Assembly: GCA_965287045.1 (NCBI GenBank)
Contig: OZ336895.1
Location: forward strand, 13,082,001 to 13,146,000
Length of the DNA stretch: 64,000 nucleotides
Direction: 5' to 3'
DNA from: Carcharhinus amblyrhynchos
Taxonomy: Eukaryota
The notes under the pieces were generated by a model. The model made no database searches, was not told the DNA's origin, and was given only the letters and a program-made list of their open reading frames with translations. The position numbers and the translations under genes were made by a program. Of the stretch, positions 1 to 64,000 are shown piece by piece; positions within the stretch are counted from its first letter, which is position 1; every line of letters begins with the position of its first letter.

Positions 1-494
1 GTGGAGGTGGGGTGAGCCTTTCAAAAGCAAATTGGTTCATTATCTAAGAAGGAAAAAAAATGTGGGGAACAGGCAGAAGGGTGGCTCTGGGTGAATAGTT
101 CCTGCAGGGGGCCAGCACAGACAGTCGACAAAGAGGCCTGAATGGCCGTCTTTGTGCTGTAACAACCCTGATTTTAAGTTGCAAATGTTTTGCAGCCTCT
201 GTATAGTCACATGCATTAGATAGCCATTGGATTGCAAATAAAAACATAACTTCCTAATCTAACAATTCAATAAAAGTAAATTAAAAGCAGCAGTTGCAGT
301 AACTGGTTATTTGTTGCAAGTCAGTTGATAACTTCACCACACACTACAACATCTGAGAAAACATTTGGAATCCTGAGGGCAAATGACAGATTTTCATTGG
401 TGAAAGTGCAAAACTGATCCTCTGTGTTTAATTGATTTGATTGAAGGCATGTGCTTTTGAAAGAAGGAACAGCCTGATTTTTAAAAAGAACTTA

Positions 495-910
495 AATTTA
501 CTCTGTATCTAAGCCCATGCTGTACCTGTCCTGGGAGTATTTGATAGGGACAGTGTAGAGAGAACTTCACTCTGTGTCTAACCCTGTGTTGTCCCTGTCC
601 TGGGAGTGTTTGATGGTGGACAGTGTCGAGGGAGCTTTACTCTGTATCTAACCCCGAGTTGTACCTGTCCTGGGAGCGTCTGATAGGGACAGTGTAGAAA
701 GAACTTCACTCTGTACCTAACCGTGCTGTACCTGTGCTGGGAGTGTTTGATGGGGGACGGTGTAGAGGGAGCTTTACTCTGTATCTAACCCCATGCTGTA
801 CCTGTGCCAGGAGAGTTTGATGGGGACAGTGTAGAGGGAGCTTTACTCTGTATCTAACCCTGAGCTGTACCTGTCCTGGGAGAGTTTGATAGGGACAATG
901 TAGAGGGAAA
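495..910 (+). repeat. ~68-bp minisatellite, ~6 copies
   Basis: Unit CTGTATCTAACCCCGTGCTGTACCTGTCCTGGGAGTGTTTGATGGGGACAGTGTAGAGGGAGCTTTACT. Confidence 0.9.
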
Positions 911-1039
911 TCCTGCCTTCTGACTGCGGGCATGTCTACATCTTAAATAATAATTTTTTATTTTCTGCAAAAGTAAAAAGGAAACCGAATTTAGCCAATT
1001 AATTATTGGAAACCAGAGATTTCTCAGTTGTTGTAGTGT

Positions 1040-1212
1040 TGAGGTGAGGGTGGGGTTGGGTGAGGCTGTTGTGAGAGGGTTTGTGAGGAGCTGGGGTGGG
1101 GTGGGGGTTTGTGAGGGTGGAATTGGATGGGGCTGTTGTGAGAGTGAGTTTGGGGATGGGGTGAGGGTTGGTGGGTGGGGCTGTTGTAAGAGGGTTTGTG
1201 AGGGAGCTGTTC
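1040..1212 (+). repeat. Degenerate GT/G-rich low-complexity tandem repeat
   Basis: Recurring GGGGCTGTTGTGAGAGGGTTTG. Confidence 0.6.
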
Positions 1213-2133
1213 TGGCCAAAACAGATTCCTGAAAAGTATTTGAATTATTCTTGAGTTTGATTTTTAAATATTCACTAATTAAGAGAATTTTTATTCATAG
1301 ATTGAGAACTACATCTGACACTGCTTTCCTCTTCTGGGCCTGAGCAAATCATTTGAGTCTTGAGGTTTTTAAAAGCAGCTGAATCTTTGAGTCGGACTTT
1401 TTTATTTAAGAGCAGCTTAAAATATCACAGCTAAGACCCCAGTTGCTCTCGCTAACTCAGATTAAAAGTGGGAAGGAAGCGTTTGCTCGTTCCTGTGTGA
1501 TAGCAGCTAGTCCAGCCATCGCAGTTTGCTGCTGTACTTCTGCCTCTGATACCAATCGAACCTCCCAGCTGGCAGCAGATACCCTTCATTGCCTGTGTTT
1601 CCTCGAGCCCTAAACCTCTCCGCTCCCCCACCTCAACAACCCTGTCCAGGCACTACTTAATGTTTCACGGTGTAAAAGGTGCTATATAAATGTAAAGTAA
1701 ATTTATTAGTCCCACGTTTCCAAAATGTAAGCTGTTGTTTGATGTTTTGGAATACTGTTGACCAGACCCTGTGAGCGAGGGAGATTGGAGCAAGACCCTC
1801 CTAGTTAGTAAATACTCCATAACCACAGCTTGCATTTATATTGCACTCTTTAACATGGTAAACAACCTGATCTGCTTCAGGGGAATGAGGTTCTAGGAGA
1901 TGAGAGGGTCCGTTGAAGTAAGTCCATGAAGCAGGCCCATCAGAAACCTTTTTTATCTCTTTCCAAACAGAGGAAGAAGAGGAGGCCATTCACTCCCTTG
2001 AACACGTTCTATCATTGAGTTAACTCATGACCTAACTCTAGCTCAACTCCCCTGGCTGACCTTTACTCCTTACTCCACAAAAAAATGGATTCACTGATGT
2101 CCTTTAAGGAAGGAATCCTGCTTTCCTTACCCA

Positions 2134-2400
2134 AGGGCAGCACAGTGCTTAGCACTGCTGCTTCACAGCGCCAGGGACCTGGGTTCGATTCTTGGCTTGG
2201 GTCACTGTCTTGCGGAGTGTGCACATACTCCCCATGTCTGTGTGGATTTCCTCTGGGTGCTCCGGTTTCCTCCCACAGTCTGAAAGACGTGCTGGTTAGG
2301 TGCATTGACCCGAACAGGCGCCAGACTGTGGCGACTAAGGGAATTTTCACAGTAACTTCATTGCAGTGTTAATGTAAGCCTCACTTGTGACTAATAAATA
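2134..2400 (+). mobile_element. HE1/V-type tRNA-derived SINE, TAATAAATA tail type
   Basis: A-box-like/B-box head (GTGCTTAGCA...GGTTCGATTC), central GGTTTCCTC(C/T)GGGTGCTCCGGTTTCCTCCCACA-type domain. Confidence 0.85.
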
Positions 2401-5042
2401 CAGCAGACTTAAAGTTTAAAGTTTATGTCCAATAACAAATGTTTAGGATTACCCAGGAAAGGATCCCTGTCCAACTTTTAACAGTTGGAGCTTTAGAAGT
2501 GTCTCTCAGTGGCTTGAACACTTGCCAGGATGCGTCCTGCTGGCCTGCGGAGATTAAGGCTGTATCTTTCTGATAAGAATAGTGGGAGCGCCCTGTACAC
2601 CCACTGTAGGCTCAGGCTCCTGCTCCTGCTCCTGCTAGCTGCCCTGGCATGTTGCTCATAGTGGGTAGGATTGGGCACTTGTGTTTCCCGCAGCAAGGCG
2701 GGGTGGAGAAAGGAAAGACTTGCATTGATATAGCACCACGGTGCATCCCAAAGTGCCTCACAGCCAATGAAGTTGATTCGAAATGTAGCAAGTACAGCAG
2801 CTAATATTTGTAAAGCAAGATCTCACGGATAACGGCGTGATGGTGAGCAGATAATCTGTTTTGATGAAGTTGTTTGAGGAATAAATATTCAGGAGACCAG
2901 GCATAATCGCATCCCCCTCCAACCCCCACTGCTTTTTTTCCAAATAGTGCATGTCACTATTTACTTTCTATGTCCAACTGAAAATGTATCTGAGAGACAG
3001 CAGCTCTGACAGTGCAGCCCTCCCTCAGTAATCCACTGCAGTGTCAGGCTGGACATTTGGTCAAATCCTACAGGGGACTTGACCCTTCTGACTTTGAGGC
3101 AGCATTGTTAAAACAGAGTCAAGCTGACACCTCAGTGATGGCCTGTCCACTCTCAGCTCTGCCTGTGCTGAGATTGGACCCTTCCAGCAATGGGCCTTGG
3201 CACACTCTCTTTATCTAGGCACTCGCAAAAGGAGTTGAATCCAGTCCCATAAGAGATCCACGTGTCTTGGAGGTGACCATTGTTTCTGAGGGAGCTCCCT
3301 GTACGAGTATTCTGCCCTGTTTAAAATCCCCTGCTGGGAATGCCAGAGGTTAAAATGATGGTGAAGAGATTAGTCTGAGAAATGAAAGCACTGGGAAGAT
3401 GAGGAAAGGGGGACAGACAGATACACCAAGCTGAGATAGAGCAGGGATAAACAGTCACTTGTTCTGCACCTGCCACTTCTGGACTGGTTACAACTCTCGC
3501 TGCCTCAGTCTGATCCGACTTCATTCACTCCTGTCAAACTTCTGACATCATCAGATATTGTCCTTTTTCTTACTGAAGAAATTACCATAATAGTTAACTC
3601 TTTCCCTCCCCACTGAATAAATAGTGACCCTGTACAGTTTGGAAATGGGAATTTCGAACAGGTTACTATGCGCTGGAGCCATGATTCTGTTCCCCAGCTG
3701 GTATCTAGCGCACAGAAAGATGCAAAAGGCGCGCATTAACCCGTTCCCAGCACTCGGTGAGAGATTGGACAGGCTGTGACGTCGTTCTGCATTGTTTTGT
3801 AGGGCTGAAAAAGACAACAAGAATTTAAAATCTTCCCTTGTGCCCCCCCCCCACCCCACCAATCAGCTGGATACTGGTTCCTGTGGGTTGTTTGGAGGTA
3901 TGGCTGGAGGGTCAGTATGAGCTCAGTTGTAATGTCCAGGGCCACACTCGCTGCTCAAAGCCAGCAGTGTGAAGATTGGCACTGGGCAAAATATTGAGCC
4001 CATTTCAGTTTCCATCAAATCTGTGCCTCCGTGCAGAGAAATGTAAAGTGATGCATTTTGGTGGGAAAAGTGAGAGGAAAGGGATACAAAATAAAAGATA
4101 CAATCCTGAACCAGGGTAGACGTACACTCGTTATTGAAGGAGGCAGGGCAGGTTGAGAAAGCGATTAATAAACCGCCTCCTGGCTTTTATAACGAGTGGC
4201 ATCGAGTACAGGGCAAGGAATTATGATCAAACTTCTATGAAACACTGGTTCAGCCTCAGCATTGCATCCAGCTCCAGGTGCCGTCCTTTAGGAAAGATGT
4301 GGGGGCGTTAGAGACAGCGCAGTCCAGATTGATGCAAATGATTCCAGGAATAAAGAACTTGTCTGCGTAGACTGGAGGAATTGGGCCTGAGAGGAGATTT
4401 GGTGGAGGTGCTGAAAATCAGGAGGGGTCAGGACAGAGTAGATGATGAGAAGCTGTCCCCAGTAGTGGAACGGCCAAGAATCTCAGACCACTGACCGCAG
4501 AAGCGGAGACAACAAGAGGGAAAGGGATTTTAGACAGTGGGTGGTTTGAATGTGATGGGGGAAAGGGTGAAGAGGGGATGGGGGGAAAGGCTGGGTGGGT
4601 GGGGGAGGGTGAAGTAGGGCGGATGGAATGTGGAAGTGTATGGGGGAAAGGTAGGGCAGGGGAATGGCAAGTATGGCAGGGACGGAATGGAATTAGCTTA
4701 GTTGCTCTTGCAGAAGAATAGCACAGGGTGGGATGGGCTGAATGGCCTGCGTGCTGTTGCCTTTCTGCTTCTAGCAGGATGGGGTGCCCTCGGGAAAGAA
4801 GCGAGCAGGTTTGGAGAATAAGCAAAGCCAGATTACAACCACGGTGGTGTTTGAGGGAATGCTGGAGTTTTGAGTGTTGTAGGGGGAATACTGTGCCAGG
4901 GCCCTGTTAATGCCACTCGCTGCCGTGAACTCGGAGTGTGGGTGGGTTTCCTTCACTCTCCTGTGATGCATTTCTCCCAGTGACGAGCAGAGAGCGGCTT
5001 CATGTTTTACTGGCTCGCCTTGCATCCAGTAGGATAATACCA

Positions 5043-5071
5043 GTCGCTAGGCAACTGAGCTGCTTGGCAAC
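5043..5071. promoter_or_regulatory. Tandem RFX X-box-like motifs
   Basis: GTCGCTAGGCAAC followed by GCTGCTTGGCAAC within a locally CpG-enriched unique segment. Confidence 0.45.
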
Positions 5072-8000
5072 CAGGCCCGGTAGAATAGCTGTGTTGTGTT
5101 GGAGTGTGCCAGCCCCCCTCTCCCTCCGCCCACCCCTTGCCCCACTGTCACTGCAGCCACTGTTCATGGGGCACAATGGAGGGCCTGTCGCGAGCTGCTG
5201 CTCCCCCCACAATGCCCACCCACCCCTGCCACCGCACGCCAATCGCCTCCTTAAAGCTCATTCCCTTTTTCAGGGTTGTGTCGGAACGATGAGCCGTTTT
5301 CAGAACTTTCCCGATTCCGATCTGTATCCTCCTTGCTCCAGCAGTGTCGGAGATGCTTTCTTCAGATCAGACGCTAAACCAAGACCCTGCCTGTCCATTC
5401 ATCGATTCAAGTGGACATTAAGGGGTCGGCCATTTAAGACTGAGATGAGGAGAAATTTCTTCACTCAAAGGGCTGTGAATCTTTGGAATTCTCTCCCGCA
5501 GAGAGCTGTGGATGCTCCATCGTTGAATATATTCAAGACAGAGGTTGATAGATTTTTGGATACTAAGGGGTATGAGGAGAGTGTGGGATGGTAAAAGTAG
5601 GTAAAGACCAGCCTTGAATGGTGGAGCAGGCTTGTAGGGTTGAATGGCTGTCACCTCCTTCTTTTGCTGATGTCCTCATAACTAACTGAAGATGTTCTCC
5701 CATTGCCCTGACATTTCAACCTTTGGAAACACCAACAACAGTGGTAGTTTATGGGATCTTGCTGTTCAGTTGAAGAGATTTACTGTGTAACAGGGACACC
5801 TGTAAAAATGTGAGAAAGAAAAGCTGGCCTTTCTGTACAGCCCTTCACAACCTCTGGACACCCAGAGCACACTGTAATTAGGCACCTTGTGAAGTGTGGT
5901 CTCCGAAATGTTTTTTTAAAAAAAACTCATCGTGTACACAGCAAGATCCCGCAAACAACAATGTGAAAAATGACCAAATCATCTTTATTGGGGTGAGATT
6001 GGTTGAGATAATTAGGAGTTTGGGGGCGAGTTCCTCTGCTGTTTGGAAATGGGGGGGGGCCTTGGGATGGCTTACCTCTGCCCGAAAGGATAGGCAGGGC
6101 CTTAATTTAACATCTCATCCAAACAATGATTCCTTTGGCAGCGCAGCACTCCCTCAGTATCGCGTCAATTTTTAAGTGTCTGGAGTGGAGTTTGAACCCA
6201 CCCCCTCCTGACTCGGTGGCGAGGTTCCTACTCCCCAGAACCACAGCTTGACATGACGGTTGCTGAGGTGGAAGTTGCAGGGCAAGATCTTCCATTTCAC
6301 TCAGGTGGGTGCGAGCCTACCTCCCTCCACCCTCACACATTGGTTGGGTGGGCGAAGGCTATCAGAACATGTGCACCCCCTGATTCTGATTTGTATTAGA
6401 TGATGGGGTAGAGTTACAGGGGGAAGATTAGCCAAACAGCATCTTTCAGGGAGGAAGAGGTTCTGCTATCGCAATAAGTGTTTGGAAAAGTTCATAGTGC
6501 AAAATATTGGAGTCATTCAAGGTGCGTCTGTGTATTGGAGAGGGAATGAAATGTAAGCTACATTTTGAGGACTGAGTGGATGGGGCTTAGAAACAGCTAT
6601 TTTGTCTTTTCCTTTGCCATTATGAAGTCCTGGCTAGTGGGATTTACCACTGCCATTTATTGACAAGATACTGCTAGTAAGTGAATATTGGAATCCAGTA
6701 TCAAATTCCCAAAATTGAATGTTTGGGAAGACCCTTAGTTTGCTGTTGGAATCGAGTTTGGATCAGCGCTCCATCAATCTTGTTTCTTTGCCTTGTTCAC
6801 TCTATTGGGCGGAGAGCATTGCAAGTTTTGGCACCAGAGGAAACGAACTTCCAGGCTGTGTCTGAACTATGCCCAGCTACTGGGAGGGGTACTGCACTGG
6901 ACTTCAGAGTCACCTGGAACAGGGCTCCTATCCTGCCCAAACCCCTAGAAATGGTGCTTCCTGACCCAGATTGCAAACAGCTCAATGCCTGTGTTTGGGG
7001 AAGGTGAGGTTTAGTTTCCAGGCCCAAACTAACCCCTGAGAAACTTGTCCACTTTGAAGTTTCTTTCTCCTCAGTTAATGACGTGTCCAGTGATGCTCGA
7101 TACAAGCCAGGGTAGATTGTCATTAATGAGTGTATGTTTCAGCAAAGGCTGCATCAAGGGAAGGCCAAGGGAATGTATAGTTTTTTTTTGGTTCAGTGCT
7201 GACAGTGGGGGGGTGGTGGTGGTGAGTGAGGTGGGGTCTGTGGAGGGATGTTCCGACAGGATCTTGGGTTCTGCGCAGGTTTTGAACTGCATGTGGCCTG
7301 TGTGCTGAAGGTGATACTTTCTCTACGGTTGGGAGGCAGCTGTTACTGTGAGTCTCGACTTGATTTCAGGGTTAGCGTTTCAGTCTCATTAAATGTTGAT
7401 GCCAGTGGATTGTGTGGCAGTCAGAGTTTGCACTGATGGGGGTTCGGTTTACAGCCTCTGATTAATTAATGGGGGAGAGAAAAAACTTGAAATTGATCAA
7501 GAGATTGACAGCGCTCGAGTCAAAATCGATCCCAGTGTTACATCCCAAATAATAACACAGCCTATTTCAATGGCCCCTGCTCTCACTTCAGATCCCACCC
7601 ACCCCCCACCAAAACTCTCCCATCTCTCACTGTGGCAACAGCAGGTTTGTGTTCCTGGAAGATTGTGGAATTTCATAGCGACATAGATCCTTCTAAAAAA
7701 AATCTTCACTTATGGATGTGGACGTCGCTGTCTAGGCCAGCATTATTACCCTTGAGAAGGTGGTGATGAGATGTCGTCTTGAACCGCTGCACTCCATGTG
7801 GAGTAGGTACACCCACTGTGCTGTTAGGGAAGGAATCCCAGGATTTTAACCCAGCGAGAGCGAAGGAATGGCGATATATTTCCAAGTCAGGATGGTGAGT
7901 GACTCGGAGGGGAACGTCTGGGTGCTGATGATCCCATATATCTGCTGCCCTTGTCCTTCTAGATGATGGAGTCTGTGTGTTTGGGAGGTATTATCGAAGG

Positions 8001-9779
8001 AGCTTTAGTGAGAACCTGCAGTGCATCTTGTAGATGGTACACACGGCTGCCACTGACTGGTGGTGGAAGGAGTGAATGTTTTACAGTCTGATCAGACAGG
8101 CTTGGAGCAGGAAGAGAAATGGTCGAATGTTTCAGCGAGATAACTAGTGGAGGTATTTGAGGAGGGTACACGTGGATAACTGTAGGGGAAGGGGGGACTT
8201 GGAAGGGAAGCATAGGAATGTAAGGAGACCATTCAGCCCCTCCAACCTGTTCTACCATTCAATGCGATCATTGCTAATCTGGTCATTACTTCTGTTTATT
8301 CGCCTTTACCATAACTCTTAATCCTCTTCCCAACAACAATCTATCAATCTCAGATTAACTCTAGTCGACCCCCAGACTCAATGGCAGAGTTCCAGATTTC
8401 TACTTTGTGTAATGAAGTGCTTCCTGATGCCACCCCTGAACAGTCAAACTCCGATTTAGGATTATGCTCCCTTGTGATGGACTCTCTGACCAAAGGAGAA
8501 AGATTTTTCTCTCTCTATACCCCATGAATTCCTTTGATCATCTTCAACACCTGTATTTGATCTCAGTCTAATGTTCAATGCTCCAGGAAATAAACAAGAC
8601 TAGTCTATATAGCCTGCCCTCATAGATTAACTCTTGTGGCTTTAGTAAATTTAGTCTGGCTATTAATTGCCACTAATGACCAGTGGAGGGAGGGAAAGAT
8701 TAAGGAATTGTGGAACTGGATTATGGCGTAGCATCTGTTCTTGATTCTTGTCCACTTTTCTCTGCATATGGCTCTCCGTCTGTGTTGAGAAAACTTTTAG
8801 CTTGCAAGCAAGACATTCCTGATGACACGATCATTGTTTGATGTACTGTTTACAGGAATGTGCTAACTACTCCCAACTGTGGATATCAAGCCAGCAGGGC
8901 TAAAAGAAGAGGTGACAAGTTGTGAGAAATCACAATTCATGTCTTTATTCTTCACTCTCCTCCCTACGTTCCTCCCGATGAGTCTCGGAGATGAGTGGGA
9001 GCACAGAGTGCTGCTTCCTCAGGGTTTGATGCTGGGATCACTGCTTATGATGAATTTGCATCAAAGGTCTTGATTCAGACACTCAGTACAGAACGGTCAG
9101 ATGATACCAAATGAGGACAGAAGTAAAATCAGAAATGTAATTGTACGATCTTGGACAAATTGTGTTAATAGGTGGAATAGTATCTGAGAATCAAACTCGA
9201 GCAGTATAAGGCATGGGAGGGAGGCGTGAGAAGTACACTGAGTGTGACCAGTATCGAAATATCAAACCTGGTAAAGTCTCTGAGCCATGAGCTGGTGATG
9301 TCCAACGAACGCAGAATATCACACGACAAAAATCAGTCTAATCTGGATCTCCGGTTAGAACAGGAGAATACAAACTCTGCGCAAACTGAACACCGTTCTG
9401 CTCAGATCCACCTTGAGAACCATATCCAGCTCTGATCTCTCGTTTCTGGCAACATTCAATTGCTGGAGTCAGTGCAGAGAGGAGCCATGAGACTAATTTA
9501 ATGTTGTAGGTCTGTGTGATACCCTGGTCACTGTCTGAGGCTGAACCAATCTTTGTGTCCTATCTGACCTGGAGATGAAATCCTCCCATTCAGGAAGAAT
9601 GCCTTCTTTCTAACATTGGCAGTCCCTGTCCATGCCTCAGCACATTTTTATTTCAGGAGATGTTGGGCATCATTGGATTGGCCAACATCTGTTGTCCATC
9701 CCTAATTGCCCTTGAGAAGATTCACTGCCTTGAACTGTTGCAGTCTGTGGTGCAGGTACACTCTCAATGCTGTTGGGAA

Positions 9780-10300
9780 GAGAGCCTGTTTGTCCATTAC
9801 TGCTTGACTTGACTATTCCAATGGGCTCTTGGCCCCCTTCCACCCTCCGTAAACTTCAACTTATCTTCTGCCCACGTCCTGACATGTCCAAGTCCCATTC
9901 ATTGGTCACCGCTGTGCTCATTAACTTGGGGCACAGCAATGCTTCAACATTTTAATCTTCTCACATGTTCACATTCTTCCATCTTCTCTGTGCTCCAGCC
10001 CACAACCCTCTGAGATCTTTGTGCTCCTCCAATTCTGGTCTCTTGTGTGTCTCCATTGTTAGTGGCTGTGCCCTCATCTCCCTGGGCCCTATGTCCTGGA
10101 ATTTCCCCCCCCCCCCCTACCTTCTCTACTTCCATGACCTCAAAGACACTTCTTAAAACCTACTTCCTCAACTAAGCTTTTAGTTACCTGTCACAGTGTC
10201 TCCGTACGTGCATCCATGTAACATTTTGCTTGACAATTGTTCCTGTGAAACACTTTAGGTTTTTTTTACTGTGTTAAAGGTACTATATAAATACGAGTTT
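9780..10300 (+). mobile_element. Old L2-type LINE 3' fragment; reverse pieces ~35295-35850, 41370-41550, 49350-49480
   Basis: TTCAAGAC-like...TAAAACCTAC...GTTAAAGGTRCTATATAAAT tail. Confidence 0.55.
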
Positions 10301-10872
10301 TTATTTGATATTTAATCACTTCATTATCAAAGAGATTATGGCAGTAAACTTAGTTGAAAGCTTCATCCATGCACAATGTATCTGTAAATCTGAGATTGGT
10401 GGGAAGGAAGCCATAGACATGGACCTTCAGCCTTTGGGGAAGAGGTGGGGGAAAGGAGAGAAGCTCAAGTATCATGAGGCAGAAGTTGGCTCCACCACCA
10501 ATTTGTCCCTGTTTTCCACACACTGCTGTCCTGCCTACAGCCTTGAGCTCCCTGCCAACCCAGGCTGCAACCCGTTGTAATCCGAGAGCTCGAGGTTAAA
10601 GGAGAGGCCTTGCCGCAGAACAGAGTTCAAATCTAATCTGGGCAATACATCACAATGGATTTAGTTTAATTGGCCCATTGAAGGGTTAAAGAGGAGGCGT
10701 TCACAGTTACTGATTTCCTTTAATTTGGGTTTCTGCACCTGGGAGGAAGTGAGGTTTGTGGTTCATTTCTCTCTCGTTTTAAACTTCTGTTACAGTTCTT
10801 GTTTTGATTGGAACTAAAAGCTGGGATCAGTAAAGGATGTCAGATAGTCTGGCCTGTCCCACACCAATGTAA

Positions 10873-11015
10873 GAAGTCTGATAACACCAGGTTTAAGTCC
10901 AACCGATTTTATTTGATAGTAAACTCAATATAAATCGGTTGGACTTAGACCTGGTGTTGTGAGACTTCTTACTGTGTTTACCCCAGTCCGACGCCGGCAT
11001 CTCCACATCATGTCT
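10873..11015. mobile_element. Penelope-like inverted-end mini-insertion (hairpin)
   Basis: ~45-bp inverted arms made of the same GTTGGACTT...CCTGGTGTTGTGAGACTTCT tail; flanking direct repeat ACACCAATGTAA at 10861-10872 and 11016-11027. Confidence 0.7.
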
Positions 11016-11389
11016 ACACCAATGTAACAGATTCTGCCTCTAAAGTGACCTCGCAAGTCGCTTTCCTATATTAAACCCACTGCTAGTGGGTTCAAGAAGG
11101 TGACCCACCAACACCATCACAGGGTGACTTCTAATGCATCTTGTCAAGGATGTCCACGTCAAAGAGTTCATTTAAAAAAAAAATAAATCTTGTTGGGGAG
11201 TTGGTACTAAAATTGAATTTGGAAATGCTCGAGCAGAAAGCGGCTCCCAAGAAGGTGTCAAGATTTCTTTGAATAAGAAGTCAGCAAAGGCTAGCAGGAG
11301 AGGAGAGGGAGAAATGTTACTTCATCTACATCAACAAAGTTCACCCAGACACAACCAGCATCTCTTCCAGGGCTCTGACTCCAATGGTA

Positions 11390-11780
11390 GCTGTGACTCA
11401 GTGGGTCAAAGTCCAACTCTAGAGACTGGTGACAGTCTAGGCTGGTACTCCCAGTGTCAGGACTGAGGGGCTGCTGCACTGTCAAGGTGCTGTCTTTAGG
11501 GTGAGATGTTTGTCTGACGCCATGTCTCCCACCGGGGTGAATGTTAAAGATCCTGTGCCCACTATTCTGAGGAAAAGCAGGACAGTTCTACTTATTGGCC
11601 TGGTCAACATTCACCCCTCGACCAACATCACTGAAATCGGAACTGGTCAGTACCTCAGTACCTTTTCCCGGGATCTTGCTATGCACAACATGGCAGCTGC
11701 ATCTCCCGCACTCCAACAGTGACTATACTTTGAGTGTATTTTCATCGGCTGGAAATGCTCTGGGACATCCTGAGGTTGAG
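11390..11780 (+). mobile_element. DeuSINE (SacSINE1/AmnSINE-like); related copies ~2710-3130(-), 5815-6200(-), 23530-23870(-), 32560-33310(+, split by CR1), 33740-34005(+), 34670-35055(+)
   Basis: GGGATCTTGCTRTGCAC...ACAACAGTGACT...TGGGACATCCTGAGG 3' region recognised. Confidence 0.65.
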
Positions 11781-12277
11781 AAATGTTGGTCTGTTTTCAG
11801 AAGCATCTTGATATAGTATTTGCATCCAGCCTGACCCAGTCCAATAGGCATCACATGATCAGCTCCCGAGAGACACCCCCGGTGCTGCTTGTGGTGGGAG
11901 CCGGGAGAACCAGATTGGAAAACGGGCCACGGAGCAGTGAAAGTGCCACAGTTCTGAATGCAGACCCAAACGCCCTGTCTCCAACACAGCAGAGTTTACT
12001 CCCTTGCTGACAATCTCTTCCCACCTCTCTGCCTGTATCCTGATCCCTGTTCCTTTTTCTTCCCCTGAATCTGTGGAGAAATGCAAATTTACTTCCTGCC
12101 CTCCAACCAGATGACACTGTTCAAGAGCTGAATCTCTGGATATTTAATCACTGACCCTCACCTTGAATCGTTTCTTCCAGTTTGTTTTGTTGGTTTGCTT
12201 GTCTCGGCCTGTTCAGAGTAGGTGTAGGTCTGTGTAATCTGGGGTTCCGTTAACACTCCTCTATTTACCATTAACAG

Positions 12278-12369
12278 GGCGAGAAAAACAATGGTTTTGA
12301 CATCCTTTATCACAACATGAAACATGGGCAAATCTCCGTCAAAGAGCTGGCTGACTTTGTGAGGGAAAG
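12278..12369 (+). CDS. FCHO1: FCHO1 coding exon ([31 protein letters not shown])
   Basis: ttaacag/GGC...GAAAG/gtaaga; 92 nt. Confidence 0.95.
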
Positions 12370-15300
12370 GTAAGACGTGGTCATTAGTCCCTGAGAGATT
12401 CCACACTGGCTCACCTGATGAAGGGGCAGCGCTCTGAAAGCTAGTGGCATTTGCTACCAAATAAATCTGTTGGACTTTAACCTGGTGTTGTGAGACTTCT
12501 CAGTGTGCCACTCCCTATGTCAGTGTTACCAGTAAATCTGGTCCATTATTGGATGGATTGCTTGTCAAGGTTTCTCCTCAGAAGGTGCATCATGAGGATC
12601 CCACAGTGCTTTCACTTCAAATATCCTGTAAATGCTGGAAGATCATCTACCCCAGTGAGAGTCAGTGTGTGCGTGTGGGACCCGTACCCCAGTGAGAGTC
12701 AGCGTGTGCGTGTGTGGGACTTGGATTCCTATAGCATGATGCTCTTAACCAATTAAATGTCCAGTATTTTTATTTAGCAATTTATTTTCCCAGGATTTAA
12801 ATGTTGCTGTCTTCTTGCAGAGCACTGATTGAGGAATCTTACTCAAAATCCATGTCCAAGTTGGCCAAGATGGTGACCAACAGCTCACTGGGGTAAGTTC
12901 CATGTTGACAATGCCAGTTTCTCTGTCTAATATAGGGTAAGACAGAAGCCTTATCTCAGGCACATAGGCTGAGGACTCAGTGTTGTATTTACTTGGCCTC
13001 TCCCTTTCCCAGATGTGTAAAACTCTCAGACAGACTGGCTGCTGGTCACATTAACTTATCAGGTTCTCCCACCTTTTGTTTTCCAGACCTTTTTGTCTCC
13101 TACACTCCAAAGAACAAAGTCCTAGGCTGTCCAAACTCTCCCTATAACTCAGTCCCTTGAGCGCTGGCAGCTTCCTTGTAAATCTCTTCTGCACACTCTC
13201 CAGTTTAATGACATCTTTCTAATAGCAAGGCGTGAACTAGAAAGGCGACCAAAACTGAACACAATACTCTGGGTGTGGCCTCACCAATGTCCTGTACAAG
13301 TGCGACATAACTTCCCGACTTCTATACTTAGTGCCCTGACTGATGAAGGCCAAAAGCCGCCTTCACCGCCCTATCATCCTGTGACTCTACCTTTAGAGAT
13401 TGATTCAGAGATGAGAGTGTCGCTGGGGCAGCATTTGTTGCCTGTCCCTAATTCCCTTTGAGTCAGTGGCTTCTACAGATGTTTCATTTTTGATAGTCAC
13501 ATATAGGCCAGACTGGGTAAGGACAGTAGATTTCCTTCCCTAAAGGACACTCGTGAACCAGATGGGTTTTTACAACAATCGACAATAGTTTTGTGGTCCC
13601 CATTAAACTTTTAATTCAGAGTAGCAGAAGTTCAAATTTCACTATCTGCCTTGGTGGGATTTGAACCCATGTCCCAGGTAGGTACCCTGGATCTCTGGAT
13701 TAGGTCTTGTGACAATGCTACAACACCACTGCTTCCAAGTGAGTTGTCTGTGGATTCATTCAACTGGAAACTGAGTTGTGTGTGGCTGTAGCGCTGTGGT
13801 CAGCATGTGAACTGAGTGCCATGGCTTAAGCACCGTGGCTTGACTGCTGTGGGTCCGTGTGTGGACCATGGGTCAGCGCCGCAGGTCAGTGCCCTGAATC
13901 GTGGCAACGTTAAGGCAGGACGTGTTTCCGAACTGTTGAATTTAGATTCTAGCTGCAGCCAATCAGATGCAGAAGTTTAACAGCACAACTCTTTTTCAGG
14001 ACCTTTGCTCCGATGTGGGAGGTGTTCCGGAGCTCCGCGGATAAATTGGCACTTTGTCATTTTGAGCTGGTGAAGAAACTCCATGATTTGATCAAAGAAA
14101 TAAATCGCTTCAATGAGGAACAAATCAAAATGCATCGCAAGGTAACTGTCTGTGTCTGTGTCTGTGTCCTATTGGGAATTATGAATGATGTGCCTGCAGT
14201 TTGTCCCTTGGGGATATTTTGTATAAATCGGTTGGAATGTGACCCATTAAATATCTTCTTTTTTTTTTGTGTCTCTCTCTCCTGTCGTGCCCAGACAAAG
14301 GAAGAGGTGTCGGGCACTCTGGAAGCTGTCCAGAATGTACAATCCAGCGTCCAACTCCTGCAGAAATGCAAAGACAATTATCACGGCAAGTGGCAGGAGT
14401 GGGACAGGCTGAAAAAGGATGGAGCTTCTCAGAAAGAGATCGATAAGGTAACTGACGAGGATCCCCAGCATTTCAATGGTTAACGTATCTGACTTCCTCA
14501 GGCATTGGCTCTCACTGGGGCAGGGTTAAACTGAGGCCTGGTTCGCAGATGAGCTACAAAAAACAAAGTGCTGGAAAATCTCACCAGGTCTGACAGCATC
14601 TGTGGGGAGAGAACAGAGCCAACAATTCGAGTCTAGATGACCCAATGTCAGAGCTCTATTCTCTCCCCACAGACGCTGTCAGACCTGCTGTGATTTTCCA
14701 GCACGTTCTGTTTTTGTTTCAGATTCCCGCATCCGCAGTATTTTGCTCTTTATTTTATTGTAGAGGAGCTAACTTTATCCAGGCCAGTGAATGCTCCGAT
14801 TCTCACCTCCGGGATGGTGCATCTTTCCTTTGCTGTCTTGCTGCCATCACTGATTAATCCTACCCCTTACTCACAGGCTGAACTCAAATCGAAGAAAGCG
14901 GCAGAGAGTTACAAGGCCAGCATCGAGAAATATCGCGGCGCTCGTTCGGACTATCAACACAAGATGGCAGAGGCTGCACAGGTTGGAGTGAATGACACCA
15001 AATTTGTTGGTGGGGGGGGGGGGGGAGTGGAGAGGTGCGAGGGGTGATCATTAGACAGACAGGAGACCTGTAACAAAATCCAAGGAGGGCATTAATGAAT
15101 TTGCAGAAGGGGCAACTTATTGATAAATTAATTTCAACACCGATAAATGTGAGGTGGTACATTTTGTTCAGAAAAATAGCACGGTCACTTATTACTTGAA
15201 AAGTGAGTGATTGGGGTAAGGGTGGAGAAACAAAGGGATCGCTCAATACAAATACATCAGTTACAAAAGGTTAGCAATGTCACTAGAACACAGAGCAAAC

Positions 15301-18300
15301 CAAGCACAAGGCTTCATTTCCAGAGGGATAGAGCTGGAAAGTTGGGAAGTGATCGTAAACCTGTTAGACACAGAATACTAATCAATGTGCACTTGTTGTC
15401 ATAGATTCATGGACTCCTACAGCACAGAAGAAGGCCATTCAGCCCATCGAGTCTGCACTGACTACAGTCCCACCCAAGCCATATCCCCTTAATCCCGTGC
15501 ATTTACCCTAGCCGCTCCCCCTGACACTAAGGGGCAATTTAACATGGCCAATCCACCTAACCTGCGCAACTCTGGACTGTGGGAGGAAACCGGAGCACCC
15601 GGAGGAAACCCACATACACACAGGGAGAACGTGCAGACTCCACACAAACAGTAACCCAAGCTGGGAATTGAACCCAGGTCCCTGGCACTCTGAGGCAGCA
15701 ATGGTTGCCACCGAGCCGTCCCACTTCTGGTTGTGATATTATAAAAAGGACATTGAGGGACTGGGAGAGGGTGCAGAGATTTACGAGGATGATATCAGAA
15801 ATGCCTGGGTTTCCATATCGGGAAAGGATTGGCAGGTTGTGTCTCTTTTTGGAAAGAAGAGGCTGGGGAGTGAGCAGTAGAGCTCACTAAAATTCTGAAT
15901 AGTTTTGATGGAGTAAACACAGAGAGAATGTTTCCTCATGTGGAGAAGAGCAGAACTTGAGACCATCAATATAAAATAGTCACCAAGAAATCCAGTCGGA
16001 AATTCAGGGGAATCTTCTTTACCCAAAGAGTGAAGAGAATGTGGAAGTTGCTCCAGTGTCGAAGGAACCAGTCACTTAGATTGGGATCACACTCTCTAAC
16101 CATGCAGATGCAGGAAATTTGGCTGAACGTTGAAAATATACAGATCGAAATGTAATTTTACTTTGGGTGTGGAGTGAGATGGATTTGGGAAAAACAGTAA
16201 TGGCTTGAGCCTCCAGGGATGAAACAAAGTTTGGAAAATGCAGAAGAAAATTAACTGACTTCAGTGAGAGAGGAAAACACCTGGGGGAGAGGACCCTGGC
16301 AGAACGAGGCTTGGCGTGCAAAGCCCTGCACTTGGTCCTGAAAGGATTATCCAGGATCTGGACAGGGTGGCACAGTGGTTAGCACTGCTGCCTCATAGCA
16401 CCAGGGACCTGGGTTCGATTCCAGCCTTGGATCACTGGAGTTTGCACATTCTCCCCATGTCTGTGTGGGTTTCCTCCAGGTGCTCCAGTTTCCTCCCACA
16501 GCCCAAAGACGTGTGGGTTAGGTGGATTAGCCATCGTAAATTGTCCTTTTTAGTGGATTAGCCATGGGGAATGCGTGGGGCTGTGGAGTAAAGGTCCTGG
16601 GAGTCGATGTAGATTTGATGGGCTGAATGGTCTCCTTCTGCACTGTAAGGATTCTGTGATTCTGATTCTCTAGAACTATTCCTAATCCTCGTTTTGGTTG
16701 CTCCAAAATTTCAATCACCTGATCTGTGACTCTGCAGAAATTCCAGCAAGTTGAAGAGATTCACCTGAGACACATGAAGGGGTTAATCAAGTCGTACTCC
16801 CACTCCATTGAAGATACGCATGTCCAAGTGGGCCAGGTGGGTGCTCGGTGCTGCTGAGACTGAGCTAGAATTTACAAGTGTGAGGAAATGTTATTGAGAA
16901 TAAAAGTTGGAACTAGAACAAAGAAAATTACAGCACAGGAACAGGCCCTTCGGCCCTCCAAGCCTGCACTGACCATGCTGCCCAACTGAACTAAAACCCC
17001 CTACACTTGTGGGGATCATATCCCTCTATTCCCATCCTATTCATGTATTTGTTAAGATGCCCCTTAAAAGTCACTACCATATCCACTTCTACTACCTCCC
17101 CCAGCAACGAGTTCCAGGCACCCACCACCTTCTGTGTTTAAAACAAAAACTTGCCTCGTATATCTCCTTTAAACCTTGCCTCTTGCACCTTTAAACCTGT
17201 GCCCCCTTAGTAATTGACTCTTCCACCCTGGAAAAAAGTTTCTGACTACCCACTCTGTCCGTGCCTCTCATAATCTTATAGACTTCTATCAGGTCACCCC
17301 TCAACCTCCATCATTCCAGTGAAGACAAACCAAGCTTCTCCAACCTCTCCTCACAGCTAATGCTCTCCATACCAGGCAACATCCTGCTGAATCTTTTCTG
17401 TACCCTCTCCAAAGCTTCCACATGCTTCTAGCAGTGTGGCAACCAGAATTGAACACTATATTCCAAGTGTGGCCTAACTAAGGTTCTATAAAGCTGCAAC
17501 GCGACTTGACAACTTTTAAACTCGATGCCCTCGATTGTTAGAAGGAAAGTTTGCGCCTAATAGAGTTTGGAAGATTAAAGAATGATCTGACTGAAGGTGG
17601 ATCGAGAGAAACTGTTTCCTCTGTCTGGGGTGTGGGTGGGGGAGGGAGAGAGAGAGAGAGAAACCAGAACAAGGAGATGAGAACAAGCCTGTTCAATGAT
17701 GATAACAGGAAGCATTTTTTAAACAACACTGTCTTTGAAATGTGGAACTCTCCTGCTGCCCCCACCCCGCCCAAGCTGCTTGAGGCTGGGGTTCCATTGA
17801 AAATGTCAATGTTGATATTGTTAGATTTGTGTTGAGTAAGGGGACTATGGGTTACAAAACCAAACCAGTTGGATGGGGTTAAGGTACAGATCAGCCGTGA
17901 TCTAATTGAATGATGGAGAGGTTTGTGGGGCTGAATGGCCTCCTGATCCTAATCTTCAACTGCATGGCCACTATCTCCTCTTCCCATTCACACTTGTTTT
18001 AGGAAAATCCAGAGAAACGAGTAAATTTATAAAGGAGAATGAATGTGGACTCAGGGGATGCAGTGAAAGGAACACAGACTCTGGTAGAGGTGATGTGCAA
18101 TTTGATATTATAAATGGAAGTTTGGGGTATTTGATGGGAGAGTTAGGCTAAGAGGTAGTGAGCCACGGGAACATCCACAGTGCTGTTGGGGAGGAAGTTC
18201 CAGGATCGATCCAGAACAGTGAAGGAACAGTCGAAATATTTTCAAATCGGGGTGCCGAGTGAGTTGGAGGGAAACCTCCAGCTGGCGGTGTCTCCATATA

Positions 18301-21300
18301 TTTGCTGCCCTGGTGCTCCTAGATGGTAGAGGTCACTGGCTTGGAAGGTGCTGCCGAAGGAACCTTGGTGAGTTCCTGATGTGTTCTTTCTTTATTCAGG
18401 TTCATGAAGAGTTCAAACAAAACGTGGAGAATATTCGTGTGCAAGATCTGATCCAGAGATACGCTCTGACCAAAGGGACTGGCAAAGAGAAGCCAGGTAA
18501 TGGGAGTATATTCCCAGAGGAGAGGTGGGTGATGGGGTGTGTGTTCCCTCTCTGGAGGGAGGGTAAGTTCTCTCTGCCTCGGAGGGTGTAGTAAGTGAGG
18601 TGAATAAGTGTTGGAGTGAGAGTCTGGCTTCAGTCTGACTCCTGCCTCTGTGCTCTCATTTCCAGGAGCCATCGAGTTTGAGGAATGTAGCCCTGAGCTG
18701 GTGTTGGAAGGTGAGCTGCTTCTTGCTGTGTTGCTGTTCTCGGGATGCCGACAGTCTGGGTCCATTTCCACTGCCAGGGACCGAGCTACACACAAGGATG
18801 CTGTGCTGTATCACAGCTCACTGTCACCGAGGCATAGAAACAAAGAACGTTGGAGCTGGAGTAGGCCTTTCAAGCCTGCTGCACCATTCAGTATGACCAT
18901 GGCTGATCCTTTATCTCAATGCCATACACCTGTCCTCTCCCCCGTAGCCCCGACACCTTTAAAGTCTAGAAATCTATCTACTTCCTTCTGAAATATATTT
19001 TTGACCTCCGCAGCTTTCTGCGTTAAAGAATTCCATAGGTTCACCACCCTCTGAGTGAAGATGTTCCTCCTCATCTCTATCACAAATAGCCTATCCCATG
19101 TTCTGAGACTGTGACACCTCATTCTGGACCCTCCAGCCAGAGGAACCAATGTCCCTGCATCCAGTCTGCCCAGTACTCAGAATTTTACACATTTCAATTA
19201 GATCCCCTCTTATTCTTTGAAATTTCAATGAATACAGGCCCAGTCGCCCCAGTCTTTCCTCATGGTGAACCTTTGTTACACTCCCTCTCTGGCCAGTGTA
19301 TCCTTTCTTGGATAAGGAGACCAAAACTGCACACGATACTCCAGGTGTGGTCTCCCCAAGGCCCTGTACACCTGCAGTAAGACATCCTTGCTTCTGTACT
19401 CGAGTCCTTTTGTGATGAAGGCCAACATACCATCTGCCTTCCTAACTGCTTGCTGTCAGTGACTGGTGTAGAAGGACACCCAGGCCTCTTTGTACATCAA
19501 CATTTCCCAATCTGCCATTCTGTCTCTCCATCCAAAGTGCGTGACCTCACATTTATCCACATTATGCTGTATCTGCTATTTACTCAATCTGTCTAAATCA
19601 GCTCGAAGGCTCTTAACATCCACCTCACCACTCAATTCCCAATGAGTTTTGTGTTGTCAGCAAACTTGGAAATATTAGACTTGGTTCCCTCAGCCAAATC
19701 ATTGATTTATATTGTAAATAGTTACAGCCCAATCACTGATCCCTGCGGGATCCCACTAGTCACTTTGAAAAAGGCCCATTTATTCCTACTCTCTGTTTCC
19801 TGTCTGTTAAATAGTTCTCAGTCCATGCCAATATCTTAATCCTTTTTGCACACTAACCTCTTATGTGGGACTTCTTCAATACCTGGAGTATGTTAACAAT
19901 ACTTTTATCTTTTCATAGAATCACAGATTGATACAGTGCAGAAGAGGCCCTTCAGCCCATCGAGTTTGCACTGATCTCCCTCTCTGCTCCACTCCCTCTC
20001 TCAAGCACTGCTTTTCACTGGAGAACAGAATCCCATGGACAGGCCTCTGCATGTTGAATATTAGCTGAATATTTAATCACAGGGGATTCACTTGGCCTGT
20101 CAGCAACCCTCCAGACCTCCCACTCCCTCTCCCTCTTCCCCTCCCACAGTTCCAGCAGCTGTTGGCAAGTGACCTGGACCAGGAATTCTCAGGAGATATA
20201 TCAGCGATTTGTACCTCAGTCTCCCTAACCCAGGGAGCTGGAACCGTTTCAGCCTTTGTTTCCCTGCTGCAGTTATCAGCAGAGGCTGACAATGAACTGA
20301 CCTCCGAGCTGGTCTGTGAGGCAGGGCCACACAGTCATGGGGTGAAGTGGGAGTTTGAATACCGTTTAACTGTGATGTGAGGCAGAACTTTGGGGCAGCT
20401 GATTGTGAGATTATCAAGGATCCAGAGCGCACAGTGGTTAGCACTGCTGCCTCACAGTGCCAGGGACCCTGGTTCAATTCCAACCTTTGGTCATTGTCTG
20501 TGTGGAGTTTACACATTCTGCATGGGTTTCCTCCCACAGGCCAAAGATGGGCGATTTAAGGTGGATTGGCCATCCTAAATTGCCCCTTGGTGTCAGGGGG
20601 ATTAGCAGGGTAAATATGCGCGGTTGCAGGAAGAGGATCTGGGTGGGATTGTGGTTGGTGCAGAGTCTATGGGCCTCCTGCACTGTAGGGATTCTATGAT
20701 TCTGCTCAGTCTGAAAGTTGCGTATGAAGAATTATGACTTCCCCCCTCTTGTGAAACAGCTCCAAAGAAAAGCAAAAGGAAATCATTTGTGATCCCGGGA
20801 CTCAGCAAGCGGGAAAAGGATTCTGATTCCACGTGAGTTCCCTGTTGGTGTCATTTTGTTCAGTATCGATGGCTGGGAGTCTGGGACACTGGGCCCTGCA
20901 GTTAATAATAAAACTCCAAGTGAGGACAGGCCACTCGGCCCATCGGCCTCATTCTATCCAGGGACTGACCTGCTCGCATCTCACTTGTAATTTTCATTTG
21001 CACCCTCATGCGTTCCTGATTAAAAATCAATCTAAATGTTAATATCTCGAATATCTCAATTTCCATCCTATTCTAAAAGGAATTTTGCTCTGCTTCCTTC
21101 TTCACCTTGAGCTTGGAGAGAAGTGCGAGAGTACAATGTGAGATGGATGCAGTTGGTTTTTGTGACAGGAGAGTTATAGGACAAGGAGGGGTAGCTCCTT
21201 TAATCTTCCAATTATACTTCATTAGTATCCCAGTCCCACTCAGGAGATCCATAGAAGCACTATCAGAATTAGCTTGCTCTATGCTCAAAGACAGCTCCTC

Positions 21301-24300
21301 CTACAGCCCATGTAGTATCTATCCTACCACAAACTCTCTTCACCCATTTCATCATCTCTGACAGTTAGATCCTAATCTGTATCTCAGCAAACTTTGCTTC
21401 GTATACTTTCATCAGTTTTTGTTGGGTGACAGATATCAATCTGGAGCGTCAAAGTTCCTATTGACCCTCAATGTTGACAGTCTTTTCATGGAGAGATCCA
21501 GATTTCCATTTCCCTGAATCAATTCTTCACTCAAAGCCTTTTCTGCCTTATTCTGGATTCCTCCTTTAGAGGAAAAGGTTTCTCTGTTCCCTGTCAAATC
21601 CACCAGATAGTGAGTCAATTATGTATTTGTGACCAGACAGGTAAAGGCCACTGGGTAGGGGGTAGGGGGTGGGGAAGGGGGTTGGGCGAAGAGGCTGTGT
21701 AAACTGGGGAGCATGAGGTGATGATGCATGGGCAGTGGGGGAGGGGTGTGGGAGATCATGAGGAGATAGAGGAAAGTTGGGAGCATTTGTGGTGCCATTT
21801 GACTGAGTGTTGATATAATTAGTAACTCTCGTATTTTCTGCTGTTTCAGGGGCTCCCCAGATGCTGACTCCATTGTGAGTATAGACACACTCTCCACTAA
21901 CACAGTGTGACACTCTCCTCATTTTGCTCCCATCTCCCTTTGTAAAATTGGGTTTAGTTAACTATGTTGCCATTGCATGTCAATGTGTAACAGCAACCAT
22001 TGGGTAGTGAGCTCCATCATTTCTGTGCCATCGTTGAAGGTTGGAGATGCTGGCTCTGGTATCTTATTCAAGTGGCTATTCTTCCTATTAGAGTCTAAGT
22101 ATTAAGAATTATTGTGATATTCAGCTGCCATGATTTACCAAAGCCGTTATTTATGTCAGTTACTGCTGTAGCCTCTCCCACTACTGAGTTCCATCATTGC
22201 CTCTGGTCTCTTGTTTAGAGTACTGATCAGAAACCCCAAAGTATATTTTGAAGCCCGACAAGACAGCTTTCCTACTTTGGCGTTAGTGTGAGGATAAGAT
22301 GTTTCACTCCAATGTGATTCTACTGACACACTAGCAAGCTTTTGTCAAAACAAACTTGATTTAACAATACAGTTTAACTATAACAAATGAATTAGCTTAA
22401 TGTGTACCAATTAAAATACTTGAAACGTGACAAGATACAATTCTTAACTGCTAACCTGTCTCTATTAGTTCCAATCAAGCAATATTCCTCTTATAGACTT
22501 ATACTCTTCAAAATCAGTTAGCAACACAAAGCTTATGTGCTGGTATATGGGCTACCGGTCCTTGAGCTCCCTCTGGGGAGAGACCTATTTCTCTTAGCAG
22601 ATCTCAAACAGCAGCCTCCAAGGAGAGTGTGTCTTGGTCCTCTTGGAACTCAGCAGTAACTGCCTGCTTTTCCCTGTAAGCTTAGCTCTTCCCCTTAAGC
22701 ACATGACTCTGTCAATCAACCTAATCAAAACCTTGCTCCTAAATCCCCAGGGGAAAACCCAAACTGAAAAATGCATGAATTCAAATTAAAACAAACACAT
22801 CCCTATCATTAGCCTGCATTCTCAGCATGTGAGCTGCCTGTTGCCCAGACAAATTGGCACCATGTAAAACAGAGTTGAGTTTTAAACATATCCTTTACAA
22901 GAAACCATGATATAGATATCCTTCCTTTAAGAAATATATTATCACACTTGGTTAATGTTGCAGATTTTAATACCATGATGTACAAAGATGTGTGAGATTA
23001 AGTGGATTGACAATGCTAAAATTGCCCCTTAGCTGACACTAGGGTAAATACATGGGGTTACAGAGGATAGGGCCTGGGTGGGATTCTGGTCAGTGTATAC
23101 ACGATGGGCCAAATGGCCGCTTCCTGCATTGTAGGATTCTATGATGATTGTTTAATTGTCAGGGAAGAGGTTTCAGTACCTGTAGTTTGTGCAAGGGCTT
23201 CACATGTTACTTTAGGCCCAACAGTGCAGGATACGGCCTGGTTTAGATACCAGACCGGGAAGTTTGAGTAACGGGATCAGACTCACGTTTGCAACTGTTT
23301 CTAAAGGTGTTCTGTTTTCCAGAATTCTCCTGAAGTGGATGAAGAAGGTTATAGCATCAGGCCTGACATTGTCCAGAATGATATCCTTGCCTCTGTCTGT
23401 CCTTCCCAAGTGAACGATTCCATTGTGCTCCGGTGTTCCGAGGGGCCCGCTTTCCTGATCTCCAGCTGGCTTCAGAGACGGGAAGGGGAAGTTTCTCCCA
23501 TAGGGTCTCTATCTGAAGATTGTAACCAGTATCAATACCTACTGCCTGAGGAATGGAGTATAAAATGCAATATAGGAAAGGCAGCAGCCAATTTATGCAC
23601 AACAAGATCCCACAAGAAAAGATTTAAATAATCAGGGAATATTTTAGCATGAACTGAGGGATAGATATTGATCTGAGGACAGGAGAGCGAACTCTTTGAA
23701 ATGGTGTCATGGGATTGTTTACACCCTGAGAGGATGGACAAGGCCTCAATTTAATCTTTCATCTCAAAGATGGCACCTCTGGCAGTGCAGGGCGTCCTCA
23801 GTACTGCACTGGAATGTTAGTCTAGATTTGGATGTCTTGAGTGGGGCTTGAACCTACAAACATCTGTCAATTAAGCTGAAGCTTAAAGCATGAGGTAAAC
23901 TTTGCACACCTTGGACAAGCAGGATATTATTTAATAACCAGTCAAATTCTCTGGTAGCCAGGAGATAACTTGGTGGCAAAATACCAGTGTGAGGGAGGAT
24001 GGCCTGTCCAATGGAGTGTAGTCATCTGAATGGTGCTACATGGGCCAATGACAGCAAGGCTGCACTACCAACACTTCCAACTCCAAAACGATCCCTGGGC
24101 TGGACTTTATGGGGCGCCATCGTCCACCCCTGACCCCAGATAAAGAGTTGGTGAGGAACCCACTGAGGAGAAAGTGGCTGTCCTGCTCAACGTGGTCAAT
24201 TGGCCATTAATAGGCTGAGGGGGGCAGGATTTCCACCCCTCACAGACGTGAGGGTCAGCAACCAATGATAAAATAGTGGCTGCGGCAGGATGAGGTCCTG

Positions 24301-27300
24301 AAGTGGTGGTTAATTCATTTACAGGCCTCACTAGGCCCAAGGGTGGGGGGGCTGATCATCACCTCCCCCTTGTAAAATTTTGTACAGGTGAGCGGTGGGT
24401 TGGTCTGCACCAGGAAGGTCCCATTGAACCCATTCACCTTCAAACCTGTCACCAGGTCCACATCCACCATGTTGGGTGGCACCAAAGGCTTGGCTGTTAT
24501 GGGGGGAGTGGGGAAGTGAATTGAAAGAATTGACTTTGACAGCTAAATAATAGCCAATAGAGAATGACTTTGTCAAAGAGTTAATGTTCACTGCTGGGGG
24601 TGATGGGGGCAGGAGGAGAGGATGGACAGATGTGGAGAGGAGGAGAGGTTGGGCAGGTGGTGGGTGTGGGGAGGATAGAGGTTGGGCAAGTGGTGGGTGT
24701 GGGGAGGATAGAGGTTGGGCAAGTGGTGGGTGTGGGGAGGATAGAGGTTGGGCAAGTGGTGGGTGTGGGGAGGATAGAGGTTGGGCAAGTGGTGGGTGTG
24801 GGGAGGATAGAGGTTGGGCAGGTGGTGGGTGTGGGGAGGATAGAGGTTGGGCAGGTGGGGTGTGTGGAGGAGGAGAGGTTGGGCAGGTGGGGGGTGTGGG
24901 GAGGATGGAGGTTGGGCAGGTGGGGGGTGTGGGGAGGAGGAGAGGTTGGGCAGGTGGGGGGTGTGGGGAGGAGGAGAGGTTGGGCAGGTGGGGGGTGTGG
25001 GGAGGAGGAGAGGTTGGGCAGGTGGGGGGTGTGGGGAGGATAGAGGTTGGGCAGGTGGTGGGTGTGGGGAGGATAGAGGTTGGGCAGGTGGGGGGTGTGG
25101 GGAGGATAGAGGTTGGGCAGGTGGAGTGTGTGGAGAGGAGGAGAGGTTGGGCAGGTGGGGGGTGTGGGGAGGATAGAGGTTGGGCAGGTGGGGGGTGTGG
25201 GGAGGAGGAGAGGTTGGGCAGGTGGGGGGTGTGGGGAGGAGGAGAGGTTGGGCAGGTGGTGGGTGTGGGGAGGAGGAGAGGTTGGGCAGGTGGTGGGTGT
25301 GGGGAGGAGGAGAGGTTGGGCAGGTGGTGGGTGTGGGGAGGATAGAGGTTGGGCAGGTGGTGGGTGTGGGGAGGATAGAGGTTGGGCAGGTGGGGGGTGT
25401 GGGGAGGATAGAGGTTGGGCAGGTGTGGGGAGGAGGAGAGGTTGGGCAGGTGGGTGTGGTAATAACAGTGAAAGAAGCAAAGTGTGTGTGAGGGGAGTTA
25501 TTGGGATCAGCGCACTCAGTATTAGCCAATCCACTCTGGTGTTGCTGCCCAGCCTGTTGCCCAGTTCCATTGGGAATTCCTTGACTTCTCCGAACATGAG
25601 AGGGAGAACCAGCCTTGTTCCTCCAGTGATTCTGACTTTGATGATGACGAACCCCGAAAATTCCATATTGAGATCAAGCCAGTGACAGTGAAAGACTGGA
25701 GCCACGACCCAGTGACCTCTGTGGAGCAACTAAGGGCGTCGATTGGGAATATCGTCCTTTCTTCTCAACCAATGGTAAGCATCTTGCTGCCCTTTTGGAT
25801 GGAGTGTCATTGAGAGGGTATGGCAGCCAACATGACTAACAGTGGTGGGGGCAGAGGCTTGGGAGGCAGGGCATGGTCGGGGGGAGGTGGGATTTCTGGG
25901 GGCAGCAGAAGGATAAATGTGAATTGGAGAAAAGAGTTTGCTAATAACCATCTAGTCCTGAAGCATGCTCTCAGGTTGGAGTTAACTAGTCAGTAGTGAA
26001 CAAAATAAACATTAGTTTTTATTTAAAGTAAGATGTTGTGTTCTGGGTGGGGTTGGAGAAGAGCAAACACAACACCTGACATCACTGTTCATTCAAATAT
26101 TGAACCATTCCCAAGGTTCCATGTGATGAGACGCAGAATGCTTTATGGGAATCCTGAACTCCCCACTTTTCTCCACTTGAGTCAGGAATTTTCTTATGAG
26201 AATTGGAATGTTCTTCGGGGGGGGTTCCTGGGGTATGAGGCCTGTTGGGGAGATCGACCAACCTTGGAGTTTGCAGCAAGGAAGGTTCTAGTAAGTAGGA
26301 TGGACTCGTTCCTTGTCCAAACTCACTCGTTGCTTCCCTTTTGTTTTACAGATTCCATCCAAAAGAAATTCCACGAGTAAGTGTTTGTCAACCTAGCACT
26401 AAGATTTGGCATCTGTGATAAAGGGAAAATGTGTGCAGGAGAGTAGAACCAATTGGATAGCTCCTTCAAAGAGCTAGCACAGATATGATGGGCTAATGGC
26501 CACCTGTGCTGTGTGTGTGGGCCTTTTTGGTTATAGCGCCTATGCATGTCATTGTGTTGTAGGGATCCAGGTGTTGGGATAGACAGTGGATAAGGGTCAC
26601 AGGAGCATGGGATGGGGTCAGTCCCAGCTGTTTCTGGGAACAGGAACAGTAGAGAGATAGTTCCCTGTTCAAACAAGAAGCTGTGATGAAGGACTCTAAT
26701 GATAATCCTCGGCGCCTCTGCCCAGTACCAGCAATTGCTGTTTCCATCGTTCTGTATTATTATTATCTGGCATTCCCCACACGTCCTTTTATCTCTGACT
26801 GTCTCTCTGTGTAGGGCACACGATCCAATTGGCTCCCTTGTCAGTGGATGGAAACTCTGAGGCGATTTGCCCAAGAGGTAAGGTGATGTCTTGTTAACAA
26901 ATTCTCAGCGTTTCCGCAGCCATCCTGACCCCAAATCTCCAGCCTGAATCGTTGAAATGTTAAACTATTCCACAAAACCTCTAACTAGAAACAAGATTGG
27001 TCACAAGGTCGCTATTCTGTTCCTTTATCAAGCTGGATCCCGCAGTTCTCCAGACATGATCTTGTCCGGCAGTTACTGGGGGAGGGGGGGGTGTTTTGCT
27101 CTTTCCTGATCTGAGTAACGAAACTTAAATGGCACTATTAACGTATCTTCCTAATGCCCTGTTTTGTACAGCCAATTCCAGACCTTCCCCTTTGTTATTT
27201 ATTGGGCTTCATCAACATCCTGGCACAATATTTCACTTTAAAACAGGCTCCTGTACAGCTTTTTGAAAGAGTTGGCACAAGGACGATGGACCGAATGGCC

Positions 27301-30300
27301 GCTTTCCATGTTGAGAGCCTCTGTGGATTTTTCCAGTGTTATACTGTGGGGGTGTGCATGCATGTGCCTCTTCAATCCATCTCTCTGCACTGCTGTCAGG
27401 TAGCTGACTGGCTGCACACTCACCGCTCTGCTGAATGACCTGTTCAAATCCCCCCAGAACCAACTATTCAGTCAGTGGTTTTTATCCTCAACTTTAAGAC
27501 TGTTGTATGTTGGTGAGCAGACTTGGCTGTAATTCTGTTGCTCTCTGCTTCTCGAATGGACACTTGCTGATTTGGGGTTTCTGTGTTTGCTCCAGGTGTG
27601 GAAGCAGCACCATTCCGATTCACCGCTCCGAGCTCCGAGTCAGGCAGGTATGTGACCTGCGAGGGGGATATCTTGAGTTGGAGCTTTATTCTCGCAGTTT
27701 GTGTTAATGATTTCAGGAGACAAACTCGTAAGTCACTTCCCCATCCCGAAATTCTTTCCCTGGATCTGTTCTCGGCAATGTCCTGATCTCTCATTCCTGG
27801 AGTCTCCAGGGCAATCCTGGAGCGTTGGTAACCTTTTCCTGCCCCCCACACGTAATGGTCCTCTACTCACTCTAACCCCTGGGGTTTCGGTTGTTGTTTG
27901 TGGGTACTAGAATTTTCTGGTCCTCGTTTGCTATGTCATTTTCACCCCTTTTCTCCCGTCCTCTTCCAGCAGAACCACTGTCTCCCAGAATGGTGTTGGC
28001 TTTCTGGATCCGCTCTTTGGGCCATCATTAGACTCCATGTTTGAGAAGCCAGGACCCACAGGTAATGGGGTTAACTCTGTCTGAGCTTGCTCTCGCTCTC
28101 TCTCATTCATTCTCTCCTCTTCCTGTTTGTTTGTGCAGGCGTATGGGGGGGGAGGGAGATAGGCAGGGGAACGGCACTAAGCCAGATGCTTGTTTGGAGA
28201 GCTGGTGCAGACATGATGGGCCAAATGGCCACCTCCTGTGTTGTAACAGTTCTGTGATGTTACCAGTTGTAGAGAAGACCAAATCAGGGGCCATAAATAG
28301 AAGATAAATTACTAATAAATCCAACAGCAGAACCTTCTTTACCCAGAGAGGGGTGTGAATGTGGAACTCTGTCCCACAGGGAGTGATGATGCCAATAACC
28401 TATTTAAGAGGAAGCTGGACAAATCCATGAGAGAGAAAGGAATAAAAGGTTTGCTGATTGGGTGAGATGAAGAAATGGAGGAACATAAGCACTGACAGAG
28501 TTGAGCTGCATGGCCTGTTCCTGCAGCTTAAACCACAGCACTGGTGTGGATTCCAAGATCTCATTTTGTGACGTTTAGAATCATAGAATTCCTATGGTGG
28601 AGAAGGGAGCCATTCAGCCCATCGAGACTGCACCAACCAAAATCCCACCCAAGCCCTATTCCTGTACCCCCCATGTTTACCCTGCTAATCCCCCTGACAC
28701 TGAGGGGCAATTTAGTATGGCCAATCAACCTAATCTGCACATCTTTGGACTGTGGGAGGAAACTGGAGTTTCTGGAGGAAACCCATGCAGACATGGGGAG
28801 AATGTGCAGACTCCACATAGACAGTGACCCAAGCTAGGAATCGAACCCAGATCCCTGAAGCAGTGAGGCAGCAGTGCTAACCCACTGTGTCGCCTTTGAA
28901 TTAATGGCTAGCAGACTGAAGTAATCATTATAAATGTAAATTATAAATGATAAAATCCTATCTGTCTCTGGTCCAGTTTTTCTCCCAGTGGAATCGAATA
29001 CAAATTTATTGAATTGTTAAAGAATTAGTGTGAATTTTATAATGGTAGCATCCCTGCCTCCTGACTAGATCCCAGCTTCGAACCCCTCTCAGGGCAGCCC
29101 TGGTTAGAGAAGAGCCGGGCTCCAGCTGGGAATTCTGCCTCTGATTACAATAGGAATCTCGTGTCTGGGTGCGAGAGACACCTCCGAGCTGCACCTCATG
29201 GCTGAGCTACAGTAGCCCAGGCAACCTTTCCACCATCTCCGACTAACCCATGTTATTGGCTGTGGTAAAGATGGTCACAGCCCGATGAGGTGTGTTTGCG
29301 CCTGTTCATCAGTCTGAAAATCCATGCTCTACTTTGCAATGATCACCCAGGAAAAAGCATGAAGATACAAAAACTCTGCACCCATACTGACACAAACTCT
29401 TCCATTTTATTTATAAAAAAACCCTTCTATATTTTTGTCAGACGCAGTAGTCAGTCTGCCTTGTTATCACAATGGAAGTTGAGTAGAATGGCGTCATCTG
29501 GGACTGGGACACACACTCTCTATATCGGTGACATTGTCCAAAATACTGGCTAAGAGACTTATTTCTTCTACCCAATGACAATTCCAGTTTTACAATGTTT
29601 TTTCTCTATTTTGATGTGGAGCAAATAATGCAATTAAACTCTCAAAATCATTGTTTGTACCTTTTTTATGCTCCATCTATTTGATTCCCTCCCCAAATAT
29701 TTTTCTCAGTATAGAATCCCTACAGTGCAGAAGGAGGTCATTTGGCCCATTGAGTCTGCACCGACCACAATCCCACCTGGCCCCATAACCCCATGTACTT
29801 ATCCTGCTAATCTCCCTGACGCTAGGGTCAATTTAGCATGGCCCATAAGCCTAACCCGCACATCTTCAGAGTGCCGGAGGAAACCCATGCAGACATGGGG
29901 AGAAATGTGCAAACTCCACACAGTGACCAAGTCAGGAATCGAAACCAAAAGAGAGAATGCTGGAAAATCTCACCCAGGAATCAAACCCAGGTCCCTGGCG
30001 CTGTGAGGCAGCAGTGCTAACCACTGTGCCGCCAGTAATTCTCTGAAATACACAACATCTGACCAAGATGAGTTGGTTCAAAGTTGTATTTTGTTCTGCT
30101 CCTGAATAGAGTTCGGCCAGATCTTAACGTCACCAGAGAGAAGTTGTTTCGAATTCGGGTTCAATGCTGGGAACTTCGAAGATCTTAAAGCCTGGATTGG
30201 AACTTGCAAAATGTCTGTTATCGTGCAATGTTGGGAGGGTTGACAAATCTCACTAAGGCAGTTAACAAATAACAAGTAATTTTAAATATTCATTATCAGG

Positions 30301-33300
30301 ATTGGGCCACAGTGGCATTTACTGCCCATTCCTAATTGCCCTTGAGAAGGTGGTGGCGAGCTGCCTTCTTGAACTGCTGCAGTCCATGTGGTGTAGGTAC
30401 GCCCACAGTTCTGTGAGGGAGGGAGTTCCAGCATTTTGACCCAGCAACTGTGAAGGAACAGTGATATATTTCAAAGTCTGGTTGGTGAGTATCCTGGAGG
30501 GAAGCTTGCAGGTGGTGGTGTTCCCATGTGTCTGTTGCCCTTGTCCTCCCAGGTGGTAGAGGTGACGGGTTTGGAAGGTTCTGTTGACAGAAGCTTGCAG
30601 AGTCGCTGCAGTGCATTGTGTAGATTGTGCGTTGGTAAAATGAATGTTTAAGCTGGTGTCTACTTTTTTAGTACCAATGGCTTGTTCTTACTAAAAGACT
30701 TCCCTCCTTTTTCCAGGCCAATGTGACCAAGTCAATGTGAACCCTCTGTCTTTGGGCGCTCCAACTGGCTCCAACGGACTCGAAATTGTTGAAGATTCGG
30801 GTCTTGATTCTCCTTCTTTCCCAACCACTGACGGTTCCTCGCCGTCTCCGGAATCCAGGCCTTGGACCCCCCAGACTGTTACACCTCCGATTTCCCTCCC
30901 ACTCAGCAACACCTTCTGCCCAGCCTGCAATGAAACTTCCTTCCAGCCTGTTTGTAACCAAAAGACAAATGAGCAAATCTTCTCTGTGGATCATCTCGAT
31001 GGAGACCGAGGCCATAATACTACTGTGACTGACAGTGAGCTGTCTCCTGTGGACTCACAATCAGAAGCTAATCTCCCTGTTCCAGGTCTCCATGCGTTAG
31101 CTGCTGCCACGACTACCACAGGTCTTTGCATTTTATTTCTTGCTTTCGTTTTCCTTGATCAACAAAAAAAACACGCTCTTCCATTGTCACCCAGGGTAAT
31201 GTTCAGTTATAGGCTGGTTCCAATCTGTTAGTGGCCAATGATGAGGAACAAGAACCCCACTGCCTCGTTCAGAGGTCAGTGGCCATTGTTGTACCCCAGA
31301 TGGTAAACCTCACCTCCAGCCATCCAGTCTGGTTAGTTTAGGGATTTGTGAAGGGGAAGAAATCTAGTTTCCTTTGCAGTGCCTCTTCCATGACGGAATG
31401 GGTGAGATACTATCCCCTCACCTCTGCTCAAATTCATCCACGTTTTTGAATACAATCACTGCAGGCATCATCTTGTCAATCTCTCTCTGCCCAGAGAAGG
31501 TGGCAGTGAACTGTCTTCCTGCCTTAATCCAAGTCCCTGTTGTGTGGAATCCCAGTGGATCAGGTTTGACACTGAGGAGTTTGCAACATGAAAGGACAGT
31601 GAGGAGGTGACCATGTTGATTGGGATTGGATCCACAAGGGGAGAAATGACCGATGTTTGAGTCTGTGTTAGTCTGTTGCAAGTACCTGATCTAAAGGAGA
31701 AGGGCTTACTCAATAAAGTGTTGTGACTTCAGGCACCCAGTGTTTCATCACATTTTCAAGACAGGTACAGCACGGGGTTAGATACAGAGTAAAGCTCCCT
31801 CTACACTGTCCCCCATCAAACACTCCCAGGACAGGTACAGCACGGGGTTAGATACAGAGTAAAGCTCCCTCTAAACTGTCCCCATCAAACACTCCCAGGA
31901 CAGGGACAGGACAGGGACAACACAGGGTTAGATACAGAGTAAAGCTCCCTCCCACACTGTCTCCATCCAACACAGTATATTGTTATATCAAGGTATTCAG
32001 TTGGGTTGAATGAATGTATCTGGTTGTGTCCACAGGAATTGCCAGTGTTCAGGCTGAGAGCTCAGTCAGAGAGACGGCCTTCGTTCCTCCTCCACGCCGC
32101 CACTCAAAAAAGAAACTTTTCCACATTCCATTGGAAGGAACGGACGCAGTACGTCTGATCTCTGCTGTTCACTCATTTCCACTCTGCAAACAGCTGATCA
32201 AAGTTTAGAAACTCGATGAGTCAAATCCTTTCTCTTTCTACAGAATCCCAATGCTCAAAATCCCTTCCTATCCATCTTTGTGCAAATTCCCAATGCTGAC
32301 CCTTTGTCCAAGGACACTCCTGTTGCCACAGAGACAACAAATTGTGACCTCCTGGGTTTGAGGGCACTATTACAAGGCAATGTCTGTGGTCGTTGATTCC
32401 AAGCCCTCCAATTTGTACTGAACTGTTCAGCTGCTTGATGGGGATTAAAGGAGAGAAACTGTCTGAGGAACCTTTTGATGAATCTCAGCTCAAGTTGGTT
32501 TGTCATCCACTGCCTTAGCTCCCATTTTAAAAAAAAAATGAACTAATTCCATGTGCAGGACAGCTTGATTCTTGTCTCTTCTTCACAAGGTCGTGGGTTC
32601 ATGTCATAATTCAGAGATTTGAGCCCATAATCCAGGCTGACGCACCCAGTGCAAGACTGAGGGGAGTGCTGCAGTGTTGGAGGGGACATTAAACTGGAGT
32701 CCCGGCTGCTTGTCAGGTGGATGTAAATGATCCCCTGGCTATTATTTGCCAAACAGCAGACTTTCCCCCAGTGTCCTGAAGTTAATATTGATCCCATTGC
32801 CAATATATCTGAAATATAGATTAGCCGGTCATTTATCTCATTAATGGGATCTTGCTGTGCATCAATTGGATCCTGCAAATCCCACACTGAAATGCTGACG
32901 ATAATTCAGAAGCACTTCATTGGCTAGGATCTATGGCACAGAGATAGGGCCTTTGGCCCAAACTGGTCCATGCCGACCAAAATGTCCATCTAGGCGAACC
33001 CAAATTGCCTGCATTTGGCCCATACCCTTCTAAACCTTTCTTATCCATGTATCTGTCCAAATAACTTTTTAAATGCTGTCAATGTCCCTGCCTCAACCGC
33101 TTCCTCTGGCAGCTCATTCCACGATACTCCCTAAGACCCTGCCATTCATCATGAAAGTCCTATCTTGATTTGACTTCCTAAAATGCAACACCTCACACTT
33201 GCCTATATTGAACTCTGTTTGCCATTCCTCAGCCCACTTCCCCAGCTGATCAAAGTCCTTTGGGATATCCTGAGCGTCTGAATGACGTTCTAGAAATAAA

Positions 33301-36300
33301 GCTTTTATCCCCTTTTATTGAAGGCCCATTTGTGGTAATTACTCAAACTTAACTCAGCTTTTGGTGGGAAAGTTCAGCTTGTGATCAGCTGTAATGATCT
33401 GTGTGTATTTGTATAAAGTAATGAATTCCTTTTTCCCTTCAGCCCAGGTCTGTCAGTCCACCGACTGTCGCGCCGCTGAGCCCTCCCCCTACAGCCACTC
33501 CGAGTCAAGTTGATGAAGCAGCCGCAACGCGCTCTTGTCGGAATCGAGCCTCTACTCCAGCCTTCAGTGCGTGTAAGTGTTCTCCATTACTCTCAATCAC
33601 ACAGGGGGCCTGTGATGTTGCCAAATTTCAGTTGTGGTTTGGGGGGGGAGGTGGCGTTCTCTGTGCCAGAAGCTTCCAGTCCAAATTGAAGCCATAATCC
33701 AGGATGACCCTCCCAGTACTGGCTGCATTGTTGAAGATTCCTTTTTTTTTTGGAAGAAACATTAAACCTTCTTGAGTATCTCACAGCCACTGTTCAAAGA
33801 GCAGCGGGGAAGTTCTGATTTTCTAGCCAATGTATTTCCCTTGTCCAACATCTAAAACAGATTACCTGATCATTATAATATTGTTGTTGCTGGGATACTA
33901 CAGTGAACAAATTTCCTCCTACGTTACAACAGTAAATTACTTGTTTATCTCAAAGCATTTAGGGCATTCTGAGGTCATCTGAGGTGCTTTTGAAAATACA
34001 ACCCTTCTTCGCAGTACTTGCTGTTAGATAGCTGCAGTTGATGAGCTGCTGACTGGAGACTTGTGTTGTCTCTTAGCTCCCCCCAGTCAGGAGTTCCAGC
34101 TTCCTCCTGAGTTTGTTGCTCATCACTTTGAGAATTGTGTGTCTCACTGTACTGAGAACTGAGCACTAACTGTTCAATCATCATCATTGGATGTGACAAT
34201 ACCAAGGTCCATTCAGCACTAAGCTTCCAGCCACACTTTTGCAATATCCACCAGATTGAATTATGAAGTTTGAGGTGTGCTAACAGGATTAATAAGATGG
34301 AAATATCCTCATTGTGATCACAGTGCATTGGGTTGATTGGATGTTGCATGGTTAGTAGTTTTGTTGTTGTTCCTGGATTCCTTCAGAAAATCTTCCTGAA
34401 TGTGGCGACATTGATTTTATTTTTTTAATGCCCAGGTATTTCCCGAGGTCCGAGTCCAGTGACAGCAGGAAGCCATGAGGCTTTGCCTATTGCAGCTGCA
34501 TTCACAGAGTGTATCGATGCGTACTTCCGGGGTGGAGACTTTGCAAAGTAAGTGTGGGTATCGATACCCAAAGCTTGGGTAACTGTCATCATGAATTTAT
34601 TACAGAGTCCAGACTTGGACAGATCTGACAAAAGGTGATGTTTCCATCCTGGTATTAAGTGTTGATGGTGACTCAGTGGGCAGCGCTCCCCCTTCCTTCT
34701 CTCAAACAGGAGATGGTGGTTTGAGTTTTACTCCAGGGACTCGAGCCCCATAAGCTACTCCCTAGTGCCAGCACAGAGAGTGTCATCGTTCATCTGAAGC
34801 GTTAAACTGAAACTCTGTCTGTCATCTCCAGAGGATAAAAAATATTCCCCCAGGCCTATTTTGAAAAAGAGCAGCGATGTTCTTTCCAGGATTATGGCCA
34901 ATGTTTATTCCTCGACTAACACCTAAAGCAGATATCCTGTTTGTTGTCACGTTGTTTGTGGAATCTTGCTGTGCACAAGTTGCCTGCTTGGTTTACAACA
35001 TTACAATGGTGTCTACATTCGCGGAGAAACTTAAATTGGGACATCCTGAGAACATGTAGGATGACAGGAGTTTTTAATCTTTCCCTCTAAGGACAGGTTT
35101 GCAATAGAGCAGCATCACATTAACATCTTAGAGTTGTAGAGAGAGGCATTGCTTCATGTTGAGAAGTATATTTGCAAAATCTTTCAGATTCCAGCAGCAT
35201 CCACAGTAATTTGCATAATCTTAAATTGTTTTGATTACATGATCAAGTGTCTCCCATTCAATGGATAACTTTATTTTGACAAATCAGAACTAGAAAAGGA
35301 ACTTGCATTTATAAAGCACCTTTTGTCCAGTGAAACATTCCATGGCACCTCATGAGATTATTTTTTTAAAAATGGACTCTGAGCCATTTTGGGAGATATC
35401 GGATCATAAACATCCGGTAAGGTTTAAGGAGGAGAGAGAAGCCGAGAGGTTTAGGGAGGGAATTCCAGAGCTCAAGGACCCAGGCAACTGGAAGCACGGA
35501 CACCAGAGGTGGAGCAATGTTAAGAGGCCAGAATTCCAAGGAGTACAGAGAGCTCCAGGACTGGAGAAGGTTTTAGAATTAGCAGAGATTTGATAACCAT
35601 GCTGAGAATGTTAAAATCAAGGCATTGTCAGATTGGGTGCTGGTGAAAGTCAGCGAGCATGAGGGGTGATGGGTGAACAGAATTAGATTATGGACAAGAC
35701 AGTTTTGCATCAACTGAAATTTGGGGGTAACGCACTGAGGGGTACTGCCCGGGAGAGTGTTGAAATAGTCTAATCTAGAGATAACAAAAAATCCTGGCGA
35801 GGGTTTCGGTAACGACTGAGCTGAAATGGGGCAGAGAGAGGTGAGGTTGTTAAGACATGCAGCCAGTGTTTCTGCTTGTGTGTGTTCTCTGAATTTGGTG
35901 AAACTTCCCTCCTTTTTGCAGTGTAATTGTAAAGTTGACTGGAGATGTTACCATGTCCTTCCCAGCGGGAATAATTCGGATCTTCAGTGGGAATCCGTCG
36001 CCTGCTGTCATCAGCTTCAGGCTGTTAAACGCCAACAGGATTGCACAGTTTCTGCCCAACGCCCAGTTTCTATACAGGTGAGGATGGAGAGGCCTGGACC
36101 GCAGCAACAGCTCAGTGTCTGGGTGGTTCAATTCACTTCCACCTTCTGACAGCCTTTGTTGAAACAAAAATAAAGTGTAATACCCACACGCAGCAAAGAG
36201 ACAGGCCTGTGAGACATCTGCCTCACAGCGCCAGGGACCCAGGTTCGATTCCCGGCTTGGGTCAGGGTCTGTACAGAGTCTGCACGTTCTTCCCATGTCT

Positions 36301-39300
36301 GCATGGGTTTCCTCTGGGTGCTGTGGTTTCCTCCCAGAGTCGGAAAGACAAGCTGGTTAGGTGCATTGGCTGTGCTAAATTCTCCCTCCATGTACCTGAA
36401 CAGGTGCCAGAGTGGCAACTGGGGGATTTTTCACAGTAACTTCATTGCAATATTAGTGTAAGCCTACTTGTGACGATAACACACAAAAAAAACTTAAATG
36501 ATGAGTGGTTAGCAACTATGCTGAAGGTTTAGCTATTGAGACACAAAAATTCCTAAACATTGCTGGATAGATACAAACTGGAGAACCCTGTATGGTTCTG
36601 GCCTCTTTTAGGATCTTGGCAAAAGTGCAATAATGATTTACACGGACAACCGTAGAACCATTGGGAAAGATTAACAGGCTGGGGCCTCCTTAAGAAAAAG
36701 AATTCTGAGGAGTGACCAGTTGCATCATTTAAATTATGAAAGGGTTCAGCAAAACCGACATGGGAGAAACTGCTTCCGGGGCTCGGGGCTATCGATTATG
36801 TAATAGTTACTAATAAATTCAATCAGTAATTCAGGGGAAACTCCTTCAGCCAGGATGCTGAGAACGTGGAAGTCGCTACCATTGGGACTGGAAAGACGTT
36901 AATGTGCAACGCAAACTCGAGCATAGACCGTTGGGCTGAATGGCCTGATTCTCTGCTGTAAATTTTCTGTTAAATAATCAAAAAAGGCCAGTAGCACAGT
37001 GGTTAGCACTGCTGCTTCACAGCTCCCAGGTCCTGGGTTCGATTCCTGGCTTGGGTTATTGTCTGTGTGGATAGTTTGCACATTCTCCATGTGTCTGCGT
37101 GGGTTTCCTCTGGATGCCCCAGTTTCCTCCCACAATCCAAAGATGTGTGGGTTAGGTTGATTGGCCATGCTAAAATTGCCCCTTGGTGTCCTGAGTTGCG
37201 TAGCTTAGAGAGATTGGCGGGTAAACATGTAGGGATAAGGGCCTGGATGGGATTGTGGTTGGTACAGAATCGATGGGCCAAATGGCCTCTTTCTGCACTG
37301 TAGAGTTTCTACGATTCTATGAATGTTGGCCTTTTATCTTGAGCCAGTTGGAAGGCAAGGTGGAGAAATGAGCTTTAATTGTAGATGTTTGGTCTGATCC
37401 CCCAATGAATTTCAACAAGAAATTGGATATAGCTTTTGAGGCTAAAGAGACCAAAGGATATGGGAGAATAGGTGGGGGGGCAGATCAGGATATTGAATTT
37501 GATGATTGGCCATGATCAAAATGAATGGTGGAGCAGGCTCGAAGGGCCGAATGGCTGCCTCCTCCTCCCAGCTTCTATAAATTCTGGGCCCTGTATCTTG
37601 GAGATGAAATGGTCACGATGGGGGAGGGGGGGCGGGGGTATTTCTGGGTATTATGGTATCAGGCTCTAGTTAAAGTGACAAAGGAGTCAATGGGGTAAAT
37701 AATGAGAAAGTATTTCTTCAAAGCGGAGTCCAGAACAAAGGATCAGATTCTTTAATTTTGAGCCGGATTGTTCAGGGGTGATATTAGAAAGTGCTTCCTT
37801 TATGGAGGATTGGAAGTCCAGAACTCTTCTGAGAAGTTTGAGGCTGAGATTGATTTTTATAGAGAGGATGGGAATAGTCTCCAGAAGTGAAGATCTAGAG
37901 ATTGGGAAGTGGTAGATTCTGCTGCCGCTTTCAAGCGGGCGGAAGATTCCACTGAAAAACTGATTGAATCTCCGTTTCCGCTCGCCTGTAATCTAACTCT
38001 TGTATCTCCGTGCAGTGACCCGTCACAGAGTGACTGCGATGTGAAAGATTTCTGGTTGAACATGCCCTCCCTCACAGCTCAGCTACAGAAACAAGCCCAA
38101 CAGAACCCCAGCGCCTCTTACTTCAACATCAGTCTCCTCAAGTACCAGGTACAGATCAGGGAAATTCTCTGGCAATGGACTTTGATTTATGTAGCACCTA
38201 TCATTTTACATATCTCTTCATACATAAAAACTACTTTGTGGAAGATGTGACGCTACTGTGCCTTAAAGAAATGTATTTTAATCATGTTTCCCTGCAGCTT
38301 TTTTAAAGAGGGTCTTTTGCGTTTGTTGCCGACCAGTCTGAGTCGATGTCCTTTTGTTGTTGTTAGAGTCTGTAATAGGCTTTTTCTTCATTTTTAATCT
38401 GGGCCTAATGCAATGTCCTGGAGTTTGAGTTTTATGACCCTTTTGAACTGTTGGAGGAGAATGTCCCACCTGATCTGTCAGTCAGTCAGATTATTTTTTT
38501 CTCACTGGAGTTTTCTACTTTGTTTTTGGTTGCTGGTTAGTCTGTTATGTTTGGACTCCAGGCTAGATGCAGTGTGTTGCGCCTCTCTCTCTCTCTCTCT
38601 GGTATTAGAAATGCTGCAGGCTAGTTGGAAGCAGGTTTCCTTACCTTTCTGAAGTGAAAGTTTGCTGTTGGTGGTTTGCTAGCTAGAGGCAGCAGTGGCC
38701 GTGCCCCTACCTCGAGGGTGGGCTGGAACCGTTATGGCTGGGAAGTCAGGGTTTCAATTCTCCACCCAAAAGACTAATTCAGAGCTGGAAAATCGGGCAT
38801 CGTGAGCATTTTTTTCTGTGTTAAACCTGGGGTGGGTGTGTATATGTAGGAAGGTTTGTTTGGTTGGCACAGTATTCAAAGCTGTTAAGTTTATACAATG
38901 TCATTTTTTTCCTTGTAATTGGTAAAAGTTATTATCAATTGTCTTATTTTAACTGTATTCTTAAATAACTGTGCTTAATGAAAGCTCCCTAGCATGTCAT
39001 TTGAATCATACCTGGGGTGAAATATCTTATGCTTACCTGTGCCGAAATTCAAATTGCAAAACTTTTATAATCAAGGCTAACTCCATAAAACACCTTGGAG
39101 CTTCTGACCTGTTTATAACTAAGGGCTGAGGGACAGTTCAGCCACAATCTGTTGGAATTATGGAGCAGACTAGAGGGGCTGAATGTCCTCCTGTTCCCAT
39201 GCTTGTTACATAGCTAAGCGCAACACAATTCCAGTAATATTGATGGGCTGAGTGATCTGTTTGTTTTTAGTCTTGGGATTGAGTGTCACTGACCTGGCTG

Positions 39301-42300
39301 CCATTCATTCCTGATCGTTATGGTATAACTCGGGAAATACCACACTGCTCACGAGAAGATTTAAAAACAAGCCACATTGATGAGAGATACCCAGACTGGG
39401 TCAGGATGGCAGGCTTCCTCACTAAAGGACAGTAGTAAACTGCTCTGGATTTTCAATCTGGCAGCTTCCTGATCGCCCTTAACTGAGACCAGTGTTTTCT
39501 GTAGATTTTCTGGTGTCGGTATTTCCCCTGCCTGCACTAACCGCTCACCCTGCCCCCAACACTGCCCTTTGCTCACTGTTTTCCCCCATCTCACCCCAAT
39601 GCCACCTCAATCCATTCCGTTACCAGAAATAATTGCTTGATAACAGAAAACAACAGAGATTCCACATGTGCATCCATTCCAGGACAATGGGCTGAATGGC
39701 CTCCTTGTTAACTGTGAACGTTTGTAGCATTTACAACACCTGTAAATCCCAGAGTGAAGGGAGGGGGGAGAGGGAGGAAGAAGGGGAGGTATTAGCAGGA
39801 AGGGAGGGGGAAGGAGGGAGGTATTAGGAGGAAAGGAGGGGGAGGCATTAGGATGAAGGGATGAGGAACAGGCGTTGCCAGAGTGGTTGTGTGTGTAGCA
39901 TGGGGCAGAACAACACCAATTGTGAAGTGAGGTTCTAGCGACATGCTCACTGTGGTGTGGTGTGTGTGTTTTTTTTTTGCAGGTTGCTACGCTGGACTGT
40001 CCGGCTGTTCCCCTGAAAGTTGCTGCTCACTGGAAATGTGAGTCCAATTACACAGAGGTCACCATGGATTATGAGTATGACACACAAACCACAGCAACAC
40101 CACTGAGAAACCTCCATGCTTTGGTACCACTGGAAGGAGACGTCAGTAACATCCAGTCTCAGCCCAACGCTGTCTGGTGAGATGTCAGGAACAGACTGGG
40201 TGGGGGAGAGTGAGGCGAGGGATGGCATGGGTGCTGGGCAGGGGGTTGCTGGGTGAGCAGCCAATGTAATTCCTCCGGTTAGTATGTTGGAAGAATTAAT
40301 TTTTGATTTGATTTATTATTGTCATGTATATTGGCATACAGTGAAAAGTATTAGTTCTTGCGTGCTATACAGACATAGCACACTGCTCATAGAGAAGGAA
40401 ATGAAAGAGTGCAGAATGTAGTGTTACAATCATAGCTCGGGTGTAGAGAAAGATCAACTTAATGCAAAGTAGGTCCATTCAAAAGTCTGATGGTGGCAGG
40501 GAAGAAGCTGTCCTCGAGTCAGTTGGTACGTGACCTCAGACTTTGGTATCTCTTTCCTGACAGAAGAAGGTGGAAGAGAGAATGCCCAGGCTGAGTGGGG
40601 GTCTTTGATTACGCTGGCTACTTTGCCGAGGCAGTGGGAAGTGTAGACAGAGTCAATGGATGGGAGGCTGGTTTGCGTGATGGATTGGGCTACACTTACA
40701 ACCTTTTGTAGTTTCTTGCAGTCTTGGGCAGAGCAAGGGCCATACCAAGCTGTGATACAACCAGAAAGGATGCTTTCTATGGTGCATCTGTAAAAGATGG
40801 TGAATGCCAAATTTATTTAGTCTTCTGAGAAATTAGAGGCGACTGTGGGCTTTTTCTTAACTATAGTGTTGGCATGGGGGGTGGTGGGGTGGGGTACCAG
40901 GATAGGTTATTGGTGATCTGAATACCTAAAACCTTGAAGCTCTTGACCCTTTTTACTTTGCTCAGTTGATTTAGACAGGGGCGTGTTCTCCTTTATGCTT
41001 CCTGAAGTCAATGACACTCTCTTTTGTTTTGTTGACGTTGAGGGAGAGATTATTGCTGCCGCACCAATTCACCAGATTCTCTCTATCTCATTCCTGTACT
41101 CTGTCTCCTCGTTGTTTGAAATCCGACCCACTACAGCGGTGTCATCAGCAAACTTGAAAATCAAATTGGAGTGGAATTTGGCCACAGTCATAGGTGTATA
41201 AGGAGTATAGTGGGGGAGCTGACTGAGCTCCTCCCCAAAGAGGGTACTTCCCACTGCTGTTCCTCCTCCTCTCTTCACCACACCCACCCCCCCACCAACC
41301 CAAAAAAATACAACGATAATTCAGGCTGGGGCCATACCTATCCTCAGTATCATCTTGGTAACTTGTATTTTATATAGCACCTTTTTTAATTAATAAAACA
41401 TCCAAAATCAGACACAATTTGACACTCTGCCACTGGAAGGGATATTAAGATGATGATGATGATGATGAAAGGTTTGGTTGGTGAGGCTGAGTGAATTGCA
41501 GAGGGAATCCTGGAGATTGGGGCCCAGGCACAGCAGTCAGTGATGGAGGAAGCTTTGACATCCAGTCAGGGGCTGACTCTCCGTTTCTCTTCCTGAAGGA
41601 ATTCCAAACAGAAGAGGCTGTGGTGGAAGCTTCCGGATATCTGCAACCAGTCAGGAACCGAAGGTAAATTGTGTTGGAATGGAGGGTGCAAACACGTTCC
41701 TCTCACCATTCCCATTGTCTGGGAGCTCCTCGGGTGGCAGGCTGGGGACAGATACTGGCATTGATATTAATCCCTCTGTCCGACTGTCACTCTGACTCCA
41801 GGCAGCAGGCAGAAGGGATGGAAGATGGTAAAATTGGACAGGGTGGCTACAAACCAACTCCACTGGGCTCGTCTCCCACCTGATGCCTAACTGGAAAGTA
41901 AAAGTTGATTTATTATTGTCACATGTATTAACATTAGTGAAAAGTATTGTTTCCCACACGCTATATAGACAAAACATACCGTTCATAGCAAAGGAAACGA
42001 GAGTGTGTGGAATGTAGTGTTACAGTCATAGCTAGGGTGTAGAGAAAGATCAGCTTAATGCGAGGTAGGTCCATTCAAAAGTCTGGCAGCAGGGAAGAAG
42101 CTGTTCTTAAGTCGATTGGTACATGACCTAAGACTTTTGTATCTTTTTCCCGAAGGACAGAGGTGGAAGAGAGAATGTCCGGGGTGCATGGCATCCTTGA
42201 TTATGCTGGCAGCTTTGCTGAGGCAGTGGAAAGTGTAGACAGAGTCAATGGATGGGAGGCTGGTTTGCGTGATGGATTGGGCTACATTCACGACCTTTTG

Positions 42301-44663
42301 TAGTTCCTTGTGATCCTCCGGACTCCTTGGTGCCACCAAGTGATTTTAACCCCATTTCAGAGTGGATTATGGAGGGAGCGGCTGATGGGTCAGTGACAGA
42401 GACAGAGGTTGTTCAATTATTTAAACTTTAGAGGGGGTTCCATTCCAGACCCTGAGGCACTAGAACCTCATCAGGAGCCCTGCAAATCCATTCCCTCTAG
42501 CCCCTTCCACACTCATCCCCTGATCACCCTTAAACACACCCCTCCCCTCTCTGCCCTGCAGGGATGTGTGTTAGGAACAAAGGTATAATGATGTTTTTTT
42601 GTGTTAAGAAAGGTGAAAATCTAGGTTTGGTTTTGGGTTAGTGAGTTGAGTATGGGCCCTGTTTATATACGATGAGCATTTATGACCATTGAAGTGAGGA
42701 GATGGGTTATCCAGAGGTCAGTAGCTTTGGGAAATTGTGAAAAAAAAACACAAACTACAGAAACTGCTGTTGCCCAGCAACAGGGGATCAGAGAGATGCA
42801 TAGAGAGCCAGGGAGAGATGGATTTTAGTTCCGTTGTAGAGGGTGAAGATAAAAGTCTAAGGCTCTCGCTAGCTGGAAATGATATTGAGGAATATAGTCA
42901 TATCATAGAATCCCTACAATGCAGAAGAAGCCATTTGGCCCATCTTGTCTGCACTGACTCTGACTGAGAATCTTACCCAGGCCCACTTCCCCTGCCTTAT
43001 CTCTGTAACCCCACACATTTTATCATGGCTAATCCACCTAACCTACAGATCGTCAGACACTAAGACAATTTAGCATGGGCAATCCAACTAACCTGCGCAT
43101 CTTTGGACTGTGGGAGGAAACCGGAGCACCCAGAGGAAACCCATATTGCTCTAAGGTTAGAATAATAGGGAATTTGGTGAGTTTTCTGGATATCTTTGGG
43201 GAGTATCTTTGGAATTCTCTGCCCGTTGAAGTTGTGGAGGCTGCCTCGCTAAATATTTTTAAGACGCGGGTTGATGGGTTTTTGATAGGAGAGGGGATTA
43301 AGGGTTATGGGGAGAGGGCGGGAAAGTGGAACTGAGCAGCGACAGATCAGCCATGATCTTATTGAATGGCGGGGCAGGCTCGAAGGGCTGGATGGCCTAC
43401 TCCTGCTCCTATTTCTTATGTTCTTATTATGTTCTTATGTACCAATTGTGGTGGGGCTTCTGAACCAGCCCTTGGTCTGTTTCTAACAGCAACTCTTTTC
43501 TGGCGTGTTGAGTCCGTATTGTCTAAATCTGAATCGTTTTTCTTAATGTCTGTGTTGAAAACTTTCCAACATTTTCTTGTCTGGACAATGTATCTCTTTG
43601 TTAAAAAATTAACAGCAGACTCCTGTGAATCTCTTCAGTAAATACCCTCCACCATTTAAAAAAATAATGATCTAGCAAGGGAGATCTGGGGGTCAGACTT
43701 GTCTATCAACCAGGATCATGACAAGGGAAAGAAAGCCCACCATTCCAGGGCTGAGGCTGTCACTGGCAAGGCAGAATTTATTGCCCATCCCTTGCTGCCC
43801 TGAGAAGGCTCCCTCCCCTTGTGCCATTTGAACTAGGGTTGCTGCTCCTTTGCACCAGTGAACTCTCTCGATCTGGTGCCCATGACCTGAGACTGAAGTG
43901 TGCGGGATGTAGCTTGTTCACAATAAAATTCTCCTGCTCTCTCTCTCTTCTTGGAAATCTGTAGCTAACTTGTCCGTCTGGCTCCTGCAGGCAAAGGTTT
44001 GCTCCGTGCAAGCTGGGATGTAGCTGATGGCCCCAATAAGCCTTCACCCCTGGCTCTGCAGTTTACCAGCGAGGGCAGTACGATGTCTGGCACTGATATA
44101 TGTCTGGTTGGAGGTGGATACAGACTCTCACTGGTAAAGAAGAAATTAGTTACAGGTAAGAGTTCCAGATGTTCAGTTATTGAAATTGAGGAATATGTTT
44201 ATATTGGGTATGGGTGGCACAGTGCTTAGCACTGCTACCTCCCAGAGCCAGGTTCCTGGGTTTGATTCCCAGCTTGGATCACTGACTGTGTGGAGTTTGC
44301 ATGTTCTCCCTGTGTCTCTGTGGGTTTTCTCTGGGTGCTCCTGTTTTCTCCCACAGTCTGAAAGACACGCTGGTTAGATGCATTGGCCATGCTAAAGTCT
44401 CTCTGTGTACCCCAACAGGCCCCGGAGTGTGGCGACTAAAGGATTTTCGCAGTGACTTCTTTGCAGTGTTAATGTAAGCCTGCTTGTGACACTAATAAAT
44501 AAACTTTAATGAATCTTCACTGAGTAAATCTGTGACGCCGTACACTGGGTCGAACAACTGGGTAATGCTGATTTACTTTCTATTTTGTCACTACCAGTTG
44601 GCAATGTCGCTAATTTTTGCATTTTGATTTCTCCGTCTAGGCAAGTACTTTGCCGGATGCTAG
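12278..44663 (+). CDS. FCHO1: F-BAR domain only protein 1 (muniscin; clathrin-pit nucleator), spliced, 26 coding exons in window, N-terminal ATG exon missing
   Basis: Exons join phase-consistently into 2868 nt (955 aa + TAG). N-terminal F-BAR ([31 protein letters not shown]...), acidic/APA linker ([35 protein letters not shown]) and C-terminal muHD (SRGPSPV...GKYFAGC*). [25 protein letters not shown] and [10 protein letters not shown] match FCHO1 better than FCHO2 as I recall those proteins. Confidence 0.92.
12409..12448 (+). ncRNA. Minimal type I hammerhead ribozyme motif in Penelope-like fragment (element approx. 12402-12507)
   Basis: CAC-CTGATGA-A-GGGGC agc GCTCT-GAAA-GC-TA-GTG. Confidence 0.7.
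12821..12892 (+). CDS. FCHO1: FCHO1 coding exon ([24 protein letters not shown])
   Basis: cttcttgcag/A...CTGGG/gtaagt; 72 nt. Confidence 0.95.
13410..13735 (-). mobile_element. tRNA-derived SINE (second family); related fragment ~39270-39440
   Basis: Reverse B-box GGGATTTGAACCC; core TTCCTTCCCTAAAGGACAC...GAACCAGATGGG. Confidence 0.6.
14000..14141 (+). CDS. FCHO1: FCHO1 coding exon ([20 protein letters not shown]...KMHRK)
   Basis: tttttcag/G...AAG/gtaact; 142 nt; matches ORF 14013. Confidence 0.95.
14295..14447 (+). CDS. FCHO1: FCHO1 coding exon ([13 protein letters not shown]...QKEIDK)
   Basis: cccag/ACA...AAG/gtaact; 153 nt. Confidence 0.95.
14556..14755. mobile_element. Palindromic Penelope-like element (second family) with decayed hammerhead on - strand
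   Basis: ~64-bp inverted arms 14556-14619 / 14653-14717; loop region on - strand reads CTGACAT-T-GGGTC atcta GACTC-GAAT. Confidence 0.65.
14877..14981 (+). CDS. FCHO1: FCHO1 coding exon ([13 protein letters not shown]...MAEAAQ)
   Basis: tcacag/GCT...CAG/gttgga; 105 nt. Confidence 0.93.
15090..16050 (+). mobile_element. Old CR1 fragment split by SINE; other old CR1 pieces ~4040-4410, 5420-5655, 8210-8640(-), 13120-13380(-), 28260-28530, 32930-33260(-), 49790-50620
   Basis: Degenerate KCEV.HF / ERVQR.FTRM / FFTQRV..WN motifs. Confidence 0.65.
15400..15718 (-). mobile_element. HE1-type SINE with CR1-like tail, inserted in CR1 fragment
   Basis: Reverse complement of head and central domain. 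Confidence 0.85.
16364..16665 (+). mobile_element. HE1-type SINE, CR1-like tail
   Basis: Head, central domain and GATTCT tail. Confidence 0.85.
16738..16836 (+). CDS. FCHO1: FCHO1 coding exon ([15 protein letters not shown]...VQVGQ)
   Basis: ctgcag/AAA...CAG/gtgggt; 99 nt. Confidence 0.95.
16915..17530 (-). mobile_element. CR1 LINE 3' fragment
   Basis: Reverse tail AGAACAAAGAAAATTACAGCACAGGAACAGGCC and decayed ORF2. Confidence 0.8.
18400..18496 (+). CDS. FCHO1: FCHO1 coding exon ([11 protein letters not shown]...KGTGKEKP)
   Basis: ttattcag/GTT...CCAG/gtaatg; 97 nt; end of F-BAR. Confidence 0.95.
18666..18710 (+). CDS. FCHO1: FCHO1 coding exon ([15 protein letters not shown])
   Basis: ttccag/GA...GAAG/gtgagc; 45 nt. 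Confidence 0.92.
18835..19880 (-). mobile_element. Decayed CR1 LINE 3' fragment
   Basis: Minus-strand ORF pieces [27 protein letters not shown]. Confidence 0.85.
20428..20703 (+). mobile_element. HE1-type SINE, CR1-like tail
   Basis: Head and GTAGGGATTCTATGATTCT tail. Confidence 0.85.
20760..20832 (+). CDS. FCHO1: FCHO1 coding exon ([24 protein letters not shown])
   Basis: aaacag/CT...CCAC/gtgagt; 73 nt. Confidence 0.92.
21850..21874 (+). CDS. FCHO1: FCHO1 25-nt microexon (GSPDADSI)
   Basis: ctgtttcag/G...ATT/gtgagt; required to restore phase between neighbouring exons. Confidence 0.88.
22220..22946 (-). mobile_element. Probable solo LTR, same family as 38246-39120
   Basis: Minus strand starts TGTGATAA; shared GAATCA...GGRGTGAAAYATCTTAT...TTCTGA block. 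Confidence 0.55.
23323..23380 (+). CDS. FCHO1: FCHO1 coding exon ([19 protein letters not shown]), ends at U12 donor
   Basis: ttttccag/AAT...AATG/atatcctt; 58 nt. Confidence 0.92.
23381..25595 (+). other. U12-type (minor spliceosome) AT-AC intron
   Basis: 5' site ATATCCTT at 23381; branch TTCCTTGAC 25577-25585; terminal AC 25594-25595; joins flanking exons in frame (QN-D-ERE). Confidence 0.9.
24630..25460 (+). repeat. G-rich minisatellite (~31-34 bp unit, roughly 26 copies)
   Basis: GAGGTTGGGCAGGTGG(T/G)GGGTGTGGGGAGGA(TA/GGA) repeats; source of the spurious long P/T/G-rich ORFs. Confidence 0.95.
25596..25774 (+). CDS. FCHO1: FCHO1 coding exon ([29 protein letters not shown]...[12 protein letters not shown])
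   Basis: Follows AC acceptor; ends ATG/gtaagc; 179 nt. Confidence 0.92.
26352..26376 (+). CDS. FCHO1: FCHO1 25-nt microexon (IPSKRNST)
   Basis: ttgttttacag/ATT...CGA/gtaagt; phase fits. Confidence 0.82.
26815..26877 (+). CDS. FCHO1: FCHO1 linker exon ([20 protein letters not shown])
   Basis: ctgtgtag/GG...AGAG/gtaagg; 63 nt, symmetric phase 1. Confidence 0.75.
27596..27647 (+). CDS. FCHO1: FCHO1 linker exon ([16 protein letters not shown])
   Basis: ctccag/GT...GCAG/gtatgt; 52 nt; phase fits. Confidence 0.78.
27970..28061 (+). CDS. FCHO1: FCHO1 exon with [13 protein letters not shown] motif
   Basis: cttccag/C...ACAG/gtaatg; 92 nt; NAGNAG acceptor. Confidence 0.9.
28577..28892 (-). mobile_element. 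HE1-type SINE
   Basis: Full reverse-complement copy. Confidence 0.85.
29710..30033 (-). mobile_element. HE1-type SINE with short Penelope-end insert (~29944-29974)
   Basis: Reverse copy; contains AGAATGCTGGAAAATCTCACC, similar to the arm at ~14568. Confidence 0.8.
30310..30650 (-). mobile_element. LINE 3' end fragment ([15 protein letters not shown]...HHLLKGN*); related copies ~7715-8080, 9660-9780, 18150-18375
   Basis: ORF 30332-30616 reads as a CR1/L2-group ORF2 C-terminus. Confidence 0.7.
30717..31121 (+). CDS. FCHO1: FCHO1 large S/P/T-rich linker exon ([11 protein letters not shown]...)
   Basis: ttttccag/GC; open frame equals ORF 30737; donor CAG/gtcttt is weak (alternative same-phase donor at 31085). 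Confidence 0.8.
31760..31972 (-). repeat. Same ~68-bp minisatellite, ~3 copies, inverted
   Basis: Reverse complement of the 495-910 unit. Confidence 0.9.
32036..32148 (+). CDS. FCHO1: FCHO1 exon (IASVQAESS...[13 protein letters not shown]...GTDA)
   Basis: ccacag/GA...GCA/gtacgt; 113 nt. Confidence 0.82.
33443..33572 (+). CDS. FCHO1: FCHO1 exon ([16 protein letters not shown]...STPAFSA)
   Basis: cccttcag/CCC...GCGT/gtaagt; 130 nt. Confidence 0.85.
34436..34547 (+). CDS. FCHO1: FCHO1 muHD exon ([36 protein letters not shown])
   Basis: cccag/GT...CAAA/gtaagt; 112 nt. Confidence 0.95.
35922..36077 (+). CDS. FCHO1: FCHO1 muHD exon ([21 protein letters not shown]...NAQFLY)
   Basis: tttttgcag/T...ACAG/gtgagg; 156 nt. 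Confidence 0.95.
36218..36495 (+). mobile_element. HE1-type SINE, TAATAAATA-type tail
   Basis: Similar to 2134-2400. Confidence 0.85.
36990..37322 (+). mobile_element. HE1-type SINE, CR1-like tail
   Basis: Head and ATTCTAT tail. Confidence 0.85.
38016..38148 (+). CDS. FCHO1: FCHO1 muHD exon ([16 protein letters not shown]...LLKYQ)
   Basis: gtgcag/T...CAG/gtacag; 133 nt. Confidence 0.95.
38246..39120 (+). mobile_element. Probable solo LTR
   Basis: Starts TGTGA; its 3' part resembles the reverse complement of 22220-22400. Confidence 0.55.
39983..40176 (+). CDS. FCHO1: FCHO1 muHD exon ([19 protein letters not shown]...QPNAV)
   Basis: tttttgcag/GTT...TCTG/gtgaga; 194 nt. Confidence 0.95.
40305..41210 (-). 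mobile_element. Rex1/Babar-type LINE 3' fragment; related copies 41905-42310, 58388-58635, 59375-59895
   Basis: [31 protein letters not shown]; reverse tail GATTTGATTTATTATTGTCA. Confidence 0.8.
41599..41663 (+). CDS. FCHO1: FCHO1 muHD exon ([21 protein letters not shown])
   Basis: tcctgaag/G...GAAG/gtaaat; 65 nt. Confidence 0.93.
42902..43143 (-). mobile_element. HE1-type SINE (headless)
   Basis: Reverse tail and central domain. Confidence 0.8.
43205..43440 (+). mobile_element. Short 3' copy of the same young CR1 subfamily
   Basis: Near-identical to 51616-51835; (TTCTTATG)n tail. Confidence 0.9.
43991..44155 (+). CDS. FCHO1: FCHO1 muHD exon ([10 protein letters not shown]...[13 protein letters not shown])
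   Basis: cctgcag/GC...ACAG/gtaaga; 165 nt. Confidence 0.95.
44210..44506 (+). mobile_element. HE1-type SINE, TAATAAATA tail
   Basis: Full copy in the last FCHO1 intron. Confidence 0.85.
44641..44663 (+). CDS. FCHO1: FCHO1 terminal coding exon (GKYFAGC*)
   Basis: ccgtctag/GC AAG TAC TTT GCC GGA TGC TAG. Confidence 0.93.
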
Positions 44664-44689
44664 TGAGGAATCCTCCCACTGGATGAAGA

Positions 44690-44692
44690 TGT

Positions 44693-44723
<31 letters not shown>
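44690..44723 (+). repeat. (TG)n microsatellite just after the FCHO1 stop
   Basis: Direct reading. Confidence 0.9.
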
Positions 44724-44724
<1 letters not shown>

Positions 44725-45323
44725 AGTCGATTCACTGTGTCCATCTGGGAATTGTTTGAGAGATTCCACTGTTTTGAGTGGTTACGGACTCTGGCATATC
44801 TAACAGTTTACCTCAATCACTCTGATTTGGTCTGTAATGTTTTGAAAAGCTCCCTATTGAGCAGTTTTCTCCTGCCGTACCCACAAACGGGAAAATCTTT
44901 CAACCAAACTCCACCCGGATTTGAAGGTTTTTGAATTTGTTTCCATTCCGACTTTGTTCTAAGCTGCTGCCCCGTGAAACTTGCAAACAGGTATAAAGAG
45001 AAGCAGTAAATGCTCTTACTCACGATCAATTATGCAAAGTTTCTCCCTTGTCTTATTGCACTTGGAATGAGTTCTTGGTTCAGCATATGTTTCTGATCCT
45101 TTTTTATCTGTTGGCTATCCCAACAGAATTCCAGATAATGGGAGTCTCTGCAATCTTTTTGTTATGTGGAAGTTACAACTTTGGGATTTTTGTTATTGCC
45201 ATTTTGGAGTTGAGTACAGTTTATGTAAACCTGACTGATCCCAGCTCAGCCTCCCTGCCGAATACTGGTGACTTGAAGAATGTGACTGAGACTCGGACAC
45301 ACCTTCCCCCCCCACATTCCTTT

Positions 45324-45592
45324 GGGTTGCCAACTGAAGCCACATTGCCTGTCCTGAACTCTCCCTAGGAAAGGGTTTTGAGAACTGACCAAGATGTTTT
45401 AAAACATTGAGGAATTGTAGAGTCTCCAGGGATGTCTGAAACTAACAGGCTGATCAGACAAATCTGATTTGCCATTAATGTTTAATTTTTAGAATTCTTG
45501 TGATTTTTCTCCTTTTTTTTTATTTTATCTGCTGGGAGATTTAATTTTTAATTGCTGAAGGCTCCGGGTGAATTGTGGAGAGTTGGCAACCC
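45324..45592. mobile_element. MITE with GGGTTGCCAACT TIRs (hAT-like)
   Basis: Perfect 12-bp inverted termini 45324-45335 / 45581-45592. Confidence 0.55.
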
Positions 45593-46076
45593 TTGCTACC
45601 TCTCTGACGGAGAGTTTGGGGAAGAGTTATTCTGGGTTTCAAGGAGCCAGGAATTCTGGATGTATTGAACTGGATTCTGTGTATCAGTTGTGGACTTTTC
45701 TTTTTGGTTTTTTTTTGTTTAATCAGTGTTATATTTCCATGTTTGCACAATTGTATCCAAATGGATGGAGTTAAAATTCATTGAAACTTTAACTATTCAA
45801 TGTGCGGCTAGAGTCCAGTTTGTTTGATTACCTGGCCAGGTAGGTACTGAGTGCTGGAAAATGATTCCTTCCTTAATCCAAAGACGCACTTACTGGGTTT
45901 CATCATCCCGACACAGTTAATTGATCCCTTCCTAAAAGTCTCCCTGAATGTACAGTGCCTTTTGGACAGCGTTTAGTGCAATGTCTCTGTAGATAAGTCT
46001 TGTTCCTATTCACTCCTTTGATCCCTGGTTGACCAATAGACATTGGGGCAAAATACAAGGATAGCAAGTTTGTATC

Positions 46077-46247
46077 TGTACCCCAGTGAGAGTCAGCACC
46101 TTCAGGGGAGGAGGAAGAACCTGCACCCCAGTGAGAGTCAGCACCTTCAGGAGAGGAGGGGACCCTGTACCCCAGTGAGAGTCAGCACCTTCAGGAGAGG
46201 AGGGGACCCTGTACCCCAGTGAGAGTCAGCACCTTCAGGAGAGGAAG
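46077..46247 (+). repeat. ~44-bp tandem repeat, 4 copies
   Basis: CTGTACCCCAGTGAGAGTCAGCACCTTCAGGAGAGGAGGGGACC; related TACCCCAGTGAGAGTCAG units at 12648-12720. Confidence 0.85.
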
Positions 46248-47017
46248 TGAAAGATGGATTGTTTTCTAAAGAAAACCTGTCTCAGTAGAAACTCAGGCTC
46301 TTTGGCCTAGGTATTGTCACTCCTGTAGACGTGATTTTAACTTTGATGTAAAAATCTCTGCTTTCTAAATTGTTTAAAAAAAAAAGAATGTATAGCTGAG
46401 TGAGACGCTGGATTTCTGACGTGTTCATTTAGGGGAAGAGTTTGTTAATGAAGAAGATTTGTAGATTCCTGTGGTCTGTGAAGGGAATGGTTGAAGTATT
46501 TAAATCATTAACTAATCAGACTGAATGGGACAGACAGTGTGGATTGCCAACTCTCTAAAATTGAAGCTTGATATCTTGGCACTTAGTTTTCACCAGATTG
46601 GCTAGAAACTAGCAAAGAATGTTCTTCATGTGAACTCTACAGATATTGGAGAAAGCGTTATGGTTTCCAGAACTATCCAACAGATTAAGGAATAGTCTGC
46701 TTGCTTTCCAAGTGAGGAAGGCAGCATATCCATTGGCAGCTCTCTGGTAACCAGTGATGGGAGTGGGAGGGGTGATTGAAAGGTCAACCAGTGTTGTCAT
46801 TCCTAGTTTGGGCTCATGCTGAACATTGGCCAGAGGCTGCCTCACATTATTGAAAAAAAATCTCTGCATGTCAAAATGTTAATTTTCTGGTTTATTGATA
46901 AGGTGACAATTGGGATTTGAGGCAGGGTATCTGATGGAGTTTAAAGGTCAGAGGCAAACATTTCAGGCCTATAAACCCTTGCTCTGCCACCCAATGTTTG
47001 CTCAGGCCTCCTGATGC

Positions 47018-47329
47018 TAGGGTTGCCAACTCTTACCTGACCTTTCACCTTGAACCACCCAACCTGTACTCTGCCCATTGGCTCTGGGAATGTCTGGTGG
47101 CCGGACAAATTAGAAAGCAGACAGACTATTCGTTATCCAATTGGACGAATCTTCACCCTAACAGCCATCTTCCCCAATCTCCAGTATTTTTATAACAAAC
47201 AATTTTGATCAAAACAAACTTTTTCCAATCGTCACGTTTTTGATTCCTTGGTTTTTATTCCTACCTGTGTCCTCAGCTAATCTTCCATTCCTGCGGACTC
47301 CAGGCCAGTTTTGGAGAGTTGGTAACTTT
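47018..47329. mobile_element. MITE with TAGGGTTGCCAACTCT TIRs (hAT-like)
   Basis: 47018-47033 vs imperfect inverted copy 47315-47329. Confidence 0.5.
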
Positions 47330-48477
47330 GCCAGTGATAGAGATTGTCTAATCCCCCAGGAGGGCTTATTTATACTTTGCACTGTTATTTGGATTTGCTG
47401 CATTGCCTGAAAGGGCATTTGTGAGAAACTGGGAATGAAAGTTGCACTTAATCCTGACTGTGTTTTCCTGCTGTGACGCGGGGGGGGATGAAGGTTGTGT
47501 TTTGGGGGTTGTTGCGCCGGGTTTGGGGATTTCACCCAGTTTACAGGACAGATTGGGACCAAATTTGTTGTGGATTTGGGGCTGCTTTCACTTTCAGACC
47601 TGTGTCTTTGGCTCCAACGCTGAATGTTTGTGTTGTGCAGGCCCTTTTGATTGCTCTTGGATCTCGAACATACTAAGCGAGGGTACAGCGTTGTGCTGTC
47701 TCTTTGCGTGTATTAATCCAGATGTCTGTTCGGAAGTTGGAACAACACCGCTGGGCACTGTATTATGCCCCTTGCCTGAGGCACACTGGTTTTGGAAAGA
47801 GAATTTAAATGAAAGCAATTCTTTCTTTCAATTTCCACAATGGAAACATGGCTTTGTTGTGATATTAAAACCAGAGAGTTTGTGATGTAACCAGGAAACT
47901 GATACAATTGCTGTGTATGGCTATTCCCTGCTCCCCCCCGTGCTTTTATATTATTGGATGGTCTGGAACCTAAGAAAGATTTTTGATTTATATTATTAAA
48001 TGTATAAATACCTGAAAACTAGCCAGGACTACTTTTTTTCTGAAGTAGCTTTCACTTGTTGATGTGTTTATTTTTTGTTTTTGCTTCCCCATTTCTATGA
48101 CTCTGTTCCAACTGGCCTCTTTCTCTTCAACCATCCCCCTCCATCTCCCCCCCCCCCCCACCCCCCCACCCCCAGTTCTCTGATCCCCTCAGAGGTCCAG
48201 GTCAGTTTGGAGATTTGCAATGCTGGGGGGAGTGCGGCGGGGGGGGGGTTCCCTGTGCATTGAGTTGTTTGTGTCTGAATACTGATGGTGGTCAGTGTCC
48301 TGTGGTGAAGTCCAGGCTGTACACTGAACCAAGCAATAAAAACTGGCACCAAATAACACCGGCTCAGTGCTTTTCATTCTGGATACGGAGCCTCCCTGAG
48401 GAGGGAAAATTAGAGAATCTTCTGGAAGAGTTGAAAAACCATTTGGTTGCATATAGCTCTTTCAAAGTTCTCTCCAT

Positions 48478-48740
48478 TTTTATTAGCGTCACAAGGAGGC
48501 TGACATTAATACTGCAATGAAGTTACTGTGAAAATCCCCAAGTCATCACACTCCAGTGTCTGTTCGGGTATGCTGAGGGAGAATTTAGCATGGCCAATGC
48601 ACCTAAACAGCACCTCTTTCAGACCATGGGAGAAAACCAGAGAACCTGGAGGAAACCCATGCAGACACAAGGAGAATGTGTAGACTCTGCACAGTGACCC
48701 AAGCCGGGAATCGAACCCGGGTCCCTGGTGCTGTGAGACA
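48478..48740 (-). mobile_element. HE1-type SINE, TAATAAATA-type tail
   Basis: Reverse copy. Confidence 0.85.
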
Positions 48741-50770
48741 GAAGTTAGTCCCACTCCCTGTTTTCTTACCCTAGCTGTGATATGAGTCTCTTCATGTAGG
48801 TGTACAATGCTGGTTTTGAAAATTCCAATGGAATAAAATTCCATCCTGCCTTCGGGTTCTGTCTAGATTATAACCCTCGGTGATCAACCTTCTCCCCTCT
48901 CCATCTAAAAAGTCCTTGTGACCCCTTACTCTGAAGCTGAGCTGTAATTCTCGAATTCCTGGCAGCTACATCCTGCCCTGCAATAAATTTACATTCGTGA
49001 GATACACTCTGGGGAATAAAGGACAAAGTCTATTTGCCTCTCCTCATCCGTGGTATCAATCTGGTTTGCTTTGAGCTGCTAGTGCGATCTCGCTCAGCTT
49101 TCCCTATGCATACTTTATAGCAAATTAAATACTCTTAATTTTGTGATAGCGTAACTGTCTTTGTCAGCAGGTGTCTGGATTTGAATCACATATTGTATAT
49201 TTTTCTGGGCTGTTTGAGATTTGCAGCAGCTGCAACATGAAGCAAATACTAAAGCAAGAAAGCCAGTGATTAAAAGAGCCATCATTCTGATCCCCGCTGT
49301 TTGAAAGAATTAATTATGTTGAAAGACTGAAGAAACTATAACTCATCTTAAATGGCGACTGAGAGGAGCGAGCTTCTTAAGAGGAGATGGAGGGAGGGAT
49401 GGCCAGAGATCAGGACAAAGCTGCCAATAAAATGAGTTTAGGAAATCCAGGGTGTGCAAAAGACTAATGTTGGAGTATTGATATCACCCAGATATAGAAT
49501 TGTTAAGGTGCAGGTGGAAGCCATTTGGTCCATCAAGCTCCTCCTTGTTCATTGTAGTGCAATCTAATCTGTCCTATTCCACACCAACCCCCCTCCCCAC
49601 AGGCTCTGTACCTGAACCCTACATGTTTATTACCCTTGAGTGCCCATCCAATTTCTTCTTGGCAGAGATCAGTGTTTCAGCAGCAAGCAGAAACTGGAGA
49701 TAAATAAAACAAACAGGGCAGAGTTCATAAAATCATAGCAGTTACAGCACAGAAGAGAATCACTTCCCTATCATTGCCCCTCTGCAAGAGCCACATGACT
49801 GTTCCCACAAGATATAGGAGCAGATTTAGACCATTCAGCCCATCGAGTCTGCTTTGACATTCATTCGTGGTTGACAAATTTCTCAACCCCATTCTCTTGC
49901 CTTTTCCATGTAACCTCAGATTGATCCCTTTACCAATCAATAATCTACGTCTTAAGTACACTCAATGGCCTCCACAACCTTCAGCGGTAATGAGTTACAC
50001 AGATCCACCATCGTCTGTTACAGTTATATAAAACGTTGGTTAGGAATAGTGTCTACATCACACTACCAGAAGGATGTGGAGGCTTTGAAGGTACAACAGA
50101 AAAGGTTTACTACAATGTTGCCTGGTATGGAGGGGATTACCTACGAGGAAAGATTGAATAAACTGGGATTATTCTCCCTGGAAAGATTGAGCGGTGACCT
50201 GATAAGAGTTTATAGATAAGGTGAACAATTAGAAGCTTTTCCCAGGGCAGAAATGACAATTACAAGGGGGCACAAGTTCAAGGTTACGGCGGGGGGGGAA
50301 AGTTCACTGGAGATGTGCGGGGTGAGTTTTTTTTAAATACAGAAGGTAGTGGGGGCCTGGAATGCACTGTCAAGTGAGGTGGTTGAGGCAGATACATTAG
50401 TGACACTTAAGACTTATTTGGGTAGACACATGAACAGATAAGGAACAGAGGGATACAAGCAGTTGGTTTAGATAGGACAGCGTGATCACGGTGGGCTGAA
50501 GGGCCTGTTCCTGTGCTGTACACTTCTTGGATCTTGAAGAAATTCCTCTTCATCTCGGTTCTAAATGGTCGTCCCTTTATTCTGAAGCTGTGCCCTCGGA
50601 TCTTAGGCTCGCCTACCCTGACCATTTTCCTCTGCCATTTGTTTTCTCTTTAGATAACTTTCAATTCCCCCTTTAGAAACTACAATTGAACCTGCCCCCA
50701 CCATTCAGGCAGTGCGTTCCAGATCATAACCCCATCACCTGAACAAAAGCAAAATACCAGGGATGCTTGA

Positions 50771-51835
50771 GTGGGGGTCAATGGGTGCTATTCGGATTGG
50801 CGGATGGTGACTAGTGGAGTGCCCCAGGGGTCGGTGCTGGGGCCTCAGCTTTTTACCATTTATATAGATGATCTGGAGGAGGGAACCGAGTGTAGGGTGT
50901 CAAAATTTGCGGATGACACCAAGATTGGGGGAACGGCAAATTGTGCGGAGGGTGTGGAGAGTCTGCAGAAGGATCTAGATAGGCTGGGCGAATGGGCCAG
51001 GAAATGGCAAATGGAATTTAATGTTGGCAAGTGTGAGGTGGTCCACTTTGGAAGGAAGAATGGTAGGAAGGACTATTACTTACGTGGCGAAAAACTGCAG
51101 CAGGCGACGGTGCAGAGGGACCTCGGGGTCCTTGTGCATGAGTCGCAAAAACCCAGCTTGCAGGTGCAGCAGGTGGTCAGGAAGGCGAATGGGATGCTGG
51201 CCTTCATAGCGAAGGGGATTGAATATAAAAGTAGGGAGGTCTTGCTGCAGCTGTATAGGGCATTGGTGAGGCCGCAGCTGGAGTACTGTGTGCAGTTTTG
51301 GGCGCCGCACCTGCGCAAGGATATTTTGGCCTTGGAGGGAGTGCAGAGGAGGTTTACTAGGCTGATACCGGAGTTGAGGGGGTTGAGCTATGAGGAGAGG
51401 CTGAATGAACTAGGCTTGTACTCGTTGGAGTTTAGAAGAATGAGGGGAGATCTCATTGAGACGTATAAGATGATGAATGGGATGGATAGGATAGAGGTGG
51501 AGAGACTCTTCCCGCTCAAAAAAGACAGTAGGACTAGGGGGCACAGCCTCAAGATAAAGGGGGGGCGTTTTAGAACGGAGTTGAGGAGGAACTTCTTCAC
51601 TCAAAGGGTAGTGAATCTCTGGAATTCTCTACCCGTTGAAGTGGTGGAGGCTGCCTCGCTAAATATTTTTAAGACGCGGGTTGATGGGTTTTTGATAAGA
51701 GAGGGGATTAAGGGTTATGGAGAGAGGGCCGGAAAGTGGAACTGAGCCACGACAGATCAACCATGATCTTATTGAATGGCGGGGCAGGCTCGAAGGGCCA
51801 GATGGCCTACTCCTGCTCCTATTTCTTATGTTCTT
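50771..51835 (+). mobile_element. Young 5'-truncated CR1 LINE (HER1-like) with intact 324-aa ORF2 C-terminus
   Basis: [43 protein letters not shown]; 3' UTR with TTCTTATG tail; many intact CpGs. Confidence 0.95.
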
Positions 51836-52085
51836 CCAGTGCAGAGGACGCCATTGAGTCTGTACTGCCTCTGAGAGCATCCCACCCAGGTCCATCCCTC
51901 ACCCTAACCCTACACATTTCCCATGACTAATCCCACCTAACCAGCTTTCAGACTGTGGGAAGAAACTGGAGCATCCGGAGGAAACCCACACAGACACGGG
52001 GAGAACGTGCAGGCAATGACCCAAGCTGGGAATCGAACCCGAGTCCCTGGCGCTGTGAGGCAACGATGCTAACCACTGTGCTGCC
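51836..52085 (-). mobile_element. HE1-type SINE
   Basis: Reverse copy abutting the young CR1 tail. Confidence 0.8.
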
Positions 52086-52204
52086 TTAAAACACAAAAAA
52101 TAAAAACAGGATATGGAAATAATCAGCGGGTCTGACAATATCTGAGGACAAAGAGTTAACGCTTCAGGTCAACGAACTTCAATAATAATCGATGTACGTA
52201 CTGC

Positions 52205-52952
52205 TGCAATAACCCAGCCTAGCGTGGGATGGCGCTGTCCTGGCAGGACATGCAGTGTACCAGCTCGGCCTGAGATGGCGCTGTCCAGGAAGGATCAGCA
52301 GTGTAACAGCCCGCCTTGAGATGGCGCTGTCCAGGCAGGACCTAGAGTGCTCCACACCAGCCTTTCATGGCGCTGTTCAAAGAGAACCTACAGTACTGTA
52401 GTGCCACAGCTCGGCCTGAGATGGCGCGATCCGGAGAGGACCAACAGTGTAACAGCCCGCCTGAGATGGCGCTGTCCAGGGAGAGCCTACAGTGCTGCAG
52501 TGCCTCAGCTCGGCCTGAGGTGACGCTATCCTGAGAAGATCGGCAGTGCTCCAGCCCGGCCCGAGGTGGCGCTGTCCCGGAGGACCCGGTAGTGCTCCAG
52601 CCCGGCCTGAGATGGCGCTGTCCCGGGAGAACCCGCAGTGTTCCAGTCTGGCTTGAGATGGTGCTGTTCCGGAGGACCCGCAGTGCTCTAGCTCGGCCTG
52701 AGATGACGCTATCCCGGGAGAACCCTCAGTGTTCCAGTCTGGCTTGAGATGGTGCTGTTCCGGGAGGACCCGCAGTGCTCGAGCTCGGCCTGAGATGACG
52801 CTATCCCGGGAGGACCCGCAGTGCTCTAGCCCGGCCTGAAGTGGCGCTATCCTGGAAAGACCGGCAGTGCTCCAGCCCGACCTGAGGTGGCGCTGTCCTG
52901 GGAGGACCGGCAGTGCGCTAGGCCTGCCTGAGATGGCGCTGTCCCGGGAGGG
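52205..52952 (+). repeat. Tandem array, 16 x ~46 bp, units resembling an extended CTCF site (plus YY1-like ATGGCG core)
   Basis: Consensus approx. CCGCAGTGCTCCAGCCCGGCCTGAGATGGCGCTGTCCCGGGAGGAC; cores near 52228, 52273, 52319, 52366, 52419, 52464, 52518, 52564, 52610, 52656, 52701, 52747, 52793, 52839, 52885, 52931. Confidence 0.9.
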
Positions 52953-53215
52953 TCCATTGGCGGGCAGTTGGCAGTGAGGGCAGCGCAGCGCTCCCGCAGC
53001 AGGTCGCGGTCAGGCAGCAGGATGGTGAGCGCGGCCTGTTTCCATCAGCGAGCGGTTTCCAGCGGTAACGCGGCCCGAAGTAACCCCAGCGCCGGGTCTG
53101 TGGCTATTTCTCGGGGTCCGCACCCCACCGGGCCCCGGCCATTCTGCCATGACGGCGGCACGGCCGGACTAGCACATGCGCACTCCTTTCACAGCATTCA
53201 CTGGAAGGTCGGGTC
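52940..53215 (+). promoter_or_regulatory. REX1BD: CpG-island promoter and exon 1 of REX1BD
   Basis: Highest CpG density in the window; inverted CCAAT (ATTGG 52956-52960); NRF1-like GCACATGCGCA 53172-53182. Confidence 0.75.
53022..53024 (+). CDS. REX1BD: REX1BD exon 1 coding part (ATG only)
   Basis: gcaggATG/gtgagc inside the CpG island; phase 0 joins exon 2, which lacks an in-frame ATG. Confidence 0.75.
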
Positions 53216-56200
53216 ACCCCTTCCCTTTCTTTAACCTCCTCATGTCCCACAATGTCTCCGTGCAATTAGCAAAAGAACTGGGGGTAATTTGAGGAGAAAC
53301 TACCTGACACACCAAGGCCCAAAGGGCAGTGGATGCAAATTCAACGGTAATTTCAAAATAGCATTAAAAAAATCTGTGCAGAAAGAGTAGGGGAGTGGGA
53401 TTAATGGGATAGCTCTTTCAAAGAACCAGACAGGCATGATGGGCTGAATGGCCTCCTGTTCTTTCTGAACACTCACTGGAGGGTCTGCTGAGTTTGTTCA
53501 GCGCTTCCTGTTTTTATTTCAGATTTCCAGTAGCTGCATTATTTTGTTTTCTTGTTGGTTGCAGAATGCAAGTGGGCTGAATGCATTGGTGCGCAGCCTG
53601 TATGCGCTACAGGAGGAACGCGTTGAAGCTTATCGGCTTTTCGATCTGTGAGTAATCTACAGACCTACGCAAAAGCAGTAGTGTTTTAAAAACAGTTCTT
53701 CAACTTATTGAATTGATTTATTATTGTCACATGTATTAAGACATTCCTTCTTCCTGTGTAAGCCTGCACACTTACTGCCAGGAAGATATTCAACCACAGC
53801 ATGTCTGTCTGTCTGGCACAGTGTATTAGCACTGCTGCTTCACGGCGCCAGGGATCTGGAGTTCGATTCCAGCTTCTGATCACTGTCTACGTGGAGTTTG
53901 CACATCTTCCCCGTGTCTGCGTGGGTTTCCTCCAGGTGCTCTGGTTTCCTCCCACGCTCCAAAGATGTACTGGTCAGATTGATCGGCCATGCTAAATTGT
54001 CCCTTAGTGTCCCAAGATGTGTAGGTTAGTGGGATTAGTAGGGTGAATACGTGGGGTTACTGGGATAGGGGCTGTGTGGGATTGTTGTTGGTTAGGCTTG
54101 ATGGGCTGAATGGCCTCCTTCTGCACTGTAGGGATTCTCATCTTAACACCCCCTGGGTGATATTTTAAAAATCATTCAAATTTTCGTTCCACTTTCAAGG
54201 AATTCGAGGAGCAATAGATGATTGTTTCTATTCAAATAGTGTGCAGGGATATTGGGGAAAAGGCAGGGGAATGGCACTGAGTCATGAAGCTCATTTGAAG
54301 AGCTGGTGCAAACACGATGGACAGAATGGCCTCTTTCTTGATCAGGAGGAGTCTGGACAGAGTAGATAGGCAGAAACTGTTCTCACTTGTGAAAAGCTTG
54401 AAAACAAGAGGGCACAGATTTAAAATAATTAAGAAAAAAAGCAAAAGTGATGTGAGGAAAATATTTTTACTCTGAGTGGTTATGGTTTGCAATGCATTGC
54501 CTGAGGCTGTAGTGCAGGCAGATTCAACTGAAGCATCCAGTGTGTGGGGTTACAGGAAGAAGGCAGAGAATGGCTCTTTTGGAGAGTCAGTGTGGACAAG
54601 ACGGGCAGAATGGCCTCCTGCGCTGTAACAGTTCTGTGACATGGGTCTTAGATCTGAGATTGTTGATGCCGTTGCATTGAATGAATGGCATGCAAACACA
54701 ACCGTGATTACAGTGTAAGGCTCCAGCAAAATGCTGTAAGACACCCAGAGGCTACTTTCAGCTCCCATTTCACCCATTACCATCCTGCTTCCCAGATACT
54801 TTTCCTTTGGCTCCCCCCCTCTCAATCTGTCTCTGTCCTGTCTCATTGTCTCACTTTTTAACCTCCTCCCATTCCCCCCGCTCTTTCTTTCTCTCTCTCT
54901 CAGTCTCTCTCCCCTCCATCAATTTCTGCCCCTCCCCACAACAGTTATACACTCCTGTTTGGCGCAAAATCACAACAAGAAAATCCAACCATGGCTTACA
55001 AAATAAATTAGGAATAATATTAGGTCCAAAGAGGTGTCATAAAGTTCCGAGAAAAAAGTAGCATTATATATTTAACAGGGTTGCAGGTTGCTTTAAGAGC
55101 TGATCACATGATTTAATGTTGCTGTTATTAGGGTGTTGCCACAGGCTGCTGTTTTACTTTCAGTTTGTATTCTGTGCAGTGCAGAGAACATCTCTTTCAA
55201 TAACACCTGTTGTGTGTTCATTTGAATCTATGTGTGCAAACCTCATCTCTTTTTGTTAAAACCTACAACCCCAACGTAGGACATTACAGAAAGAAAATTG
55301 GCGACGAGTCAGAGTTTTGTTTCATTGAGAACATAGAGGAAAGATCCGAAGAAAAATACAGTGTGGGTCCTGACACTTTGCGTATCAGAAGGCTTGGTAA
55401 AAGCAACAAAAAACTTAACGATGCTTTGACAAAGATCGTTGAAGAACATTACTGTCCAAAGCCACTGATCATCATGGAACGGTTCGGGTTCTACTGAAGG
55501 AATCAAGTGGAAGGCGAAAACATTGCTCAGTTTATGGCAAACTTAAAAAGGCTGGCACAACATTGTGAGTTTGGTGAGTTGTAAAAAGATTCTTTTCAAG
55601 ATTGTGCTCTCCAAAATAAGTCTATCCAAAGAAGATTGCTTACTGAACAAGCTTTGATTTTACAGACAGCAGTAGAAATCGCAGCATTGCTGGAACTGGC
55701 TGCTAAAGAGGCTTCATAATTTGCTGCAGGAAAAAGGTGCACAAGTTGGGAACTGCCCACAAGAAGTCAAAACAATAACAAGCATGACACAGATGTGTCA
55801 AAATGGGCCATTCAGCGAGTGAATGCTGAAGCAAGAATAGTAACTGCAAGAATTGTGGCAAAATGGGTCACATTGCAAAAGCTTGTTGAGCTAGACCTAC
55901 TTCCCCTGAGAAAATCTGGATACCTTCAAGAAGAACAAATTGCATTCTATAAAAAGAATTTTACAAGCTGGAAGAAAGGAATTACGATTGTGAAGAAGAG
56001 AATGTCCAGAAATCATAGAATTGTAAAATTTTACAGCATGGAAAGAGGCCCTTCGGCTCATCATGTCTACGCTGACCATCAAGCATCTATCTATTTGGAT
56101 CCTATTTCCTAACACGTGGTCCATAGCCTTGTATCCTATAGTGTTTCAAATGCTACTTAAATGTTGTGAGGGTTCTTGCCTCTACCACCCTTTCAGGCAG

Positions 56201-59200
56201 TGAGTTCCAGATTCCCATCGCCCTCTGGGTGAAAAAGTTTTTCCTTAAATCCCCTCTAAACCTTAGAGTTCAGCCACTCAGCTTAAATCTATGCCCCTGG
56301 TTTTGACCCCTCTGCTAAGAAGAAAAGTTCCTTCCTACAAACTATCTACACCTCTCATAATTTTGTACACCTCAATCAGGTCCCTCCTCAGCCTTCTCTG
56401 CTCCAAGGAAAACAACTGCAGCCTCTCCTTGATAGCTGAAACTTCCCAGCCCAGGTAACATCCTGGTGAATTTCCTCCTTACCTCCTTCCTATGATGCGG
56501 TGGCCAGAACTGCACATAGTATCCAGCTGTGGCCTAACCAGTGTTTTATACAGCTCCATCATAACCTCTCTGCTCTTGTGTTCGGTGCCTCGGTTAGTAA
56601 AGGCAAGTATTCCATGTGCCTTAATCACCTTGACTACCTGTCCTGCTGCCTTCAGAAAACAAAGGACCTCCTCCCTAAGGTCCCTCTGGTCCTCCTCCTT
56701 CCTAGGATCTAACTGTTCATTGTGTATTCCCTTGTTAGCCCTCCCAAAATGCATTCCCTCACACTTTTCAAAGTTGAATTCCATTTGCCATTGTTGACCA
56801 TCCAACCGGCCACCTAAGGCTTTACTCTTCACTATTTACCACACTATCAATTTTTGTGTCATCTGCAAACTTACTTATCATACCTCTTACATTCACATCC
56901 AGATGATTAATGTATACTAACTGTGCTAAGTATGAAGAAGAGCTCCAACTGAATGTCTTATCCATACAGGGTGGATCATATAGATTCTGGGTGATTCCGA
57001 AGTTAAATGGACAACCCATTAGGCTGGAGATTGTAATTGGTGTTGCTGTATGTTTAATTCCTGAGACTACCCACCAACAAAAGCTGAAGCACCTTCCTTT
57101 AAAACCAGCTGATGTAATTTTAAGGACATACATGAAAGAGATGGTGCCATTAAAAGGTTGCATCATATTCAACGTAGAATTGAGTGGACAAACAGTGGAG
57201 TTGTTTCTCCATGTGGTCAGTGGTAATTTTCCAGCTCTGGGAGATTATGGTTGGAGAAGATACAGCTTAACTGGAGTGCTGTCAAAGGATTGGTCAGTGT
57301 CAAAACAGACCTACAGCACCTTCTGGATAAACACAATAGTGTATTCAAAGAGACATTTGGCTCAATAAAGGGAGTTCAAGTGAAACTCAAGATAAAGCCT
57401 AATTGTCAACCAGCAAGTCTCAAAGTAAGAGCAGTGCCATATGCAATTCGACCCAGTTTGAGCCAGTTACAGTGAGTGACGGGGCTACTCCCATTGTGCC
57501 TGTCGTGAAACCAGATGGTTCTGTTCGTATTTGTGGTGATTTTAAAACAGTCATAAATCCAGTGTTGTGTGCTGATCAATATCCATTTCTTTTAATTGAA
57601 GATTTGTTTGTTGGGTTATCAGGTGGGCAGAAATTTAGCAAGATTAATCTTTCACCAGCATATTTACAGATGAATGTAGCTGCTGAATCTCAACAATTGC
57701 TTACCATCGTTACTCATAAAGATCTTTTCTGTTATAAAAGATATCCTTTTGGAATAACATCCGCACCAGCCCTTTTCCAAAGATCGATGGATCAGATTTT
57801 AATTGGTCTCTCTGGTGCACAGTGTGACCTGGTTGGTATTCTATTACACAGTCCAGCGAGCAAGAGCAATTGAATAATTTATGAACAACCTTAGGACATT
57901 TTAAGCAGTCATGGGACTGGACAACGGAATGTGAGAATGCATACAAGAATGCAGAAGTCTGAAGGATTGGGTCCTTTAATCTGAAACGACCATTACTGCT
58001 GGCTTACAATCCTTCACCTAATGAAGTCGGGGCAGTAGTTTCACATATTATGCATTCAGGAGAAGAACAACCAACAGCTTTTGCTTAGCGTACCCTGACT
58101 CGTGCTGAATCTAACTAGACTCAGCTAGAAAAAGAAGCAACAAGTATAATGTTTGGCGATATAAAGTATTGTCAATCAGCTAATGCTAATTAGCCACACT
58201 TACCGTCACACATTCAGCTGATGCCACCAACCAGTTTTGTTGATGTTCTTTTTTTTGCTAGTAGATCATTTGCCTGTGACAGCTTCTCAAGTTCAGAGAA
58301 ATAGCAGAAATAATCCCAGTATTGAAAGGAACAAACGCTGGAGTGCATCATAGGCGTCCTGATTTGAAACCGTATATATCAGGAAAGGATTTGATTTGAT
58401 TTATTATTGTCACGTGTATTAGCACACAGTGAAAAGTATTGTTTCTAGCGCGCTCTGCAGACAAAGCATATCGTTCATAGAGAAGGAAATGAGAGTGCAG
58501 AATGTAGTGTTACAGTCATAGCTAGGGTGTAGAGAAAGATCAACTTAATGCAAGGTAGGTCCATTCAAAAGCCTGATGGCAGCAGGAAAGAAGCTGTTCT
58601 TGAGTCTGTTAGTACGTGTCCTCAGACTTTTGTCTCACAGCTTGTGTTGACCATTCAAAGCGGGTGTTTATTGTGGGGAATCAGAGTAATCATTCCTCCT
58701 AGTCTCTGTGGAAAAGCTCTTAAACAACTGCATGAAAGGCATCCTGGTATAGTCCAGATGAAGGATTTTTGGCAGCCAGGTCTGGATGATCAGATTGAAG
58801 AAAAAGTGGAACAATGGTAAACCTGGGAGGGCCCTAAATTGCCATGGCAACAATTACATGTAGATTTTGCTGGCCCTGGTTTGAGGGTTCCATGTTTTTA
58901 GTCAGAGTTGATGCACACTCAAAGTGGCCAGAAGTTGTTGTCATGGTATCTCCTACATCTGAACAGACTATTGAAAAACGTGACAACGTTTTCACGAGTT
59001 GAAGGATTATCTCAAAGTTCACCTGACTAATCTTTAAAAGAGAGAGCTGAGAATTACATTTTATTTGTTCTTGCCTCCAGAAACTTCAGAGGTAGTCGAG
59101 CATCAACAGCAATCGCAAGTTGCTGGATGAGAAGCGAGAGCAAAACAACACTCATTTCAGTAGGAGATTGAGTGTTAGAGTGTAATTCTGCCAGCAGTGA

Positions 59201-61737
59201 GAAATGAGTACCAGCCATAGTTACAGCAAAAACAATTTCTTACATGGTTCAAACCGAAGATGAACTAGTTTGGCGACACCATACTGACCATTTGTTAACA
59301 TCTCAAACTGATTTCTGTAATCATCTCCTGAAATACCAACTTCTTTTGTCCCCCGTGTTGTGAACACTGCTGTGATTTGATTTGGTTTTATCACGTGTAT
59401 TGGGATACAATGAAAAGTATTGTTTCTTGCACGCTATACAGGCAAAGCATACTGTAGATAGAGTACATAAGGGAAGAGGATAGGGTGCAGAATATAAGTG
59501 TTGCAGCTACAGGCAGGGTGAAGAGGAAGGATCAGCTTAATATATGATAGGATCATTCAAAGTCTGATGGCAGCAGGGAAACGGCTGTTCTTGAGGCGGT
59601 CAATACGTGTTTTCAGACTTCTGTATCTTTTTCCCGACAGAAGAAGGTGGGAGAGAGAGGTGCGTGGGGTCCTTGATTACTCTAGCTGCTTTTCCGAGAT
59701 AGTGGGAAGTGTAGACGGAGTTGATGGATGGGAAGCTGATTTGCGTGATGGACTGGGTTTTGTTCACGACCCTTTGCAGTTTCTTGCAGTCTTGGGCAGA
59801 GCAGGAGCCACACCAAGCTGTGATACATCCGGATAGAGTGCTTTCTATGGTGCATTTATAAAAGTTGATGAGAGTTGTAGTGGACATACTGAATTTCAAA
59901 GAACAAAGAAAAGTACAGCAGAGGAACAGGCTCTTCGGCCCTCCAAGCCTGTGCCAATCATGATGCCCTTACTATACTAAAACAAAACCTGCCCTTACTC
60001 AGTCTGTATTCTTCTATTTCCTCCCTATTCATGTACCATCCAGATGCCTCTTAAGTGTTGTTAATGTGCCTGCTTCCACCACCTCCTCTGGCAGCGCGTT
60101 CCAGGCATTCACCACTCTGTGTGAAAAACTTCTCTTGCACATCTCCTGAAACTTTTCCCCCCTCATCCTGAACCTGTGCCTCCTTGTATGTGACATGTCC
60201 CTCACTCACCCCCTCTCTGGTGCTGGCTCCCTTGCTCCCTTCTTCCTCCCTGAGGAAAGTGGGAGTTCAAAAATGACCAGTGTGTCTGATAAATAATGAT
60301 TTTATTTCTCTGTCCCTGCCACCCCTCATCTTTTCAGAGGACACCAGGCGTATCTTCGCTCCGCTCCCAATTATGATTTTATCCGATACCGACAGCTGGT
60401 GCATGAAATCACACAAGCCTTTAATCGGATCTCAAAGGAAGTCATTCAGCTCAAGGACCGGTTCCATGAGGAGTTTGATCGCCCCGATCTCTCTGAGCAC
60501 ATCGAAAGGATACAGGAGCGGGAACGGGAGAAGCTGGAGCTGGTGAGAAGGGAAAAAGGGGGATCTCTAACGGCTGGGGACAGTCACTGGGGAGATGGGG
60601 AGGGGACACGTGTTGGAATACAATTCACTGGTTTTGTTGACCTGAGATTGGAGCAGGACCAGCCCAGCTATCTGTCTGGTAAGGGATTCCTGCAGCAATA
60701 ACAGTGGATATTGAGGATGCAGCCAGTTCAAATCCCAAACTTCGAAGAACATCTGTAAATTCCCAGATAATCATTCTTAGCCACATAGATTGCTGACATT
60801 GCTCACCAATCCTTACTCTGAACTTTAGTGAGATTTTTTGTGTAAGTAAAGTGAAAAAAAAGTTCATGCTGAGGAAAAGACCACTTACTATTTTGGCTTC
60901 TGCACTGTTCTCATCAAACACTCCCAGGACCGGTACAGCACAGGGTTAGATACAGAGTAAAGTTCCCTCGACACTGTCCCAATCAACCACTCCCAGAACA
61001 GGTGCAGCATGGGTTTAGATACAGAGTAAGGCTCTCTCTGCACTGTCCCCATCAAACACTAACTGTCCCAGCTAGAGACAATACACATCTCTTTAATCTG
61101 TGCTTTCCCTTTTCTCCACTCACATTGTCTGTATGTTTAAGACTTGATTACCTGTAAAGACTCGCATTCCAACCATTATTTTGTAAATTGAGTTTGTGTC
61201 TTTTTATATGCCTTGTTTGTGAACTGAAATCCCACTCACCTGATGAAGGAGCAGCACTCCGAAAGCTAGTGGCTTTTGCTACCAAATAAACCGGTTGGAC
61301 TTTAATCTGGTGTTGTGAGACATCTTACCCCATCAAACACTCCCAGGACAGGTACAGCACGGGATTAGATACAGAATAAAACTACCTCTACACTGTCCCC
61401 ATCAAACACTTCCAGGACAGGTACAGCACAGGATTAGATACAGAATAAAACTACCTCTACACTGTCCCCATCAAACACTCCCAGGACAGGTACAGCACGG
61501 GGTTAGATACAGAGTAAAGCTCCCTCTACACTGTCCCCATCAAACACTCCCAGGATAGGTACAGCACGGGGTTAAATACAGAATAAAACTCCCTCTACAC
61601 TGAAGAGAATTGTAAGTTACTGATAAAGCTCCTTTCTTTGTCCCCCAGACAGCCCAGCTACAGCTTGCCAAACAGAATATGTTGGACCATCCGGGTAATG
61701 AAACCTATCAAGAGGAGGCCCAGGAGTTGAAGCACAG
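53022..61737 (+). CDS. REX1BD: Required for excision 1-B domain-containing protein (C19orf60-like), 4 exons in window, 3' end outside
   Basis: Spliced: M|NASGLNALVRSLYALQEERVEAYRLFD-L|GHQAYLRSAPNYDFIRYRQLVHEITQAFNRISKEVIQL...RIQEREREKLEL|TAQLQLAKQN...AQELKH; typical Rex1-B signature (LQ.ERV..Y..F..GH..YL, IT..F..IS.E). Confidence 0.85.
53565..53647 (+). CDS. REX1BD: REX1BD exon 2
   Basis: gttgcag/AAT...GATCT/gtgagt; 83 nt. Confidence 0.88.
53813..54140 (+). mobile_element. HE1-type SINE, CR1-like tail
   Basis: Full copy. Confidence 0.85.
55034..59370 (+). mobile_element. Decayed Gypsy (Mag-like) LTR retrotransposon with nested LINEs
   Basis: Putative LTR ending ACATTACA ~55288; PBS-like TGGCGACGAG 55299-55308; gag (HYCPKPLIIMERF, CCHC knuckle); protease ~57000; RT (PIVPVVKPDGSVRICGDFK, PFGITSAPALFQRSMD); RNase H ~58000; integrase (LHERHPGIVQMK, VDAHSKWPEV); stops and frameshifts throughout. 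Confidence 0.85.
56011..56915 (-). mobile_element. CR1 fragment nested in Gypsy gag-pol
   Basis: ORFs 56479 and 56822: KFADDTKI, KCEGMHFG, LYKTLVRPQL. Confidence 0.88.
60338..60542 (+). CDS. REX1BD: REX1BD exon 3
   Basis: cttttcag/A...CTG/gtgaga; 205 nt; overlaps ORF 60399. Confidence 0.92.
61061..61327 (+). mobile_element. Penelope-like element pseudo-LTR fragment inserted in minisatellite
   Basis: Shares its 3' ~100 nt with 12410-12500; perfect 14-bp TSD CCCCATCAAACACT at 61047-61060 and 61328-61341. Confidence 0.75.
61237..61272 (+). ncRNA. Minimal type I hammerhead ribozyme motif in Penelope-like fragment
   Basis: CAC-CTGATGA-A-GGAG cagca CTCC-GAAA-GC-TA-GTG. Confidence 0.7.
61649..61737 (+). 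CDS. REX1BD: REX1BD exon 4
   Basis: tcccccag/ACA...ACAG/gtcgga; 89 nt. Confidence 0.88.
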
Positions 61738-61759
61738 GTCGGAGCATTGCCATTTTGTA

Positions 61760-62335
61760 CACGACACTAACATTTACCTTGGTTAGCCAGCATTTGGAGT
61801 ATTGCATGCAGTTCTGGTCACCACATTGCCAGAAGGATATAGAAGCTTTGGAGAGAGTGCAAAGAAGATTCACCAGGATGATGCCTGGTGTCGAGGGTGT
61901 TGGCTATGAGGACAGGTTGAATAAAATAGGATTGTTTTCACTGGAAAGACGGAGGCTGAGGGGAGACCTTATAGAGGTCTACAAAATGAGCAGAGACATA
62001 GACAGGGTGCACAGTCAGAGGCTTTTTCCCAGGGTAGAAATGTCAATTACAAGGGAGCACAGGGTCAAGGTGAGAGGAGGAAAGCTTCAGGGAGACGTAT
62101 AGGGGAAGATTTTCATGCAGAGAGTGGTGGGTGCCTGGAGCACACTGCCAAAGGAAAGGGTGGAAGCAGGCACATTAACAACAGTCATCTGGATTGGGTA
62201 CATGAGTAGGGAGGGAATACAGGGATACGGACTGAGTAAGGGCAGAAGACTTTTTCCTTTAATTAGGGCATCATATTGGCACAGACTTGGAGGGTCGAAG
62301 GTCCTGTTCCTGTGCTGTATATTTCTTTGTTCTTT
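61760..62335 (+). mobile_element. CR1 LINE 3' fragment
   Basis: ORF 61755 LEYCMQFWSPH...RGDLIEVYK and tail. Confidence 0.9.
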
Positions 62336-63249
62336 ATCATCACCTGCCTTTGTCTGGCCTGAGTATATTCATCTCCACCCTCAGATTCTTGTTACCATGC
62401 ACTTTGTTCTCACCAGGGGTGCTGAAGCACCCAAATCCTCGGGGTTGCAGACTAGAACAAGGGCCACAAAATTATCCAGAGAGTGGTGAGAATGTGGAAC
62501 TGTGCCATAAGTATTAGGGTTGAGGTAAAAAGTATAACTATGTTTAAAAATAAGCTAAATAGTAAATGAGGAAGGAAGGAATAGAAAAATTTGTTGAAAG
62601 GATGAGATGAAGGAGGATGAAAGAAGGCTCATGTGCATCAAAAGACAACAGCATGGACCATTTGGGCCAAATGACCTGTTTCTGTGCTGTAAATACTATC
62701 CCCATGAGCAGTGAGGGATTGTAGTGGAGTGCTGTCGAGATCTGCTGGTTTAGTTCTGTTTTTTAGTAGGCTGTTTCTTGGTAAACTTACTCACCTGTAT
62801 GCTGTAAGCCCCAGATGAACTTATTCACTTGTGCTGCAAGTCCTGGGTCCAACTCTGGGGTGTCAAGTCCTTGCAGTCAGGGTAGATGCGCACTACTACT
62901 GCTGCAGTGATGAGATAAATCCCAAAAAGATTTGTGCCCCATCACCCCATCAGAGGCCATCTGTAGAACGTATTTCATCAGGTCCTAGGCTGTATAATTC
63001 CTTCTTGTCCTCCTTTCAGATTCTCCTCAAAAATGAACCCTTTGACCCCACTTTGGATGCAAGTTGTTCAGTGCGCCCTGTGTATTCCCTATGATTACAT
63101 TACTCAGTTGAACTTGGAGCTGAATAATTTGTGTTTCACTTCCTGTCCTTTCCTTTCTCAGTACCTGGGTCTAGACAAGGAAAAGTTAGCCTTGGATCCT
63201 GATTTGAGTTCTACTCTGTTAGATGAGGCCCTAGTGGGTAAACATGGTC

Positions 63250-64000
63250 TCCTATTTATTGCCGTTGTCTACATGAACTTTAGCAAGTTTATATTGTCTA
63301 CATGGACTTTAGCAAGGCCTTTGACAAGATACTGCATGGTAGTTTGTTGCATAAAGTTAAATTTTACAGGATCCAGGGTGAGGATACAAAATTGGCTTCT
63401 TGACAGAAGCCAGAAGGTTGTTGTAGAGAGTTGTTTTTCAAACTGGAGGCCTATGACCAGCGTTGTGCCTCACGGATCAGTGGTGGTGGGCCCACTGTTA
63501 TTTGTCATTTATATTAATGATTTGGATGAGAATATAGGAGGCATGGTTAGTAAGTTTGCAGATGACACCAAGATTGGTGGCATGGTGGACAGTGAGGAAG
63601 GTTATCTCCAATTGCAGCAGGATCTTGATCAATTGGGCCAATGGGCTGACAAATGGCAGGTGGAGTTTAATTTAGACAAATGCGAGGTGATGCATTTTGG
63701 TAGATTGAATCAGTTAATGGTAGAGCATTGGGAAGAGTTACAGAACAGAGAGACCTGGGGTACACATTCATAGCTGCTTGAAAGTGGAGTCACAGGTGGA
63801 CAGGGTGGTGAAGAAGGCATTTGGCGCGCTTGGTTTCATCGGTCAGAACATTGAATGCAGGAGTTGGGACGTCTTGTTGAAGCTGTACAAGGCATTGGTA
63901 TGACCACACTTGGAATACTGTGTGCAATTCTGGTCACCCTATCATAGAAAGGATATTATTAAACTAGAAAGAGTGCAGAAAAGATTTACCAGGATGCTAC
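63250..64000 (+). mobile_element. CR1 LINE RT region (runs off window)
   Basis: VPHGSV..GPLLF.IYINDL, SKFADDTKIGG; frameshifted after ~63715. Confidence 0.9.

Follow-up and report, generated by a model that had tools for sequence, protein, structure and literature searches.

A CTCF-like minisatellite directly upstream of shark REX1BD, apparently a weak member of a class of motif arrays at gene starts

Directly upstream of the REX1BD gene of Carcharhinus amblyrhynchos lies a tandem row of motifs resembling the binding site of CTCF, and the question raised by this locus is whether the row is an insulator, a part of the promoter or a minisatellite in which promoter motifs were merely carried along. 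We analysed it within a 64,000-nucleotide stretch of contig OZ336895.1 (assembly GCA_965287045.1; hereafter the window), in the whole genome assembly and in related organisms, following up a preliminary description that had proposed a CTCF insulator or loop 'super-anchor'.

The array consists of 16 co-oriented units of ~46 bp on the + strand (52205-52952), ending ~70 nt 5' of the REX1BD ATG. A AGATGGCGCT-like block anchors all 16 units between 52227 and 52931 at spacings of 46 (11 times), 54 (twice) and 45 bp (twice), and TRF run on the window places the array at 52214-52951 with a period of 46, 15.7 copies and 72% matches, so that both agree with the preliminary description on unit number, length and position; its statement that all sites point toward REX1BD is likewise borne out in every unit. 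No further near-match to the anchor block (≤1 mismatch) was found outside the array on either strand of the window, and a BLAST search of the array against the whole assembly returned the array itself as single match, an absence of other matches that is no proof of rarity. With a tandem unit in the 10-60-bp range, a single locus and a copy number that varies between organisms, the array has the properties of a minisatellite VNTR. It is GC- and CpG-rich, with a CpG observed/expected ratio of 0.6-0.76, and supplies most of the local CpG-rich patch. Three of its four changes in unit length keep the distance between the upstream module and the core: both 8-bp insertions are duplications of the upstream block that leave this geometry intact, and a 1-bp loss in unit 6 breaks it. 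Two other readings of the repeat were rejected, namely a coding role, since the period is no multiple of 3, and membership of a dispersed repeat family, since BLAST found only the array itself and the best two-unit alignment to the 46 other arrays described below reached 62/184. A search of Rfam with two array loci (L001 and L066) returned no structured RNA.

The genes on either side are set out in Table 1. RNA-like contigs of three runs (X8, X11 and X22) splice the first REX1BD exon, with the ATG at 53022-53024, to exon 2 at 53565; the 5' end of exon 1 is approximate, as the spliced contigs begin at 52949 and 52967 and contigs are no proof of a start. The final core of the array ends 81 nt 5' of the ATG, a promoter-proximal position. 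Contigs of this kind, none of them from a run recorded as RNA, cannot reveal starts; they also cover the array at low depth, as they do intron 1, and the sole long non-repeat contig of run X15, which was left out of the analysis, falls inside the array. The FCHO1-like gene ends ~3.9 kb 5' of the array at a putative polyadenylation site. Other tandem repeats in the window are a G-rich intronic minisatellite of 25 copies of 33 bp (24631-25453), a 44-bp repeat of four copies in the FCHO1 3' region (46076-46245) and a satellite family of 69-70 bp (497-909 and 61328-61602) that is present at other loci too.

Table 1. Features of the window around the REX1BD array, numbered from the first letter of the window.
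Feature	Position	Strand	Basis or remark
FCHO1-like last exon	44641..48340	+	stop 44661-44663; putative AATAAA 48335-48340; muHD matches on preceding exons
tRNA-SINE-like copy	51955..52085	-	inverted relative to the intron 2 copy at 53826-53955; family label by eye
Minisatellite, 16 units	52205..52952	+	GCAGTG block, 5' half-core GCCTG and 3' half-core AGRTGGCGCT per unit
Unit 3 core	52311..52329	+	highest score of all units, 11.9 bits (approximate matrix)
Unit 8 core	52556..52574	+	second score, 11.2 bits; units 3 and 8 alone exceed 8 bits
REX1BD exon 1 (5' UTR and ATG 53022-53024)	52949..53024	+	junction to exon 2 in X11, X22 and X8
REX1BD exon 2	53565..53647	+	Pfam PF14966, E=0.0028; spliced contigs
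REX1BD internal exon	60339..60542	+	Pfam PF14966 (REX1-B), E=1.2e-20

The CTCF-like character of the array is supported by the geometry of its units, by the conservation of particular columns within it and by the genome-wide class to which it belongs. In the REX1BD units the upstream module lies 22 nt before the core AG, which equals the distance in the CTCF Spec-seq reference library (PMC10287918 supplement) and confirms the spacing that the preliminary description had considered typical of CTCF. The AGT of the upstream block is correctly placed in 14-15 of the 16 units and the initial T of TGCAGT occurs in just five, so that the block actually kept is GCAGTG. Motif columns are better conserved among units than the remaining columns, both when units are anchored on the core (0.90 versus 0.77, p=0.0015, a figure that the anchoring inflates) and in a MAFFT alignment of 15 junction-spanning units (0.91 versus 0.79, p=0.004). 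The units have therefore not diverged uniformly, and of the two blocks singled out earlier as best kept, (T/C)GCAGT and AGRTGGCGCT, only the leading T of the former falls outside this pattern.

The core itself is a weaker match, as judged with a matrix that approximates MA0139.1. On this approximate matrix the 3' half-core (AGRKGGCRS) scores 7-14 bits in 15 of the 16 units. Core position 2 is C in all 16, the one element of the 5' half-core CCASY that is retained; apart from this C the sequence GCCTG is near the worst possible match to CTCF, yet it is well kept (0.90), and the earlier remark that this half is imperfect holds for its match to CTCF and not for its conservation, as it does not drift. 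The full core has a median of 2.6 bits and reaches at least 8 bits in two of the 16 units on the same approximate matrix, the sixth lowest median among the 30 promoter arrays considered below. Comparison with shuffled units, which had been proposed as a check, gave a divided answer: the full core scores no better than dinucleotide shuffles (p=0.056 for the best unit and 0.54 for a typical one), whilst the combined score of the 3' half-core and an upstream module at 22/23 nt was matched by none of 1500 shuffles for each of two units. Nor is the 5' part of the REX1BD units better than in slid controls, 32% of which score equally high. In vitro, Spec-seq found that the upstream site does not compensate for a defective 5' core and that upstream recognition is then lost (PMC10287918), which makes binding at most REX1BD units doubtful; units 3, 8 and perhaps 15 are probably the only ones that would bind CTCF well, and the other copies in the row would be redundant.

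Motifs of this two-part kind occur elsewhere in the shark genome. The pattern TGCAGT-N12..21-AGRTGGCGC has 71 matches genome-wide, and position-2 C, which was no part of the pattern, was present at 13 of 15 other loci with a spacing of 16-17 nt versus 12 of 50 at other spacings (Fisher p=2e-5; tallied by hand with tandem rows merged and the REX1BD array excluded), which indicates that two-part sites exist in this genome. Such sites are old, having been seen in lamprey ChIP-seq (PMC5504073). A control with wrong spacings, four in all, gave 30 matches including three arrays, compared with 32 matches for two spacings, and is a weak control since one of its three arrays (on contig C31) turned out to be a promoter array.

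A search for two 3' half-cores 28-57 bp apart returned 137 matches at 51 loci (a five-copy family being counted once), compared with 29 matches at eight loci for a rearranged control motif of the same composition. Fifty of the 51 loci were retrieved, one SINE-derived match being dropped, and they yielded 47 arrays of at least three units, whose period ranges between 24 and ~52 bp. Positions that had not been searched for were enriched in the class: in 37 of the 47 arrays most units have C at position 2 (p~3e-9 against a base rate of 0.33), the 5' part has a score of -3.0 where slid controls have -10.8 (Wilcoxon p=2e-9), and the upstream module stands at 22/23 nt in seven arrays (REX1BD and six others) versus at most one at any other distance. 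The median core reaches at least 8 bits in 18 of the 30 promoter arrays, and the stronger arrays include those of the KAT5-, WDR20- and IBA57-like loci. The REX1BD array has the upstream module without a fitting 5' part.

Most of these arrays lie at gene starts. Reading each locus places 30 of the 47 at a first exon, a call that is subjective for 12 unnamed loci, and the remaining 17 are not clearly at promoters, one lying inside an SMPD4-like gene. An automated first-exon signature (CpG-rich sequence and a splice donor within 400 bp) was found downstream in the sense direction at 17 of the 50 loci versus three upstream in antisense (p=0.003), and at none and one of the eight control loci; patterns that contain CpG are drawn to CpG islands anyway. 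At six loci besides REX1BD an ATG follows the last core by 11-42 nt, so that the start site is probably in the array or at its end. Pfam or PDB matches of varying strength support 12 downstream genes of the 50 loci: REX1-B, Tudor-knot (KAT5-like), PXA (SNX19-like), KH (PCBP-like), MIR (SDF2-like), Aph-1, DCB (MON2-like), Erv26 (TEX261-like), GCV_T (IBA57-like) and KIF-binding protein, and, more weakly, API5 (E=0.07) and NDUFA12 (E=0.3-0.7). We take six further array genes to be TRNAU1AP, YTHDF, KANSL3, WDR20/DMWD, RBM42 and RRP8, and all the '-like' labels are likewise our assumption. The count of ~30 promoter arrays is a floor, as the strict search misses members such as L057 and the array at the CDK5 promoter, which was found by a separate search.

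Rows of this kind are not a general architecture of promoters here, a possibility that we rejected because none of the first 30 of 279 YY1-motif matches (24 of them CpG-rich, 22 distinct) had three or more motifs, an upper bound of ~13%. Other promoter motifs do occur in rows: CCAAT-box arrays gave 382 paired matches, and about four of nine loci were read as lying at first exons. Examples with periods of ~25-41 bp are found at G000 C5:36,951,731-36,951,946 and at L126, L130 and L138, three YY1-type motifs spaced 34 bp apart at G000 C12:18,339,085-18,339,165 are probably a YY1-motif minisatellite, and several ETS-like repeats (CCGGAAG) occur in the XPA promoter (G000 C5:~36,980,300), which is without a CTCF-type array. 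The CCAAT arrays and the YY1 triplet suggest that tandem amplification of promoter motifs may be general in this genome, which would fit either selection or a mutational bias.

Between species the REX1BD array changes in copy number. Eight of 22 listed runs were compared, all from close relatives, and organisms A, B, C, E and F all have the array, with an identity of ~95-98% that resembles that of the flanking intron. One contig of organism B is without 99 bp of the array and one of organism F without 99 and 275 bp, leaving ~8 units, so that wherever a contig spans the whole array it holds 8-16 units. Among the cross-species substitutions listed, 7 of 23 fall in the 16 motif columns (35% expected; p=0.42), a count that comes from close relatives and may include misalignment between units.

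Taken together, these observations lead us to favour, tentatively, the reading that the REX1BD array is a locus-specific minisatellite forming the upstream part of the promoter, and one of at least ~30 dissimilar promoter rows of CTCF-type motifs, for the most part directed into the gene and probably of low affinity, that would keep starts free of nucleosomes. Each row would have arisen on its own, an ancestral promoter site having been duplicated locally in tandem; CTCF would be its binder, and many weak sites might sum to a steady occupancy with an open-chromatin, activating or directionality role, as proposed for single promoter-proximal CTCF sites in mouse. There, CTCF lies in direct orientation ~60 bp upstream of the genes whose expression drops first on CTCF loss, at the margin of the nucleosome-depleted region (10.1101/095802), and promoter CTCF blocks antisense initiation at housekeeping genes (10.1101/2021.10.30.465508). 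In zebrafish, TSS-bound CTCF is found in 68.8% of early-downregulated genes (PMC8438036). The shark arrays show the mouse type of placement in multiplied form, and it is from this that we infer rows of weak sites keeping a promoter open. The reading is weakened at REX1BD by the weak cores, by a 5' part no better than slides and by the in vitro requirement for the 5' core, as well as by the cross-species substitutions, which are not depleted in motif columns, and by the reduction to eight units in organism F. It is further weakened by the reported lack of orientation bias of CTCF at zebrafish TSSs (PMC8438036) and by a class logo that departs from the approximate mammalian matrix in that positions 3 and 6 of the core are without A.

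A broader version seems to us doubtful. It holds that a substantial number of shark housekeeping promoters are made from tandemly amplified monomers of transcription-factor sites, sense CTCF rows being the most conspicuous and CCAAT and YY1 rows further cases; that the rows arose independently at dozens of genes, serve in place of a large CpG island where the genome is dense with transposons, and adjust expression through the number of copies; and that a fixed CCTCC spacer marks a promoter-specific mode of CTCF binding.

Rather unlikely, in our judgement, is that the ordinary growth of a minisatellite at a CpG-island promoter swept up one or two genuine sites and that the extra copies add little. 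The twofold range of unit number among close relatives, the substitutions not depleted in motif columns and the amplification of CCAAT motifs at first exons would all fit such passengers, as would the enrichment of human VNTRs in CpG islands and in the 1 kb preceding genes (PMC8096271). Against this, the units, alike at only ~72%, preserve their motif columns in preference to the others, arrays bearing the motif outnumber those of the control motif by 51 to eight genome-wide, and the REX1BD array is stable across the species compared at 95-98% identity and is not decaying.

It is unlikely, too, that the rows are read by a zinc-finger protein other than CTCF, such as CTCFL/BORIS or a factor that recognises CCTCC-N8-GRTGGCGCTG. 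For the REX1BD unit YY1 or ZFX would also be candidates, their motifs presumably being ATGGCG and GGCCTG. In 14 of the 47 arrays a CCTCC has its first letter exactly 13 nt 5' of the core, within a stretch usually treated as spacer and outside the approximate CTCF matrix, and the REX1BD unit has none; the missing A at positions 3 and 6 of the class and the conservation of GCCTG at REX1BD in spite of its poor match to the CTCF 5' half point the same way, and the duplication that produced CTCF and CTCFL is probably older than the chondrichthyans (PMC5504073). What speaks for CTCF is the upstream TGCAGT module at 22/23 nt, characteristic of its zinc fingers 9-11 and found in REX1BD and six other arrays. 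As to YY1, G and not A stands at +2 in 84% of the class, which removes the ATGG core that it would need.

The interpretation with which the analysis began, a repeat-amplified insulator or loop super-anchor shielding REX1BD from FCHO1 and its transposons, now appears improbable, although the CTCF-like character on which it drew is supported. The FCHO1 3' end and repeats do lie within 4 kb of the array, CTCF sites are orientation-biased at TAD boundaries in skate (PMC10115646), and housekeeping promoters bearing CTCF are often at boundaries (10.1101/2021.10.30.465508). The REX1BD cores are weak for an anchor, however, and arrays abut or overlap the first exon, an ATG following closely on the final core in six further cases; the element is also not special to FCHO1 and REX1BD, as ~30 of the 47 such arrays lie at first exons. 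In the mouse study, moreover, CTCF loss occurred without spread of H3K27me3 and CTCF-dependent promoters were not specifically at TAD boundaries (10.1101/095802).

That the unit derives from the head of the neighbouring tRNA-SINE, with its TGGCGCTGT and GCAGTGCT blocks, and resembles CTCF sites by coincidence is very improbable: a SINE copy does lie in the same orientation ~120 bp before unit 1 and SINE matches turn up in pattern searches, but alignments of the REX1BD unit to the two nearby copies do not go beyond chance, as 100 and 475 of 1000 shuffles score at least as well, nor do they surpass those of other arrays, 6 and 29 of 46 of which score at least as well.

The reading of the array as part of a promoter row can be set beside known systems. 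Clustered, co-oriented CTCF motifs are found at the DXZ4/Dxz4 macrosatellite, the Igh 3' CBEs, Firre and the H19 ICR, where large units or dispersed strong sites act as boundaries or anchors and are not known as minisatellites abutting a TSS. Promoter-proximal CTCF sites in mouse (10.1101/095802; 10.1101/2021.10.30.465508) resemble the shark rows in lying just upstream of the TSS, in the direction of transcription, at broadly needed genes, but those described are single and proven by ChIP, whereas the shark rows hold 3-24 mostly weak motifs, some extending into exon 1 or intron 1. Closest in structure is DXPas34 at the mouse Tsix promoter (PMC3149622), in which CpG-rich monomers of 30-34 bp, each with a CTCF site, are repeated beside the promoter and vary among rodents in type and in number of sites; it is described at one X-inactivation locus, whereas the shark arrays recur at ~30 protein-coding promoters with dissimilar units. 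Human promoter VNTRs with transcription-factor sites are likewise copy-variable minisatellites that may set the dosage of such factors, with no recurrent CTCF-motif class in the excerpted passages (PMC8096271).

CTCF minisatellites beside promoters are thus known singly, as are promoter VNTRs, and REX1BD is apparently a weak member of a class not described before: our literature search, largely confined to openly accessible papers, found no published account of such arrays as a genome-wide class in sharks. Shark promoter architecture is little described in the literature searched. A shark-genome paper of Hara et al. 2018 reportedly includes CTCF ChIP-seq, and the class predicts specific CTCF ChIP peaks in sharks. 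Promoter-bound CTCF is thought to act apart from loop anchoring, a view that in mammals rests on single sites. If the favoured reading is right, repeated amplification of this site type at the starts of dozens of genes would demonstrate that CTCF dosage at promoters can be favoured by selection, and the 8-16 units at REX1BD would offer a natural copy-number series on which to test the additivity of many weak sites.

Some loci of the class stand out individually. The best place to test it is the KAT5-like locus L012 (G000 C87:~647,600-649,600), where two-part CTCF motifs close to the textbook form make up three sense-oriented arrays, two of them in intron 1 and the third upstream of the gene. 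Two related arrays with similar downstream sequence, L031 and L032 (G000 C3:13.585 and 13.645 Mb), lie 60 kb apart and are likely a segmental duplicate. L066 and L067 (G000 C47:1.67-1.91 Mb) belong to a five-copy cassette in which a CTCF-like site is combined with a TATA-like box and, downstream, a short stretch that looks like a small-RNA gene.
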